From: Flavipsychrobacter sp.
GTDB taxonomy: Bacteria; Bacteroidota; Bacteroidia; Chitinophagales; Chitinophagaceae
Direction: 5' to 3'
NCBI GenBank assembly: GCA_044225795.1
Contig: JBGAIF010000007.1
Span: 130,095 to 194,094 of the forward strand
Length of the DNA stretch: 64,000 nucleotides
The position numbers were made by a program, and so were the translations under genes. Below the pieces are notes generated by a model that worked only from the letters and a program-made list of their open reading frames with translations, made no database searches and had not been told where the DNA came from. Of the stretch, positions 1 to 64,000 are shown in pieces (the stretch's first letter is position 1; each line of letters starts with the position of its first letter).

Positions 1-314
1 ACCTTCTTAGGTAAGGTGAAGAAAATGTTTGGCCCTGCACGCATAGACCACATCTGGTCAAAATCTTCGTCCTTACAGTTTTCCAGTACAGCGAGAGAAT
101 CAGCGACATTCTTATCAAACTCGGCTACCAACGCGTCTGTGGTAGCCACATCCGGTGTGAGGTACTCGCCCTTGGCAAAGTCCAGTTCAGTGGTCTTCAT
201 GATCATAGACATCCAGCCTGCCAGCTCCGCGACATGCGCAGCAAGGCGGCCCAGTTTCATTGATCTCTGGTGTGGCTTCCAGTCATATTGTCCGTCGGGG
301 ACACATTGCAGTAT
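1..314 (-). CDS. DinB-family protein (3' part outside window)
   Basis: Manual translation from ATG at 314: MAYKDALIAELKMEAASTRKILQCVPDGQYDWKPHQRSMKLGRLAAHVAE; the WKPH..SM.LG.LA.H pattern is typical of DinB/YfiT proteins. Confidence 0.75.
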   Translation of the reverse strand, partial: MLQCVPDGQYDWKPHQRSMKLGRLAAHVAELAGWMSMIMKTTELDFAKGEYLTPDVATTDALVAEFDKNVADSLAVLENCKDEDFDQMWSMRAGPNIFFTLPKK

Positions 315-428
315 CTTGCGGGTGGAAGCAGCTTCCATTTTCAGTTCTGCTATCAAAGCGTCTTTGTATGCCATAAGTGTTCTTACATTTACAACAAAAA
401 TAGGTTTTACCCGCATTTATCAAACCGA

Positions 429-1457
429 ATGACAAGAATCATTTCTTTATTTCTTTCGTTGTCGCTGGTGCTTTTCTGTATCACCGGATGCGCGCAAAAA
501 AAAGGTGGCAAGTATATTACTGTTGCCTTTTACAATTGCGAGAACTTTTTCGACCCCGGCAATGACCCTGCTAAAGACGATGACGACTTTACACCAGGGG
601 GGAAATATCATTACACGCAAAAGATATACGAGCAGAAGCTGCATAACATCGCATCTGTGATCAGGCATATGAATGATGATAATGGCCCCGCTGTGCTCGG
701 GATGGCCGAGGTGGAAAACAATATTGTACTTAACGACCTGGTGCATGAATCAGCCATTGCCGGCAAGGGATATAAGTATGAATGGTTTGAAGGGCCGGAT
801 CCCCGTGGCATCAACGTTGCGCTACTGTATGATCCGGCAGTCTTTAAAGTACTTCACTCAGAGCCTTTGCCCGTCAACCTTTCCGCTATTGATAGCAGAT
901 CGAAGACCCGGGACATACTCTATGTGCGGGGGGTGCTGGCAGGCGACACTGTGCACCTGCTGGTAAACCACTGGCCATCACGCAGAGGCGGAGCAGATGA
1001 CAGCGAACCCAAACGGGCCATTGCCGCGCAAACAAATAAGCTGTTCATTGCAGGTATTGAACATAAATATCCGGGAAGCAAGATCATTGTCATGGGCGAT
1101 CTTAATGACAACCCCGATAATAACAGCATAACCAATGTGTTGGGTGTGCAAGGTGACAAAACCGGAGCAAGTGACAATGGATTCTATGATCCCTGGTTGG
1201 GGCTCTATAAGCGAGGAGAAGGCACAGAGGCGTTTCAACATAGCTGGAACCTGTTTGACCAGATCATCCTATCCGGGAACTTCCTGAAAAAGAACGGTCA
1301 TAAACTTACCTATGACCGGGCGGAGATCTTCAAACCCGACTTCATCATAGACAAGTATAAGGGGCATGAAGGCGAACCCCACCGCTCATTTGCCGGCACC
1401 CACTGGATAAACGGGTTTAGTGACCATTTCCCGGTGATCACTTATTTTACTAACTAG
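429..1457 (+). CDS. Endonuclease/exonuclease/phosphatase (EEP) family lipoprotein
   Basis: Signal peptide ending LFCITGC; EEP motifs FYNCENFFD, MAEVEN, VNHWPSRRGG, VMGDLND, FSDHFPV. Start taken at ATG 429. Confidence 0.9.
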   Translation: MTRIISLFLSLSLVLFCITGCAQKKGGKYITVAFYNCENFFDPGNDPAKDDDDFTPGGKYHYTQKIYEQKLHNIASVIRHMNDDNGPAVLGMAEVENNIVLNDLVHESAIAGKGYKYEWFEGPDPRGINVALLYDPAVFKVLHSEPLPVNLSAIDSRSKTRDILYVRGVLAGDTVHLLVNHWPSRRGGADDSEPKRAIAAQTNKLFIAGIEHKYPGSKIIVMGDLNDNPDNNSITNVLGVQGDKTGASDNGFYDPWLGLYKRGEGTEAFQHSWNLFDQIILSGNFLKKNGHKLTYDRAEIFKPDFIIDKYKGHEGEPHRSFAGTHWINGFSDHFPVITYFTN

Positions 1458-1545
1458 TTAATTTTCATTAATACACAATAATTTTTACTCATATCCAGTT
1501 TATATATTTAGGCATTTCCACTACCTTTGCCGCTAATTTTACTCT

Positions 1546-2055
1546 TTGCTCAGGACAGTAAGACATATCATTGTAGGGACCATTGATTTTTTTCACAAAC
1601 CCTTTGCCCGTTTCATACCTACGCAAACTTTCCGCTACCTCGCCTGCGGCGGAACAAATACTGTTCTGAACATTTTTATACAATTCCTGGCAATAAACTA
1701 TGTGCTGCATAGGAAGCCGGTGCACATATACGGCAACTTTAATATTACACCCGAGGTTGGCGCCTACGCAATTGCGTTCTGCTTTAGTTTCCCTCCGGGT
1801 TTTATTTTGTCTCGTTATATTGTTTTTCCTGAATCCAACCTGCACGGCCGGGTTCAGTTATTCCGCTACCTGCTCACCACGGTCACATTCATAGCCTTCA
1901 CCTACCTGCTCGTCAGATTCTTTGCCTACGTGAACCCCGAACATCCAACCATATCCTACGCTATCGTGTGTGTGATGACCGCCATCATGAGCTATATCTC
2001 CCAACGAACATTCACCTTTAAGGTAAAGGCCGAGGAAGAAGAGATAGTTAGCTGA
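1546..2055 (+). CDS. GtrA-family membrane protein
   Basis: FRYLACGGTNTVLNI and GRVQLFRY motifs; four hydrophobic segments. Confidence 0.8.
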   Translation: MLRTVRHIIVGTIDFFHKPFARFIPTQTFRYLACGGTNTVLNIFIQFLAINYVLHRKPVHIYGNFNITPEVGAYAIAFCFSFPPGFILSRYIVFPESNLHGRVQLFRYLLTTVTFIAFTYLLVRFFAYVNPEHPTISYAIVCVMTAIMSYISQRTFTFKVKAEEEEIVS

Positions 2056-2126
2056 AGATTATCTTTCGTCATCTACCGGCGCTATTCGCTCCAATTTATT
2101 ATGTTTACATTCATCAATCTGATGTT

Positions 2127-3140
2127 ATGAAGAAGGTTATCTATGGCCTGGTGGCTGCTCTCATATTATTCACAGGTATCACATCTGCGTGGGCGTGGGG
2201 CGTTTGGGGGCACAACCACATCAATAAAGGCGCTGTGCTGGCACTACCCACAGAGATGGGCATGTTCTTTTACAACCACTCCGATTTCCTGACAGAAGAA
2301 TCAACTGTGCCCGACCTGAGAAAATATACGATCAACGACAAGGCGGAATTTTGCAGGCACTATGTAAATCTCGAAAAATACAAGTACACCTCACGTAACA
2401 TGATGCCTCATTCAATAAAAGAACTGAATGAAAAGTACGGCAAAGATTCTACTGATAAATTCGGTATCCTGCCCTGGTATATACAGCAGATGATGACGCA
2501 GCTTACCGAGGCGTTCAGAAAGAAACAAAAGACGGAAATATTGTTCCTTGCCGGCGACCTGGGCCACTATATAGCAGATGCGCATATGCCACTGCATACA
2601 ACCGTGAACCACGATGGCCAACTCTCAGGGCAAAATGGCATTCACTCATTCTGGGAGTCACAATTGCCTGAACTGTTTGGCAAGAACTATAATCTCTTTA
2701 CAGGTGAAGCACACTACATCAAAAATATAGAACAAGCTACATGGGATATCATAGACAGCAGCTACGGCCTTAAAGAAGAGCTGCTGCAGGAAGAGCGCAA
2801 AATGAAGCGTGATAATCCGGAGGAGAAACAGTATGAGATAGGCGCAGATGGCAAACCAAAGAAGAACGACTTCGGGCAAAAGGTGCACACCTATGAATAT
2901 GCCCATGTGTATCATGAACTGCTGAACGGCATGGTAGAGAAGCAAATGAAGGCCGCCATACAACATACCGCCGACTTCTGGTACACAGCATGGGTAAATG
3001 CAGGCAAGCCCGACCTCAGTGACCTTGACCCGGACTATGTAACAGAGCGCAACAAGCCATTCTATAAGCAGGATATGAAGGCCTGGCAAAAGGGGAAAGT
3101 TCGCGGATGCAAATCAAATAAGGAATACAACCTCAAATAA
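2127..3140 (+). CDS. S1/P1 nuclease / zinc-dependent phospholipase C family, exported
   Basis: Mature N-terminus WGVWGH after an AWA signal cleavage site; LGHYIADAHMPLH and GIHSFWE zinc-ligand motifs. Confidence 0.85.
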   Translation: MKKVIYGLVAALILFTGITSAWAWGVWGHNHINKGAVLALPTEMGMFFYNHSDFLTEESTVPDLRKYTINDKAEFCRHYVNLEKYKYTSRNMMPHSIKELNEKYGKDSTDKFGILPWYIQQMMTQLTEAFRKKQKTEILFLAGDLGHYIADAHMPLHTTVNHDGQLSGQNGIHSFWESQLPELFGKNYNLFTGEAHYIKNIEQATWDIIDSSYGLKEELLQEERKMKRDNPEEKQYEIGADGKPKKNDFGQKVHTYEYAHVYHELLNGMVEKQMKAAIQHTADFWYTAWVNAGKPDLSDLDPDYVTERNKPFYKQDMKAWQKGKVRGCKSNKEYNLK

Positions 3141-3164
3141 TATCTGCAATACAAAACAAACCGT

Positions 3165-3641
3165 ATGATATACAGATCGCTTTCTTCCGTCGTTTTTGTG
3201 ATTATGGTATTTGCCGCATCATTTTGTTGTGCACAGCAGGGTGCTAACTACAAGAAAATGGAAGCAGAAGTGCTGAAGCTTGTCAACGAGCACCGCACAG
3301 GAATGGGGCTGAAACCGCTTCGCGCAAATGGTATGATAACAGCCGCCGCCGAACGCCACACAAAGAACATGGCGACGAAGCAGATCCCTTTTGGCCACGA
3401 CAGGTTCAACGAGCGAATGGCCGACCTTAATAAACAACTGAAGCCTGTGTATTCCTTTGCAGAGAATGTAGCCTATGGCGCACAAAACGCAAAAGAAGTA
3501 GTAGATCAGTGGCTGAATAGCGCCGAGCATAAAAAGAACATGGAGGGGAAGGATTACAACATCACCGGAATAGGTATTCAGAAAGGCACCGATGGCGTAC
3601 TGTACTTCACCGAAATATTCCTCTACAGGGTAAGTCAGTAG
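3165..3641 (+). CDS. CAP/SCP domain protein
   Basis: LVNEHR, AENVAYG, WLNSAEHKKNM, GIGI motifs. Confidence 0.9.
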   Translation: MIYRSLSSVVFVIMVFAASFCCAQQGANYKKMEAEVLKLVNEHRTGMGLKPLRANGMITAAAERHTKNMATKQIPFGHDRFNERMADLNKQLKPVYSFAENVAYGAQNAKEVVDQWLNSAEHKKNMEGKDYNITGIGIQKGTDGVLYFTEIFLYRVSQ

Positions 3642-4903
3642 CCGTACTTTTCTTTCCAGCAATTGCGGAGGTATTCACGTATGCGTGCTTCAGAAGCATT
3701 GTTAGCCGGATCGTACAACTTCGTACCAACTATCTTTTCCGGCAGAAATTCCTGGTCAACAAAATTGCCGGGAAAGTCGTGCGCATACTTGTAGCCCTTA
3801 CCATAGTCCAGTTTCTTCATCAGCCCGGTGGGCGCATTCCTGATGGGCAGTGGCACAGGCAGGTCTCCTGTCTTCTCTACCAGTGCCTGCGCCTGGTTGA
3901 TAGCCATGTATGCGGCATTACTCTTGGGTGATGACGCGAGATATGTAGCAGTCTGCGATAGTATGATGCGGCACTCAGGATAACCGATCATCTCTACTGC
4001 CTGGAAGCAACCGGTGGCCAGCAATAGCGCATTAGGATTGGCATTGCCTATATCTTCACTGGCCAGTATCACCATTCGTCTTGCTATGAACTTTGGATCT
4101 TCACCACCGGCTATCATACGGGCCAGCCAGTAAACGGCGCCATTCGGGTCGCTGCCACGCATTGATTTGATAAAGGCAGAAATGATGTCATAATGTTGCT
4201 CTCCCGTTTTATCATAGAGCGCCATCTTCTTCTGAACTATGTCCTGCACTATATCGTTGGTCACAGACTTATCATTATCGGGCAGCGAGGAAGCGATCAG
4301 TTCCACCAGGTTCAGCAGGCGACGGGCATCGCCGCCGCTCAGTTGCATCAATGCCCCCCACTCCTTTATCTCCAGGTGTTGCGCGGCCAGCCACTCATCT
4401 TTTTCGATGGCCTGGTGCACAAGTGCCTGCATATGCTCCTCGGTCAGCGCCTTCAATACATAGACCTGGCAACGGCTGAGCAATGCACCGATCACCTCAA
4501 AAGAAGGGTTTTCAGTAGTTGCCCCTATCAGTGTGATGACCCCCTTTTCTACGGCGCCCAACAAGCTGTCCTGCTGCGCTTTGTTGAACCGGTGTATCTC
4601 ATCAATGAACAGCACAGCATGACCACTCCTGCGCGCCATATCTATAACATTGCGCACTTCCTTCACCCCACTGTCTATAGCACTCAGTGTGAAGAACGGA
4701 ACATTGAGAGATCGTGCGATTATCTGCGCAAGGGTAGTTTTGCCTACACCCGGAGGGCCCCAGAAAATAACCGAATGCGCCTTGCCACTGTGTATCATCT
4801 GCTCCAATACCTTGCCGGGCGCCACAAGGTGTTCCTGCCCGATAAAATCCTGCAGTGATTCCGGGCGAACACGCTCGGCGAGTGGAATATGCGAGCCGGT
4901 CAT
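3635..4903 (-). CDS. rarA: Replication-associated recombination protein A (RarA/MgsA)
   Basis: PLAERVRP, Walker A GPPGVGKTT, LFIDEIHRFNKAQQD, ATTENPSFEV, HYDIISAFIKSMRGSDP. Confidence 0.97.
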   Translation of the reverse strand: MTGSHIPLAERVRPESLQDFIGQEHLVAPGKVLEQMIHSGKAHSVIFWGPPGVGKTTLAQIIARSLNVPFFTLSAIDSGVKEVRNVIDMARRSGHAVLFIDEIHRFNKAQQDSLLGAVEKGVITLIGATTENPSFEVIGALLSRCQVYVLKALTEEHMQALVHQAIEKDEWLAAQHLEIKEWGALMQLSGGDARRLLNLVELIASSLPDNDKSVTNDIVQDIVQKKMALYDKTGEQHYDIISAFIKSMRGSDPNGAVYWLARMIAGGEDPKFIARRMVILASEDIGNANPNALLLATGCFQAVEMIGYPECRIILSQTATYLASSPKSNAAYMAINQAQALVEKTGDLPVPLPIRNAPTGLMKKLDYGKGYKYAHDFPGNFVDQEFLPEKIVGTKLYDPANNASEARIREYLRNCWKEKYGY

Positions 4904-4947
4904 TTTTTTATGCTTCTGTTTTCAACTTAATACCTAAATTAGCCCGT

Positions 4948-5523
4948 ATGTTACGACTATTATCCACACTCTTCTGCATGATACTTGCCTGCAACGGGAT
5001 GGCGCAAGTGAACAAAAATACGGAAATAGACTATAAGCAAACGGGGGCACCGATGCCTTCATTCCTGCTTGTATCTGTTTATGACTCCAATTACTATAAG
5101 AGCAGCGGGAAAAAGAATGACGATGCAAAAATGAGCACGCCCGCGCCCACTCCGAAATACTTTACAGACAAAGACGTAAACAACGGCGCCAACCTGTTTG
5201 TGATGATGTTCAATCCTACCTGCTCTCACTGCGAAGGGGTGGCCAAAATGCTGGAGAAGAACCTGTCTTTATTTAAGCAGACCAAGATCGTATTTATGGC
5301 TAAGAGCATCATGCAGCCGTACCTGCCCGATTTCATACATTCTTACCACATAGACAGGCACCCCAACGAAATGTATATCGGCACAGACAGTACCGGGTTC
5401 ATAGACAAGACATTCCTATATACTGCACTGCCGCAAATAAACATCTATAACGGGGAAAGAAAACTGCTTAAGATCTACACCGGCGAGCTGGAGCTGGATA
5501 GTCTTAAGCAGTATATTCAGTGA
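4948..5523 (+). CDS. Exported thioredoxin-fold (redoxin-like) protein
   Basis: Signal peptide; FNPTCSHCE CxxC motif; start at ATG 4948. Confidence 0.7.
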   Translation: MLRLLSTLFCMILACNGMAQVNKNTEIDYKQTGAPMPSFLLVSVYDSNYYKSSGKKNDDAKMSTPAPTPKYFTDKDVNNGANLFVMMFNPTCSHCEGVAKMLEKNLSLFKQTKIVFMAKSIMQPYLPDFIHSYHIDRHPNEMYIGTDSTGFIDKTFLYTALPQINIYNGERKLLKIYTGELELDSLKQYIQ

Positions 5524-5600
5524 GTAATGTCTCCCCTAAAGGATCATCAACCCTTCATGTAATCAATTAGTTACAGGTATCCCGGTGCCAATGGTGCGGA

Positions 5601-6101
5601 TCAGGCCATTGCAGGGGTATTGCCGGTAGCAGCTACGCCTTCGGCCTTGTTCTTGACGTAAGCGCGCACCTTACGAACGTAGTCAAAATAACCCATCTGC
5701 ATACGGATCGTAAATACCGTGAAGATGAGCAGCCCTATACCAAGCATGGTATAGATGATCTGAACTTCGTTTGGCGCGGCAAACCAAAGAACCACTGAAG
5801 CTCCGAAAAGGAAGCTACAGAAAATGACGATAAGCAGCGGACCACCGAGATCCAGCTTACGCATTTTTGAAGTGATCACGACTTTTGTCTTACCACCCTC
5901 TTCCTTCATATCAACTTCTGTGATCGGAAGAGTTTTGATAGCATTAACCTGCTCCGCATGCGGAATAATGCTCAATGTGTGGTCTTTCTCAAGGACCTCA
6001 AAATCTAAGTCGTGGATCTTTACATGCTTTCCAACAAGCCTGTTTTTAAGGTCTTCTTTGGAAATCGAGAACTGATAACGGTGTGTGCTTGTAAACAACA
6101 T
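5601..6101 (-). CDS. Hypothetical membrane protein
   Basis: 166-aa ORF with two C-terminal hydrophobic helices. Confidence 0.65.
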   Translation of the reverse strand: MLFTSTHRYQFSISKEDLKNRLVGKHVKIHDLDFEVLEKDHTLSIIPHAEQVNAIKTLPITEVDMKEEGGKTKVVITSKMRKLDLGGPLLIVIFCSFLFGASVVLWFAAPNEVQIIYTMLGIGLLIFTVFTIRMQMGYFDYVRKVRAYVKNKAEGVAATGNTPAMA

Positions 6102-6241
6102 AGGCTCCGTTTTTTATTGTGAGAGAACTGATACCATGAAGATAAGAATATTTTGTTTGAATATCAAAATCTTCAATAGTAATATAAATCAAATACAATA
6201 ATCGTGCCAGATTGCAATTTTGGTAACAGAAACTTAATATA

Positions 6242-9200
6242 TTATTTATTACCAATTATCCGGAAGTAGCTTTCTACCATATCCCTGTAGTATGGCCTGA
6301 GCTGCGGGGGAACCGTTCTGTACAGCTCCAGGAGCTGTTTTTGGTCGGTCATGTATTTCTGCAATTCCGGGGGTACCGGGCGGCTGATATCCTCAGCCGA
6401 CTTTGACGACCGTTTATCATCCTGCTCCTGGTCCCGGATTGCCTTATCTACCTCCAGCATACGCGTCATAATATCCCTCTGGCGTTTCACCAGGTCGCTG
6501 TTTATTTTTCTGTTCACAAGGTCGGTCTCGTTCTTGTCCATGTTCTGCTCTATTTCACGCAGCTCTCTGGCAGCCCCGTTCACCCCTTTACTATTCAGTT
6601 GGCTTGATAGCTCCTGTATCTTACGGCGCAGTGCCGCCTGCCGCTGTGCCAGCCTTGCCAGCTCTTCTGAGCTTCCATATTCACCATCGCTATTGCCTGT
6701 ACCATTCTGGCCTCCGCCACCGGGGTTATTCCCCTGGTTACCGGTTTTGCCTTGCCCCGGTTTATCACCGGGTTTGTCGCCCGGCTTGTCTCCGGGTTTA
6801 TCTCCCGGCTTATCCCCCGGTTTATCGCCGGGCTTCTGGCCCTGCCTGCGCGCCATCTGCTGCATGGCATTACCTATCTGTTCCTGCCCCGTGATAATAT
6901 CAGACAATTGCTTGCCCGGACCCGGGCCATCATTCTTACCCGATTTTTTACCATTGTTCATAGGCCCGGGCTTTGATCCGGGTTTAGAGCAAGAACCCTC
7001 TCCTGCACCGTCTTTCTTACCTTCCTCTTCCTTTTGTATGAGCTTCGAAAGCAGATCGTTGAGCATAAGCGCCAGCTCATTGATCTTGGTCATCGAGTAT
7101 TGTTCATTGCTGGCAGCCAGACCAATGTTGCGGGCCTCAATGGCATCAAGCGACAACTGCATATGATGTTCCAGGTCTGCTGTGGTCTTGTTGACAGTGG
7201 CGGCAAGATCAGGCACTTTCTTGCTTAATGAGAACATACTGTCACGCACCATCATCGAGTTTCTGTGCAGCCTGTTCTGTTCCTCCTGGTTCACGAGATA
7301 TTGCTGACTGGCGGGCGATGTTGCCTTCACCTTCCCCATCAGGTCTTCCTGGTCAAATGAAAGACGGATAAGGTTGCTGAGTATCTGGCGCGTCATGCGG
7401 ATATCTATCTCTATCTCCTCCATGCTCTTCTCGCCGGCCTTTTTGCGCAGCGACTTAGCCATATCCTCAAGGTTCTTAGCCGCCTTACTCTGTGCCTTAC
7501 TTGCTTTACTTTTCTGGCCGCTGCCAAGGTCTTCCTCGCTTTCCTGCATATCATCGCCTGCCTGCTTACCCATGTTCTCCTCATTCTCCAGCCTGTCGCT
7601 CTGTTTCGATTCCTTTGCCAGCTTCTGGGTTTCCTTCATATCCTCTTTCATGGCCTTCTCCAACTGATCCCGGAGGTTCTTTTGCTCTTTTGCCAGTGCC
7701 GCAGCATCCTTATCCATGGGCTTTTGCTCTCCACTCTTTGCGTCTGCGCCTTGCTTATTTTCCGGCTTCGCGTCTTTCTTCTCGCCGGCTACATCCTTGC
7801 CCTCTTTGGCCTCTTTCCCGTCTTTAGCATCCTTCTTATCCGCAGTGTCTTTGCCATCCTTGTCTTTACCATCGGCTTTATCTTTCAGATCCTTGCTACC
7901 TTTGTTATCTTTCCCGTCCTTCGATTCCTTGTTGTCCTTATTGTCCTTCTGCCCACTGTTATCGCCCTTATCCTTATCACCCTCCTTGCTCTTCATGGCA
8001 TCTGTTTTTGCCTGCAGATCCCTTTCTTTCTTTGCCAGGTCATCCAGCTTATTGGCCATATCCTCCATACGCATCTGCATCTCCATCTTCTTCACAAGAT
8101 CCTGCATGCGCTCCATGTCCATCTTGAACAGCTTATTGTCCTGCTCCATTTGCTTCATTGCTTCCAGCAGGTTCTCCTTGTTCAGTTTATTCATCAGCTC
8201 CTGCAGCTTCTTCATCTCTTCGTTCAGCTCTTTGTTCAGCAGGTTATCCAGTTGCTTGTCCAGCTCTTTCTGTTTTTCGCGCAGGTCATCGCTATACTTC
8301 TTCTGTTCTGTCTGTTGTTTCTGTTCATCAAAGCGCTGCCTGATGTTCTCCATGGCCGTCTTGAGGTCCATCTGGCGCTTCATCATTTCCTGCAGCGACT
8401 GTTGTTGTTCCCAATCAAGATTATTGCTTTGCAGCATTTTGCTCTGCATGCTCTTATAATCTGTCTGCAACTGCTGTGTCTTCTCAGCGCTGTTGCTCAG
8501 CCCCGAATTGATCTGCGCAGAATTATCGTTGATCACCGAATCAAGCTGCTTCTCATTATACATGAGGTAGGTCATCACATCGCTTCGCGAAGACTTGCTG
8601 CCATGCACACCGTCATTGTCCCATGCCTCTATGTAGTACGATACTTTCTGCCCGGTTTGCAGGTTCAGGGTCTGCAGATCGAAATATTGCTGGAAAGCAG
8701 ACATTGCACCCGGAGTTATCTTCACCGGTATGCTCTTGCTGGTCACTACTTTATTCTTATCACTGATCTCGTAATTGAAAGAGACGCGTGTGATGCTGTA
8801 ATCATCGCCCGCGCTGCCGGCGAGCAGTATCTGCTTACCCGATACCGAGTCTTTCAACTGCTGCAACTGGATCACAGGATACTGGTCGGGGATCACCTGC
8901 ACATTGTATCGGTAACTATCTGCCACACCTGCGCTCTTGTTGTACAGCGTGATGGTGTATGCCGTATCATTCATGAAGCGATACTGATGCGTGTATTGAA
9001 CGCCATCCTTAGCCAACGCTACTGCCGCACCACTGCCAAAATGAATTGTAGCCGCATCTGTATGATCGGTGACCAACGACCAACTGATGGTAGTGCCGGC
9101 GGGCACGGTCATATCGCTGAGGCTGGTACGTGCTTCGTTCTTACGGCCGGTATAAGCCGGATAGTTCACCTGTACTTTGAACGACCTGAGCACCGGGCGT

Positions 9201-10036
9201 TGCACCACCTTCAATACATTGGGGCCTGAATAGAATCCCGCGGCATAAAAACGGAAGTTCACTGTTTCGGTAAGGTTCCGGAAAGTATATTGAAACGTAT
9301 GATGTTCTCCTGGCTGCATCGGCACCCGCTCGCCACCTATCTCTATCCAGGCATCCTGCGGCAGCGCATTACCCGTCACTTCCACGTTCAGTGTATAGTC
9401 TGCATTGCGCAGCGCTATCAGCGAATTGTTCTTAATGATAAAATGAAAAGGCGATGGTTTCTCAAATGCCTTTGTCGGCTGCAGCAACCTCGTTGATGCC
9501 TCTGAAAAAATATTGGGTGCTACTACCAGTATCACCACAGCTACCAGCAGTAATGGCAACAGGTAGGGCAGGTATTTCCTGTTCTTTGAAAAGTCCACTG
9601 CCTTATTGATGGGCACTACCGATATCTGGCCTATCTTCTGGTTGATGCTGGCCTCTGCCAACTCGCGGCTGGCTATCCCGTCATGTTGCTTTTTCAGTTG
9701 CAGTATGTTCAGCAGCCGGTCGCTGACCTCCGGAAAATGTGTACCGATGATCTGCGCGGCCTGCTCGTGTGAGATGACATTGCCCAGCCTCGCCATCCTG
9801 GCCAGTGGTATGGCCACCCATGCCACCAGCGCCAGCAAGCCCAGCACCACGAACGCGGACACAATGGCTACGCGCGCCCATACCGGCAGGTACAGGTAGT
9901 ACTCGCCGACACTGACACTCAGAACGTAAAACAGTATGCAGCTCAGGAAAACGAGTACACCTCTTATTACTTTGTTCGCGTAGTATCTGCGTATGAAATC
10001 ATCCAGCTTCGAGATCAGCCACTCGTAATTGTTCAT
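6242..10036 (-). CDS. Large membrane-anchored coiled-coil protein (DUF4175-like)
   Basis: N-terminal TM segments, Ig-like region (DDYSITRV, YYIEAWDNDG), long Q/K/E coiled coil, low-complexity linkers, C-terminal LRPYYRDMVESYF. Confidence 0.75.
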   Translation of the reverse strand: MNNYEWLISKLDDFIRRYYANKVIRGVLVFLSCILFYVLSVSVGEYYLYLPVWARVAIVSAFVVLGLLALVAWVAIPLARMARLGNVISHEQAAQIIGTHFPEVSDRLLNILQLKKQHDGIASRELAEASINQKIGQISVVPINKAVDFSKNRKYLPYLLPLLLVAVVILVVAPNIFSEASTRLLQPTKAFEKPSPFHFIIKNNSLIALRNADYTLNVEVTGNALPQDAWIEIGGERVPMQPGEHHTFQYTFRNLTETVNFRFYAAGFYSGPNVLKVVQRPVLRSFKVQVNYPAYTGRKNEARTSLSDMTVPAGTTISWSLVTDHTDAATIHFGSGAAVALAKDGVQYTHQYRFMNDTAYTITLYNKSAGVADSYRYNVQVIPDQYPVIQLQQLKDSVSGKQILLAGSAGDDYSITRVSFNYEISDKNKVVTSKSIPVKITPGAMSAFQQYFDLQTLNLQTGQKVSYYIEAWDNDGVHGSKSSRSDVMTYLMYNEKQLDSVINDNSAQINSGLSNSAEKTQQLQTDYKSMQSKMLQSNNLDWEQQQSLQEMMKRQMDLKTAMENIRQRFDEQKQQTEQKKYSDDLREKQKELDKQLDNLLNKELNEEMKKLQELMNKLNKENLLEAMKQMEQDNKLFKMDMERMQDLVKKMEMQMRMEDMANKLDDLAKKERDLQAKTDAMKSKEGDKDKGDNSGQKDNKDNKESKDGKDNKGSKDLKDKADGKDKDGKDTADKKDAKDGKEAKEGKDVAGEKKDAKPENKQGADAKSGEQKPMDKDAAALAKEQKNLRDQLEKAMKEDMKETQKLAKESKQSDRLENEENMGKQAGDDMQESEEDLGSGQKSKASKAQSKAAKNLEDMAKSLRKKAGEKSMEEIEIDIRMTRQILSNLIRLSFDQEDLMGKVKATSPASQQYLVNQEEQNRLHRNSMMVRDSMFSLSKKVPDLAATVNKTTADLEHHMQLSLDAIEARNIGLAASNEQYSMTKINELALMLNDLLSKLIQKEEEGKKDGAGEGSCSKPGSKPGPMNNGKKSGKNDGPGPGKQLSDIITGQEQIGNAMQQMARRQGQKPGDKPGDKPGDKPGDKPGDKPGDKPGQGKTGNQGNNPGGGGQNGTGNSDGEYGSSEELARLAQRQAALRRKIQELSSQLNSKGVNGAARELREIEQNMDKNETDLVNRKINSDLVKRQRDIMTRMLEVDKAIRDQEQDDKRSSKSAEDISRPVPPELQKYMTDQKQLLELYRTVPPQLRPYYRDMVESYFRIIGNK
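6755..6835 (-). repeat. Coding 12-bp tandem repeat, (DKPG)x6 plus KPG
   Basis: Six 12-bp units read directly; synonymous positions differ between units. Confidence 0.95.
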
Positions 10037-10084
10037 AGTTATCGCGCTCCCCGCAATTTACTGGATTTTTTGGTGTAAAAAAGG

Positions 10085-11299
10085 TTAAAATAAACCCCTG
10101 TCTGCATAGTCCGACAGGTATTCGTATCGGGGTGTGAGCCGGCCATCTGCACAGATGGTAGCGCGGCGCAATATGTCGCTATCGTCCTTCAGCACCTCTG
10201 GCAGTATGTACTTCTCAAAGTGCAACCCGAAGTATTCCGACGCATCTCTTGGCAACTCGTTCGGCAGATTGTCCACCGCCATTACATCTATGATGTCCCT
10301 GGTGTTCTGGTAGGGCGCTACGCGCTGTAGTGTGCTGCGCTCCACACCATACACCGGGTCGGCGATGGTGGAGGAACCCATGTTGATGGGCACAGAGCCA
10401 TCTATATCGCAGGTGATATCTGAGATCACCTTCAGCCGCCAGTCATTGCGCTTGATGTCTTCTTTATTGAACAACCGGGCTATGCGCTGCTCCCAGTAAA
10501 TGCCGTTCATCAATATATCTGCCTGGTTCACATAAGAGGAGAACAAGCATTTGTAGGCCTCAGGGTGCGCGTGAAAATCATCGCGGTGAAAGAGGTCATT
10601 GTCCTTCCTGGCATAGAGGCCCGCACCCTTCAGGTGTGTGAATACCGGGTATTCATATTCATGCGTCAGGAAGTCCGACGGCTCCACACCTTCTATATCC
10701 AGCTTGGTGAAGATATCGAGCACACCGGCAGTTACCTTTCCCGAACCCGTGACAACGATCTTCACATTGGGCAGCTTCAGTTGCTCATAAGCCGCTATCA
10801 TGTCGCGATAGTTCTTGACGGAATGTGCGGGTGGCAGATCATACAACCCGAACTTGCGGCCGTACGTGAGTAGCCCGTTATGCGCCCCCACAATACCCGC
10901 AAACAGCCCGAAACCAAGTATGCGCTGCTCATCGTTATACGTGATACACTCATAGTCTATCATGCGTATGCGCTTTTCTATAAGCGCGTGCATCAGGTCC
11001 TGGTTGTGCGGTTGTTTCTTCTTGGTATGCGAAAAGAAAAAGTAGGTCTTGCCGGCTATAAGATGCGCTCCCGGCACCTCTTTTATGCCCAGCAGTATAT
11101 CACAGTTGCCCAGGTCGTCAGTAAGCTCTACGCCCTGGTCTTCGTACTCCTCGTTGCTGTAGCAGCGGCTGTCTGACGGTTCTACGAGCACCTTTATCCC
11201 CGGATAGTGGTGATGAATATGCGCACATTGCTTCGGGGTGAGCGCCACACGCTCATCCGGATGTTTTTTCCGTTCCTTTATCAGCCCTATGCGGATCAT
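10085..11299 (-). CDS. Saccharopine dehydrogenase / lysine-ketoglutarate reductase-like NAD(P) oxidoreductase (AlaDh/PNT fold)
   Basis: RIGLIKERK..DERVALTP, LLGIKEVP, FFSHTKKKQPHN, RMIDYE, DITCDIDGS, MAVDNLPNELPRDASEYFG; start ATG 11299. Confidence 0.88.
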   Translation of the reverse strand: MIRIGLIKERKKHPDERVALTPKQCAHIHHHYPGIKVLVEPSDSRCYSNEEYEDQGVELTDDLGNCDILLGIKEVPGAHLIAGKTYFFFSHTKKKQPHNQDLMHALIEKRIRMIDYECITYNDEQRILGFGLFAGIVGAHNGLLTYGRKFGLYDLPPAHSVKNYRDMIAAYEQLKLPNVKIVVTGSGKVTAGVLDIFTKLDIEGVEPSDFLTHEYEYPVFTHLKGAGLYARKDNDLFHRDDFHAHPEAYKCLFSSYVNQADILMNGIYWEQRIARLFNKEDIKRNDWRLKVISDITCDIDGSVPINMGSSTIADPVYGVERSTLQRVAPYQNTRDIIDVMAVDNLPNELPRDASEYFGLHFEKYILPEVLKDDSDILRRATICADGRLTPRYEYLSDYADRGLF

Positions 11300-11343
11300 C
11301 TTTACTAATTTAGCAGCAAATATAACGTACCAACCACTAATAC

Positions 11344-11877
11344 ATGTTAAGTTACTTCGAACTATATGGCCTGCCTGTCTCTTTCCATCCAGATGCCACC
11401 ATTGTAAAGAACAGGTTTTATGAACTGAGCCGCAAGTACCACCCCGACAGAGCCACACAGGGCGATGCAGCAGCACAGGCAGAAGCGCTGCGGATGGCCG
11501 CGCTGAACAATGATGCCTACAAGACGCTCAAAGACCCGTATGCCACTATGGCCTATATACTGCGCCTGAACGGGCTGCTGGAGGATGAGGAGAAGTATGT
11601 GCTGCCCCCGGCCTTCCTGATGGAGATGATGGAGATAAACGAAGCGCTGAGCGACTACGAGGCCGACAATACCAACGAAGATGCCCGGCAAATGGTGACC
11701 ACCGCCCTGGACGAACAACTGGAACTATGGCAGGATGCCACACAACTTCTGGTGAACAGATATGATAAAGGGGAACATACGAAAGAGCTTTTGCTACAGG
11801 TGAAGGACCAGTATTTCCGCAAAAAATATCTATTGCGGGTTAAGGAAAGAATTGATACATTTGCAGCCCGCCGGTAA
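11344..11877 (+). CDS. hscB: Fe-S cluster co-chaperone HscB (J-domain)
   Basis: SYFELYGLP, SRKYHPDR, LNNDAYKTLKDP, FLMEMMEINE. Confidence 0.92.
   Translation: MLSYFELYGLPVSFHPDATIVKNRFYELSRKYHPDRATQGDAAAQAEALRMAALNNDAYKTLKDPYATMAYILRLNGLLEDEEKYVLPPAFLMEMMEINEALSDYEADNTNEDARQMVTTALDEQLELWQDATQLLVNRYDKGEHTKELLLQVKDQYFRKKYLLRVKERIDTFAARR
11856..11863 (+). promoter_or_regulatory. Bacteroidota -7 promoter element for tRNA-Leu
   Basis: TACATTTG matches TAnnTTTG, about 70 bp upstream of the tRNA, inside the hscB 3' end. Confidence 0.6.
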
Positions 11878-11934
11878 GGGGTCGAAAGTCGAAGGTAGAA
11901 AGACTTATACGGCAAAGATCCCTAACAAATAATT

Positions 11935-12018
11935 GCCCAGATGGCGGAACTGGTAGACGCGCTAGACTCAAAATCTGGTTATCGCAAGGTAGTGCAGGTT
12001 CGATTCCTGTTCTGGGCA
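11935..12018 (+). tRNA. tRNA-Leu(CAA)
   Basis: Acceptor stem GCCCAGA/TCTGGGC, D-loop TGGTAGAC, anticodon loop CTCAAAA, long variable arm, T-loop GGTTCGATTCC; CCA not encoded. Confidence 0.96.
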
Positions 12019-12019
12019 C

Positions 12020-12072
12020 AAAAATGAGAAAGGGAGCGGTGAGCGAGAGCGAACTCTCCCTTTCTCATTTTT
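12020..12072. terminator. 17-bp perfect inverted repeat after tRNA (probable terminator)
   Basis: AAAAATGAGAAAGGGAG (12020-12036) / CTCCCTTTCTCATTTTT (12056-12072). Confidence 0.7.
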
Positions 12073-12103
12073 CCCTCGCTCCCGCTCCCTTTCCCGCTCT
12101 AAA
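12065..12103 (+). repeat. 39-bp direct repeat, copy 1
   Basis: TCATTTTTCCCTCGCTCCCGCTCCCTTTCCCGCTCTAAA; 38/39 identical to 12755-12793. Confidence 0.95.
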
Positions 12104-12182
12104 GAGAATTGGATTCAGCTTTTTACAGCAATACCCCCTTTTTCATCGTGCTATCCCTTTTTCATACTAGCTGTATAATCCG

Positions 12183-12190
12183 TATATTTG
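12183..12190 (+). promoter_or_regulatory. -7 promoter element for the TA pair
   Basis: TATATTTG 15 bp before ATG 12206. Confidence 0.6.
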
Positions 12191-12205
12191 TAAGTAAAGT
12201 AAGCT

Positions 12206-12376
12206 ATGAATACACTGATCATAGACAATAAATCTTATGTTGTTTTGCCCGTAAAAAGCTATGAGGCATTACAAAAAAAGGCCGCTTTAAAAGCACGGCC
12301 AGAAAAGGTGCTATCTATTGAAGAGGCCAGGGCGCACAGTAAAAAACTGATCAGGAAGTGGGCAGCAGAAAAGTAA
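12206..12376 (+). CDS. Putative antitoxin, 56 aa (below the ORF-track cutoff)
   Basis: Manual translation MNTLIIDNKSYVVLPVKSYEALQKKAALKARPEKVLSIEEARAHSKKLIRKWAAEK; YVVLP..YE pattern is Phd-like; overlaps the next ORF. Confidence 0.7.
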   Translation: MNTLIIDNKSYVVLPVKSYEALQKKAALKARPEKVLSIEEARAHSKKLIRKWAAEK

Positions 12377-12657
12377 CTGTTAAAGAAACGGTTGCAAATA
12401 GTATCGCTGAAATAGCCTGGTACATTGAATCTAAGGGCTTAATTGCCACTGCCGAAAAATTCACCGATCATGTTTATGATTTCCTCATCAGGTTGTCAGA
12501 CTCACGTAGAACACATGCAATTTGCCACGACCCGGAAAGAGCTATTCTTGGATACAAGTGTATTTCATACAAAAAGAAATATACGATCGTCTTCCTGGAA
12601 ACTGAAGACGAACTGATGATCTGCGAATTTCTCCCCTCAAAAAATATTCACTGGTAA
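12358..12657 (+). CDS. Putative RelE/ParE-fold toxin
   Basis: 99 aa; size and pattern (SIAEIAWYI..ATAEKF..YKKKYTIVF) fit ParE-like toxins; coupled to the upstream small ORF. Confidence 0.6.
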   Translation: MGSRKVTVKETVANSIAEIAWYIESKGLIATAEKFTDHVYDFLIRLSDSRRTHAICHDPERAILGYKCISYKKKYTIVFLETEDELMICEFLPSKNIHW

Positions 12658-12754
12658 TGGCACTTTGGAAAATCCGCACTTTTCGGGGAGAGGCACGATT
12701 TCCGGATGTCTATCGGAACATATAGGAAAACGTGAGAATGGTTGATCTCCACTT

Positions 12755-12793
12755 TCATTTTTCCCTCGCTCCCGCTCCCTTTCCCGTTCTAAA
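12755..12793 (+). repeat. 39-bp direct repeat, copy 2
   Basis: TCATTTTTCCCTCGCTCCCGCTCCCTTTCCCGTTCTAAA. Confidence 0.95.
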
Positions 12794-12887
12794 AATTTTG
12801 CTTTGTAAAGCATGAATATCGTCAGAGACGGGGTTTTATTAGCGATTCGAGATGGGCGTCACTAACAGTAAACTCACATGGCAGCTA

Positions 12888-13322
12888 TTACTTCACAGCA
12901 TTAAAAACTCCACTCGTCACCACGTCGCCGGCCTTAGTGGTAAACGAAAAAGTGCCGGTCACGGCAGATGCTGAAGCAGTCGTAATGGTAATAGTGCCTG
13001 AATCGGCCCAATGCCCCCCATTGACTGAATCCAGGTCTGCTGTCACAGATAGATCGGGGTAAGGCGTGATGGTGTAGGTGCCCGTTGCACCGGTGGTATA
13101 ACTGGCAACGCCGAAATTAATATTGCGACCTGTGCGGCCCTTACCCTCATATCCAATAACATTTAAACCGCTCCGGCTGGATGACACGATGATACAGTCA
13201 TTAGAGGTAAACGATCTGCCATTAGCAATGGCAGTCATGGAACCTGTCGGGCCCTTGCTTTTACTACAACTTACAAAGGCGCAGATCATTGCTACAGCCA
13301 CAGGGATCATCACGTGTTTCAT
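12888..13322 (-). CDS. Small beta-rich lipoprotein
   Basis: Lipobox FVSC; GTITIT..VTGTFSF..VTSGVF pattern. Confidence 0.75.
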   Translation of the reverse strand: MKHVMIPVAVAMICAFVSCSKSKGPTGSMTAIANGRSFTSNDCIIVSSSRSGLNVIGYEGKGRTGRNINFGVASYTTGATGTYTITPYPDLSVTADLDSVNGGHWADSGTITITTASASAVTGTFSFTTKAGDVVTSGVFNAVK

Positions 13323-13516
13323 AGGTTACTTTGGGTGAAGATATAATTTTTTCGGTCAACGTGGTCCTCCTTGTTCAAGTACTCGCCCCTGGCAAAGGCC
13401 TTGGCTACAGGCCACAAGCGGCGACATTATCCACCGGTCTCGATGTTATTTTTTGGCGTTATTGTTGAAGAAACGACCTGCTCTTATTACTTTTTATACT
13501 TTTACAAAAAAACTGT

Positions 13517-14095
13517 ATGAAAAAATACGTTATTCTTCTTCCGCTGCTGGCACTGCTTAACACTGCCGGCGCCCAGACCGGCCAGCCCGACCAGGAGGCC
13601 ATGATGAAAAAATGGATGGACTATATGACTCCCGGCGATATGCACAAGATGCTGGAATCTTTCAATGGGAAATGGGAAGGTGAGATATCTATGTGGATGG
13701 CACCCGATGCGCCCCCTACAAAAACAAAGGGCATCTGCACCAACACCATGATACTGGGTGGCCGCTACCAGGAATCGACCTACGCCGCTGAATTCAACGG
13801 GATGCCCTTTGAAGGCAAAAGCCTGATGGCCTACGACAAGATCAAGAATGTCTTCATCAACACCTGGATCGATAACATGGGTACTGGCCTCATGCACATC
13901 ATGGGCACATACGACGCTAAAACAAAGACCATTACCATGCGCGGCAAGATGGTGGACCCTATGTCCGGTCTTGATAACGACATTCGCCAGACCCTGAAGA
14001 TCATTGACGATAAGCACCAGCTTATGGAGATGTACAATACACCACCCAATGGTAAAGAAATGAAGTCAATGGAGATCAGGTACACAAAGATGTAA
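13517..14095 (+). CDS. DUF1579-like exported protein
   Basis: TPGDMHKML..GKW, ILGGRY, PFEGKSLMAYD, TWIDNMGTG. Confidence 0.8.
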   Translation: MKKYVILLPLLALLNTAGAQTGQPDQEAMMKKWMDYMTPGDMHKMLESFNGKWEGEISMWMAPDAPPTKTKGICTNTMILGGRYQESTYAAEFNGMPFEGKSLMAYDKIKNVFINTWIDNMGTGLMHIMGTYDAKTKTITMRGKMVDPMSGLDNDIRQTLKIIDDKHQLMEMYNTPPNGKEMKSMEIRYTKM

Positions 14096-14120
14096 AAGAT
14101 ACATTTCTGAACATTTCACG

Positions 14121-14144
14121 GGAGCGGCATGCCGCTCCTTTTTT
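14121..14144 (+). terminator. Rho-independent terminator
   Basis: GGAGCGGC-AT-GCCGCTCC followed by T6. Confidence 0.85.
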
Positions 14145-14206
14145 ATGCCAGCCGCTAGATAGCCGCATCAGTATTTACGCTAACTTTGGTGTGTCAACTA
14201 CCTGAT

Positions 14207-14389
14207 ATGCGTGCAAGAAAACCAACCAACGGAAAAGTAAAAGGTGTAAAATTCACCATCAATAGCGATGATAAAGCCAGTGACCTGAAAGCCGCCAAAG
14301 CCCAGGCGCTGAAACAACTGGAAGAGCAAGAGAAGAACAGCCGCGACTGGTACGATAAGGAGCTCGATAAGAACATGGGCAAGAACTGA
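14207..14389 (+). CDS. Small charged hypothetical protein (60 aa)
   Basis: ATG 14207 preceded by TAACTTTG (-7 motif, 14181-14188), downstream of a terminator. Confidence 0.55.
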   Translation: MRARKPTNGKVKGVKFTINSDDKASDLKAAKAQALKQLEEQEKNSRDWYDKELDKNMGKN

Positions 14390-14404
14390 CCTACGTTGTT
14401 TTGC

Positions 14405-14740
14405 CTATATCAGCCTGCTGCCATTGGGCACAGCCCGCTCTACCGCCGTTATAACTATATCTCCGTTCTCATCAGCAAGCCCGGTAAGCAAAAACTCAGA
14501 CAGGAAAGGCCCTATCTTCTTAGCCGGAAAATTGATCACGCCCAGTATCTGCCTGCCTGTTAGCTCCTCCTTTGTATAGTGCCTGGTGATCTGCGCGCTG
14601 GTCCACTTCACACCCAGCGGCCCAAAATCTACTTTTACTTTGTAAGCCGGTTTCCTGGCTTCGGGAAAATCCAGCACCTCCATTATGGTACCCACACGTA
14701 GTTCTACCCTTTCAAAATCGGCCCAGCTTATTGTTTCCAT
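14405..14740 (-). CDS. tRNA-binding protein, CsaA family (OB fold)
   Basis: [50 protein letters not shown]. Confidence 0.92.
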
Positions 14741-14818
14741 ACCCGTAAAGTTACCTTTTAAGGCCCGTTTTTTGAAGACCCTGAACCAATCATTACATTT
14801 ATAGAATAAATCCAGCTT

Positions 14819-15790
14819 ATGCTCAAAGCCATGTCCCGTTTACTGTTCTTCATTTGCCTGTTGGTCACGGCCACACCGGCTACGGTCACCCGTGCGCAGG
14901 ATACAGCTCCCGACACTGTATATACAGGGGTCTATATCACCAGCATACACAATATAGATTTCAAGGAAAAAGAATACACCATAAGCCTGTGGCTGTGGCT
15001 GCGGTATAAGAACAGAAAGTTTGATTTTCTTGACAACCTCGAGATACCCCAGTCTAAGAACGTGACACGTTCCTTCGCAACCGTTGATAGCTCCGGCGGG
15101 CAGGTATATATGCTCATGAAGCTACAATGCGTGATGAAGGATGAGTGGCGCATCAACAACTTCCCGTTCGATAAGCAGAACCTTCGTTTCTCCATAGAGA
15201 ACTCGCAGTATGACGCTAAGTCACTGATATTTGTTGCAGACACCGCGGGCAAGGATTTTGACGAAAAATTCACGCTGAGAAAATGGAAGATAGACAGCAT
15301 AAAGATCAACACCGGCGTGCGTGTATATGAGACCGCCTTCGGTGACCCAAAGGCATTGAGGCCACACAGCGAATACAGCACTTACAAGGTGAAACTTACC
15401 ATCAAGCGCGATGCCATGGGCCTTTTCTGGAAAATGTTTCTCGGCATGTACATTTCTTTTCTCATTGCCTTCATGTGTTTCTTCATACACATAGATGGTA
15501 TTGATTCCCGCTTCAGTCTCAGTGTAGGAGCATTGTTCGCGGTAGTGGGCAATAAGTACATTGTTGACTCCGCGCTTCCCGAATCAACAACCTTCACACT
15601 TGTAGATACACTACATGGCATCACACTCTTTTTTATCGTGCTCATCATGGTGGCCAATGCACATGTGCTCAGGCTTTCTAAAAAGAATAAGGTATTGGAG
15701 ATCAAACGGTTTGATAATGTTTCTGCCATTGTATTATTCCTGATCTACCTGCTGGTCAATGGCTACTTCATTTTTATGGCCAGCCGTTGA
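14819..15790 (+). CDS. Pentameric ligand-gated ion channel (GLIC/ELIC-like)
   Basis: Signal peptide; beta-sandwich ECD ([24 protein letters not shown] Pro-loop, pre-M1 IKRD); four TM helices with SALPES M2-M3 loop and TLVD. Confidence 0.85.
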
Positions 15791-15917
15791 TCCCGGTTGT
15801 TTCCGCTTTCAGCACGGTATGCTCACCATTCAGCATATAGTCCGTCACATCTTTCGGGGTAAGAGTTGCAACAATATAAAAACAGCTTATATTTGTACTA
15901 TACTTAAACTACATTTT

Positions 15918-16502
15918 ATGAGCAAGAATCTACTTTTATCCGTTTTCGCGGTGGCGGCACTGGGCTTGTCCCTCACATCGTGCAATCCGAGTGACAAGAA
16001 TTCAACCTCTGTCACTCCCGGCAAAGACATTACATGGTCCGGTGTCGATGTAACGATCACCATTCCACCGGTAACTGACCTGAACCAACATGACGTTATC
16101 GGTACCGGTACGTTTACTTACAATCTCGACAGCTTCCTGCGCAAGAAAACAGGAGACCTCTTTGGCATGAAAAACATTGACAAGTTTACCTTCTCTTCCT
16201 GCAAGCTGACCATCACTAACCCTGATGCTGCTAACAATTTCCAGAACTTTGAGAATGCTAAAGCCAGCTTTTTCACTTCTGTAAATACTACGGTAGCCAA
16301 TATGTGCGAGATAGCTAACAACCCGAACACTTACGCTGCGGAGCTGAACCTGCCTATTTCCAACACAGACAATATAAGGACTTACCTTCCTGATTCAGGC
16401 CCTGTTACGGTTACTTATAATCTCGGTGGCAAGATGCGCGCAGTTACTAACACTACGCTTACTGTGACCGCGCATATAGAATATAACATCCACGTACAAT
16501 AA
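15918..16502 (+). CDS. Lipoprotein of unknown function
   Basis: Lipobox LTSC; start ATG 15918 after TATATTTG at 15888-15895. Confidence 0.75.
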   Translation: MSKNLLLSVFAVAALGLSLTSCNPSDKNSTSVTPGKDITWSGVDVTITIPPVTDLNQHDVIGTGTFTYNLDSFLRKKTGDLFGMKNIDKFTFSSCKLTITNPDAANNFQNFENAKASFFTSVNTTVANMCEIANNPNTYAAELNLPISNTDNIRTYLPDSGPVTVTYNLGGKMRAVTNTTLTVTAHIEYNIHVQ

Positions 16503-16522
16503 GCATTACACTATTCTGAAAT

Positions 16523-16550
16523 AAAAAAGGAGCCATCCGGCTCCTTTTTT
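16523..16550. terminator. Rho-independent terminator (symmetric)
   Basis: A6-GGAGCC-ATCC-GGCTCC-T6. Confidence 0.85.
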
Positions 16551-16613
16551 ATTTGGTCTACGCTAACATTTTACCTACTAACCTTACCTTTACCGCTTCA
16601 AAGACAAATACAT

Positions 16614-17438
16614 ATGCTCACGAATATCAGTTCCATATTTTCCCGTAAATACGACAGCACCAACTTTTTCCTCATGGCAGGGCCCTGCGTAGTGGAAAGT
16701 GAAGAACTGATCATGAGCACTGCAGAAAAAGTTGTGGCCATATGTGACCATCTGCAGGTTCCGCTCGTATTTAAATCGTCTTACAGAAAAGCCAACCGTA
16801 GCCGCCTTGATAGCTTCTCCGGCATTGGTGATGAAAAGGCATTGAAGATATTAGCGAAGGTGCGCAGCGCATTTGATGTGCCGGTAGTAACAGATATACA
16901 CGCTGCCGACGAAGCAGAAATGGCTGCCGGATATGTGGATGTACTTCAGATACCCGCTTTTCTTTGCAGGCAGACGGATATACTGGTGGCTGCGGCAAAG
17001 ACCGGCAAGGTGGTGAATGTTAAGAAGGGGCAGTTCCTGTCACCTGAGTCTATGAGGTTTGCCGTTGATAAGATACAGCAGAGCGGCAACGATAAGATCA
17101 TACTCACCGATCGTGGCACCATGTTCGGTTATCACGACCTGATAGTTGACTACAGGGCCATACCGGCTATGCAGGCGCTCCGGGTACCGGTAGTGCTCGA
17201 TTGCACCCATGCGCTCCAACAGCCCAATACTACCAGCGGTGTCACCGGTGGAAATCCGCAAATGATCGAGACCATTGCCCGTGCGGGTATTGCTGTAGGC
17301 GCCGATGGTTTGTTCATAGAGACTCACCCCGATCCGCTTCATGCCAAATCAGACGGAGCAAACATGCTGAACCTGGTATTACTGCAACCACTTATGGAGA
17401 AGCTGGTAGCTCTCAGGCAGGTGATCAACAAATTTTAA
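16614..17438 (+). CDS. kdsA: KDO-8-phosphate synthase
   Basis: AGPCVVES, KSSYRKANRS, QIPAFLCRQTD, NVKKGQF, LFIETHPDP. Confidence 0.97.
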   Translation: MLTNISSIFSRKYDSTNFFLMAGPCVVESEELIMSTAEKVVAICDHLQVPLVFKSSYRKANRSRLDSFSGIGDEKALKILAKVRSAFDVPVVTDIHAADEAEMAAGYVDVLQIPAFLCRQTDILVAAAKTGKVVNVKKGQFLSPESMRFAVDKIQQSGNDKIILTDRGTMFGYHDLIVDYRAIPAMQALRVPVVLDCTHALQQPNTTSGVTGGNPQMIETIARAGIAVGADGLFIETHPDPLHAKSDGANMLNLVLLQPLMEKLVALRQVINKF

Positions 17439-18607
17439 ATGACCTGTGTGATCAGGAATTTCAGGTATTGTGTAGAAGGTACGTTACGCAATATCGGGTG
17501 ATCTGATGCCTGGGTGCGCCATTCTACCTGCCTCAGTGTCCTCCTTGCGTCCTTCGCGGCCATATCTATGATCTCAAGAAACATATCGGGCGGCACCAGG
17601 TTGGTACACGACGCCGTCACCAGGAAACCTCCCGGCTTTACCAGCTTCATACCCCGGAGATTGATCTCTTTATAACCGGTTATCGCTTTCTGTATGTTCT
17701 CCCGGCTCTTCGTGAATGCAGGTGGGTCCAGCATCACCACATCATACCGCTTGCCATCCTTCACCCACTGCTTCAGCACATCAAAGGCGTTCACGGCTTC
17801 AAACTTACAGATATCGCTGTAGCCGTTCAGCTCCGCGTTTCTTGTTGCCACCCCCACTGCATTTTCAGAGATATCAAGTCCCAGCACGCTCCTGGCGCCG
17901 TATTGTGCCGCATGCAGTGAGAAAGTACCTGTGTAGCAGAATGCCTCCAGTACATCTGCCCCACGCACTATATTCTGTATCGCGCGTCGGTTATCCTGCT
18001 GGTCAAGAAAATAACCCGTTTTCTGCCCGTTCTCTATATCCACATGAAATTTGAGGCCGTTTTCATTCAATATGATGTTTGTATCAAAAGGCTCTGACAG
18101 AAAGCCTTTCCGCTGGTCCAGTCCTTCCAGTGATCTTACCGGCACATCATTGCGCTCGTATATCCCCTTGGGGTTGAATATCTTCTTCAGCGCGTTTACT
18201 ATAGCGTCCTTCCACTTGTCCATACCCAGCGCCAGCGTCTGCAACACAAAGTGATCGTTGAACTTATCAATGATCAGCGCAGGGAGCATATCTGCCTCCC
18301 CGAATATCAACCGGCAGTTCTCCACATACCCTATCTGCTTACGATATTCCCATGCTTCATTTATTCTTTTGTAGAAAAACTCCTCGTTGACAACCTCTGC
18401 CTTATCTCTTGTCAGCAATCGTATGCGTATCTGAGATGCCGGGTTAAAATAACCCTTGCCCACAAACGAACCGTTATACGAATACACCTCCACTATATCT
18501 CCCGGATCAGCAGTCCCCTCGCTATCGCCAAGTTCATTGCCAAATATCCATGGATGCCCGTTTACTACCCTGTCCCCTATTTTTTTCCTCAGAAAGAATT
18601 TAGTCAT
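17435..18607 (-). CDS. RlmI-family SAM-dependent rRNA methyltransferase (PUA domain)
   Basis: GHPWIF, GQKTGYFLDQQDNR, LDPPAFTK, GGFLVTASC; start ATG 18607. Confidence 0.9.
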   Translation of the reverse strand: MTKFFLRKKIGDRVVNGHPWIFGNELGDSEGTADPGDIVEVYSYNGSFVGKGYFNPASQIRIRLLTRDKAEVVNEEFFYKRINEAWEYRKQIGYVENCRLIFGEADMLPALIIDKFNDHFVLQTLALGMDKWKDAIVNALKKIFNPKGIYERNDVPVRSLEGLDQRKGFLSEPFDTNIILNENGLKFHVDIENGQKTGYFLDQQDNRRAIQNIVRGADVLEAFCYTGTFSLHAAQYGARSVLGLDISENAVGVATRNAELNGYSDICKFEAVNAFDVLKQWVKDGKRYDVVMLDPPAFTKSRENIQKAITGYKEINLRGMKLVKPGGFLVTASCTNLVPPDMFLEIIDMAAKDARRTLRQVEWRTQASDHPILRNVPSTQYLKFLITQVI

Positions 18608-18627
18608 GCCGCAAAGATACACGAATT

Positions 18628-18661
18628 AAAAAAGCCCGTTCCACTTAGCAGAACGGGCTTT
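18628..18661 (-). terminator. Rho-independent terminator of the T9SS gene
   Basis: GCCCGTTC...GAACGGGC stem with an A6 run on the + strand. Confidence 0.75.
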
Positions 18662-18678
18662 CTATATGATTATACTTT

Positions 18679-21600
18679 TTACTGTTTTACCACAACCAGC
18701 TTCTGCGTTTGCACCTTACCATTCTGGGCAAAGTTTACAAAATACATACCTACAGACAGCCTGGCAATGTCCACCGGTATGGTCTGCATACCTTTCTGCA
18801 GAGCCAGTGTACCGTTACTCATTATCCTGCCTGTGATATCAGATACACTCATTTCAGCACTTCCGGCCACATCACTGCTGATCACAGCATTGCACGTCAA
18901 GCTTGCCGGATTGGGATAGATACGGAAGGTTGTATTCGCTGCCTGGGCAACACTCTTCACCTTATCTATAGGCAGGCTGCCTATGGTATTCAGCGTCTGG
19001 TTTGTTCCCGATGGTGCATAGTGGTCAAAATAAACAGAAGCCCTGTTCTTGATCTGTGTGCCTACGGCAAGACCGGTGCTGGCTTTAATACCAAATACCA
19101 CCAGTCCGTTACTCTTCACCGGCTCACTGCCGGCAGAAGGCAGGTTAATATAGTCAAACCTGAAACGAGCTACCTTCCTCAGTCCAATCTGCTCTACAGT
19201 CACAATGCAATGAGATGATGCGTATATCGGTGTGAGGGTGGTCCAGTCAAGATGATCATCCAGCGTATCTACAACTTCTACATGCTCTGCTGTATAATCA
19301 CGCATGTTCTGGAAGTGGATCATATATTCCATATCAGTCTGGTCAGCCGCGATCACTCCTGCAATACCGCTACCCTGTGGGTATACCTGTATGAAATTAG
19401 GAGCGCTTTTTGCGGCTACAGTTGTCGTGTATCCGCTTACATTATCACCGGGTGCATTATCAATGTTCCAATTAGCGATCGGAGCTACAAGGGCCACTGT
19501 ATCGCTGAATTTAAGACTTGCTCCTGAAGCAAGGTTCTGTGGCACACTATAATTCACCAAAAAACGGTAAGCATTACCCTGGTCCAGTACCGGGAAGCTG
19601 TCTACGGTCTCGTATACATTAGATCCTCCCTTGAAGTAAACATTAGGGATGAATACCGGCTGAAATACCTGGCCATCAGTTGTATGCTTTGCCAGTATGC
19701 TTGCCTCATGTGCTGTACCGTGATTGCCTACTATCGTTATCTGGCTATACTCACCACCGGCTACAGGCTGGTTGAAATCCCAGGTCCGTACATACAGATC
19801 ATGAACAGTATCAACTGTGTTAGCAAAATCAGCGTTGATGACACAGGCCGTTGCCGGTACCGAAGTAATTGCAATGTTGTTGGACTGGCACGGAGACAGG
19901 TGCAAATAGGAAGGTAACGTTTCTGCTACTGTATACGACCCTCCGGTTACCCTGTAAGAATAATGTCCGAAACTATCTGTATATGTATAGCCATTGCCGA
20001 TGTGTATCTGTACGTTCTGAATACCAGCCTCATCAGGATCCATGATACAGTTGCCGTTAGCATCGTTATATACAGTACCTGTCACAACACAAAAGCAGGC
20101 ACTTGAAGTATCGAAATCAAGCGTTGCCGAGTCAGTTACAGAGCATCCGTTCGCATCAGTCACTTTTACCCAGTACGGTATGCGCGGAGGCAGATTGATG
20201 ATTGAGCTGGTTGAGCCGCCACCTGTCCATGCATAATGATATGGAGGAGTACCCCCAAATGCAGCGGCAGTAAATGTACCATCATTCACAAAAAGACATG
20301 ATGCAGATGTCGAATACAAACCGACACCTATTCCCGAATTATCGGTCATTGCCTGTGAGAACTTAGCGGTACAACCCATAACATCAGTGATAGTTACCGT
20401 ATACATGCCGTTTCCTACACCTGTCAACTTAGAAGTAGTTGCGCCCGTACTCCACGAAAATTTGTAAGGTGCAACACCGCCAACCGGGTATACGGTCATT
20501 GATCCCGTAGCGCCCGAGCAGGATGAAGGAACCGACATAAAGCTGGCGCTGATCACATCCGTAGGATTCACCGAAGCGATTCCGTTGTAGTGACAACCTG
20601 CCGCATCTGTTACTGCATATTCATAATCTCCTTGTTTTAGGTTTATGGCAGAATTACCTGTTTGCGCAGGAGAAGTGTACCACATAGCCGCATAAGGCGG
20701 TGTACCTCCCGATATTTTCAATGTAGCAGACCCGGTGGCGCTGGTACACAAAGTTGGTGTGGTGGTGTAGCTCACAACTATCGGAGCAGGGCCACCTACA
20801 AATCCGTTGTCCATACCGATACAGCCATTAACGTCCGTAGTAGTAACCGTATAGAAACCGGGGGCGATACCGTTCTGACTCTGAGTCAGGCCTCCGTTGC
20901 TCCACTTGTAGCTGTATGGAGCAGTACCTCCCGCTCCCACTGCTGATACAGAACCATCATTGCCCAGGCAGGTAGCTCCTGTAGTCGTTACGGGCGTAGT
21001 TATCGTGATCGCCTGTGGTACATAATTACCGGTTGAGGTCACCGTACACCCCAGGGCATCCACTACCGTTACATCATAAAATCCTGTTTGCAATCCTATG
21101 ATCATAGGCGTTGTACCACCATTTGACCAGGCGTAGGTAACCGGGAACACTGCACCCGTTGTCAAAGCCGCAGTTGCTGTACCGTCTGTACAGTTCGCCG
21201 TCGTAGTTGTCATCACAACAGAATAAGTTGGGATAGAACTCAGAACCGCGAAATTGTTGTCGACCATAGAGTCGTATACACAACCAGCCGCGTCTGTTAC
21301 GGTAAGTCCGTATGTACCCGGCTGCATAGCGATCATTGTGTCGGTACTCACTACACCAAGGGTGTTCACGTTGAACCATTCGTAAGTATAAGGTGCCGTT
21401 CCGCCCGAAACCGTTACCATTGCGGTATCCGGTGTGGGGCATATTGCCGGAAATGTATTAAAACTGATATTTATCGGAGCCGCACCCGGATAGAAGTTGG
21501 TGGTCATTCCACCAAAATTATCAGACACTGATACCAGCACCGGGCCTCCCGAATAGTTGGTAAATGCATCTGCTAATCCGGCCACACCGGTATGCACTAT

Positions 21601-21783
21601 GGTCGTGCTGGTTGTGCCATAGGTGGTATATGATACTTTCAGCGGAGGCGTAACTCCCGTAAAAACCGACGTCAGTAATCCGTTGTTGTTACAAGCGGGT
21701 GTGGTCAGTGTGAACGAAATGGTCTGCGCAAAAGTGGCTGCAGGCACACATAGGAAACAGAGTACAGACAGCAGCTTCTTCAT
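18679..21783 (-). CDS. T9SS-secreted surface protein (SprB-like repeats, SdrD-B-like and Ig-like domains)
   Basis: Repeated C..DG...GGTAPY.Y.WSNG units; VTGTVYNDANGNC; YMIHFQN..VVDTLD..LDW..NRASVYFD; CTD IYPNPA...GMYFV...QKLVVVK. Confidence 0.88.
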   Translation of the reverse strand: MKKLLSVLCFLCVPAATFAQTISFTLTTPACNNNGLLTSVFTGVTPPLKVSYTTYGTTSTTIVHTGVAGLADAFTNYSGGPVLVSVSDNFGGMTTNFYPGAAPINISFNTFPAICPTPDTAMVTVSGGTAPYTYEWFNVNTLGVVSTDTMIAMQPGTYGLTVTDAAGCVYDSMVDNNFAVLSSIPTYSVVMTTTTANCTDGTATAALTTGAVFPVTYAWSNGGTTPMIIGLQTGFYDVTVVDALGCTVTSTGNYVPQAITITTPVTTTGATCLGNDGSVSAVGAGGTAPYSYKWSNGGLTQSQNGIAPGFYTVTTTDVNGCIGMDNGFVGGPAPIVVSYTTTPTLCTSATGSATLKISGGTPPYAAMWYTSPAQTGNSAINLKQGDYEYAVTDAAGCHYNGIASVNPTDVISASFMSVPSSCSGATGSMTVYPVGGVAPYKFSWSTGATTSKLTGVGNGMYTVTITDVMGCTAKFSQAMTDNSGIGVGLYSTSASCLFVNDGTFTAAAFGGTPPYHYAWTGGGSTSSIINLPPRIPYWVKVTDANGCSVTDSATLDFDTSSACFCVVTGTVYNDANGNCIMDPDEAGIQNVQIHIGNGYTYTDSFGHYSYRVTGGSYTVAETLPSYLHLSPCQSNNIAITSVPATACVINADFANTVDTVHDLYVRTWDFNQPVAGGEYSQITIVGNHGTAHEASILAKHTTDGQVFQPVFIPNVYFKGGSNVYETVDSFPVLDQGNAYRFLVNYSVPQNLASGASLKFSDTVALVAPIANWNIDNAPGDNVSGYTTTVAAKSAPNFIQVYPQGSGIAGVIAADQTDMEYMIHFQNMRDYTAEHVEVVDTLDDHLDWTTLTPIYASSHCIVTVEQIGLRKVARFRFDYINLPSAGSEPVKSNGLVVFGIKASTGLAVGTQIKNRASVYFDHYAPSGTNQTLNTIGSLPIDKVKSVAQAANTTFRIYPNPASLTCNAVISSDVAGSAEMSVSDITGRIMSNGTLALQKGMQTIPVDIARLSVGMYFVNFAQNGKVQTQKLVVVKQ

Positions 21784-22289
21784 AACGGTAAAATTTGTCA
21801 TTATAAACACTTTATTTTAAGCAATGGGCATTATTGCCGGCAGTACCGGCAGAACACACGCTACTCCCTGCGGGCGTAGACGCGCATCTTCATTTATGCG
21901 TAAATATAGACAAAAAATGGTAGGGTTGTTAGTTTTTTGACCGTTTACTATGTGGGCTCTCCGGCTTGGGCAAAGTACACCGGAGTAGCCACCTTAATTA
22001 CATCGCTGTTTGAGACCCAGTAATTAAGCTACTACCGGTCTAAAAACTTCATATCTCATTCATTTATTATAATAAATATATTTAACAATATAAAACACTG
22101 ATTATTTTTACAATGTTAATAATAAATCTATTATATTAATATAGTATTCTTTAATGATTATTATACAGTAACTTAGTAATTATTAAATTACATAAAGCAT
22201 TATGCTGAATAACTTATGTGTTTTATTAAGGTATATTTTTTCACATTTTCTTTTCATAAAAATACTGGAAGCTCCCTATCTTTACACGC

Positions 22290-23402
22290 ATGAATAATAC
22301 AGGAGATACGGATCAAATATCAGCAATCAAACCAAAGAGCATCGAAATAATCAAAGATTCAGCGGCAAGGGCAGAAAAAGACGGCAAGTTTACAAAAGCT
22401 CAGTTCACGACTATCAATGATAATAACTGGTTCAAACTTTTCACACCAACAACCAATGGCGGCAGCCAGTTATCAGCACCGGAGGCAATACAGATCATAG
22501 AGGCCATTGCAAAAGCGGATGGCAGTACAGGATGGGCTACGGCAAAGTGTACACTGGCCGGCTGGGGCATTGGCTACCTGCCAGGTGAGATCGCAGCCGA
22601 GATTGCGGGAGGTAAGGCTCTGGTCACAGGTAGTGCAGATGCCGGGGGATATGCCGAAAAAACAAAGACAGGTTATACGGTAACAGGCAAATGGCTGCAG
22701 GTAAGCAATGCCGCAGACGCGACGGCATTTGTAGTACGGTGCGTTGTTGCAAAAGGTACAGAACCGGTACGTGATGCCGACAATCGCCTGCAATACGTAT
22801 CAGTGGTTCTTGGTAAAGAAGAGGTAACGATACTGAATGCTGCTTCGGCCATGGGCCTTCAGGCCACAGGGGCTCACGATATAGAAGCTAAGAATATTAA
22901 GATCCCTGCAGCGAAGGCTTTCACCATTGCTCCGGACACAGCGAAAGCAAAGGCACGCATTTACGACTTTCCGTATATACAATTGGTAGAAGCTTTACTG
23001 GCTGCAGCGGTAGCAGGGATGACTGCCAGGTTCCTTGAGTTGTATAAAGAATCGGTGAACGGCCTGAAGACACCATCAGGTGCACTGATCGCGCAGGAAA
23101 ACATGGTGCAGGATGTACTGGAAAAACATACAGGCAAGATCGAAGATGCGCGCACAAAGCTTTTCTACGCAGTAGAGATGGCATGGGATGCATGCAATAA
23201 TCGCCGCCCGATAAAAGATACTATACTATACAAGGTCAGCTCAGGTGCACAAGACCTTACCTGGAAGGCGCGTGAATGTACAGACGCACTGTTCCCGTTC
23301 TGCGGCCTGGCAGCTACTGATAAGAACAGCGAACTGAATAGGGTTTGGCGCGATATTCATACTGCAGCGCAGGAGAGCTTGCTGGTTTTTGGCGGAATGT
23401 AA
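22290..23402 (+). CDS. Acyl-CoA dehydrogenase-fold flavin-dependent monooxygenase
   Basis: IAKADGSTGW, GYTVTGKW, MGLQATGAHD, LNRVWRDIHTAAQ. Confidence 0.85.
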   Translation: MNNTGDTDQISAIKPKSIEIIKDSAARAEKDGKFTKAQFTTINDNNWFKLFTPTTNGGSQLSAPEAIQIIEAIAKADGSTGWATAKCTLAGWGIGYLPGEIAAEIAGGKALVTGSADAGGYAEKTKTGYTVTGKWLQVSNAADATAFVVRCVVAKGTEPVRDADNRLQYVSVVLGKEEVTILNAASAMGLQATGAHDIEAKNIKIPAAKAFTIAPDTAKAKARIYDFPYIQLVEALLAAAVAGMTARFLELYKESVNGLKTPSGALIAQENMVQDVLEKHTGKIEDARTKLFYAVEMAWDACNNRRPIKDTILYKVSSGAQDLTWKARECTDALFPFCGLAATDKNSELNRVWRDIHTAAQESLLVFGGM

Positions 23403-23494
23403 CAGAAATGTTTATTTCCTGTTGATAGCTGCAAACTTATAATTTCTGGCACTGCATTTGTTGTACTAATTTTAGGAATAAAGAAGTACAACCT

Positions 23495-24205
23495 ATGACG
23501 TTGAGCGAAACATGGTTCATGGAAGGTTACATCGACTTTGAACTGCAGAAATACCGCCTTTTGGCGTATCTTAATGAGGTAAAAAGATCATTTAAGGAAA
23601 CTAAACTGTATCCGCAGCTTGCGGATATTGTTTTTCATTATAACAACCTGGTATCATTCCGAACCAACAAGAAGCTACTCAACGATCAGTTCCCGAAAAA
23701 GATGGAGCGCATTAACCTCAGTAAAATGGAGGTGGTCTACGAACACATTCTTGCCGATAGCGAACTGATGCAGGAACTGGAACACATAACTCAGTTTGCA
23801 GTAGATGAAATGAAGTTGGCAATCTCTGAAGGAGCCGGGATATACGATTTTGTTGAAAAGAAGCTGGAGATCGATCCCGTAGGAATTGTCCCTCTGTACA
23901 AGAACGAAGGCTACGTATTTCTCAGGTATGGAAACTTGCAGGAGGTGCGGATCTATGTGTACACAGTAACATTCTTTGAACATAAGGACGCAAAATACAA
24001 GGGCATTAAGATGGAGTATATTGACTCCCGGGTTAAGAACCTCGCCAATACTTATGAACAGATCAAGATCGACATCATTCGTTCGTTCAGGTCGCTGCCC
24101 AACCCGGCCGTTTACAAGGTAGAGTTCCCGCTGTCAGTCCCGTTCCATGAAACACTGTTGCCGGTAACGAAAAGGGTACTGATGCGCCACATTGGCGAAG
24201 CCTGA
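23495..24205 (+). CDS. Hypothetical protein
   Basis: 236-aa ORF filling the gap between genes (IDFELQKYRLLAY, LYPQLAD, PVGIVPLYKNEGY); no family recognised. Confidence 0.75.
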   Translation: MTLSETWFMEGYIDFELQKYRLLAYLNEVKRSFKETKLYPQLADIVFHYNNLVSFRTNKKLLNDQFPKKMERINLSKMEVVYEHILADSELMQELEHITQFAVDEMKLAISEGAGIYDFVEKKLEIDPVGIVPLYKNEGYVFLRYGNLQEVRIYVYTVTFFEHKDAKYKGIKMEYIDSRVKNLANTYEQIKIDIIRSFRSLPNPAVYKVEFPLSVPFHETLLPVTKRVLMRHIGEA

Positions 24206-24207
24206 TA

Positions 24208-24612
24208 CTATTTGACCTTGACGAAGAAGTAGGAAAATCCGTCAACAACATCTTCTGATATGACCATCGTATCAGAATAATGGGTCAGAACACTTTCTAT
24301 ACTTACGTTGTCTATGGTCAGAATATCGGACAGTGCACCCGAGTTGGCAGATGTTTTCTTATCCACTCTGTATGTGGTATTCGTCACATTCGAATTGTCG
24401 GTGATGACCAGCTTCTTATCATCAATAAAATTATAGTTCAGGTGCCGGCCCGTGGAGGCAGGGGTTTCCGTGAGTCCGGCTATACCGCCTCTTGACATTA
24501 CCCAGCTCCAGTTTCCTGACCAATAGTTCGCGGAAGAACCGGTGTTGTCTTTCTTCTTGCAAGATGCGGCAGGCAGCGTCAGCACCAGTAAAAACAGTAT
24601 TATGGGTCTCAT
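24208..24612 (-). CDS. Lipocalin-like lipoprotein
   Basis: Lipobox AASC; GNWSWVMSRGGIAG; DVVDGFSYFF. Confidence 0.7.
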   Translation of the reverse strand: MRPIILFLLVLTLPAASCKKKDNTGSSANYWSGNWSWVMSRGGIAGLTETPASTGRHLNYNFIDDKKLVITDNSNVTNTTYRVDKKTSANSGALSDILTIDNVSIESVLTHYSDTMVISEDVVDGFSYFFVKVK

Positions 24613-24708
24613 ACAGGAGTTTTTTGAGGTTAAGGCATTCTTTTTCCCGAAAAAAAAGATTTATATTTGACGAGTACTTATTTTTAATACATAATTAAAA
24701 AAACTCGT

Positions 24709-25578
24709 ATGAGCAAAGCTACACTAACTGGAATAAGTAAACAAAACTTAATGTCGTTCTTTTCCCCGAAGGTATTAGCCGTATGCACTTTACTTGGCTT
24801 GTGTGAGCATTCGTTTGCTCAGAAAGGCTTTGACGCTGGCGGAACCACAGGGTTCCAGACATCCATGCTGATGAATAAGGAAGACAAGGCAGCGGGAGCG
24901 CAACTCAAGTCGGCTATGCGCCCGGAAGTTCCTGTAGGTGCTGAGGTTGGCTATACTTTTAGTGAGCATATCGGCGTAGGGGTTGGTTTCTCCTACTCTC
25001 GCCAGGGGCAAAGCTATACGGGTTCTTCAGTTACCACACCCGACACCAATGCTTTAAGTACCCTTTTTGCAGGCCTCGCCAAGATCAACCAGATAGATAT
25101 GAGCGGCAACTATACCGCCGATATCGCATTGGGAACTTTTAAAGTACCTGTGATGTTCCGCTATACAGGCGACAGGTCTAAAAAGGTATACTTTACAGCC
25201 TACATCGGTCCACAACTCAACTGGCTGAACTTTGTGACCTACCACGTCAACAAATTTGAGGCCCCGGTTAAGAAACTTATCGGTTCATCTACCCAGTTCT
25301 ACAACACCATGACGGTAGATGGAGTGTTAGGCATTGGTGCGGGCTTCAATATCGGCCCCAACGTGATATTAACAACCACAGCCCGCGCCGATTATGGCTT
25401 CCAGGATGTTGAGAAGAAAGATGTCATGTTTGCTTTTGAAGGCGGAGGCGCTAACAGGCTTTACTCTATGGGCCGCAGCAAGACCAACAATATGACTGCC
25501 GGCGTGCAGGTAGGTATCAGTTATATTTTCAAATGCAAAGAAAAAGAAGAACTGAAAACAACCGCAAAAAAGAAGTAA
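24709..25578 (+). CDS. Outer-membrane beta-barrel protein (PorT-like)
   Basis: Signal ending SFA-Q; amphipathic strands, YSRQGQ, KVPVMFRY, terminal strand AGVQVGISYIF; true start may be ATG 24751. Confidence 0.75.
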   Translation: MSKATLTGISKQNLMSFFSPKVLAVCTLLGLCEHSFAQKGFDAGGTTGFQTSMLMNKEDKAAGAQLKSAMRPEVPVGAEVGYTFSEHIGVGVGFSYSRQGQSYTGSSVTTPDTNALSTLFAGLAKINQIDMSGNYTADIALGTFKVPVMFRYTGDRSKKVYFTAYIGPQLNWLNFVTYHVNKFEAPVKKLIGSSTQFYNTMTVDGVLGIGAGFNIGPNVILTTTARADYGFQDVEKKDVMFAFEGGGANRLYSMGRSKTNNMTAGVQVGISYIFKCKEKEELKTTAKKK

Positions 25579-25594
25579 GAAAATATTTTTGCTG

Positions 25595-25628
25595 AATAAG
25601 CCGGAGCCATGCTCCGGCTTATTTTTTT
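25595..25628 (+). terminator. Rho-independent terminator
   Basis: AATAAGCCGGAGC-CAT-GCTCCGGCTTATT followed by a T run. Confidence 0.85.
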
Positions 25629-25685
25629 GCTGGCAGCCGTGTAAATCAATACTTTTGTCCGAACCTTTCAAAAGCTTTTGGATCT

Positions 25686-26738
25686 ATGTTTCTCGACTTC
25701 AGGAATGAGGGTAACAGTACAGATATGATCGGTAAGAAACATGCACTGGTCAACGAATTGACATCTCCGTTGCAGCGCATCATGTGGATCTATAATGCCG
25801 ACGACCCCGACAAACGCACTTTTGAGAATAACATTTGTGCCTTTCACATTGGCAAAGGGTATTTCCTTACCGTAGCCCACAACCTCAGGCTCCAGGCCGG
25901 CTACTACAAATCCATATCGCAGGACATTTACAGGAAAGAGTTGCACCCAATCCTCGATGGCTCTCAGACCCGTTTTCTCGATCAACACTACTTCACCGAT
26001 GACTATACAGGCCGGAAGCACCTCAATACATCCGACCCATCTATTCTGCAACAGATATCAGCCATACTGAAACAAAAACGCTTTGATACACGATGGGTAA
26101 CACTTGCCGGGAAAAAGATCTGCCGTCCGCATTTACTGCTCCAGTTTCGTAACAACAGTTTTTTCAACGACCCTTCTCTTACACATCATTTTGCCTCACA
26201 TAACCTGATGTACGAAAAGGCTATTCAGAAATATAATTTCCTGGTTGAAGTGGAACTGGTAAAAGCATTCTATAGTGCAGATATTGCACTTTACAGGATC
26301 GTGAACACAGCACCGGAACTTGTAGAAAAGATACCGGCAGCCGACCTTAATTTTGACTTTCTCGACGATTCCACAGAAAAACTATATTGCTTGCAAAGCG
26401 CCCCGAGTGGCCCAAGTGGCCGGTTGCTGAACACAGCGACCATTGAAGGCATTCTCGATCATTTTAACCTGTTCAATGATGATATTGGCGGCAACTATAC
26501 ATTTGAGGGTTACCGTTATCTCGTAAAAGGTTATTTCCGTTTTGGCTCATCGGGCGCGCCATATTTCCTTTATGACAACGATAAGCAGAAATTTGTTGTA
26601 AATGCTGTACAAAGCGAGGCAAGCGGCATTCAGTTGTCAATAGGAAATAGTATGGACGGAAACTTTCAATACGTGAACGCCATCGTTTCTCCGTTGTCTA
26701 TCATCAGGAACGAGTTGCAACAGATCATCGGTTCCTGA
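25686..26738 (+). CDS. Trypsin-like serine protease
   Basis: Catalytic-triad motifs FLTVAHN (His), ADIALY (Asp), FGSSGAP (Ser). Confidence 0.75.
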   Translation: MFLDFRNEGNSTDMIGKKHALVNELTSPLQRIMWIYNADDPDKRTFENNICAFHIGKGYFLTVAHNLRLQAGYYKSISQDIYRKELHPILDGSQTRFLDQHYFTDDYTGRKHLNTSDPSILQQISAILKQKRFDTRWVTLAGKKICRPHLLLQFRNNSFFNDPSLTHHFASHNLMYEKAIQKYNFLVEVELVKAFYSADIALYRIVNTAPELVEKIPAADLNFDFLDDSTEKLYCLQSAPSGPSGRLLNTATIEGILDHFNLFNDDIGGNYTFEGYRYLVKGYFRFGSSGAPYFLYDNDKQKFVVNAVQSEASGIQLSIGNSMDGNFQYVNAIVSPLSIIRNELQQIIGS

Positions 26739-26752
26739 TAAGGAGATACTTA

Positions 26753-27202
26753 TCACCTTACCCGCTGCACAACGATATTTTTCCCGTTGAATGTGAATGA
26801 ATCTCCGGCCTTTAATCCCGACAGCTTCATTCCAATAGGAGACAATGCCGATATAAGGAAGTAGCGTTCGCCTCTTATCTCTGTAGTACCAGCGCTGACA
26901 GCTATGTAATAATTGCCCTGGTCTGTCTGCACAACAGATCCCGGCAATATCGTATCCTGCATACCTTCATGGGGAATTCTTTCCATAGTTTCCGACATTT
27001 TCAACAGTTCTGCCATCCGCGCCATATTCATATCTATATCCTGCTGCATCATCTCGCGCGCGGTCTCATATTTATCGCCGGCACTGCTCTTGGTCTCCCC
27101 TTCGGCGGCTTCCCGTATCTCTGCTATTTGCCGTTTTATTGTTGCTGTTTTCGTCGCAATATAACTTGCACAATAATGATATAGATCACTTTTAATGTCC
27201 AT
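26753..27202 (-). CDS. GreA/GreB-like protein
   Basis: ETKSSAGDKYETAREM coiled-coil tip; PGSVV; ISALSPIGMKLSGLKAGDSF. Confidence 0.8.
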   Translation of the reverse strand: MDIKSDLYHYCASYIATKTATIKRQIAEIREAAEGETKSSAGDKYETAREMMQQDIDMNMARMAELLKMSETMERIPHEGMQDTILPGSVVQTDQGNYYIAVSAGTTEIRGERYFLISALSPIGMKLSGLKAGDSFTFNGKNIVVQRVR

Positions 27203-27273
27203 GCTCTAAAATACCACTATTTAATGAGACCGTCCGTGGCACGGTTTTTCTGGGTCATAACAAAACTTTGGTT

Positions 27274-27855
27274 ATGACAACACAACAGCATTTACATCGG
27301 TCTTTCCTGCTTGCCGCAGCAATATTGTTCGCCGCAGCACTCAGTGCACAGGAAAATAACAGCCCCTATAGAAATGATGAATATGGTCATACACTCAATA
27401 TCGGCGTAGGACTCACATATTTCCCCTACCTGTATGGCGCGGTTCCATTCATAACAGCTAATTATGAGTTCAACGTTGCCCGCAGTTTTACATTAGCTCC
27501 GTTTGCAGGATTAGCCTCCTACCGCAGCAATCGTTTCTACGATTATCTCGGCACCCACTACTACTATCATGAGACCATCCTACCCATTGGTGTTAAAGGC
27601 ACCTATTACTTCGACCGGTTGCTTCATGCCGGTAAAGACTGGGATTTCTACCTGGCAGCATCCGCAGGCTTCGTGTACGACCGGGTGGTTTGGGACCATG
27701 GTTATGCCGGCGGTGTCACCATGGGGCGTGGCGCCAGCCCTTTGTATATTGATGGCCATATCGGTGCGGAATATCACATAGGACGAAGGACAGGGCTATT
27801 CCTCGACCTGTCAACAGGCGTATCAACATTGGGTATTGCCCTGCATCGTCTTTGA
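27274..27855 (+). CDS. Outer-membrane beta-barrel protein
   Basis: Signal ending LSA-Q; alternating hydrophobic strands (LNIGVG, NYEF, GVKGTYYF, HIGAEYH). Confidence 0.75.
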   Translation: MTTQQHLHRSFLLAAAILFAAALSAQENNSPYRNDEYGHTLNIGVGLTYFPYLYGAVPFITANYEFNVARSFTLAPFAGLASYRSNRFYDYLGTHYYYHETILPIGVKGTYYFDRLLHAGKDWDFYLAASAGFVYDRVVWDHGYAGGVTMGRGASPLYIDGHIGAEYHIGRRTGLFLDLSTGVSTLGIALHRL

Positions 27856-27943
27856 CAAGATTATGTAATATATCCATATCCTACTTTAGCTCTTTAAGTG
27901 CTGGCAACCTGTCTGTCAGCACTTTTTGATTAGTTTTGCAGCC

Positions 27944-28426
27944 ATGCGAATACTAATGGTCTGCCTCGGCAACATTTGCCGCTCACCGATAGCGGAAGGT
28001 GTCATGAGACATAAGATAAAACAGCATGGCCTCAACTGGACGGTCGAATCTGCCGGCACAGAATCTTATCACATAGGCGAGCAGCCATACCATTTCTCGC
28101 AAAAGATATGCCAGGCACACGGTATCGATATTTCATCTCAGCGGGCCAAGAAATTTACCGCAGATGCTTTTGAAGAATATGACAAGATATATGCTATGGC
28201 AGGTGATGTGTATAACGCAATAGAGCGCATTGGTGGCGGAAAGGCCGATATGCACAAGGTTGACTATTTCCTGAACGAGCTGCTTACTGATTCCGTACAT
28301 GGCAAGGGCCTGAAACCCGGTAGTTCAGTACCCGACCCCTACTATGGAAATGAAGATGGTTATACCATCGTTTATGAAATGATAGATAAAACATGCGATG
28401 CCATTGTGGCACGCTATAAGAAATAA
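27944..28426 (+). CDS. Low-molecular-weight protein-tyrosine phosphatase
   Basis: VCLGNICRSPIAEG, ESAGT, VPDPYYG; TAGTTTTG promoter motif at 27931. Confidence 0.95.
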   Translation: MRILMVCLGNICRSPIAEGVMRHKIKQHGLNWTVESAGTESYHIGEQPYHFSQKICQAHGIDISSQRAKKFTADAFEEYDKIYAMAGDVYNAIERIGGGKADMHKVDYFLNELLTDSVHGKGLKPGSSVPDPYYGNEDGYTIVYEMIDKTCDAIVARYKK

Positions 28427-28429
28427 AGT

Positions 28430-29824
28430 ATGTCTAAACCATCAATACCCCAAGGCACACGCGACTTCTCCCCGGAGGAGGTTCGCAAACGCCAGTATAT
28501 ATTCAACACGCTCCGCAATATCTTCGAGCTCTATGGCTTTCAACCCCTGGAGACGCCTGCCATGGAAAACCTCGTAACGCTTACGGGGAAGTATGGCGAA
28601 GAAGGAGACCGCCTGATATTCAAGATACTGAATAACGGACTGCACGAAAAGAAGGACGCTGAAAAAGAGAAGTTGAATGTGGAATGGAACAACGTGATCA
28701 GCCGCCCCTACTCCACTCCTGTGGTCACCGAGCGTGCGCTCAGGTACGACCTTACCATACCTTTTGCCCGATATGTGGTGATGCACCAGAACGATCTTGC
28801 CTTGCCTTTCCGCCGTTACCAGATGCAGCCCGTTTGGCGTGCCGACCGCCCGCAAAAGGGCCGCTACCGCGAATTCTGGCAATGCGATGCCGATGTGGTA
28901 GGCAGCACTTCACTCATCAATGAGGCTGAGCTGTTGTGTATCTACCAATCTGCATTCCATCAGCTACAGATACCGGTCTCTATAAAGATCAATAGCCGCA
29001 AGCTCTTGGCAGCACTTGCGGAGCTATGTGGTATGCCGGAAAAAATGACCGACATCACCGTGGCCATGGATAAACTGGATAAGATAGGCTGGGTTGGTGT
29101 TGCCAACGAACTGAAGGAAAGAGGTATCAGCGACGATGGTGTATGGCAGATAGAGCGTATGATCAATGTCTCCGGCAATAATGACGGGAAACTGGCCGCT
29201 TTCGCGGAGATCATGCAGCACAGTGCTGTTGGCATGGATGGCATCAACGAACTGAGCAAGACCCTGGCTTACAACAAAAGCCTCGACAATAATGCAACAG
29301 GCAATATACAGGTAGATATCAGCCTTGCCCGCGGGCTCAACTACTATACAGGGGTCATTGTAGAAGTGGTCTGCGCGCACCCCGGTGTGAAAATGGGCAG
29401 TATTGGTGGCGGTGGCCGCTACGACGATCTTACCGGCCTGTTTGGCCTTAAAGGCTTATCCGGCGTGGGTGTGTCTTTTGGCATTGACCGCATATATGAC
29501 GTGATCGAAGAATTGAACCTCTTCCCGGCTCAACTGGCCACCGGATCGGCTGTAATGATCGTCAACTTTGGTGGCGACAACGAAACTTACGCATTACAGG
29601 TATTGCAGCAACTACGTGCTGCAGGCATAGCCACAGAGATCTATCCCGATGCCGCTAAGTTTGATAAACAGATGAAGTATGCCAACAAGCGCGGCTTCAG
29701 TTATGTCCTGCTTCCCGGTGATGAAGAGCGACAGAAAGGTATGGTCAGCCTCAAGAATTTTTCCACAGGCGAACAGAAAATGTGCTCCGTGGGTGATTGT
29801 ATCGTCTCCATTCAGAATAAGTAA
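28430..29824 (+). CDS. hisS: Histidyl-tRNA synthetase
   Basis: PQGTRDF, LRYDLTIPFARY, WRADRPQKGRYREFWQCD, LARGLNYYTG, GGGRYDDL. Confidence 0.98.
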   Translation: MSKPSIPQGTRDFSPEEVRKRQYIFNTLRNIFELYGFQPLETPAMENLVTLTGKYGEEGDRLIFKILNNGLHEKKDAEKEKLNVEWNNVISRPYSTPVVTERALRYDLTIPFARYVVMHQNDLALPFRRYQMQPVWRADRPQKGRYREFWQCDADVVGSTSLINEAELLCIYQSAFHQLQIPVSIKINSRKLLAALAELCGMPEKMTDITVAMDKLDKIGWVGVANELKERGISDDGVWQIERMINVSGNNDGKLAAFAEIMQHSAVGMDGINELSKTLAYNKSLDNNATGNIQVDISLARGLNYYTGVIVEVVCAHPGVKMGSIGGGGRYDDLTGLFGLKGLSGVGVSFGIDRIYDVIEELNLFPAQLATGSAVMIVNFGGDNETYALQVLQQLRAAGIATEIYPDAAKFDKQMKYANKRGFSYVLLPGDEERQKGMVSLKNFSTGEQKMCSVGDCIVSIQNK

Positions 29825-29825
29825 C

Positions 29826-29856
29826 TAAAGAGCCCCGGATACCCCGGGGCTCTTTA
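29826..29856. terminator. Terminator between convergent genes
   Basis: TAAAGAGCCCCGG-ATACC-CCGGGGCTCTTTA. Confidence 0.85.
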
Positions 29857-29876
29857 TATCATCAAAGATACTGCTG

Positions 29877-32684
29877 CTATTTTGTTAGCACTATCCTTTT
29901 CGTTTCAGTGAATTCTCCGGCCTTCAAAGAACAATAATACACCCCTGCCGGCAACTGGTCGCCTGAGAACACGTATCTGTGCGTACCTACTGGGGCCTGC
30001 TCATCAGCGACTTGTTTTACAACACGCCCCAACTGGTCATACACGTGCAGATTCACATGCGCGGGCCTGTCAAGTTCAAACTGCAATGTTGTTTGCTGAA
30101 CAAACGGGTTCGGATATGTCGTAAATTTCAGATCAGGTTTACCCGCCACCACATCCTCCACCCGTGTAATATCTCCGACACTGCTTATGTGCGTAGAATA
30201 GATACCATTGGAATGAGTCGCAATAACTACAAGGCCGTCCGTAGAGCGGTAGTCTATCATGTCTACTACAGCACTTCCGATAGTGTTTGCACCCTGCTGC
30301 ACCCATACTGTTGAAGTATCATTGAGCTGTGTGGTAGCAAACAGCCCCACACTTGTTCCCACAAGATATACCGTGCCCCCCTCTACCGGAATAATACTTG
30401 CCCACCTGCAGGACGGGCCATCTCCCGCACCTGTCTTTTTATTCACTTCCAGGTTACCCGCGCACTTCGACCAGGTAGCACCACCATCTGCGGAATAGAA
30501 AAGGCTGTATACATTGTAGTTGGAATACACAACCATGATATGGTCTCCGTTATTCGGATCTACCGCAATACAGCTCACATTAGCCTGCGAATTGCCTCCG
30601 GAGGTAGGAAATGCTGCGGCCCCGGATGTTGAGGTAATATCTTTAAATGCGGGCGTCCCTGCATTGGCACTGTCGATCCGGAATACCTTACGTGTACTTG
30701 TACCAAAGTAAACCCTGTTTGCCGGTTTCCGGCATGCAGTGATGGTGGAAATAGCACCCGATGTGAAATTCGAATCAGGGAAACGCACCCAGTTGGTAGA
30801 TATCGAATCCCAGTTTCCGGCATAAGGGATCCCTGACAGGTCGTTATTTCGCCACAAAGATTTGCCGCCTGCCAGGTACATGATGTTATTGTTATTGGGG
30901 TCTAGCGTGAATGGATTGATAAAAAGATACCCATGGCCACCACGTGGATCGATACGCGCAAAGCTGTCTACGTTGCCGGAATAATCCAGCACGGCGCGCA
31001 TCATCTTACCGTTTTGTATACTGAAGTAATACGCCTGTGTGGCATCTGCAATCGCACAATAAGACCCATCACCGCCCCTCGGCGTCACCCATGGTGCATG
31101 GCCATCAGCCGTACTCGTGAACCAGCTTCCGTTGTCCTGTGCGCCACCAATGATGATATCGTTATTCCCTGCATGGTCTATGGCACAGGTATAGAACATT
31201 GATGTGATATAGCCATTGTTAAGAGATGACCAGATTACATTTGCTGCCGTGTTGTCATTGCAATAAAAGATACCGCCATCATTCGTCGAGATCATTTTAT
31301 TCGGGTCTCCGGGCAGGAACACCAGTTCATGCTGGTCGGGATGATGATTGAGGTACATATCCACAACAGGCAGCGTAGCGTGTTCCTTATAGCCCCCTAT
31401 AAATGTGGTATGTGCATCATCCGAGAATCCTGTGGTTGAACGATAAACATTTGTGCCACCAATGAATACAATATTGGTATCGTTGGGTTTCACGCGCACC
31501 ACGAGGTCATAGGCACCCTGTGAAGTGAACTTATCAAATAATCCACCTGTTGTTGGCAGGTTTCCGGACAGGTCTTTCCATACAGCGCCGGTACCGCTCC
31601 CATCACCGGATACATACCTGAACTTCCACAGGCTGTTCCATTCCACATCACCAATATAGTTGGTATCAGGTTGTCCATAGTTGGGGGTACATCCCAGAAA
31701 GAAGACCTGGTTCTCATCCATCGGGCTGATGCCTATCTTCATACGTTTATAGTTCGCGGGGAAAGAAGCAGGCGTGATATCGGTGAAGGTCACGCCATCC
31801 GCGGAGCGGTATATGCCCTTTACTCCTCCATCGCTGCTAAGGGTAGCATAGACAACTCCTGTCTTAGACACAGCAACATCAGTATAGTAAGAGCTTCCGA
31901 ACGAACCCAGCACGGGTGTCCACGAAGTACCGCCATCTTTCGTTTTGTACACCGTACCATAACCTGCCGCATATACCACATCCTGTGTCATATTCGATGG
32001 GTCGGCAGCAATGTTCCAGGTCATATCTGCCCAGCCATCCAGCGATACAGCGCTGGTACTAAGGGTTGAGGTAAGTGGTTTCCATGTTTGCCCGTTGTCT
32101 GTAGATTTGTATATACCGTTGCCCAGGTAAAAAGAACCGCCTCCGGATGCAGATGTTCCGTAGGCCTCACCTGTGCCGTAATACCACACATTCGTATGCC
32201 CCGGGCGCGTATCCTGGGTCAGGCAGGACACACTTTTCAATTGATCTGGAGTAGATGTCATTGTCCACGACCTACCCATATCAACAGAGCGCCACATGCC
32301 ACCTGAAGTAGAGCCGGCAATCAGAATGTTCTGGTTGGCAACATCAATGCCGAATGCGCGCGTTCTGCCGCCAACATTCCATGGCCCGCGCTGTTTCCAG
32401 CCTTCTGTTGCAGCCGTTCTCATTCCTGTCAGGTATCTGTCGCTGGGTAGTGTTGCGGCAAATGCCAGCTCTCTTTCTCTTATATGTGCCGGTATCTTGC
32501 CCGTTTCCGGGTCACAGAGCCGCATGAGCTCATAATTATAACGGGCATTGTCATCATCATCCGAGCCAAGGGCATCTGCATCCCCCAGGTACTCATGCGC
32601 TTCCTTATGCTGATGTTGCGTAAAGCAGGAGTATCCTGCACTTACGGCCAGAATGGCCAATACACCTATATATAGCTTTTTCAA
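29877..32684 (-). CDS. T9SS-secreted BNR/Asp-box beta-propeller protein (VPS10/sialidase-like)
   Basis: GPWNVGGRTRA; Asp-boxes SVDMGRSW, STDNGQTW, TKDGGTSW, SADGGATW; HPDQH; CTD TYPNPF...GVYYCSL...RIVLTK. Confidence 0.88.
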   Translation of the reverse strand: MKKLYIGVLAILAVSAGYSCFTQHQHKEAHEYLGDADALGSDDDDNARYNYELMRLCDPETGKIPAHIRERELAFAATLPSDRYLTGMRTAATEGWKQRGPWNVGGRTRAFGIDVANQNILIAGSTSGGMWRSVDMGRSWTMTSTPDQLKSVSCLTQDTRPGHTNVWYYGTGEAYGTSASGGGSFYLGNGIYKSTDNGQTWKPLTSTLSTSAVSLDGWADMTWNIAADPSNMTQDVVYAAGYGTVYKTKDGGTSWTPVLGSFGSSYYTDVAVSKTGVVYATLSSDGGVKGIYRSADGVTFTDITPASFPANYKRMKIGISPMDENQVFFLGCTPNYGQPDTNYIGDVEWNSLWKFRYVSGDGSGTGAVWKDLSGNLPTTGGLFDKFTSQGAYDLVVRVKPNDTNIVFIGGTNVYRSTTGFSDDAHTTFIGGYKEHATLPVVDMYLNHHPDQHELVFLPGDPNKMISTNDGGIFYCNDNTAANVIWSSLNNGYITSMFYTCAIDHAGNNDIIIGGAQDNGSWFTSTADGHAPWVTPRGGDGSYCAIADATQAYYFSIQNGKMMRAVLDYSGNVDSFARIDPRGGHGYLFINPFTLDPNNNNIMYLAGGKSLWRNNDLSGIPYAGNWDSISTNWVRFPDSNFTSGAISTITACRKPANRVYFGTSTRKVFRIDSANAGTPAFKDITSTSGAAAFPTSGGNSQANVSCIAVDPNNGDHIMVVYSNYNVYSLFYSADGGATWSKCAGNLEVNKKTGAGDGPSCRWASIIPVEGGTVYLVGTSVGLFATTQLNDTSTVWVQQGANTIGSAVVDMIDYRSTDGLVVIATHSNGIYSTHISSVGDITRVEDVVAGKPDLKFTTYPNPFVQQTTLQFELDRPAHVNLHVYDQLGRVVKQVADEQAPVGTHRYVFSGDQLPAGVYYCSLKAGEFTETKRIVLTK

Positions 32685-32748
32685 GATTAGTTAGTTTGTG
32701 TGTCGTGAAAGTTACGACTTTCAGCGCACAATTCAATACTAACACCTG

Positions 32749-33216
32749 CTATTTCAAGGCATAGTCATAGACCAGGTATTCGGTCTTGTCCATGGGCTTT
32801 ATATGGCTTTCCATATTTGCTGTAAATACGGCACCAAGACGCAGCCCCGGATAACCGGGCTTCAGGTCTGGCAATATACGCTCGGTCTTCAGTATCGTAT
32901 TGGCAAAACGTACTTCTATAGTATCCCCAACCAGCGGCATGGAAATAGCGGACGATCCGCAATCAGCCACTTTCAGTACCCTCACCTTTACAGTGCAGGG
33001 ATACCTGGCACAGATGCTGTTCTTATCCGGATCGTACGCTGGTAATATCTTCACTACTATCGCTTCTGTTTTACACACCAGCGGACCCGCAGGAACTGTT
33101 GCGGCTTTGGGTTGTTGCTTCCCGGCAGCAGGTTTTTCCGCCCCACGGTTCTTCGTCGCCTTGCACGACAAACTTGCTGAAACAATAAGAAAAATTGCAA
33201 AACGCTTCATAAACAA
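32749..33216 (-). CDS. Lipoprotein of unknown function
   Basis: Lipobox SLSC; low-complexity linker followed by an OB-like region. Confidence 0.65.
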   Translation of the reverse strand: MFMKRFAIFLIVSASLSCKATKNRGAEKPAAGKQQPKAATVPAGPLVCKTEAIVVKILPAYDPDKNSICARYPCTVKVRVLKVADCGSSAISMPLVGDTIEVRFANTILKTERILPDLKPGYPGLRLGAVFTANMESHIKPMDKTEYLVYDYALK

Positions 33217-33237
33217 TGGTATTCATTTTATAGTTTG

Positions 33238-35436
33238 CTACAACACCAACAAGCCGCACTTGTACAGCGTATTGACGGGTTTGTTGTCCCAGAACAATTC
33301 AAAGTCTTCCAGTCCCGATGCCTCAAAATCCTGCTTCACCTCCTGCAGTGTATACACCTTCATGTGCCGCACAGATAACTTATCAAGCATCCCTGCCAGC
33401 CACAGACCCGGCTCCTTATCTGTCTTGATGTTCACAGTATCCTGCTTGTTCTGAAAGGTCAGTGATGCCTGCTCCCATTGGTTGCCTTTCTTCGACTTCA
33501 CTACGATCTCGGTTACCGGCATATTACCCAGCCACACCACTTTTGCCGTAGGCCTGACCGCGGAATATTCTTCTTCATTCAGTATGTCTGAAATATAGGT
33601 TGGTACCACTGTTGTTTTGGGGACCTTGAGATCAAACCACTTGTGCAACGGGTGATCAAGACAAGCGCCATGCATGTAGTTAAGTAGCGACTTCTTTAGC
33701 CCCTGCGAGAAAGAATCATGATCTGCCCCTGTGGGGTCAATATGAACAATATCATTGTTGGCAAAGGTACCCGTTGCCTCCGTTTCTTTCTTTACCCCAT
33801 ACATTTCCGGGTTTAGCCCTACGGGGCTGTGTGCGGTCATGGCAAACTGGTGCCAGAATGCCGATTGTAGTATCCCTGTCGCGAACATCTGCCGCACCAT
33901 TTCCAGCGAGTCTATGGTCTCCTGCGCCGTTTGCGTCGGGAATCCGTACATAAGGTACGCATGTACCATAATGCCTGCTTCAGTAAAATGCTTATTGACC
34001 TTCGCTACTTGTGCCACCGTGATACCCTTCTGTATAAGCCCCAGCAACCGGTCCGATGCCACCTCAAGCCCGCCCGAAACGGCTATGCATCCCGATGCTT
34101 TCAGCAGGAAGCAAAGGTCTCTTGTAAAGCTCTTTTCAAACCGGATATTGGTCCACCAGCTTATGTTGATCTTCCTCCTGGTGAGCTCCAGCGCCAGCGC
34201 GCGCATCAATGCCGGTGGCGCTGCCTCATCCACAAAGTGAAAACCTGTTTGTCCTGTCTGTTTCACTATGGCCTCTATCCGGTCACACAACAGCGACGCG
34301 GCTATGGGCTCATACACTTTTATGTAATCAAGCGATATGTCACAGAAGGTACACTTGCCCCAGTAGCATCCGTGTGCCATGGTTAGTTTATTCCACCTGC
34401 CGTCACTCCACAAGCTGTGCATCGGGTTCACTACCTCTATCGCCGATATGTACTCAGTCAGCAGCAGATCACTATAGTCCGGTGTTCCTGTTGCGCTCTG
34501 CGGGTAATCACTGCACGATGAATTGTTCACATACTGCACTGCCCCATCCTTCAGCATAAAGGTCCTCTTCAGTTCACCCGCTGGCCGCTTACCGGCAATA
34601 TGATCTGTCAGCAGCTCTATCGGTGCTTCACCATCGTCTAAAGTGATGAAGTCATAAAACTCAAATACTCTCGCGTCAGACAGGGAACGCAGTTCCGTAT
34701 TGGGAAATCCGCCCCCCATTACCACCTTCACATCAGGGTAGTTTGCTTTTATCCATTGCGCACAGCGGAAAGAAGCATACAGGTTTCCCGGGAAGGGTAC
34801 TGACAAAGCTGCCATTCGGGGTTGCACTGCCGCCATTCTCGCAGCCAGCAATTCTATCAGTAAGGTATCTATATAGGTGTGTTCCTGCTGCAATGCAGTG
34901 TACAACTCATCAAAGCTGTTGGCGCTTCTCCCAAGCCGCTCCGCATACCTGCTGAACCCGAAATGTTCATCCACACACTCTTTTATGAGGTCAGCAAGGT
35001 CTTCAAGGTACATCGTGGCAATGTGTTTGGCCTTGTCCTGCATACCCATGTTCCCGAATGCCCAGGCAAGGTCGTCTGTCTGAGAGAACCTCGATGCTTC
35101 AGGCAAATAATTCCTTTTACTGATAAGGTGTGCCAGCGTCGGGTCCTTGCCCTGCAGAAACCGGATAACACCATCTATGGTCTGAATGTATTCATCTTGC
35201 AGCGCCACTATCCTTGCAGCATTCTCCGACAGATCACACCCTTTGTCTGCAACAACACCAAACAGCTTCCGCAAGCCCGTCTGCGAGAACAATGCAAGAG
35301 TTACCTCTATACCAAGATCGGCCTGGAAAGAAGAAATATTACGGGTGTTGAGAAAGCCTTTAAGGTAAGCCGTAGCAGGGTATGGTGTATTCAGTTGTGT
35401 GAACGGGGGCGTTATCAGTAATACTGTGGCGCTCAA
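33238..35436 (-). CDS. B12-binding-domain radical SAM protein
   Basis: LITPPFTQLNTPYPA, ALSVPFPG, VVMGGG, HGCYWGKCTFCD, FHFVDEA, GLEVASDRLL, AYLMYGFP. Confidence 0.92.
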   Translation of the reverse strand: MSATVLLITPPFTQLNTPYPATAYLKGFLNTRNISSFQADLGIEVTLALFSQTGLRKLFGVVADKGCDLSENAARIVALQDEYIQTIDGVIRFLQGKDPTLAHLISKRNYLPEASRFSQTDDLAWAFGNMGMQDKAKHIATMYLEDLADLIKECVDEHFGFSRYAERLGRSANSFDELYTALQQEHTYIDTLLIELLAARMAAVQPRMAALSVPFPGNLYASFRCAQWIKANYPDVKVVMGGGFPNTELRSLSDARVFEFYDFITLDDGEAPIELLTDHIAGKRPAGELKRTFMLKDGAVQYVNNSSCSDYPQSATGTPDYSDLLLTEYISAIEVVNPMHSLWSDGRWNKLTMAHGCYWGKCTFCDISLDYIKVYEPIAASLLCDRIEAIVKQTGQTGFHFVDEAAPPALMRALALELTRRKINISWWTNIRFEKSFTRDLCFLLKASGCIAVSGGLEVASDRLLGLIQKGITVAQVAKVNKHFTEAGIMVHAYLMYGFPTQTAQETIDSLEMVRQMFATGILQSAFWHQFAMTAHSPVGLNPEMYGVKKETEATGTFANNDIVHIDPTGADHDSFSQGLKKSLLNYMHGACLDHPLHKWFDLKVPKTTVVPTYISDILNEEEYSAVRPTAKVVWLGNMPVTEIVVKSKKGNQWEQASLTFQNKQDTVNIKTDKEPGLWLAGMLDKLSVRHMKVYTLQEVKQDFEASGLEDFELFWDNKPVNTLYKCGLLVL

Positions 35437-35498
35437 AAGTTTGTATTTGTTATCAAAATTATAGTAAATAACTGAGATCAGTTGGCGAACGGTGCGTA

Positions 35499-35840
35499 TC
35501 AGTTATGCCGCCAGTGCGTCTTATCCTTGTCCTCACCCCCCCTGAACACATTGATCACCAGCATGACAGCCATGGAGCAGATAGTGGCGATAATGAAGTA
35601 GTTGAGCACCCGTATATCGGTAAGATAACGATGGTAGTGCCTCAGGTACTTATTACCAAGCACACACGCTATAGAACCTATAGTGATGGTAGCTATCATC
35701 CCAAACCCTCTGCCGGGCAATATCATCTGTGCTACAAGCCCGGCCGCTGTTCCGATGAACAGTGTCACGAGTATGTTCTGGTATTGTATTACAAATCCGT
35801 GAACATAATACCAAAGTGTGTTGAGCAGCAGGTCGTGCAT
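35499..35840 (-). CDS. GlsB/YeaQ/YmgE-family small membrane protein
   Basis: LFIGTAAGLVAQMILPGRGFGMIATITIGSIA. Confidence 0.7.
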   Translation of the reverse strand: MHDLLLNTLWYYVHGFVIQYQNILVTLFIGTAAGLVAQMILPGRGFGMIATITIGSIACVLGNKYLRHYHRYLTDIRVLNYFIIATICSMAVMLVINVFRGGEDKDKTHWRHN

Positions 35841-35890
35841 AATAGCATAAAAATAGATAAAATTTATTGCTTGTGTATTTTTTATAACTT

Positions 35891-36193
35891 TTATAATTCC
35901 TGCCCTTGTATGATCAATGCCGATCTTACAGACGCTTCCTTCAGATGCAGATATTGTTTCCTTCCTTCATCTGCCTTAAATGCTTCAAAGTCAGCCTGTG
36001 ACAGGAAGCAGACCAGGTGCAGCTCATATGGCGCTTTGCCCTCCGTGTGGATGATTGTATTATGGTCAGGCCTGATGCGCAACAAGAGCTTCCCTCCGTA
36101 CTTGCGAATAACAGGTATGGCCATGTCCTCAAATTCCTGAAATACAGCTTCCTGTCCGTCAACGATATAGATCAATTGAGTGATGTAGATCAT
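35891..36193 (-). CDS. DUF1330-like protein
   Basis: FQEFE...IRKYGGKLL, HLVCF.S..DFEAF..DE.R. Confidence 0.75.
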   Translation of the reverse strand: MIYITQLIYIVDGQEAVFQEFEDMAIPVIRKYGGKLLLRIRPDHNTIIHTEGKAPYELHLVCFLSQADFEAFKADEGRKQYLHLKEASVRSALIIQGQEL

Positions 36194-36261
36194 GGTATGT
36201 AGTTAAGGGTGCAAAAGTAACGGTATTCGCGGTATGCTCTTTACAGGAGCAATATTTGAAG

Positions 36262-36414
36262 TACCTTTGCGTCACATGACCTTCGACGATCTTAACCTCG
36301 GAAATTCATTGCAAAAGGCTATAAATGACCTTGGCTACACCACACCCACCACCATACAGGGTAAGGCATTCTCCGTGCTCATGTTCTGCAAGGACGTATG
36401 TGGGATCGCGCAAA
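36262..36414 (+). repeat. Duplicated promoter and 5' end of the DEAD-box gene, copy 1
   Basis: 123 bp identical plus 30 bp with 4 mismatches versus 36527-36679 (offset 265). Confidence 0.97.
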
Positions 36415-36452
36415 TAAAATTCAGATACCTCGTAGAGGCTACCCGTTTGTAG
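36276..36452 (+). pseudogene. Truncated DEAD-box helicase N-terminal fragment (58 aa)
   Basis: MTFDDLNLGNSLQKAINDLGYTTPTTIQGKAFSVLM matches the full gene, then diverges and stops before Walker A. Confidence 0.8.
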
Positions 36453-36495
36453 CAAGAACAACAGGGACACCTTTTTGCCCCATCGGGGCTACCCG
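36427..36495. repeat. Two REP-like palindromic units
   Basis: ACCTCGTAGAGGCTACCCG (36427) and GCCCCATCGGGGCTACCCG (36477); same length, compensatory stem change. Confidence 0.6.
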
Positions 36496-36540
36496 GCCTT
36501 TCCGTGTTCATTTAACCTAAACCGCATACCTTTGCGTCAC

Positions 36541-37872
36541 ATGACCTTCGACGATCTTAACCTCGGAAATTCATTGCAAAAGGCTATAAATGACCTTGGC
36601 TACACCACACCCACCACCATACAGGGTAAGGCATTCTCCGTGCTCATGTCCGGCAGGGATGTATGTGGGATCGCGCAAACAGGCACCGGAAAAACATTTG
36701 CCTACCTGCTGCCATGCCTCCGGCAATGGAACTTTGCAAAAGACCGCTTCCCGCAGATACTGGTCATCGTACCTACCCGCGAACTGGTAGTGCAGGTAGT
36801 GGAAGCAGTGAAGCAACTTACAACCTATATGACGGTAGAGGTGGTAGGTGTATATGGCGGATCGCCGATGAAACCGCAAAGAGATGCCGTGGAAAATGGC
36901 TGCGACATAGTGGTGGCAACGCCGGGCCGCCTTATGGACCTGGTATATGAGGGAGCGCTGCGGCTGAAAAATATCAAAAAGCTGGTGATAGATGAGGTCG
37001 ATGAGATGTTCAACCTCGGGTTCCGTACACAGCTCAATAATGTGATCAACCTGCTGCCACCCCGCAGGCAGAATATTCTTTTCTCAGCAACCATTACCGA
37101 CGAAGTAGATGCCCTCATGCACGACTATTTCAATAACCCGGTAAGGATAGAGGCCGCACCGGTAGGTACACCACTGGAGAATATAGACCAGTGCGCCTAT
37201 TATGTGCCCAACTTCAACACGAAGATAAACCTGCTGTCGCTCTTGCTTCAAGGCGACCCATCTATGTCTAAAGTGCTTGTATTTGTTGCCACAAAACGCA
37301 TGGCCGACGATGTGTTTGAACAGATGGAGCCCCTGTTCCCGGGCAAGGTGGGTGTCATACACAGCAACAAGGAACAGAACTACCGCTTCAATACGGTCAA
37401 TCAGTTCCAGTCAGGTAACTTCCGCTTCATCATTGCTACAGACATCATCGCCCGCGGCCTCGACATATCAGAAGTAACGCACGTCATCAACTTCGACACT
37501 CCTGATGTACCGGAGAACTACATCCATCGCATAGGCCGTACGGGCCGTGCAGACAGGAAAGGCATCTCCATAACATTCATTACTGAAAAAGAAAAAGAAT
37601 ACCAGGAGAAGATAGAAGCATTGATGAACTACCAGGTACCTATTCTGCCATTGCCCGGTGACCTTATCATATCTGACGTACTCACCGAAGATGAGATACC
37701 TAAAGTGCGCATGAAGGAAGTGCTGATAAAACTACCCGACATCCGCGACTCCCGTGGCGCATTCCATGAAAAGCTGGAAAAGAATAAGAAAGTGAACATC
37801 AAAATATCTCACAAAGACAAGATGCGCGCTAAATATGGCAAACCCAAAACAAGAGGAGCAAAAAAGAAGTAG
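36541..37872 (+). CDS. DEAD-box RNA helicase
   Basis: Q motif, AQTGTGKT, PTRELV, TPGRL, VIDEVDEM, SAT, ARGLD, HRIGRTGRA. Confidence 0.97.
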   Translation: MTFDDLNLGNSLQKAINDLGYTTPTTIQGKAFSVLMSGRDVCGIAQTGTGKTFAYLLPCLRQWNFAKDRFPQILVIVPTRELVVQVVEAVKQLTTYMTVEVVGVYGGSPMKPQRDAVENGCDIVVATPGRLMDLVYEGALRLKNIKKLVIDEVDEMFNLGFRTQLNNVINLLPPRRQNILFSATITDEVDALMHDYFNNPVRIEAAPVGTPLENIDQCAYYVPNFNTKINLLSLLLQGDPSMSKVLVFVATKRMADDVFEQMEPLFPGKVGVIHSNKEQNYRFNTVNQFQSGNFRFIIATDIIARGLDISEVTHVINFDTPDVPENYIHRIGRTGRADRKGISITFITEKEKEYQEKIEALMNYQVPILPLPGDLIISDVLTEDEIPKVRMKEVLIKLPDIRDSRGAFHEKLEKNKKVNIKISHKDKMRAKYGKPKTRGAKKK

Positions 37873-37884
37873 TATATTTATTCA

Positions 37885-38409
37885 ATGACACCTAAGAGAA
37901 TACTCACTGCATTATTACTGATACTGGCCACTGCCTCTACCTTTGGTCAGACATTAAAGAAATACCCGGTTGGCTCCAGCGGTTGCTCCGCATACTTCTT
38001 TTGCGTGCCCGATTCCGTAGATCACTCAAAGAGCCCCGACTCTTCAGATGTATATACCACCGAATGTATTTCAAAAGACCACACTTACGGTATCATCTGT
38101 GTAAAACTCAAGGATGCGATACCGAACATCAATGACGCAGATGAAGTGCTGCTGGCATACCTTGATTATTTGAAGACCTCATTAAAGATAAAAAGTGCTG
38201 CAGGATACGGAAAAGGCCACAGGCTTAAGAATAATGAGAATATCCATGGCGTCATTGACTACTGGTTTGACGAAGAAAAGAACAACTGGAAGATAAAAGG
38301 ATGGACGGATGGCAAGTATATGTGCGCCATGTACGCCTATTCAAAGAACCTGCTCGACGACAATCGCGTAGATATCTTCCTGAACAGCCTGGTATTACCC
38401 GGCATGTGA
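37885..38409 (+). CDS. Exported hypothetical protein
   Basis: Signal ending TFG-Q; 174 aa. Confidence 0.7.
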   Translation: MTPKRILTALLLILATASTFGQTLKKYPVGSSGCSAYFFCVPDSVDHSKSPDSSDVYTTECISKDHTYGIICVKLKDAIPNINDADEVLLAYLDYLKTSLKIKSAAGYGKGHRLKNNENIHGVIDYWFDEEKNNWKIKGWTDGKYMCAMYAYSKNLLDDNRVDIFLNSLVLPGM

Positions 38410-38889
38410 TCAGTCAGCTCTCTTATACAGAGGCAGGTTCATTTCATGGGCTACGCGCGCGGCCAGCACATCACCGCCCTCGCTGAATGGCCATACATAC
38501 AATGCTTTTATCTCAAAGTCTTTCTGCATTTCCCTGATCGCATCCATGGTCAGTTTTTTTGCTATCCCCTTGCCCCTGTACTCCGGCAATGTAGATGCCG
38601 AACAGAGGTAAACAGCTTCATACGCCCCTCCATTCAGCGTCTGTCCATAGAGCTGCCGCTCCGATATCTCCCGGCCAATGAACATATTCATCACTTCTGT
38701 TGTAGTTGGTATCAGCAGTATCCAGCAGGCAGGCCCCTTGCCTTCATCATACTCCGAGAGCGTGGCAGGGTGCAGTTCTTGCAGCCGTTCTATGATCTCG
38801 CGGTCCACATCCAGTTGTTCAGGGTCATTCTTGGTATCAAATACCTCTGTCACCAGTTCCATCATCCTTTCAAAGTGGCTCTTTTCCAT
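38410..38889 (-). CDS. GNAT-family acetyltransferase
   Basis: Motif A STLPEYRGKGIAKKL; start probably ATG 38889. Confidence 0.75.
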   Translation of the reverse strand: MEKSHFERMMELVTEVFDTKNDPEQLDVDREIIERLQELHPATLSEYDEGKGPACWILLIPTTTEVMNMFIGREISERQLYGQTLNGGAYEAVYLCSASTLPEYRGKGIAKKLTMDAIREMQKDFEIKALYVWPFSEGGDVLAARVAHEMNLPLYKRAD

Positions 38890-38950
38890 GTCATAAAAAT
38901 AGCGCAAAAAACCACTCGTAATATTTGTTTAATTTTGTAAAAAACGGCCC

Positions 38951-39694
38951 ATGAAAAAGGTATCATTGCTGCTTGCCTTTGTTATTTGTTCCTTAGCGCT
39001 GGTCGCGCAGGAAAAGAAGGCGTCTGTAAAAAATGACCTGCCCGATATAATGAAGAGCATACGCATGGTCACAGACGACCTGCCTCTTTTTAAACAGAAC
39101 TTTGCGGATCATTCAAAGGAAACAGATGTCAATTCCATCATCAATGACATTGAGAAATACCTGGACTCTTCCGCAAAAGCTAAAAAGTATGCCGACCAGT
39201 TACTTATCAGGAACTTCAACCCGCTCCGGCATTACTACCTTACTACTACCAATAAAACAAGCCTTGCTACCAGCTTTCTGTTCAGCAGCGCCCCATACCG
39301 CTTCTGCAATTACAGCGACTCCGGCATTGTACTCCACATCTTTGCGCTGAAGACCGGCGAAACTTACAACCTGGCAAAAGTGACAGAGCGGAAAGCGCTC
39401 CGGCTTGCAGCAGAGAATTGTCTCCTGCCTGCCTTAAAAGCCACCGACGAATTCAAGCAGGGCGATATACGATACATCGCGCTTAGTATATACTATGGAT
39501 GTAAAGACACCCGCGATGGCGCACCGGCTGTGCCCGTAGTGCCCTACTGCCTCACAATGATCTCCTCTATTACCGACCTGCAACAATTCGCTACCGGCAT
39601 GATCACCCCCAAAGGGTTGCTGGCATCTTCAGAACTATACCTTACCAGCGAAGAAGAGCCTGAACCACGAAACATCCGGATAAGTATAGACTAA
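38951..39694 (+). CDS. Exported hypothetical protein
   Basis: Signal ending LVA-Q; 247 aa. Confidence 0.7.
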   Translation: MKKVSLLLAFVICSLALVAQEKKASVKNDLPDIMKSIRMVTDDLPLFKQNFADHSKETDVNSIINDIEKYLDSSAKAKKYADQLLIRNFNPLRHYYLTTTNKTSLATSFLFSSAPYRFCNYSDSGIVLHIFALKTGETYNLAKVTERKALRLAAENCLLPALKATDEFKQGDIRYIALSIYYGCKDTRDGAPAVPVVPYCLTMISSITDLQQFATGMITPKGLLASSELYLTSEEEPEPRNIRISID

Positions 39695-39698
39695 CATC

Positions 39699-40883
39699 AT
39701 GGCCACAGACAATAAGATCAGCTCATTCATATCCGCTGTAGAGCAGGCGCTAAGTGACAACACCTTTGTATCCATATCCATGGGCAATTACAAAGGTGAC
39801 GAGCCCGGCCTGAAACAATTACTGGTAAAACAGGCGCTGATAAAACAGGAACGAAAGCTCAGCATTACCTTTCGGTATAAGACCCGGGACATTGTCAGGA
39901 ACTTTGTCATACCCGAAGGAATTGACGCTATTGCACAGCAACTGAATTCAGGTTTCCGTGTTGCCACACTCTTTACTACCTCATCAGACCTCATCTACGA
40001 ATACTTTAACGAAAAGAAGACCACGCTGCGGCAGACGGAGGCAACAAAAAAAGATGCTCCTGATCTTTCGCACGACAAAGCCAAACAGCGCCTTATCACT
40101 GCTCAAAACAAGTCATACCTGTTTGAACTGGGCATCACTGACAAAGACGGCAACGTATATAAGAACGCGCAGGACAAATACCGCCAGATAAATCACTACA
40201 TCGATCTGTTGAATCCCCTTATCAAAGAAATACCTGAAGCACATCTTCTGAAAGTAGCTGATATGGGAAGCGGCAAGGGGTATCTGACTTTCGCGCTATA
40301 CGATTACCTGGTGAATGTGCTCAAGCTCTCACCCGAGGTAACAGGTGTGGAGTACCGCGCTGATATGGTGAAGCTATGCAATGAAGTGGCTAAGAAGAGC
40401 AACTTCGGAAAGCTGAACTTTGTTGAAGGAACAATACAAGACTTCGACAGCACCGGCACCAACATACTCATAGCGCTCCATGCCTGCGATACGGCAACAG
40501 ATGATGCCATAGCGAAGGGGATTGCAGCCGGCTCAGACCTCATCGTTGTTGCACCATGCTGCCATAAACAGATACGGCGTGAGATAGAGAAGCACAAGGC
40601 TCATAACGACCTCAGCTTCCTTACGCGCCACGGTATATTCATGGAGCGTGAGGCAGAAATGGTCACAGACAGCATACGGGCGCTAATACTGGAATACTAT
40701 GGGTACAAAACGAAAGTTTTTGAATTCATCTCCGATGCACACACTCCAAAGAATGTAATGATAGCCGCCACAAAACAGGATCGCCCTGCAGATAAAGCAA
40801 CCATCTTAAAGAAGATAAACGACGCGAAAGCCTACTTCGGTATCAGCTACCACCACCTGGAGCGTACATTAGGTCTCAGTTGA
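39699..40883 (+). CDS. SAM-dependent methyltransferase
   Basis: KYRQINHY, VADMGSGKGYLTF, ALHACDTATDDAI, APCCHKQ, HTPKNVMI. Confidence 0.92.
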   Translation: MATDNKISSFISAVEQALSDNTFVSISMGNYKGDEPGLKQLLVKQALIKQERKLSITFRYKTRDIVRNFVIPEGIDAIAQQLNSGFRVATLFTTSSDLIYEYFNEKKTTLRQTEATKKDAPDLSHDKAKQRLITAQNKSYLFELGITDKDGNVYKNAQDKYRQINHYIDLLNPLIKEIPEAHLLKVADMGSGKGYLTFALYDYLVNVLKLSPEVTGVEYRADMVKLCNEVAKKSNFGKLNFVEGTIQDFDSTGTNILIALHACDTATDDAIAKGIAAGSDLIVVAPCCHKQIRREIEKHKAHNDLSFLTRHGIFMEREAEMVTDSIRALILEYYGYKTKVFEFISDAHTPKNVMIAATKQDRPADKATILKKINDAKAYFGISYHHLERTLGLS

Positions 40884-41253
40884 TCCGCCACGGAGGGTTC
40901 TTACGATTGTTACCCGCCTTGTAAAGAATAATGGTATTGCCATCCGGGTCTCTGAGACGCGCCTCACGCCAGAGCCAATCTTTGTCTGCCGGCAGCTCGT
41001 CAAAAGCGATTCCCTGCGCTTGCAGCCTTGCCACATCAGCATCAAGTTCGCTGCATTCAAAATATACGACGACACCCTCCCCTATTGGCGTTCTGTCTGT
41101 ATGATGAATAGAAAATGTAGCCTCCCCTTCCGGACACTCAAAGCGTGCGTAGCGGGGCAAGGCATCTACAATAAGCCTGAGCCCAAGCACTCTATAGAAT
41201 GGCACAGATACTTTCAGATCTCTTGATGGTATGGTAACCTGGTTGAGGTTCAT
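40876..41253 (-). CDS. VOC/glyoxalase-family protein
   Basis: LNQVTIP, FYRVLGL, VYFEC, WLWREARLRDPDGN. Confidence 0.92.
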   Translation of the reverse strand: MNLNQVTIPSRDLKVSVPFYRVLGLRLIVDALPRYARFECPEGEATFSIHHTDRTPIGEGVVVYFECSELDADVARLQAQGIAFDELPADKDWLWREARLRDPDGNTIILYKAGNNRKNPPWRIN

Positions 41254-41324
41254 TCATCAAAAATATATCGCTACCATCAAGCCGGTGAAATGCCCCCATC
41301 AATTTTAATTATCTTTGCGCCCTT

Positions 41325-42188
41325 ATGAAACGCCTGATACTGTTTACTGTCTTCACACTAACTTCTATGATTTCCCATAGCCAGGTACCCAATAGCGGAT
41401 TCGAGTACTGGGATTCATCGGCAGGCTATAAAGTTCCTGTGGATTGGGTGAACAACAATACGATGACAGCGCCCTCTTCAATGTTCACATGCGAGAGGGG
41501 CGCTCCCGGCTATTCAGGTGCCTATTATTTGTCGCTTACGGCCCGCAGCATTACCGGTATGGGCACTGTTGCCGGTCTGGCACGCTCAAGATTCCCTTTT
41601 AGTAGCCGCCCACAGATACTGGCTGGTTACTGGATGTACATGGCATTTGGCACCGATCAGGGTTTTATGTCCGTGATACTTACCAGGTGGAACAGCATCA
41701 ACAATAAAAATGATACAATTGCCAATACCTTTTATGCACTGCAGGATATGGTGATGCAATGGGAGACTTTTGGTCTACCCATCAACTATGTCAGCTCAGC
41801 AACACCAGATTCTGCAACCATCATACTATCAACAAGTGGCGCAACACTGGCACCGGCATATAACAACAGTTTTCTTTGGATAGATAACCTGATGCTTACT
41901 GACTCAGTTACACTCGGCCTGCTATCAACGCCCTTACCCTACACGGCTCACATATACCCCAACCCGGCACATTCCATTGTTCATATCAGCTACAGTAGCC
42001 CGTTGCCTGATCAATTAACGATCACTCTTACGGACATGAATGGAAAGACAACACAGATGAAAAGTAGCTATCTGCCGTATAGCAACGATGACCTGGTACT
42101 CGAATTGCAGAACCTGAGTCCCGGAATTTACACAGTAAATATTTGCAGTCGCCAGGGCAACGAGAGAAGGAAATTATTGATACAATAA
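41325..42188 (+). CDS. Small T9SS-secreted protein (carbohydrate-binding-like domain plus CTD)
   Basis: QVPNSGFEYW, LWIDNL, CTD IYPNPA..LSPGIYTV..RKLLIQ; TATCTTTG promoter motif at 41310. Confidence 0.85.
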   Translation: MKRLILFTVFTLTSMISHSQVPNSGFEYWDSSAGYKVPVDWVNNNTMTAPSSMFTCERGAPGYSGAYYLSLTARSITGMGTVAGLARSRFPFSSRPQILAGYWMYMAFGTDQGFMSVILTRWNSINNKNDTIANTFYALQDMVMQWETFGLPINYVSSATPDSATIILSTSGATLAPAYNNSFLWIDNLMLTDSVTLGLLSTPLPYTAHIYPNPAHSIVHISYSSPLPDQLTITLTDMNGKTTQMKSSYLPYSNDDLVLELQNLSPGIYTVNICSRQGNERRKLLIQ

Positions 42189-42193
42189 CGACA

Positions 42194-43618
42194 TCAGCAC
42201 TCGCTGAGGCTTATCGGTAGTTGAACAGCAAGTCCCCCTTCGGCTGTTTCCTTATACTTATGGTTCATATCAAGGGCGGTATTCCACATGGTATTGACCA
42301 CCGTATCCAGTGATATGAGCGCATGTTCGTGGTTGCTCTGCAATGCCAGTTGGCAGGCCGTTATGGCCTTGATAGCGCCCATAGTATTGCGCTCTATGCA
42401 GGGCACCTGCACCAGCCCGCCTACAGGATCGCATGTGAGGCCGAGGTGATGCTCCATCGCTATCTCTGCAGCCATAAGACACTGTTCCACAGTACCGCCC
42501 AGCGCCTCTGCCAGCGCGGCCGCCGCCATCGACGATGATACACCTATCTCTGCCTGGCAGCCACCCATGGCAGCAGACAGTGTCGCCCCTTTCTTAAATA
42601 TGCTGCCGATCTCTGATGCGGTCAGCAGAAAATCAATGATCTTCTGATCTTCATGGCCATCGCAGAAAACAATATAGTATAAAAGCACTGCGGGCACCAC
42701 TCCGGCTGCTCCGTTGGTAGGCGCTGTCACCACGCGTCCGAAAGCAGCGTTCTCTTCATTCACTGCCAGTGCAAAACAGCTCACCCAATCCAATGTGTAT
42801 TTGAATGACTGGCCGCCACTGCGTATCACCTGCACCCATTCGTCAAAGTTGTTATAGGGCTTGCCTTCTGTGAGCTTCTTATTGAGCTCCGGCGCCCTGC
42901 GCGATACCTGCAGCCCGCCCGGCAACTCGCCGCCTATATGCACACCACGATATATACAATCGCGCATGGTGTACCATATATTCAATACTCCCTTGTTGGT
43001 ATCAGCTATGCTGCGCCATGTCTTCTCATTCTCCATCACCACCCCCGATATGCTGAGCCCTGTCTTTTCGCAGGCCGCCTGCAGCCACTCGGCCTTTTCT
43101 ATAGGATAGGGCAGATGTACAAAATTGCCGCTGCTGCCCTCTTCTCCTTCCTTCACCACAAAGCCGCCGCCCACGGAATAATAGGTCTCCGCTATCTCGT
43201 CGCCACCGGCAAATGAGCACAGGAATGTGACCGCATTGGGATGGAACGGGAGGCTCTCATCAAACAGGAACACCAGGTCTGCAGCCGGATCGAAAGGTAT
43301 CTCCCGGCAACCGCCTATGTTTATCTTCTTATGCTCTGATATGAACTCCACGCGTGGCGTCACCTGGTTCACATCAAATGTTACCGGGTCTTCACCGCAA
43401 AGACCCAGCAGAACGGCCACATCTGTTCCGTGTCCCTTACCGGTCTTGGCGAGTGAGCCATATAATAATACACGAACGGACAGGAGCTTATCTGCTCCCC
43501 TGCTCTTGATCGTATCTACAAAACGAAGTGCCGCACGCCAGGGGCCAAGGGTATGTGAACTGCTGGGGCCTATTCCAATCTTAAAAATGTCAAATACCGA
43601 AATACTTTCTCTGCTCAA
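42194..43618 (-). CDS. sdaA: L-serine ammonia-lyase (Fe-S)
   Basis: [80 protein letters not shown]. Confidence 0.97.
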
Positions 43619-43753
43619 GGTCTCTAAATTAAAAAGGGGGTAGTTGTAAAACCCCGCAAATATACCTTGTATTACTGTAATAAAGTGTCAAAAAAACGGG
43701 CGGAAGATACAGGCCGCCACACCTTGCGGCAGCCCGTATCTCAGCTAACTACC

Positions 43754-44308
43754 TTATGGCATCAACACTTTGTCTATTACATGTATCACGCCGTTCTTCT
43801 GGTACACGTCCTTAATGGTCACCTGTGCCTTGCCGCCCTTGCTGTCCATCACCCACAGGGCCTTGCCCTTCTGCATCAGTGTCAGCTCTTCGCCCTGCAC
43901 GGTCTTGAGCATGGCCTTGCCCATACCCATCTTCAGCTTGTCCATGAGCGCCTTTGAATCGAGGTTGCCGGGTACTACGTGGTAAGTGAGCACCGCCGTA
44001 AGAGTTCCCTTGTTCTCCGGTTTCAGGAGGTTATCTACTGTACCCGCGGGCAGCTTGCTGAATGCTTCATTCACCGGTGCAAATACGGTGAACGGGCCTG
44101 CGCCGGACAACGTTTCTACAAGGCCGGCCGCTTTTACCGCCGCTACCAGCGTAGTGTGGTCTTTAGAGTTCATAGCGTTCTCTACAATGTTCTTCGTAGG
44201 GTACATGGCGGCGCCACCTACCATTACGGTCTTCTGCGCATAAGCTGTGGTAAAGTTGCCACTGATGAATGCTGCTGCGAATACGGGGATCAAAAGAATG
44301 CGTTTCAT
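43754..44308 (-). CDS. Fasciclin-domain protein
   Basis: HTTLVAAVKAAGLVETL, GPFTVFAP, LTYHVVPG, NGVIHVIDKVLMP. Confidence 0.96.
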   Translation of the reverse strand: MKRILLIPVFAAAFISGNFTTAYAQKTVMVGGAAMYPTKNIVENAMNSKDHTTLVAAVKAAGLVETLSGAGPFTVFAPVNEAFSKLPAGTVDNLLKPENKGTLTAVLTYHVVPGNLDSKALMDKLKMGMGKAMLKTVQGEELTLMQKGKALWVMDSKGGKAQVTIKDVYQKNGVIHVIDKVLMP

Positions 44309-44697
44309 ACTTCTTGCTTTTAGTTGGTTTTGAAAATCGTTTTACAGATACATCTACGTGAGGTTCTCTGAAACGGTTTTCGCGGAGCAAAAAAAAAATG
44401 AAACGGCCACCCGGCCATGCCCTGAAATAAATAGTCCCCGCATGCGCGGGGAACTACTTGTTGCCTGGTTTACGAGCAATATGTTGTTGAAAGGGAAATG
44501 ATCGTATTGACGGTGCAATATACCTATGACGGGGGCCATAATGTTCAAAATGTTTACTATCGGTCGAAAAAGTTTATTATCGGCAAAACGGGTATTGCTC
44601 ACTCTGCTATTGACAACCAGCCACTTATTTGCTTTGAGCAACTTCAGGTTAATAAATTCATGCATATAATTTGTATCTTTAGCGTAACATACCATCC

Positions 44698-45336
44698 ATG
44701 AACAGAGACCTCATCTCCTATTACCGCGACAGGGCCGGGGAATATGATAAGCTATATGAAAAGCCTGAACGCCAGGCCGACCTGGCCACCATCACCACAA
44801 AGCTGCAAGACCTGTTTGCCGGACAGAACATCATGGAGATAGCCTGCGGCACCGGGTACTGGACAGAACGCATTGCCAAAACAGCCGCATCGGTATTTGC
44901 CACAGACATCAACGATACCATGCTGGCCATTGCGCAGGCCCGGCAACTGAGCAATGTGAGCTTCCGCAATGCCGACCTCTTTCACCTGCACTCGCTGAAA
45001 AAGTATGCAGGCATCTTCGGTGGTTTCATTCTCAGCCATATCACACGGCAGGATATGTCGCGGTTTCTGCAGGTGGTGAACAGCCAGGTGCAGCCGGGGG
45101 GCATTGTGGTGCTGATAGACAATGTCTTCAACGAGAAGAGCAGTACGCCTATAGCGGAAACGGACATCAGCGGGAACACTTACCAGAAGCGTGTGCTGGA
45201 CAATGGCGCTGAATACCTCATTCTCAAGAACTTTCATGCGCCGGCTTACCTGCAGCAGCACCTGATGGGTGTGGCTACGCAGGTGCGCATTACGACGCTG
45301 GAGTATTACTTCATCTTGTCTTATAAGACGGCGTAG
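44698..45336 (+). CDS. Class I SAM-dependent methyltransferase
   Basis: YYRDRAGEYD, MEIACGTGYWT, ATDIN, FILSHI. Confidence 0.92.
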   Translation: MNRDLISYYRDRAGEYDKLYEKPERQADLATITTKLQDLFAGQNIMEIACGTGYWTERIAKTAASVFATDINDTMLAIAQARQLSNVSFRNADLFHLHSLKKYAGIFGGFILSHITRQDMSRFLQVVNSQVQPGGIVVLIDNVFNEKSSTPIAETDISGNTYQKRVLDNGAEYLILKNFHAPAYLQQHLMGVATQVRITTLEYYFILSYKTA

Positions 45337-45349
45337 TTGTCTTATGATC

Positions 45350-45376
45350 TGTCGTTCTGAGCCGTGCGAAGAATCT
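45350..45376 (+). repeat. Solitary degenerate REP-like element (GTCATTCTGAGC..GCGAAGAATCT type)
   Basis: TGTCGTTCTGAGCCGTGCGAAGAATCT; single copy in the window; family assignment from memory. Confidence 0.45.
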
Positions 45377-45481
45377 TGTGATCGCGATGGAAAAGCTGAA
45401 TAGCTATATGGCTATCCAAGCTGTAGCGGATCAATAAAATCCCTCATAGCATTAATTCTTTTTGTATATTGTAACATATTG

Positions 45482-48400
45482 ATGCAAAGTGCTCGACTAA
45501 TTACGCAACTAGACCTAAATAACTGGGCAAAAACCTTTGACTCAAAAGGGCATCTCCCTCATTTAGTAAGCAGATTAGTATCAGCAACAACGCCCACTTC
45601 TACATTATATGAATTTCCTAGCGATAGCTCTGTTTTTATGGAAGGGTGGGATGGGATTGTGAAATGTAAAAGTGATTCAGGTATAGTGCCTATGGGCATC
45701 TCGCTTTGGGAATTTGGAACAGAAGACAACCCTAAAGGTAAGGCCGATCGCGACTACGGGAAAAGAACTAAGAACGCGCTGGGATATAATCCAAATGAAT
45801 GTACATTCATTTTTTTAACGCTCCGAAGTTGGAAATTCAAAGAAAAATGGAGGCAATCAAAATTACAAGAAGGATTTTGGCATGACGTTCGAGTTTACGA
45901 TGCTACAAATATTGCAGATTGGCTAGATTTGGCCCCTGCTGTTTCTCGATGGCTCTCCATTTTTATTAGGAGCTACCCTTCCGATGGACTACTGTCTGTT
46001 GATAGATTTTGGAAAGAGTGGTCAAATGGTCCAAACATGATTCTAAGCCCAGGTGTTATCACCAGTGGAAGAGAGTTTCAAACACAGCAATTGCAAGAAT
46101 TTCTATCCAACGAACCTGCTATCAAAGCGGTGAGAGCTTTTTCAAAAGACGAGGCAATTGCTTTCATTATTGCCAGCGCGATGCAGTTTGACAGTAAATT
46201 GCATTTAAACTTCTTTTCCAGAAGTTTGATTGTAGACACTGCCCCGAGTTTTAGAAGTATTAGCATAAACAAAAATGGGCTTATTCTCATATCAAGAGTG
46301 GAGGAAACTAATATACTATATGCTGGGGTATCAGATGGGCATCATATCCTTGTACCACTTGGACCTGATGACAATTTCAATCAAGACACAATTGACTTGC
46401 CACAAATTGAACGTGAAGGACAAATAAAATCTTTAATTGATTCCGGAATGTCAGAGGATGATGCAACAAGATACTCCAAGGAGTCGGCAAGGAACGTTAC
46501 AGTATTAAAACGACTTCTCAAATTCTCTCAAGATAAAATAGAATCAATTTCTTCTGAGGAAATAAAACAAATTATACCTGCCATCTTAATTGGAAGATGG
46601 GACGAAAATAAAGTTGGAGACAGAAATTTAATAGAAAAGTTGTCGGGGCAACCATATAACGATTACATTTCTTCACTCGTAGCATTCAAAGACTTTGAAC
46701 TTTCTCCAATAATACAAATTGGTAGTACTTGGCGGTTGGTATCACCAATGGATGCATGGACAAATTTGGCTGCCTATATTCCAAAAAAAAATCTAGAATT
46801 ACTTAAAGAAGTTTTTTTAGAAGCATTCGAAAATGGCAACCCAATCATCGAGCCGCCTAAAGATGCTCCAATATTTGCCTTTTTAAACAAGGAAACCAAA
46901 TATTCTAATTGGGCAAGAGAAGGACTAGTTCAGTCTTTAATTCTTATAAGCATATTTGGAGAAAGCTTCAAAATGCAAAATATTGGATCTCCACAAATCT
47001 GGGTAGACACCGTAATAGCATCACTGCTTAATAAGGTGGATAGTAGACTATGGATATCATTGAATAATGAATTACCATTAATTGCAGAGGCTTCCCCCAC
47101 TAGTTTCTTTGATGCATGTACTCGTTCTCTTGCTTTAGCTGAAAAGCCAATTATGGCCATGTTTGTAGAGAAGCAAGGTTTTTTAACAACAATTAGCAAT
47201 CATTCGGGATTGTTGTGGGCATTAGAAGGCTTGGCCTGGGAGCCTGAGTATTTACTTAACTCTAGTTTAATACTGAGTCAACTTGCGTCGCAAGATCCGG
47301 GTGGTAAAATCGGGAATAGACCTATAAATAGCTTGTTAGAAATATTTAAGCCCTGGCACTACCAAACGTTTGCCAATTTAGAAGAAAGATTGGCGGCATT
47401 GAAATACATCTCAAAAGAAGAAAAAGATGTTGCGTGGGATTTACTTTTGAAAATGTTACCACATGGTAATGAAGTAGCATTTGGAACGCACAAGATGCGA
47501 TGGAGAATGTTCAACAAAAACTTTACTAAACAATATACTGTCCGCGAAATATTACACACACACACTGCAATTATTGAAATACTAGTTTCATCATTTGACT
47601 ATTCAGAAGATAAATTTTCGCAAATACTAAGAAAATCCGTTCACTTACGTCCGCAAGACCGTCGAAAAGTGCTCGATTTTGCGGAAACGGAGTATCACAA
47701 GGTTGTTCAAGTAAAATACACTGCTTGGCACACATTAAGAGATATCATTTCATTCCAGAGATCATTTCCAAATTCAGAAATAAGTTTGCTTGATGAAGAA
47801 TTGACTCGATATGCAATCCTATATAATGACCTAACACCGACAAATGAAATCGACAAATACATTTGGTTATTTAATGAGTCATACCCACGACTACCGGAGG
47901 GTTACGTAGAAGATAAAAATCTAAATTTCGAGCAAAAACAGAACGCTAGAAATAGGATTCTTGAAGAGCAAAGAACCTTGGGACTAAAGAAAATCCTGAA
48001 CCTCAGTAACTTAAAAGAACTAGTAGAGCTTGCAGAAATCGTGAAAGTACCAAGTACCATCGGTAGTACATTAGCGCACTTGGTCTGCGATGCAAATGAT
48101 CTTTTTTTTTTAATGGAATTGCTGAAATCTAAAGGAAACAAACTGATTGTTGTTCAATCATTTATTACATCAAAGTTCTTCATTAAAGGTTTAGAGTGGA
48201 TTTTATCCCTTTATGAACAAATAGTTGCCAGTAATTTTCATAACGAAGCGCTAAGCAATTTCCTTACTTCACTTCCGTTAACGGAGGAATTGTTTGTTTT
48301 TATTGAGAAAAAAAATAAAGAAATCATAAAAGAGTATTGGGAGCGTGTGAATCCAAATTTTTTTGGATTGAAGAGTGAACTAAAGATTATGGGCATCAAA

Positions 48401-49279
48401 CATCTCATTGATTGCAAAAGATTCTTTAGTGCAATTGAAATGGTATCCCTTTGGCGTGACGAAATCCCAACAAGTTTAATTGTTGAGCTGCTTACACTAA
48501 CTGCGACTCAAGGCGCTAGTGAACCAATAAATTTTGACAATTATACCATCGGCAACCTCTTCGAAACAATTGACGATAGGAATGATGTCGAACATGATAA
48601 GCTAATTCAATTAGAATGGCTTTTTCTACCAATTCTGGCCTCTTACGGATCAATGCGAAATCCTAAGGTTTTGCACGATGAGTTAGCAAATAACCCCATA
48701 TTTTTTGTTGATGTTTTAAAATTTTTATACCTCCCCAAAAACAGGAAGTTGCTCGAAAAAGAACGAATGGGGCTATCCAGTGAAATAATTAAAAACAGAA
48801 GTGAACAAGCCTTCCATTTGCTCAATACATGGAAGACCATTCCAGGAATGAATGAAGGGGGCTCAATTGATTATGAAAAATTATCCTCTTGGATAACGGA
48901 TGTTCGAAACTTAGCAAGTGAATCAGACAGATTGGACCCCGCAGATATTCAAATCGGCAAAATGCTTGCTCACTATCCAGAAAAGGAGGAAGTTTGGCCA
49001 TCAGATGAAATAGCAACCATTATTGAATCAATAAACACTGATAGCTTGAAGCAAAACTATAGGTCGGAATTATTTAACAAGAGAGGTTCTTCTACAAGAG
49101 CAATGGACGCAGGTGGCACTATAGAAAGAGAACACGCTAAGTACTTCGAAAAACTAGCTTCAGCACACAAATACACCCACCCAATTATCTCAAATATTTT
49201 CAAAACCTTAGCCAAAGGTTATATGTCAGATGCGAAACGACAAGATGAAGACGCAGCACGTAACCGATTGGAATATTAG
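45482..49279 (+). CDS. Low-GC 1265-aa protein, putative nuclease-fold + degenerate NTPase + helical domains (candidate defence gene)
   Basis: Intact ORF; sampled lines 28-37% GC versus roughly 50% in flanking genes; GWDG..WEFG N-terminal motif; see findings. Confidence 0.6.
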   Translation: MQSARLITQLDLNNWAKTFDSKGHLPHLVSRLVSATTPTSTLYEFPSDSSVFMEGWDGIVKCKSDSGIVPMGISLWEFGTEDNPKGKADRDYGKRTKNALGYNPNECTFIFLTLRSWKFKEKWRQSKLQEGFWHDVRVYDATNIADWLDLAPAVSRWLSIFIRSYPSDGLLSVDRFWKEWSNGPNMILSPGVITSGREFQTQQLQEFLSNEPAIKAVRAFSKDEAIAFIIASAMQFDSKLHLNFFSRSLIVDTAPSFRSISINKNGLILISRVEETNILYAGVSDGHHILVPLGPDDNFNQDTIDLPQIEREGQIKSLIDSGMSEDDATRYSKESARNVTVLKRLLKFSQDKIESISSEEIKQIIPAILIGRWDENKVGDRNLIEKLSGQPYNDYISSLVAFKDFELSPIIQIGSTWRLVSPMDAWTNLAAYIPKKNLELLKEVFLEAFENGNPIIEPPKDAPIFAFLNKETKYSNWAREGLVQSLILISIFGESFKMQNIGSPQIWVDTVIASLLNKVDSRLWISLNNELPLIAEASPTSFFDACTRSLALAEKPIMAMFVEKQGFLTTISNHSGLLWALEGLAWEPEYLLNSSLILSQLASQDPGGKIGNRPINSLLEIFKPWHYQTFANLEERLAALKYISKEEKDVAWDLLLKMLPHGNEVAFGTHKMRWRMFNKNFTKQYTVREILHTHTAIIEILVSSFDYSEDKFSQILRKSVHLRPQDRRKVLDFAETEYHKVVQVKYTAWHTLRDIISFQRSFPNSEISLLDEELTRYAILYNDLTPTNEIDKYIWLFNESYPRLPEGYVEDKNLNFEQKQNARNRILEEQRTLGLKKILNLSNLKELVELAEIVKVPSTIGSTLAHLVCDANDLFFLMELLKSKGNKLIVVQSFITSKFFIKGLEWILSLYEQIVASNFHNEALSNFLTSLPLTEELFVFIEKKNKEIIKEYWERVNPNFFGLKSELKIMGIKHLIDCKRFFSAIEMVSLWRDEIPTSLIVELLTLTATQGASEPINFDNYTIGNLFETIDDRNDVEHDKLIQLEWLFLPILASYGSMRNPKVLHDELANNPIFFVDVLKFLYLPKNRKLLEKERMGLSSEIIKNRSEQAFHLLNTWKTIPGMNEGGSIDYEKLSSWITDVRNLASESDRLDPADIQIGKMLAHYPEKEEVWPSDEIATIIESINTDSLKQNYRSELFNKRGSSTRAMDAGGTIEREHAKYFEKLASAHKYTHPIISNIFKTLAKGYMSDAKRQDEDAARNRLEY

Positions 49280-49415
49280 AAGCTGTCTTTTTGAGATAAA
49301 ATGAAACTCTTCAAATTTGGCATACTTCTTGCTGCATCATAAGTGCCCCTAAACTGTTGTCAGTTTAGGCAGATGACATGAAAAATGTTACATTTTACGT
49401 AACATTTAGCGAGCA

Positions 49416-49705
49416 GCAGAAATCAGGCAACTTTAGGCAGAAATTGAGCAATTTCACACACCATTTCTGCACACATTGAGGTTGATTATCAATGGGTTTT
49501 ACTCAAAATCGTACACTTTCCTGTGAAAAAGAAAATTGTACACTTTTAAGCAGGTGATATGCAAAAGGGCTGAACGCGCAGAAACTGGCAATAATGGGCA
49601 GAAATTGAGCAATTTCGTACACCATTTCTGCACACATTGATGTTGATTATCAATGAATTTTGCTCAAAATCGTACACTTTCCAGTGAAAAAAAAGAAATT
49701 GTACA
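49416..49705 (+). repeat. Tandem ~127-bp imperfect duplication with internal palindromes
   Basis: 49416-49542 versus 49578-49705; core 49436-49542 about 90% identical. Confidence 0.92.
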
Positions 49706-49748
49706 GTTTCTCCCGTTTAGGGGTGAGGGCATTACCTTTGCGGCTCTT

Positions 49749-51644
49749 ATGCATTATGTATCGGCAGAACGGATCAGTAAGAGCTACGGCATCAAGCCGC
49801 TGTTCACAAATATCACTTTTCACATCAGCGAGGGCGATAAGATAGCCCTGATAGCGCGCAATGGCAGCGGTAAGAGTACGCTACTAAAGATACTGGCGGG
49901 CAGGGACACGGTAGATGAAGGTACCATATGGATACATAAGGATGTAACGGTGGCGCTGTTTGAACAGGAGCCGCAGTTTGCCGAGGACCTGAGCATATTA
50001 GATAATATCTTCCATTACCGCCACCCGGTGGCAGAGGCCCTGCGCAACTATGAGCGGGTGATCAGCAGCGAGCATAAAGACCCCGATGCACTGGCGACGG
50101 CACTGGCACGGCTGGACGAGCTGGGGGCCTGGGACTTTGAAGCGAAGGTGCACCAGATACTGAACAAGCTGAACATACGCAACCTGCAACAGCAGGTGAA
50201 GACCCTAAGCGGGGGGCAGCGCAAGCGTGTGGCGCTGGCACAGGTGCTGATAGACATAGGTTTTGAGCATAAGCATGTGCTGCTGATCATGGACGAACCG
50301 ACGAACCACCTGGATGTGGCAATGGTGGAATGGCTGGAGAATTACCTGAACCAGCAGAATGTGACGCTGCTGATGGTGACGCACGACAGGTACTTCCTGG
50401 AGGATGTGTGTGACGAGATATGGGAGCTGGACAATGAGCAGCTCTATACCTACAAGGGCGACTACCAGGACTACTTAGAGAAAAAGGCGGCACGTATAGA
50501 GAATACGCTGGCCAATATAGACAAGGCGCGCAACCTGTACCGCAAGGAACTGGAGTGGATGCGCAAGCAGCCACGGGCGCGCACAGTGAAGAGCAAGAGC
50601 CGGCAGGATAATTTTTACGACATACAGACAAAGGCGAAGCAGAAGGTGGAGGACCTGCAGGTGGAGCTGCAAATGAAGATGAACCGCCTGGGGGGCAAGA
50701 TAGCGGAACTAAAAAAGGTGTATAAGAGCTATGGCGACAAGGTGATACTGAAGGGGTTTGACTATACATTCAAAAAGGGGGAAAGGATAGGCATAGTGGG
50801 ACAAAACGGCGCGGGCAAGAGTACCTTCCTGAATATGCTGCAGGGCATAGAGCCTGCAGACAGCGGCAAGATAAACATAGGCGAGACGGTGGTGTTCGGC
50901 AACTTTTCGCAGCAGGGACTGGAGATAAAGGAGGACATGCGCATCATAGAGTATGTGAAGAACATAGCGGAGAACTTTCCGCTGGCGGATGGGGGCAGCA
51001 TATCGGCATCGCAGTTCCTGACGCTGTTCCTTTTTCCGCCGGAGCAGCAGTACACCTACCTCTCCAAGCTGAGCGGTGGTGAGAAGAAAAGGCTGCAATT
51101 GCTCACGGTGCTGTTCAGGAACCCGAACTTCCTGATACTGGACGAACCGACGAATGACCTGGACCTGCCGACGCTGGCAGTGCTGGAGAATTTCCTGAGC
51201 GAGTACAGGGGCTGCCTGCTGATCGTATCGCACGACAGGTATTTTATGGACAGGCTGGTGGACCACTTGTTCGTATTTGAAGGGAATGGTGTGGTGAGGG
51301 ATTTCCCGGGCAACTACAGCACGTACCGCGTAGAAGAGCGGGCACGGGAGAAGATGAAGGATGCTACGCCAAAGGCAGAAGAGGCGGCTACGGCCACTGA
51401 AGCAAAGCCACAGGATAAGAAGAAGGTATCGTTCAAGGACAAGCGGGAGTATGAGCAACTGGAAAAAGATATAGCGGCACTGGAGGCGGAGAAGACGACG
51501 GTAACGGAAAAGATGATGGACCAGAACATCAACTATGACGATATGCAGCGGCTGAGCAACCGTATGGTGCAGATAACCGAGCTGCTGGAACAGAAGGAAA
51601 TGAGGTGGCTGGAGCTGAGCGAGGTAATAACCCCGGGCTCCTAA
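49749..51644 (+). CDS. ABC-F family ATP-binding protein (Uup-like)
   Basis: Two ABC domains (ARNGSGKST / LSGGQ / DEPTNHLD; GQNGAGKST / LSGGE / DEPTNDLD) and a C-terminal coiled coil; ATG 49749 after TACCTTTG at 49733. Confidence 0.95.
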   Translation: MHYVSAERISKSYGIKPLFTNITFHISEGDKIALIARNGSGKSTLLKILAGRDTVDEGTIWIHKDVTVALFEQEPQFAEDLSILDNIFHYRHPVAEALRNYERVISSEHKDPDALATALARLDELGAWDFEAKVHQILNKLNIRNLQQQVKTLSGGQRKRVALAQVLIDIGFEHKHVLLIMDEPTNHLDVAMVEWLENYLNQQNVTLLMVTHDRYFLEDVCDEIWELDNEQLYTYKGDYQDYLEKKAARIENTLANIDKARNLYRKELEWMRKQPRARTVKSKSRQDNFYDIQTKAKQKVEDLQVELQMKMNRLGGKIAELKKVYKSYGDKVILKGFDYTFKKGERIGIVGQNGAGKSTFLNMLQGIEPADSGKINIGETVVFGNFSQQGLEIKEDMRIIEYVKNIAENFPLADGGSISASQFLTLFLFPPEQQYTYLSKLSGGEKKRLQLLTVLFRNPNFLILDEPTNDLDLPTLAVLENFLSEYRGCLLIVSHDRYFMDRLVDHLFVFEGNGVVRDFPGNYSTYRVEERAREKMKDATPKAEEAATATEAKPQDKKKVSFKDKREYEQLEKDIAALEAEKTTVTEKMMDQNINYDDMQRLSNRMVQITELLEQKEMRWLELSEVITPGS

Positions 51645-51817
51645 AGGGGAATGATGCCTGATACTCGATGGTTAGATACCGGATGAGGGAGGATAATGGC
51701 CCGGGGGTCTGTATATCTGCGGGCTCGCAATGGGGGGTAAGAATTAGCGAAATATCCATATTTTAAGGGCTATTTAGCTTATATTTGCGATTCAATATCC
51801 ACACAAAAACTATAAAA

Positions 51818-52549
51818 ATGAGAGCAATAAAGTATGCATTTACGGGGCTGCTGCTGGCAGCGGGCATGACAAGCGCTATGGCGCAGAATGGTGATGAGAT
51901 CATCAGCAAGCACATAGACGCGATAGGCGGTGAGGCCAACTGGGCAAAAATAACGTCCATGAAGATGGTGGGTACTATGAAGGTTCAGGGCATGGAACTG
52001 GGCATGACACAGACGACAGTACACAATAAGGCCATGCGCACCGACATCAGCGTAATGGGCAGTGAAGGCTACATGATAGCCACTACCACAGAGGGCTGGA
52101 TGTATATGCCTATGCAGGGTGTGAGCAAGGCTACCCCGATACCTGCCGAACAACTGAAGATGATGAAGGACAAGCTGAGCGTACGCGCCAATATGCTGGC
52201 GGATAAGTCGACAATAGCAAAGGCAGAACTGCTGGGCAAGGATACAGTGAACAAGGTGCCTTGCTACAAAGTGAAGGTAACGGACAAGGATGGAAATATG
52301 CAGACAGCTTACTTTGACGCGTCTACATACTACATGGTGCGTGTAGAGGCCAAGGCAAGTCCGGATGCAGGCGACCAGGAGGTGAACATAGATTTCAGCA
52401 ATTTCCAGAAAACACCGGAAGGCGTGGTACTGGCCATGACGATGGGCTCTCCGCAGGGTGATATCACCTTCAAGACCGTGGAGCTGAACAAACCGATAGA
52501 CGAAAAGATCTTCAAGCCTACGCAGGAAGAAATGGAAGGAAAGAAATAA
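51818..52549 (+). CDS. Exported LolA-like (lipoprotein-sorting-like) protein
   Basis: Signal ending AMA-Q; IISKHIDAIGGEANW, YFDASTY, DFSNFQK; TATATTTG at 51780. Confidence 0.7.
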   Translation: MRAIKYAFTGLLLAAGMTSAMAQNGDEIISKHIDAIGGEANWAKITSMKMVGTMKVQGMELGMTQTTVHNKAMRTDISVMGSEGYMIATTTEGWMYMPMQGVSKATPIPAEQLKMMKDKLSVRANMLADKSTIAKAELLGKDTVNKVPCYKVKVTDKDGNMQTAYFDASTYYMVRVEAKASPDAGDQEVNIDFSNFQKTPEGVVLAMTMGSPQGDITFKTVELNKPIDEKIFKPTQEEMEGKK

Positions 52550-52570
52550 GCTCAACAGCATTTACGTTAT

Positions 52571-52593
52571 AATGGCTGCCCCCGGGCAGCCAT
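52571..52593. terminator. Hairpin, probable terminator
   Basis: AATGGCTGCC-CCG-GGCAGCCATT. Confidence 0.7.
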
Positions 52594-52626
52594 TGTTATC
52601 TAAACACTATCTTAGCGTAATAACTC

Positions 52627-53211
52627 CTGCTTACGACAGACCAAAACTTTCTTACGGCATTGCGGTCGGGCGACCGTGAGGCATTCCGCCAACTGGTGAC
52701 AGACTACCGGCAGCGGGTGTTCAACACTGCTATTGGTATGGTACAGGACCATGGCAACGCCGAAGACATTACACAGGAGGTGTTCATCACCGTGTTCCGG
52801 TCGGTACTGTCGTTCAATGGAAAGTCGGCGCTCTCTACGTGGATATACCGCATCACTGTTAACAAATGCCTGGACCACCTGCGGGCGCAAGGGCGGCAAA
52901 AGCGGCACGGTGTGTTCAGCATATTCTTCCAGGGGGAGCCCGCGTATGAAAAGCCGGTATTTGACCATCCCGGGGTGAAACTGGAGCATAAGGAGAACGC
53001 GAAATACCTGTTCGCGGCGATAGATACCCTGCCGGATAACCAGCGGACGGTGTTTGTGCTGGTGCATGTGGAAGACCTGCCGCAGAAGGAGGTGGCGGAG
53101 ATCATGAATGTGTCGGTAAAGGCGGTGGAGTCGCTGCTGCAGCGTGCCAAGGCCAACCTGCGCAGGAAACTGGGGGATATTTATGAGTCGAACCGAAGGA
53201 AAAGTAATTAA
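52627..53211 (+). CDS. ECF RNA polymerase sigma factor
   Basis: GDREAFRQLV, AEDITQEVFI, STWIYRITVNKCLD, LPDNQR, EVAEIM..SVKAVESLLQRA; start CTG 52627 or TTG 52660. Confidence 0.93.
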   Translation: MLTTDQNFLTALRSGDREAFRQLVTDYRQRVFNTAIGMVQDHGNAEDITQEVFITVFRSVLSFNGKSALSTWIYRITVNKCLDHLRAQGRQKRHGVFSIFFQGEPAYEKPVFDHPGVKLEHKENAKYLFAAIDTLPDNQRTVFVLVHVEDLPQKEVAEIMNVSVKAVESLLQRAKANLRRKLGDIYESNRRKSN

Positions 53212-53231
53212 AGGACGTCTAAAATAATGTT

Positions 53232-53540
53232 ATGGAAAATAATATAGGTAGAGAGGAGTGGATAGAGCGGGTGATGGGCAGCACGCAGGGCATACGCCGT
53301 GCGGAACCCGCATCAGACCTGTATGACCGTGTGACTGACCGAATGAACCGGGGTAGTGCAGTAAAGACCATGCCGTTCCCGGTAGCCCGGTGGGTGGCCG
53401 CGGCCATATTGCTGCTGGCGCTCAACATAGGGTCAATACTACACTATACCAATATCTCCGGGCAAGCTGCCCCCTCAGGCACCCCGGCACAGGACCCCTT
53501 GGCTAATTACATACAAACAGAATCTACTTACAACTATTAG
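53232..53540 (+). CDS. Putative anti-sigma membrane protein
   Basis: 102 aa, single TM (WVAAAILLLALNIG), directly after the ECF sigma. Confidence 0.65.
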   Translation: MENNIGREEWIERVMGSTQGIRRAEPASDLYDRVTDRMNRGSAVKTMPFPVARWVAAAILLLALNIGSILHYTNISGQAAPSGTPAQDPLANYIQTESTYNY

Positions 53541-53542
53541 GC

Positions 53543-54100
53543 ATGGGCAATAACGGAAAAATATGGAAGCTGTTGGTGGTGCTGCTGCTGATCTGCAATG
53601 CGGGCATCATCGCATTCATGTGGCTGCGCCCGTGCCGGCCACCTGTACCACCGCCCCCACCGGCAGGAGGACAGGGCGAACAGGCCCGGAACTTTGTGAT
53701 ACGCACACTGAATTTTACGGACGAGCAGGTAAGGCAGTATGATGTGCTGATAGGCGACCACCGCAGGGCTATGGATAGCCTGCGTAAGGTGCAATCGGAC
53801 GCGCGGCAGCAATTGTTTGGGGGACTGAAGAATGGAACCGATCCTAATGTGGCGGCGCAGACGATCGCGGCCTGCCAGAAAGAGATAGAGACGGTGACCT
53901 TCCACCACTTTGAAAAGGTAAGAGTATTATGCACAGACGCACAAAAACCGGAGTTTGACAATATCATTGGTGAGGTGATCAAAAAAATGAACGGGGGCAA
54001 CCGCAGGCCTCCGCATCCCGGCGGCCCCGGTGACGGACCACCACCTCCGCCGCAGGGAGCAGGCGGACCTATGCCGCCTCCGCCACCTCCGGGTAATTAA
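53543..54100 (+). CDS. Spy/CpxP-like periplasmic protein
   Basis: TM anchor; LNFTDEQVRQY and LCTDAQK (LTxxQ-like) motifs; Pro-rich ends. Confidence 0.75.
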   Translation: MGNNGKIWKLLVVLLLICNAGIIAFMWLRPCRPPVPPPPPAGGQGEQARNFVIRTLNFTDEQVRQYDVLIGDHRRAMDSLRKVQSDARQQLFGGLKNGTDPNVAAQTIAACQKEIETVTFHHFEKVRVLCTDAQKPEFDNIIGEVIKKMNGGNRRPPHPGGPGDGPPPPPQGAGGPMPPPPPPGN

Positions 54101-54117
54101 ATTTGTAATTTAGATGC

Positions 54118-54822
54118 ATGAAGCGGTTGCTATTCATTTTATGTATTGCCTGCCACATGGCTGCATTTGCAGGTGGCGGTAGGGTGACGATAATGATAAT
54201 ACCTGTATTCAACGGACAGCAGCTTACACTATCAGACCAATACTATATTGATGAGCATGGCGACACGCTCTACATTGACCTGTTCAGGTTCTATATCACT
54301 AACATGACACTAAATGGCAACGGTGAGGCAAAGGATGCGAACAGCCACCTGGTAGATGCGGAGCAGAAAAGTACGAACAGCTTTACGATAGATAACGTAC
54401 CATTGGGAAATTACACGTCCATCAGCTTCACGATAGGGGTGGATAGCAGCACAAACGTATCGGGGGCCAATAGCGGCGACCTGGACCCTGTAAAGGGCAT
54501 GTACTGGGCATGGAACAGTGGCTACATCATGGCCAAGCTGGAAGGGCACGCCAGGGTATGCAAGACGCTGCATCACGCATTTGAGTTTCACATAGGCGGC
54601 TATATGCCACCCTACAATGCAGCAAGGACAGTGACCCTGCCACTCAGCCGTAATGCGATCATAGAAAAGGATGGTAATACCGTTATCACTATCAAGGCTG
54701 ATGCCGCAGCATGGCTTTCGGGGAAGCTGGACCTGGGTAAGGAAAACAGCATAGTGATTCCCGGCAGGGAGGCGTGCGGAATGGCAGACCGGTATATGAA
54801 GATGTTCTCAATAGCTGACTGA
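54118..54822 (+). CDS. mbnP: MbnP-family copper-binding protein
   Basis: FRFYITN, FTIGVDS, GMYWAWNSGYIMAKLEG (WxW), FEFHIGG. Confidence 0.88.
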   Translation: MKRLLFILCIACHMAAFAGGGRVTIMIIPVFNGQQLTLSDQYYIDEHGDTLYIDLFRFYITNMTLNGNGEAKDANSHLVDAEQKSTNSFTIDNVPLGNYTSISFTIGVDSSTNVSGANSGDLDPVKGMYWAWNSGYIMAKLEGHARVCKTLHHAFEFHIGGYMPPYNAARTVTLPLSRNAIIEKDGNTVITIKADAAAWLSGKLDLGKENSIVIPGREACGMADRYMKMFSIAD

Positions 54823-55859
54823 TGAATAGCCGCGTGCTGAAATATGTGCTGCCTGTATTTGTATTCGGTATCATTCTTATCACATCAGGATTCAGGAAGA
54901 AGAATAACGTGCAATTTGTACAGCCGAAGGGTTGGCCGAAGCCGGTGTATGACTTTTCGCAGAACGAGATTACTGATGCGGGGTTCAGCCTGGGAAAGAA
55001 GTTGTTCTATGATCCCATATTGTCAGTAGATAATTCTATATCGTGCGCCAGTTGTCATGCCCAGTGGAGCGCGTTCACACACACAGATCACGCACTGAGC
55101 CACGGCGTGCAGGGGCTGAAGGGGAAAAGAAATTCTCTTACTTTATTCAACCTGGCCTGGAATAAGGCCTTTATGTGGGATGGCGGTGTGAATCACCTGG
55201 AGGTGCAGCCCCTGGCACCGCTTACCAACACGTCAGAAATGGGTACAACACTGGAAGCGGTAGTAAGGAAACTGGACACTGCGAAAGGATACAAGAGCCG
55301 GTTCTATGCCACATTCGGCGATAGTGCCATCACCGGGCAAAGAGTGCTGAAGGCAATAGCACAGTTTACAGGAATGTTTGAATCATTCAACTCCAGGTAC
55401 GACAAATATATGCGGCACGAACCCGGAGGAGCATTATCAGAACAGGAGCTGAATGGATTGAAAATATTCAGGAAGAATTGTGCGTCGTGTCACGAGGAGC
55501 CACTGTTCACAAACTATAGCTACCAGAACACCGGATTGCCCGTTGACCCGGAGCTAAATGATTATGGCCGGATGAATATTACAAGAGATGCACAAGATTC
55601 ACTGAAGTTCAGGGTACCCTCGCTAAGGAATGTGGTACTCTCCTACCCTTACCTGCATGACGGCAGGTTCCGTTCCATCAGGCAAGTGCTGGACCATTAT
55701 ACGGATGGTGTGGTGCAGGGGGCTACCCTTGCGGAACAACTTAGAAAACCAATGGTATTGAGTGACGCGGACAAGGAGGATATACTGGCATTTCTGAAGA
55801 CGCTGACGGATGTGGAATTCTTATCGGATAAGCGGTTTGCACCCGACACTTCCCGGTAA
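54822..55859 (+). CDS. mbnH: MbnH/MauG-family di-heme cytochrome c peroxidase
   Basis: LGKKLFYDP, two CASCH heme motifs, FMWDGG, FRVPSLRNV, PYLHDGRF; 1-bp overlap with mbnP. Confidence 0.88.
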   Translation: MNSRVLKYVLPVFVFGIILITSGFRKKNNVQFVQPKGWPKPVYDFSQNEITDAGFSLGKKLFYDPILSVDNSISCASCHAQWSAFTHTDHALSHGVQGLKGKRNSLTLFNLAWNKAFMWDGGVNHLEVQPLAPLTNTSEMGTTLEAVVRKLDTAKGYKSRFYATFGDSAITGQRVLKAIAQFTGMFESFNSRYDKYMRHEPGGALSEQELNGLKIFRKNCASCHEEPLFTNYSYQNTGLPVDPELNDYGRMNITRDAQDSLKFRVPSLRNVVLSYPYLHDGRFRSIRQVLDHYTDGVVQGATLAEQLRKPMVLSDADKEDILAFLKTLTDVEFLSDKRFAPDTSR

Positions 55860-55913
55860 TGAGCCAACCTGAACTCTTTGTCAGCAGTAAATTGTATTTT
55901 AGCATACAACAGT

Positions 55914-56537
55914 ATGAAGAAGAACTTATTTATAGCACTGGAAGGAATTGATGGCAGCGGAAAGAGCACGCAGATAAAATTACTTGCAGAAAGGCTAACA
56001 CGGGCAGGCCATAAAGTCTATGTAACCTGCGAACCAACGCCCGGCCCTATAGGTAGCCTGGCCAGGAGCATACTCAAAGGGACGGTAAAGGCGGACAACC
56101 GTACCATTGCCGGGCTTTTTATGGCCGACAGGCTCGACCATCTGACGAACGAAGAGAACGGACTGGTGAAGAAAATGGTGGAAGGATATACCGTTATCTC
56201 TGACAGATACTACCTCTCATCGTATGCGTATCATGGCACACACATGGATATGAAGTGGGTAATAGAGATCAACCGAATGGCAGCAGAGATTCTGAAGCCG
56301 GATATCAATGTATTTATTGACGTAACCCCTGAGGTGGCTATGGAGCGTATCAACGCGAACCGGGAAACCAGGGAACTCTATGAAACCCTCGACAACTTAA
56401 GGAATGTGCGGCAGAAGTATATGGAGGCATTTGAATTGTTAAAGGACAAGGAAAATATTTTTATTGTTGACGGAAACCGTACATTTGAAGCCATTTCAGA
56501 CGACATTTCGCAATATATAGTAACAACGAACAACTAA
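55914..56537 (+). CDS. tmk: Thymidylate kinase
   Basis: FIALEGIDGSGKSTQ, TCEP, LFMADRLDH, ISDRYYLSSYAY. Confidence 0.96.
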   Translation: MKKNLFIALEGIDGSGKSTQIKLLAERLTRAGHKVYVTCEPTPGPIGSLARSILKGTVKADNRTIAGLFMADRLDHLTNEENGLVKKMVEGYTVISDRYYLSSYAYHGTHMDMKWVIEINRMAAEILKPDINVFIDVTPEVAMERINANRETRELYETLDNLRNVRQKYMEAFELLKDKENIFIVDGNRTFEAISDDISQYIVTTNN

Positions 56538-56572
56538 AAAGAGAGGCGCCATATGGCGCCTCTCTTTATTTA
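56536..56572. terminator. Bidirectional terminator
   Basis: AAAGAGAGGCGCC-ATAT-GGCGCCTCTCTTT between convergent genes. Confidence 0.9.
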
Positions 56573-56585
56573 CTTCGCTTCCGCA

Positions 56586-59500
56586 TTACCGTTTCACTAC
56601 CACATGAAATACTCTAAACTCGTCACCATAAGATACTTTGACGAGATACATAGCATTGGCTAATGTTTTATTAAGTATCACATGCTCCCCGAACAAACCT
56701 CCATTCATAGTCACCTTCTTCTTCATAACAACCTGCCCCAACATATCTGTGATGACAATGTTCACATGGTCGTCTGTAAGGTCCTTCAGTTTACCGCTGA
56801 TGTCAAACTCACCATCATTCGGATTAGGAGAAACCCACACATTGTTGTCCGGGTCAATGACAGAAGCACTACCGTTCGGCACATGCATCTTCAGCTTGTT
56901 ACCCGATCCTGTTTTCGGGAACGCACAAGGGTCGCTGCTGGTAACAGCGCAAGTAACAACATCACCATCAACAAAAACATTTGTCACGTAGGTGGCGTTA
57001 GTGGCGCCCGGTATGGCAACACCATTGATGTACCACTGATAACCCGGTGCAGCTCCGCCATGCAGCGCAATGGCTACAAATGTGTCGAGTACACCATTTG
57101 CGACTTTCGGCGTTGTGAGATAAATAGAATCTGTATTGGCCGATACCGGCGACACATACATAGTAATTGGAGAACTTACCGCCACAGGCCCCGTGAGGCA
57201 TGTATAGTTACTTGTCATAGAGCATACAATGATGTCCCCATTAACAGGAATATATGAATAAGCAACACCCGTTGAAACATTCACACCATTCCTGTTCCAC
57301 ACATAGACCGGGGCCGTACCGCCAAATAATGGGGAGGCCGTAAGCTTAGTATACGTGCCGGCACACACAGAATCAGACGGATCAGGTATAATACTGACAG
57401 ACGGAGTCATCAGTGGTGTTATAAAAGTATGTGTAACAGAAATAGCTGTGTCGGGGAATGCACAACCATCACTGCTGAGCATCTTCACGCGAACAGCATC
57501 GCCACTTGCCGGGCTATACGTGTACGACGGGGAAGTGCTCACTGCTGTGCCATTTACATACCATTCATAAGACGGAGTGAACCCTCCATTGACAGGGAAT
57601 GGAGTGAAAGTGACAGAAGACGTTGTGACGCACAATACCGAATCGGGTGTAGCCCCGATAGATACACCCGGGACCACAACAGGCAACGGATTTACCGTTA
57701 CAACAACAGGCGAAGATACCGACCTGCATATTCCTATGCCGGTGATCACTACTGTGAAGTTTCCGCTGTAATTAACCAAGTACCCGGAAGATGTAGCCCC
57801 CGGAATGTCTATACCGCCATTCTGCCACTGATACAAGAATCCGGAACCGGTTGTCGCATTGAGCATCACATAGCCGCCGGTACAGAATGTAGTAGATGAT
57901 GCCGGAGTAATAGTAACCGGCAACGGAGGGTTAACAGTAAATACAGCCGCCACACCCGCCACGCAACCAAAACCGGTAGTGACGGTATAGCTGGTAGTAG
58001 CTGTACCGGCAGCAACACCCATTGCAACACCCGATGAGCTGACCGTGGCAACAGATGTGTTGCTACTGCTCCACACACCGGACGGTGTAGCATCGCTCAA
58101 AACAGCGCTGACAGAGATGCAGGTATGCAGTGTTCCTGTGATTGCCGCCACTACAGGAAGCGGATTGACCGTAACGGGGTGCACAGCAGATGTGGTACCA
58201 CAAACATTAGTAGCCGAATAAGATATATTGGCCACTCCTGCAAGAACCCCATTTACAACTCCCAAAGAGCTAACTGTAGCAGTGACAGTACTGCCGCTGC
58301 TCCATACGCCGCCAGACAATGCATCGGACAAAGTGATGAGTGAAGATTCACAAACAGCACCCGCACCTGTAATGGCCGGCACAACCGGCAATCCTATAAC
58401 AGTAACCGTAGCCAATGCCGTACAACCCGCAGGCAGTGTATACGTAATAACTGAAGTGCCTGCCGAAACACCAGTAACAATACCAGAGCCCGGCCCGACC
58501 GTGGCCACGGCAGTGTTGCCGCTTGTCCATGAGCCTCCACCGGCATCTGTTAGCGCAGTTGTAGACGTAGGGCAGACCGTGAACACCCCTGTAACAGCGC
58601 CGGGAAGAGCATCTACAGTAAATACGGAGGTCATGTAACAACCTGTAGGCAGCGTATATGATATGGTACTTGTGCCTGCGACTATACCGGAGACCATGCC
58701 GGATACATCAATAGTGGCAATAGAGGTATTACTACTGCTCCAGGTACCCGTGCCTGTAGCATCGCTTAAAGTTGTTGTGAATGTCTCACATACATGTGTG
58801 AGCCCGGTAATAGCGGCCGGTAGCGGATCGACAGTGACCATAGTCGTGGCTATACAGCCGGTAGATAATGTGTAGGTGACTGAAACTGTGCCTGCGGCAA
58901 CGCCACTAAGTACTCCTGACCCGGGACTGATAGTAGCCACAGCAGTATTACCACTACTCCACGAACCCCCTCCCGCGTCGCTCAAAGTAATTGATGACAA
59001 AGCACACACCTCTGTTGCGCCGGATATAGCTGCCGGCAAAGAATTGACTGTAAGCACAGATACAGTAATGCAACCTGTAGGTAAAGTATATGTAATGGCA
59101 GCAGTTCCCGCTAACACACCAGTAGCCAAACCAGAACCGGAAACGATTGTTGCAACCGATGTATTGCCGCTACTCCATGTACCTCCCCCGGCATCGCTGA
59201 GCGAGGTCGTGAGCCCTTCACAAACTGAAAGCGTACCTGATATAACCCCAGGCAACGGATCTACAGTAACAGAAGCAACCGCAATACAACCTGTAGGCAA
59301 TGTATATGTAATAGCCGACGTACCGGAGGCAACACCTGTTACCACGCCCAAGCCGGACACCGTTGCCACAGAAGTATTACTACTGCTCCAGGCGCCACCA
59401 CCGGCATCTGTAAGTGCCGTTGTCAGTCCCGCGCAAACTTCCATAGTTCCCGTTATAGCGGAAGGCAACGGATTCACGGTTGCGGTAACTACAGTGATAC

Positions 59501-62500
59501 ACCCGGTTGATAAAGTATAAGTGATCGTACTTGTTCCGGCTGCAACACCGGTCATGAAACCCGAGCCGGAAACAATAGTGGCCACCGAAGTGTTGCTGCT
59601 GCTCCATGTGCCGCCGCCGGCATCACTAAGTGTAGTTGATAATCCCTTACAAACAACGGGAGCACCTGAAATGGCCGCGGGCAATGCATTGACCGTTGTG
59701 ACTGCCGTAGCAATACACCCGGTGGGGAGCGCATAAGTGATCACAGCCGTGCCTGCGGCAACGCCGGAAACAAGACCAACGCCTGATACCGTAGCCACAG
59801 AAGTATTACCACTAGCCCACGTACCGCCACCGGCATCACTCAATGCGGTGGTAAGCCCCGCGCAAACGGTAAGCGTGCCACTGATAGCAGATGGCAGAGG
59901 ATTAACTGTAACTGTTGCAGTAGCCGTGCAACCGCCACCTAAAGCATATGTAGCCGTAGCTGTACCGGCAGCTACGCCGGTAAGCAAACCTGACACCGAA
60001 TTTATTGTTGCTACCGATGTATTGCTTATACTCCATGCACCTCCTGTATTGGCATCACTAAGACTTGCATTACCCCCGGCACAAACGCTGAATGTACCGG
60101 TAATAGCAGATGGTACGAGATTGACGGACATTGTCATGCTGGTGAAACAAGTGGTAGGCAATGAATACGTTATGACCGTAGTGCCTACTGACATGCCGGA
60201 AACCAGTCCCGAAGAAGAACCAATGGTAGCCACAGATGTATTGCTGCTGCTCCATGTGCCGCCGCCGGCATCGCTAAGGGTAGTGGTAAATCCATTACAA
60301 ACAGACGATGCACCTGATATAGCAGAAGGCAACGGGTTTACGGTAAAGACAGTTGTAGCAACACAACCAGTTGAGATCGTATATGTAATAGTAGTTGTAC
60401 CCGCAAGAAGGCCCGACACGAACCCGGAAGAAGAACCTATGGTAGCTACACCTGTATTGCTGCTGCTCCATGTTCCACCACCCGCGTCACTGAGTGTAGT
60501 AGTAAGCCCGGCACACACACCGCCAGAACCGCTTATGGCAGACGGCAAAGGATTCACGGTGACAACAGTTGTGACTGTACAACCGGCACCTGCCGTGTAA
60601 GTGACAGTAGATGTACCTGCTGCTACGCCGGTCACGATACCGGTACCCAAGCCAATTGTGGCTACGGATGTACTACCGCTGGTCCATGTGCCGCCGCCGG
60701 TATTGCTTAAAGTAGTAGTAAGGCCGGCGCAGACCGTTTTGACACCTGTAATGGCAGATGGCAACGCATTGACCGTAACAGCCGTTGTTGTGAGACAACC
60801 AGTAGCTAATGTATATGTAACCGTAGCGGTGCCCGCTACCACACCATTCACAAGGCCTGTGCCGCTACCTACTGTGGCTATAGAAGTGTTACTGCTGGCC
60901 CATGTACCGCCACCGGCATCACTGAGTGTGGTATTAAGACCAACACAAACGCTTGTAGTACCGGATATCGCTGATGGTAACGGATTAACCGTAGCCAGTA
61001 CAGTAGCAACGCAGCCCGTAGGCAATGTATAAGTAATAGTAGTAGTTCCTGCAACCACACCCGTCATTAAACCACTTCCGGAGACGATAGTAGCAATGCT
61101 TGTGTTGTTACTGCTCCATGTGCCGCCTCCGGCATCGCTTAATGTTGCGGACAGGCCAGCACACACGACAGGCGTACCGGAAATAGCTGAAGGCAAAGGA
61201 TTGACGGTAACGACCGCAAAAGCCTGACAGCCTGTACCAAGCGTATATGTCATTGTTGCGGTACCGGGCGCCACACCACTAACCACGCCCGTGCCCGGCA
61301 CTACCGTTGCTACTGAAGTACTGCCGCTGGACCAGGTGCCACCTCCGGCATCGCTAAGAGTTGTAGTACCACTAACGCATACAGAGAGCGTACCTCCAAT
61401 AGCCGACGGCAAGGGATTGACAGTAACAGGTGTTGTAATAAAGCACCCCGTAGACAAAGTATAAGTAATAGTAGTAGTACCTGATACTAAACCTGACACT
61501 AAACCTCCACCCGATATAGTTGCCACTGTAGTATTGCTACTGGCCCAGGTGCCACCTCCGGCATCTGTAAGCGCCGTTGTAGCTCCTACACAGACATTTG
61601 GTGTACCGGAAATAGCCGACGGTAAAGGATTGACCGTAACCGGTGTAGTAGCCGTGCACCCAACTCCCAATGTATAAGTAATAGTAGCCGTTCCTGAAGC
61701 CACACCCGAAACAACGCCTGTTCCTGAAACGACCGTGGCTATAGAGGTACTGCTGCTGCTCCATGTTCCGCCACCCGCATCTGTCAGCGCTGTTGTTGCT
61801 CCTACACATACATTTGATGTACCTGTAATTGATCCGGGAAGGGCATTTACCGTCATTACCGAAGTAATAAGACAACCTGTAGATAAGGTGTACGTTATTG
61901 TAGCAGTACCCGACGCTACGCCGTTCACAACTCCGGAACCAAGTATCACAGTAGCCACCGAGGTGTTGCTGCTGGTCCACGTACCCCCTCCCGCATCGCT
62001 AAGTGTAGTAGATGACCCCACACAAACACTTGTAGCACCGGAAATAGCTGATGGCAGCGGGTTAACCGTTGCCACCGTAGTTGTTGCACAACCCGTGGAG
62101 AGCGTATATGTAATTGTTGTTGTTCCCCCTGCAACACCTGCCAGCAGACCTGTACCCAAGACCACAGTCGCTATACTGGTGTTGTTACTGGTCCAGGTAC
62201 CCCCTCCTGCATCGCTGAGTGTAGTGGACAAGCCGACACACACAATGGGAGTTCCGGAAATTGCCGAAGGAAGCGGATTGACGGTGACTACCGTTGTGGC
62301 GGTACAACCTGTGCCCAATGTGTAGGTGATCGTGGTCGTACCACTACCGGCTCCTGACACTACGCCCGTGCCCAATACAACAGTTGCAATAGATGTAGAT
62401 CCACTCGTCCACGTACCGCCTCCCGCATCTGTAAGTGAAGTACTGGAACCAACACAAACCGTTCCGGTACCGGTAATTGTTCCGGGCAGCGGATTGACTG

Positions 62501-64000
62501 TCACTACCGCAGTAATGTTACACCCTGTGCTCAAGGTATAGGTGATCGTAGAAGTGCCCTGTGCCACACCTGATACAAGTCCGCCACCTGATATAGTTGC
62601 GATACCTGTATTGCTGCTGAGCCATGTACCACCTCCTGTGCCATCGCTGAGGCCGGTAGTAGCGCCAACACATACGCTCTTTGTACCTGAAATAGCTGCA
62701 GGAAGAGCATTTACTGTTACCACTGCCGTATTGTAGCATCCGCCGCTAACTGAGTATGTGATCGTAGCGGTGCCGGCCGCGACACCGGATACAGACCCCG
62801 ATGACGAACCAACGGTTGCAATTGAAGTATTACTACTTGTCCATGTGCCGCCGGTAGTGGCATCGCTGAGTGTAGTGCTGCTGCTGACACATACTGATGC
62901 AGTACCTGTAATAGATGGCGGTGTCTGGCAAACGGTGACATGCGCCCAATATGTATCCCATATATTGGCTGTGCTTGATGCCGCCTCCTGAATGGTCCAG
63001 AAGTCCTGCTGATTGATCGGATCAAGTACCGCCGAAGAGTAGTCGCCCCAGCGATTCTTTGTACCGCTATAAGTTTTATAATAACTGTTCAATCCATGTC
63101 TGTACACCACCGGTGTACGCATAGAGTCTGCGGCATCGGTGCTGAGCCTTAGTGCATAAGCTGCGCTCGGATATGTTGATGACGAGAAAGTGGAAAAGCC
63201 CACCAATGCATCATTGTTAGTATTTACAGCTACCGACGGGAATGCATAAAATGTAGACCCTGAAGCATCATCAATAAGTCCCACCTGGTTAGGATTGCCC
63301 AGTGTGTCTATCTGCCACCATTGAATTGAAGCACGTGTTGGGTTCGCAGAAGAACTGTAAGGCAGAAATACCGTCTGTGCGAACCACAGGTAGTTATTCA
63401 TAAAAACAACCTGGTCCACGCGGTCATCATTGGTCTGCACCTTGTTGGACGTACTTGCCTGTGGCGCAAAGTCGGCACCGGTAGTCCCTGAAAACGCGTG
63501 TGACGAGTACCACCACTTGTTACCCGATATGGGGAACCCGACGGCACTCATTGATTCCGACCCGACAGCACCGGTTATCTTCCATAAGTGAACCGCACCT
63601 ACCGTACCATTCCAACTCTCAACGGCGAACATACTTCCCAACGACGAACTATAGGTCATCGCGGGGCAAATCGTGAACGAACTTGACTGGGTAAACGCCG
63701 TATATGTTGCGCCGGTACCGGCCATCAAGGCCGACTTATCGAACACAAAGACCTTGGCCCCTCCATAGCCTGTTCCGGGAGAATTCTGGAATAAGTTGCC
63801 CGTTATCGTGACCCACTTACCATTAAAACCCACATCGGGAAAGTCAAGCCAATATGTAGCAGCGGTAAAGGCACGTACGCGATACATCCACCAAGAGCCT
63901 GTAGGGTTACTCGTTTTAGAGACCGCAATAAGAATAGAAGTAGTATCTGATGAGTTATTAGCACCGGAAACAGCTACAATGAACCACTTATTTGCATAGG
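56586..64000 (-). CDS. Giant T9SS-secreted adhesin-like protein with Ig-like repeats (5' end outside window)
   Basis: Frame stays open to the window edge; RWGDYS-containing N-terminal domain, 23 repeats of about 72 aa, four further Ig-like domains, CTD VSPNPNDG..AMYLVKV..FHVVVKR. Confidence 0.9.
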   Translation of the reverse strand, partial: YANKWFIVAVSGANNSSDTTSILIAVSKTSNPTGSWWMYRVRAFTAATYWLDFPDVGFNGKWVTITGNLFQNSPGTGYGGAKVFVFDKSALMAGTGATYTAFTQSSSFTICPAMTYSSSLGSMFAVESWNGTVGAVHLWKITGAVGSESMSAVGFPISGNKWWYSSHAFSGTTGADFAPQASTSNKVQTNDDRVDQVVFMNNYLWFAQTVFLPYSSSANPTRASIQWWQIDTLGNPNQVGLIDDASGSTFYAFPSVAVNTNNDALVGFSTFSSSTYPSAAYALRLSTDAADSMRTPVVYRHGLNSYYKTYSGTKNRWGDYSSAVLDPINQQDFWTIQEAASSTANIWDTYWAHVTVCQTPPSITGTASVCVSSSTTLSDATTGGTWTSSNTSIATVGSSSGSVSGVAAGTATITYSVSGGCYNTAVVTVNALPAAISGTKSVCVGATTGLSDGTGGGTWLSSNTGIATISGGGLVSGVAQGTSTITYTLSTGCNITAVVTVNPLPGTITGTGTVCVGSSTSLTDAGGGTWTSGSTSIATVVLGTGVVSGAGSGTTTITYTLGTGCTATTVVTVNPLPSAISGTPIVCVGLSTTLSDAGGGTWTSNNTSIATVVLGTGLLAGVAGGTTTITYTLSTGCATTTVATVNPLPSAISGATSVCVGSSTTLSDAGGGTWTSSNTSVATVILGSGVVNGVASGTATITYTLSTGCLITSVMTVNALPGSITGTSNVCVGATTALTDAGGGTWSSSSTSIATVVSGTGVVSGVASGTATITYTLGVGCTATTPVTVNPLPSAISGTPNVCVGATTALTDAGGGTWASSNTTVATISGGGLVSGLVSGTTTITYTLSTGCFITTPVTVNPLPSAIGGTLSVCVSGTTTLSDAGGGTWSSGSTSVATVVPGTGVVSGVAPGTATMTYTLGTGCQAFAVVTVNPLPSAISGTPVVCAGLSATLSDAGGGTWSSNNTSIATIVSGSGLMTGVVAGTTTITYTLPTGCVATVLATVNPLPSAISGTTSVCVGLNTTLSDAGGGTWASSNTSIATVGSGTGLVNGVVAGTATVTYTLATGCLTTTAVTVNALPSAITGVKTVCAGLTTTLSNTGGGTWTSGSTSVATIGLGTGIVTGVAAGTSTVTYTAGAGCTVTTVVTVNPLPSAISGSGGVCAGLTTTLSDAGGGTWSSSNTGVATIGSSSGFVSGLLAGTTTITYTISTGCVATTVFTVNPLPSAISGASSVCNGFTTTLSDAGGGTWSSSNTSVATIGSSSGLVSGMSVGTTVITYSLPTTCFTSMTMSVNLVPSAITGTFSVCAGGNASLSDANTGGAWSISNTSVATINSVSGLLTGVAAGTATATYALGGGCTATATVTVNPLPSAISGTLTVCAGLTTALSDAGGGTWASGNTSVATVSGVGLVSGVAAGTAVITYALPTGCIATAVTTVNALPAAISGAPVVCKGLSTTLSDAGGGTWSSSNTSVATIVSGSGFMTGVAAGTSTITYTLSTGCITVVTATVNPLPSAITGTMEVCAGLTTALTDAGGGAWSSSNTSVATVSGLGVVTGVASGTSAITYTLPTGCIAVASVTVDPLPGVISGTLSVCEGLTTSLSDAGGGTWSSGNTSVATIVSGSGLATGVLAGTAAITYTLPTGCITVSVLTVNSLPAAISGATEVCALSSITLSDAGGGSWSSGNTAVATISPGSGVLSGVAAGTVSVTYTLSTGCIATTMVTVDPLPAAITGLTHVCETFTTTLSDATGTGTWSSSNTSIATIDVSGMVSGIVAGTSTISYTLPTGCYMTSVFTVDALPGAVTGVFTVCPTSTTALTDAGGGSWTSGNTAVATVGPGSGIVTGVSAGTSVITYTLPAGCTALATVTVIGLPVVPAITGAGAVCESSLITLSDALSGGVWSSGSTVTATVSSLGVVNGVLAGVANISYSATNVCGTTSAVHPVTVNPLPVVAAITGTLHTCISVSAVLSDATPSGVWSSSNTSVATVSSSGVAMGVAAGTATTSYTVTTGFGCVAGVAAVFTVNPPLPVTITPASSTTFCTGGYVMLNATTGSGFLYQWQNGGIDIPGATSSGYLVNYSGNFTVVITGIGICRSVSSPVVVTVNPLPVVVPGVSIGATPDSVLCVTTSSVTFTPFPVNGGFTPSYEWYVNGTAVSTSPSYTYSPASGDAVRVKMLSSDGCAFPDTAISVTHTFITPLMTPSVSIIPDPSDSVCAGTYTKLTASPLFGGTAPVYVWNRNGVNVSTGVAYSYIPVNGDIIVCSMTSNYTCLTGPVAVSSPITMYVSPVSANTDSIYLTTPKVANGVLDTFVAIALHGGAAPGYQWYINGVAIPGATNATYVTNVFVDGDVVTCAVTSSDPCAFPKTGSGNKLKMHVPNGSASVIDPDNNVWVSPNPNDGEFDISGKLKDLTDDHVNIVITDMLGQVVMKKKVTMNGGLFGEHVILNKTLANAMYLVKVSYGDEFRVFHVVVKR
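57935..62930 (-). repeat. 23 tandem ~216-bp coding repeats (Big_2-like)
   Basis: Consensus VNPLPSAISG..VC.G.TTTLSDAGGGTWSSSNTSVATV...G.V.GV..GT.TITYTL.TGC. Confidence 0.93.

Follow-up and report, generated by a model that had tools for sequence, protein, structure and literature searches.

A dispersed intergenic module paired with a sigma-54-type promoter motif in a Chitinophagaceae genome

The tandem pair and its surroundings

The window analyzed here is a stretch of 64,000 nucleotides (C12:130095-194094) from a Chitinophagaceae genome of 3.94 Mb that is distributed over 18 contigs. The repeats of interest at 49416-49710 sit between the stop codon of an ORF of 1266 aa (49279) and the start of an ABC-F ATPase gene (49749), and the region is non-coding, as assigned in the earlier note. 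The upstream gene had been considered foreign, and it does look foreign: its GC content is 0.36, it matched no family in Pfam, PADLOC or NCBIfam, and it was absent from the 30 congeners searched. The features of the locus are as follows.

45479-49279, + strand: 1266-aa orphan ORF, the upstream neighbor, with a low GC content (0.36-0.37 versus 0.46 in the genome); outside the putative cassette
49312-49347, + strand: predicted sigma-54-type promoter of the putative cassette, core TGGCATACTTCTTGC at 49318-49332 with canonical GG-to-GC spacing (regex)
49348-49369, + strand: perfect 9-bp hairpin CCTAAACTG-TTGT-CAGTTTAGG in the variable linker, just past the predicted transcription start
49416-49442, + strand: lead boxes of unit 1, twice GCAGAAA, matching the 'box 0' region of the family (alignment to other copies)
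49443-49542, + strand: module copy 1 (nhmmer C12:179537-179636, 57 bits; model R1, 64 bits)
49543-49603, + strand: inter-copy spacer with a degenerate promoter-like stretch, CTGGCAATAATGGGCAG, and repeated GCAGAAA boxes
49604-49704, + strand: module copy 2 (nhmmer C12:179698-179798)
49733-49740, + strand: Bacteroidota-type -7 box of ABC-F itself, TACCTTTG, conserved in congeners (regex)
49749-51644, + strand: ABC-F ATPase gene, downstream, the putative target of the cassette (ORF)

The core of the predicted promoter (49318-49332) begins 39 nt past the stop codon of the orphan gene, and the promoter has a PWM score of 30.4, within the family of about 45 such promoters. The linker that carries the hairpin at 49348-49369 is not conserved among family members. 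Like the spacer between the two copies, the internal spacers of other tandem arrays resemble a decayed promoter part. At the other end of the region, the sequence TA(C/T)CTTTGC was found about 8 nt ahead of the ABC-F ATG in 19 module-free congeners.

A repeat finder returned direct copies at 49421-49533 and 49582-49694 with a spacing of 161 bp and 88% identity over 113 nt, thus confirming the two imperfect copies about 161 bp apart that the earlier note had described. A second repeated block of 21 nt (49526-49546 and 49689-49709) was 86% identical. Regex searches also recovered the GCAGAAA pairs (49416, 49437, 49578 and 49598) and both dyads that had been attributed to each copy: GAAATTGAGCAATTTC, which contains the dyad GAAATTG-AG-CAATTTC, is located at 49440 and 49601, and CATTGA-N9-TCAATG at 49474 and 49635, with TTGATTATCAA inside it at 49482 and 49643. 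TTTCTGC occurs at 49464 and 49625. Six AAAT(C/T)-type motifs had been proposed; four of them were found as AAAT(C/T)GTACA(C/G)TTT (49506, 49533, 49667 and 49696), whereas those at 49450 and 49611 turned out to be merely weak (TCGTACA at 49615). In copy 1, the elements follow each other in the order GAAATTG-AG-CAATTTC palindrome, TCTGCACA box, TTGATTATCAA (49482-49492), TCGTACA box, GTGAAAAA (49523) and TTGTACA box.

Copies 1 and 2 share 87% identity, whereas neither exceeds about 80% with any other copy in the genome; the closest relative of copy 2 is copy 1, which points to a local duplication. We therefore regard the tandem pair as a real and non-random feature, with a similarity between its copies that goes far beyond chance because the module recurs about 50 times in this genome. 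The pair represents two locally duplicated, divergent copies of a ~100-bp module that belongs to a genus-specific dispersed family. A strain-specific neutral duplication with motifs kept nowhere else, an outcome that the earlier note had itself raised, does not describe the data, as the motifs are conserved both genome-wide and genus-wide.

A module family downstream of a promoter motif

A search of the genome with one unit yielded many partial matches and was continued by iterated nhmmer, which settled at 55 hits; of these, 40 cover the full length of the ~100-nt model and end sharply on both sides. The sequence-only covariance model R1 detected 54 copies with 31-92 bits, all except four scoring above 40 bits. 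About 50 copies of about 100 bp with sharp bounds are spread over about 39 loci. Each module comprises five or six TTGCNCA heptamers, one of which is inverted and forms a palindrome, around a TTGATnATCAA dyad, followed by GTGAAAAA and the last box. The family consensus reads aTTGCaCAcTGTGCAAt (palindrome), N5, TTGCaCAc, N7, TTGAttaTCAat, N3, TTa, N10, ATTGCaCACtTt, N5, GTGAAAAA, N3, AATTGCgCA, and an extra box is often present 10-12 nt upstream of this consensus. Alignment of the copies revealed that the boxes and the dyad are near invariant, with the middle position of the TTGCNCA box being free, and that the linkers among them carry almost no information. The combination of near-invariant boxes and free linkers appears selection-like. 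In the copies of this genome, the dyad is followed by TTA, giving rise to the IHF-like WATCAANNNNTTR. The copies in the window are divergent members of the family, since their boxes now read GCAGAAA, TCTGCACA, TCGTACA and TTGTACA, and their palindrome is shortened.

Further tandem arrays with periods of 150-205 bp were found on C7 (three copies), C3, C10, C11 (two arrays), C13, C16, C18, C1 and C5. Copies within one array are each other's closest relatives, indicating that arrays grow by local duplication. In addition, C3 and C11 share a segment of 488 bp that ends exactly at the 3' boundary of the module. Crude ORF calls place the start of a co-oriented gene 22-300 nt beyond the 3' end of a module or array at about 33 of the 39 loci, while four loci, in convergent or antisense position, are clear exceptions. 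The downstream genes, which were identified by eye from their translations, are unrelated housekeeping genes (rplK-rplA, rpsA, ffh, metK, fabI, etfB, gcvH, udk, folK, ribBA, hsp20, bamD, ppsA and ABC-F). A functional regulon was rejected because no shared theme emerged among these genes, again as judged by eye from the translations. Of 35 downstream genes, 11 have a canonical TAnnTTTG between module and start codon, a share not far from the 24% seen as background in the genome.

When the 150 nt preceding the first module of each locus were compared, a motif with canonical GG-to-GC spacing emerged, tTGGCAy-N5-TTGy(G)GyAT, which is co-oriented and located 50-125 nt upstream of the first module at about 33 loci. 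The predicted promoters point through the module toward the next gene, which in the window is ABC-F. An extended pattern gave 30 hits in this genome and one in the reversed control, and 21 of the 30 were followed by a module. With the PWM, about 45 strong hits were obtained genome-wide; about 33 of them are followed by TTGCNCA modules, and about 10 further ones precede arrays that keep the (C/T)TGATTATCA(G/A) dyad but surround it with other boxes (TGAGCAA, GGAAATTTCC-like). The -12 element carries T in place of C (TTGT) in about 40% of the module-linked promoters. In congeners, the pattern yielded 2-15 hits compared to 0-5 in reversed controls and was enriched in most of them, with this genome being an outlier at 30. 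Judged by these counts, TGGCAY-N5-TTGY qualifies as a genuine class of predicted promoters in the genus. Conservation extends to the promoter and to the module but not to the intervening linker, which measures 20-100 nt and is unalignable, as expected of two functional blocks that are kept in cis. The motif also precedes other ORFs, e.g., at window position 23447.

The genome encodes two rpoN genes (Sigma54_DBD) and six full Sigma54_activat enhancer-binding proteins, one of them at C6:224660-226090. The second rpoN gene, rpoN2, is followed by an NtrC-like REC-AAA+-HTH response regulator and a PAS histidine kinase, and the same promoter motif is present 45 nt ahead of its start codon. Sigma-54 promoters before ribosomal-protein and chaperone genes as well as rpoN autoregulation were described for Bacteroidota in an in-silico survey from 2025 (PMC12316311).

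No RNA or coding signal was associated with the module. A gathering scan of the window against Rfam returned just a tRNA-Leu elsewhere, an E-value scan of the tandem locus and six other module loci gave no match, and tRNA scans found nothing there; a known RNA was thus rejected. A new structured RNA was dismissed since no consensus fold was obtained (RNAalifold energies of -0.92 kcal/mol over 34 modules and -2.4 kcal/mol over 36 whole units). ORFs read from (A/G)TGAAAAAGAAA span 3-96 codons, except for one frame of 222 codons that runs by chance into udk. Their random lengths and unrelated tails, together with the fact that no intact gene of the genome starts in this way, led us to reject a small ORF beginning at the conserved RTGAAAAAGAAA (RTGAAAAA).

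The earlier note had suggested a multi-protein binding array. This general idea fits the conserved boxes, the free linkers, the missing RNA fold and the flip in polarity reported below, whereas the three specific proposals attached to it (origin iterons, an att-like site of a cassette hotspot and a mobile-element end) are not supported. An origin, whether built of iterons or as oriC, was rejected in view of the ~50 module copies over many contigs, the location of dnaA on C16 and the lack of a DnaA-box cluster, as just one DnaA-like box with one mismatch was detected within 8 kb of the pair. The "skew switch" that had been seen near the pair is just a local positive blip of 10 kb: the skew of C12 is negative from 0 to 175 kb, positive at 175-185 kb only, and negative thereafter. 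As for an att-like site, none of the eight Phage_integrase hits, the tyrosine recombinase genes of the genome, falls on C12, and the genes beside the copies are ordinary housekeeping genes, not cassettes. An attP or integron-type site was rejected for the same lack of an integrase on C12 and because the other ~38 module loci flank core genes. A mobile-element end finds no support either, as terminal inverted repeats and inverted copy pairs bracketing cargo are lacking. We also discarded a MITE or Correia-type element, as the module ends are boxes of the same orientation, the downstream flanks share no homology and an unsystematic look revealed no target duplications.

The array on C18 adjoins a REP-associated tyrosine transposase gene (C18:42358-42888; NF047646, 112.8 bits) with GTTCCGGATG...CATCCGGAAC hairpins on its flanks. 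The genome has three more Y1 transposase genes, each with hairpins of another kind beside it, and TTGCNCA boxes flank none of the four. Because these flanking hairpins differ from the module boxes, the Y1 transposases were not assigned as the mobilizing enzymes, and a transposase-mobilized REP/REPIN was rejected on the same grounds. Gene-less derivatives or relics of the REP-associated transposase element were observed 0.4-3.5 kb from module loci at 6 of 7 sites. No description of the family was found in Rfam or in the literature on the box sequence and on Chitinophagaceae intergenic repeats.

Distribution and orientation in congeners

Of 24 congeners scanned with the covariance model, 15 contain weaker versions of the module, which score 24-38 bits and number up to 29 per genome; 16 other families of the order yielded no copy. 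The congener modules keep the core layout, i.e., a box, CATT, N4, TTGATAATCAAT, about 19 nt, a box and then further boxes, with a preferred central base of the box that varies by species. Their positions are not conserved between species, as none of 11 congener module loci adjoins an orthologue of a gene that has a module here. ABC-F orthologues were compared at 80 Chitinophagaceae loci (56-84% identity). No module was present upstream of ABC-F at these loci or in 19 congeners, which keep just the TACCTTTGC -7 box, and a conserved ABC-F operator was rejected for this reason.

Among other congeners (five examined), about 23 of 28 module loci lacked a sigma-54-like motif on both strands out to 700 nt, demonstrating that the module exists without such a promoter. 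In these genomes, it is often the box-1 side that is turned toward the nearest gene start. Modules were present in all 11 congeners with rpoN2 and also in 4 of 12 without a second rpoN; a strict need for rpoN2 was ruled out by these four genomes and by the cassettes of congener G041, which has a single rpoN. Twelve promoter sites were fetched from G041. Five of them read TGGCACACATTTTGYGGYA, and 7 of the 12 displayed the promoter-linker-module layout, composed of the promoter, an unrelated linker of about 100 nt, AAAAGTGCGCAA-nTT-TTGCGCA, a TGAnnnTCA dyad with TTTAAACC, and then AAAAGTGCGCAATTT. At 5 of these 7 loci, the best match to the module model was on the strand opposite to the promoter, so that the same pairing occurs with the module inverted. 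At locus L171, the module is inverted relative to the downstream gene, too. This inversion argues against a strand-specific RNA role and against the module being the promoter of the downstream gene, and it argues for a candidate enhancer-like element that would act at the DNA level. Taking these genomes together, the module is a genus-wide repeat in its own right, while the promoter pairing is a trait of some lineages in which the composite unit was amplified.

Candidate functions and related systems

Most likely, the module is a spreading regulatory cassette and not an origin or an integration site. As to its function, we favor with a probability of roughly 0.4 an array that would bind an enhancer-binding protein and a bending protein and that would be coupled to a sigma-54 promoter reading toward ABC-F. 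In the window, the cassette would consist of the sigma-54-type promoter (49318-49332) followed by the module as its downstream half, aimed at ABC-F. An NtrC-family enhancer-binding protein may oligomerize on the box array, and a bending protein at the central dyad could aid the loop back to the closed complex of the sigma-54 polymerase. ATP hydrolysis would then open the promoter, and the transcript would pass the modules into the downstream gene. Beside its own sigma-A promoter, the gene would thereby gain a second one that responds to a signal, and tandem duplication would provide more binding sites. Enhancers are usually located upstream of sigma-54 promoters; those bound by FlrC in Vibrio cholerae reportedly lie downstream of the sigma-54 start site, a finding said to go back to Correa and Klose in 2005. 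A farther-reaching version, in which a self-spreading promoter-enhancer cassette wired about 40 unrelated housekeeping genes to one two-component signal (the rpoN2/NtrC-like/PAS kinase operon), with the enhancer downstream and in either orientation, and arose independently in at least two species, seems doubtful to us.

Several observations stand against the enhancer reading. The variant arrays with quite different boxes would need several binding proteins, and the putative enhancer is not upstream of the promoter, where such elements usually lie. The -12 element is TTGT at about 40% of the promoters, modules also occur in four genomes that have no second rpoN, and about 23 of 28 congener loci lack a nearby sigma-54-like motif. 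The module positions are not conserved, as expected of a mobile or fast-turnover repeat. Such a repeat is indeed the main rival: the module could be a selfish or structural intergenic element of the BIME/RIP or Correia kind, spread by an unknown copying process and local tandem duplication, which may bind host architectural proteins and have no dedicated regulatory role. The promoter motif would then have hitch-hiked on the amplified composite unit, and the orientation bias would reflect tolerated insertions. We consider this explanation somewhat less likely than the enhancer reading, while it is kept alive by the occurrence of the module alone, the non-conserved positions and the 488-bp segment of C3 and C11 that stops exactly at the 3' end of the module. 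It is also in line with a multi-copy, genus-restricted family of species-specific sequence, with tandem arrays of nearest-relative copies, with most congener modules lacking a sigma-54 motif, and with the location of hits on short contigs or contig ends in fragmented congener assemblies. Modules moreover reside in repeat-rich intergenic regions, with relics of a REP-associated transposase element 0.4-3.5 kb away at 6 of 7 sites. The transposase genes are, however, flanked by different hairpins, and the module has neither terminal inverted repeats nor, in the unsystematic look taken, target-site duplications. Near-invariant boxes with free linkers are unlike neutral copies, which should decay uniformly. 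Furthermore, about 33 of 39 loci lie just upstream of gene starts, and a second species shows the pairing of promoter and module again, with the module turned around.

Two other explanations make the module part of an expression signal, and we consider both improbable. As a portable sigma-A promoter, it would use the TTG of the dyad or of box 4 as the -33 element and the next (A/T)TTGCNCA box, at a spacing of 19-20 nt, as a weak TAnnTTTG-like -7 element. The consensus spacing (dyad TTG, 19 nt, box 4, 20 nt, box 5) would suit this assumption, as would box 5, which is nAnnTTTG in several copies and includes one perfect TATATTTG 22 nt from the udk start codon. Furthermore, folK, a 135-aa ORF and an 81-aa ORF start 25-28 nt past the module with no other -7 box, and the 3' boundary is sharp where transcription would start. 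However, the TA of the -7 consensus is not kept in the boxes, and 11 of 35 downstream genes have a canonical -7 box of their own, which is about the 24% background. In G041, module and promoter point in opposite directions, at L171 the module also opposes the downstream gene, and other congeners turn the box-1 side to the nearest gene start. Alternatively, the module could be transcribed from the sigma-54 promoter as a small RNA or 5' leader whose single-stranded UUGCNCA repeats would bind an RNA-binding protein or sequester it, as in CrcZ, CsrB or RsmZ. CrcZ is a sigma-54-dependent RNA with repeated motifs. A sigma-54-type promoter reading into the module, boxes that are mostly direct repeats on one strand, and a lack of stable folding, as expected for a sponge RNA, are consistent with such a transcript. 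It is at odds with the G041 boxes, which are on the other strand relative to the promoter, with the congener modules, most of which have no upstream promoter, and with the lack of a terminator signature. In addition, about 40 loci are implausibly many for a sponge RNA, and the central element is a DNA dyad whose 1-nt center does not allow an RNA hairpin.

A recombination or replication site, i.e., att-like arm sites of a cassette hotspot or origin iterons, is largely refuted and highly improbable. The direct repeats, the inverted repeat and the dyad with an IHF-like site do resemble attP or origin layouts, and the adjacent 1266-aa gene is a low-GC orphan restricted to this genome. Against this stand the ~50 copies beside housekeeping genes, the lack of an integrase on C12, the position of dnaA on another contig, the missing DnaA-box cluster, the skew blip of 10 kb and a central dyad that is too short for the core site of a tyrosine recombinase.

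If the promoter-enhancer reading holds and a functional sigma-54 promoter has been joined to an enhancer of its own in the cassette, it would illustrate fast growth of a regulon by copying one unit before dozens of genes, which would spare evolving each site separately. It would also provide a natural set of downstream enhancers that work in either orientation, in a phylum in which sigma-54 control has barely been studied. The version with about 40 wired genes would, if true, amount to regulon growth by amplification of a mobile promoter-enhancer unit. If the module is merely a selfish repeat, it would constitute a new family of mosaic intergenic repeats for Chitinophagaceae; annotators would otherwise mistake such repeats for origins, att sites or small RNAs, and short-read assemblies break at them.

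Several known systems share part of this architecture. Plasmid and chromosomal origin iterons and attP arm-type arrays likewise fit direct repeats and a dyad, together with an IHF-like site, into 100-250 bp; unlike these, the module occurs at many loci on many contigs, with no adjacent initiator or integrase gene and no DnaA boxes. BIME-1 or RIP (RIB) elements of E. coli, built as REP-IHF site-REP, are dispersed non-coding intergenic mosaics of about 100 bp in tens to hundreds of copies and resemble the module in their short repeated motifs around a central IHF-type site and in the possibility of tandem arrays. BIMEs, however, consist of GC-rich palindromic REPs in alternating orientation and are mostly found after genes inside transcripts, whereas the module is made of mostly direct AT-rich heptamers and is located before genes. 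Moreover, it is coupled here to a sigma-54-type promoter, and the local REP-associated transposases are flanked by other hairpins. The Correia elements of Neisseria (CREE/NEMIS) are comparable as short dispersed non-coding repeats upstream of genes with an IHF site and promoter-like sequences, which can alter the expression of neighboring genes; they differ by 26-bp terminal inverted repeats and TA target duplications, while the module is bounded by direct boxes, lacks terminal inverted repeats and showed no target duplications.

Sigma-54 enhancers (NtrC at glnAp2, LuxO TTGCA-N3-TGCAA at qrr, FlrC at flaA/flgK) share with the putative cassette a GG/GC promoter, clustered TGCA-type dyads or half-sites within about 200 bp, a putative bend site and flexible spacing. 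Unlike these enhancers, the putative enhancer module has been amplified to about 40 cassette copies before unrelated housekeeping genes, its boxes are mostly direct repeats, and an array without any sigma-54 promoter is found in many congeners. Independence of orientation, as suggested by comparing this genome (G000) with G041, would be a further property that the module has in common with sigma-54 enhancers, and the FlrC sites downstream of the flaA and flgK starts indicate that a downstream position of an enhancer is possible.

Surroundings of the promoter-module cassette

The cassette aimed at the ABC-F gene, consisting of a sigma-54-type promoter and downstream modules (arrays of TTGCNCA boxes around a central dyad), was preceded by a large reading frame.

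Window 45479-49279: 1266-aa ORF
Loci L107, L112, L114, L116 and L117: regions upstream of ABC-F in congeners, with short direct repeats

The GC content of this ORF was approximately 0.36 versus 0.46 for the genome, its product matched no Pfam, NCBIfam or PADLOC entry, and no counterpart was present in the 30 congeners searched. It looks like a horizontally acquired single-gene orphan that was inserted directly 5' of the cassette. The earlier note had placed the module pair near a GC-skew switch; the supposed switch (window 45000-55000) turned out to be a 10-kb stretch of positive skew on the 199-kb contig, with negative skew on both sides. In several congeners, the -7 box of ABC-F was immediately preceded by runs of short direct repeats, e.g., CTATCAACCTATC and ATCTACTATCTACTAAC; these simple repeats differ from the modules but occupy the position that the modules have in the window's genome (G000; contigs C1-C18).

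The rpoN2 operon and further sigma-54-type promoters

C6:223150-227100 (loci L132, L138): rpoN2 (the second of two rpoN genes), followed by the gene of an NtrC-like regulator (REC-AAA+-HTH) and that of a PAS histidine kinase
C9:54790, C9:140401, C5:112747 and C6:349855: sigma-54-type promoters with arrays of other box sequences
Window 23447-23465 (C12:153541): stand-alone sigma-54-type promoter TGGCACTGCATTTGTTGTA

The operon is probably autoregulated, since rpoN2 starts 45 nt downstream of a promoter of the sigma-54 type (TTTGGCTTCATGCTTGC). A second rpoN was found in 11 of 23 congeners. The variant arrays carried GGAAATTTCC or GGAAGC-like boxes, or six copies of TGAGCAA, with the dyad TGATTATCA at the centre as in the module; they appear to represent sister families of the same layout. 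No box array followed the stand-alone promoter, and an ORF beginning MTLSETWFMEG starts about 45 nt past it.

Transposase element, its relics and small palindromes

C18:42150-43140 (locus L130, 1100-2030): element carrying the gene of a 176-aa REP-associated tyrosine transposase
C16:68743-69094 and C16:70117-70462: gene-less derivatives of this element
C11:179860-181330 (locus L121): rplK-rplA upstream region
C5:194171-194195, C12:115715-115738 and C9:258790-258810 (approximate coordinates): modules with a palindrome within or in place of the last box

The transposase gene is bracketed by inverted hairpins (GTTCCGGATG...CATCCGGAAC) and also flanked by direct repeats of about 126 nt, which contain the sigma-54-type motif. 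Relics of the element adjoin module loci on C3, C11, C16 (425k) and C1 (222.9k). Upstream of rplK-rplA, about 1 kb of intergenic DNA filled with repeats (two modules, transposase relics and one sigma-54-type promoter) takes the place of the usual secE-nusG, and the synteny of this core ribosomal operon is broken. In three modules of the genome, the last box is broken up or replaced by a short, perfect palindrome (ATCCCGATAGCTATCGGGA, or ATCCCGATAACTTTCGGGA, which is nearly identical); this palindrome may represent a very small insertion element in its own right.
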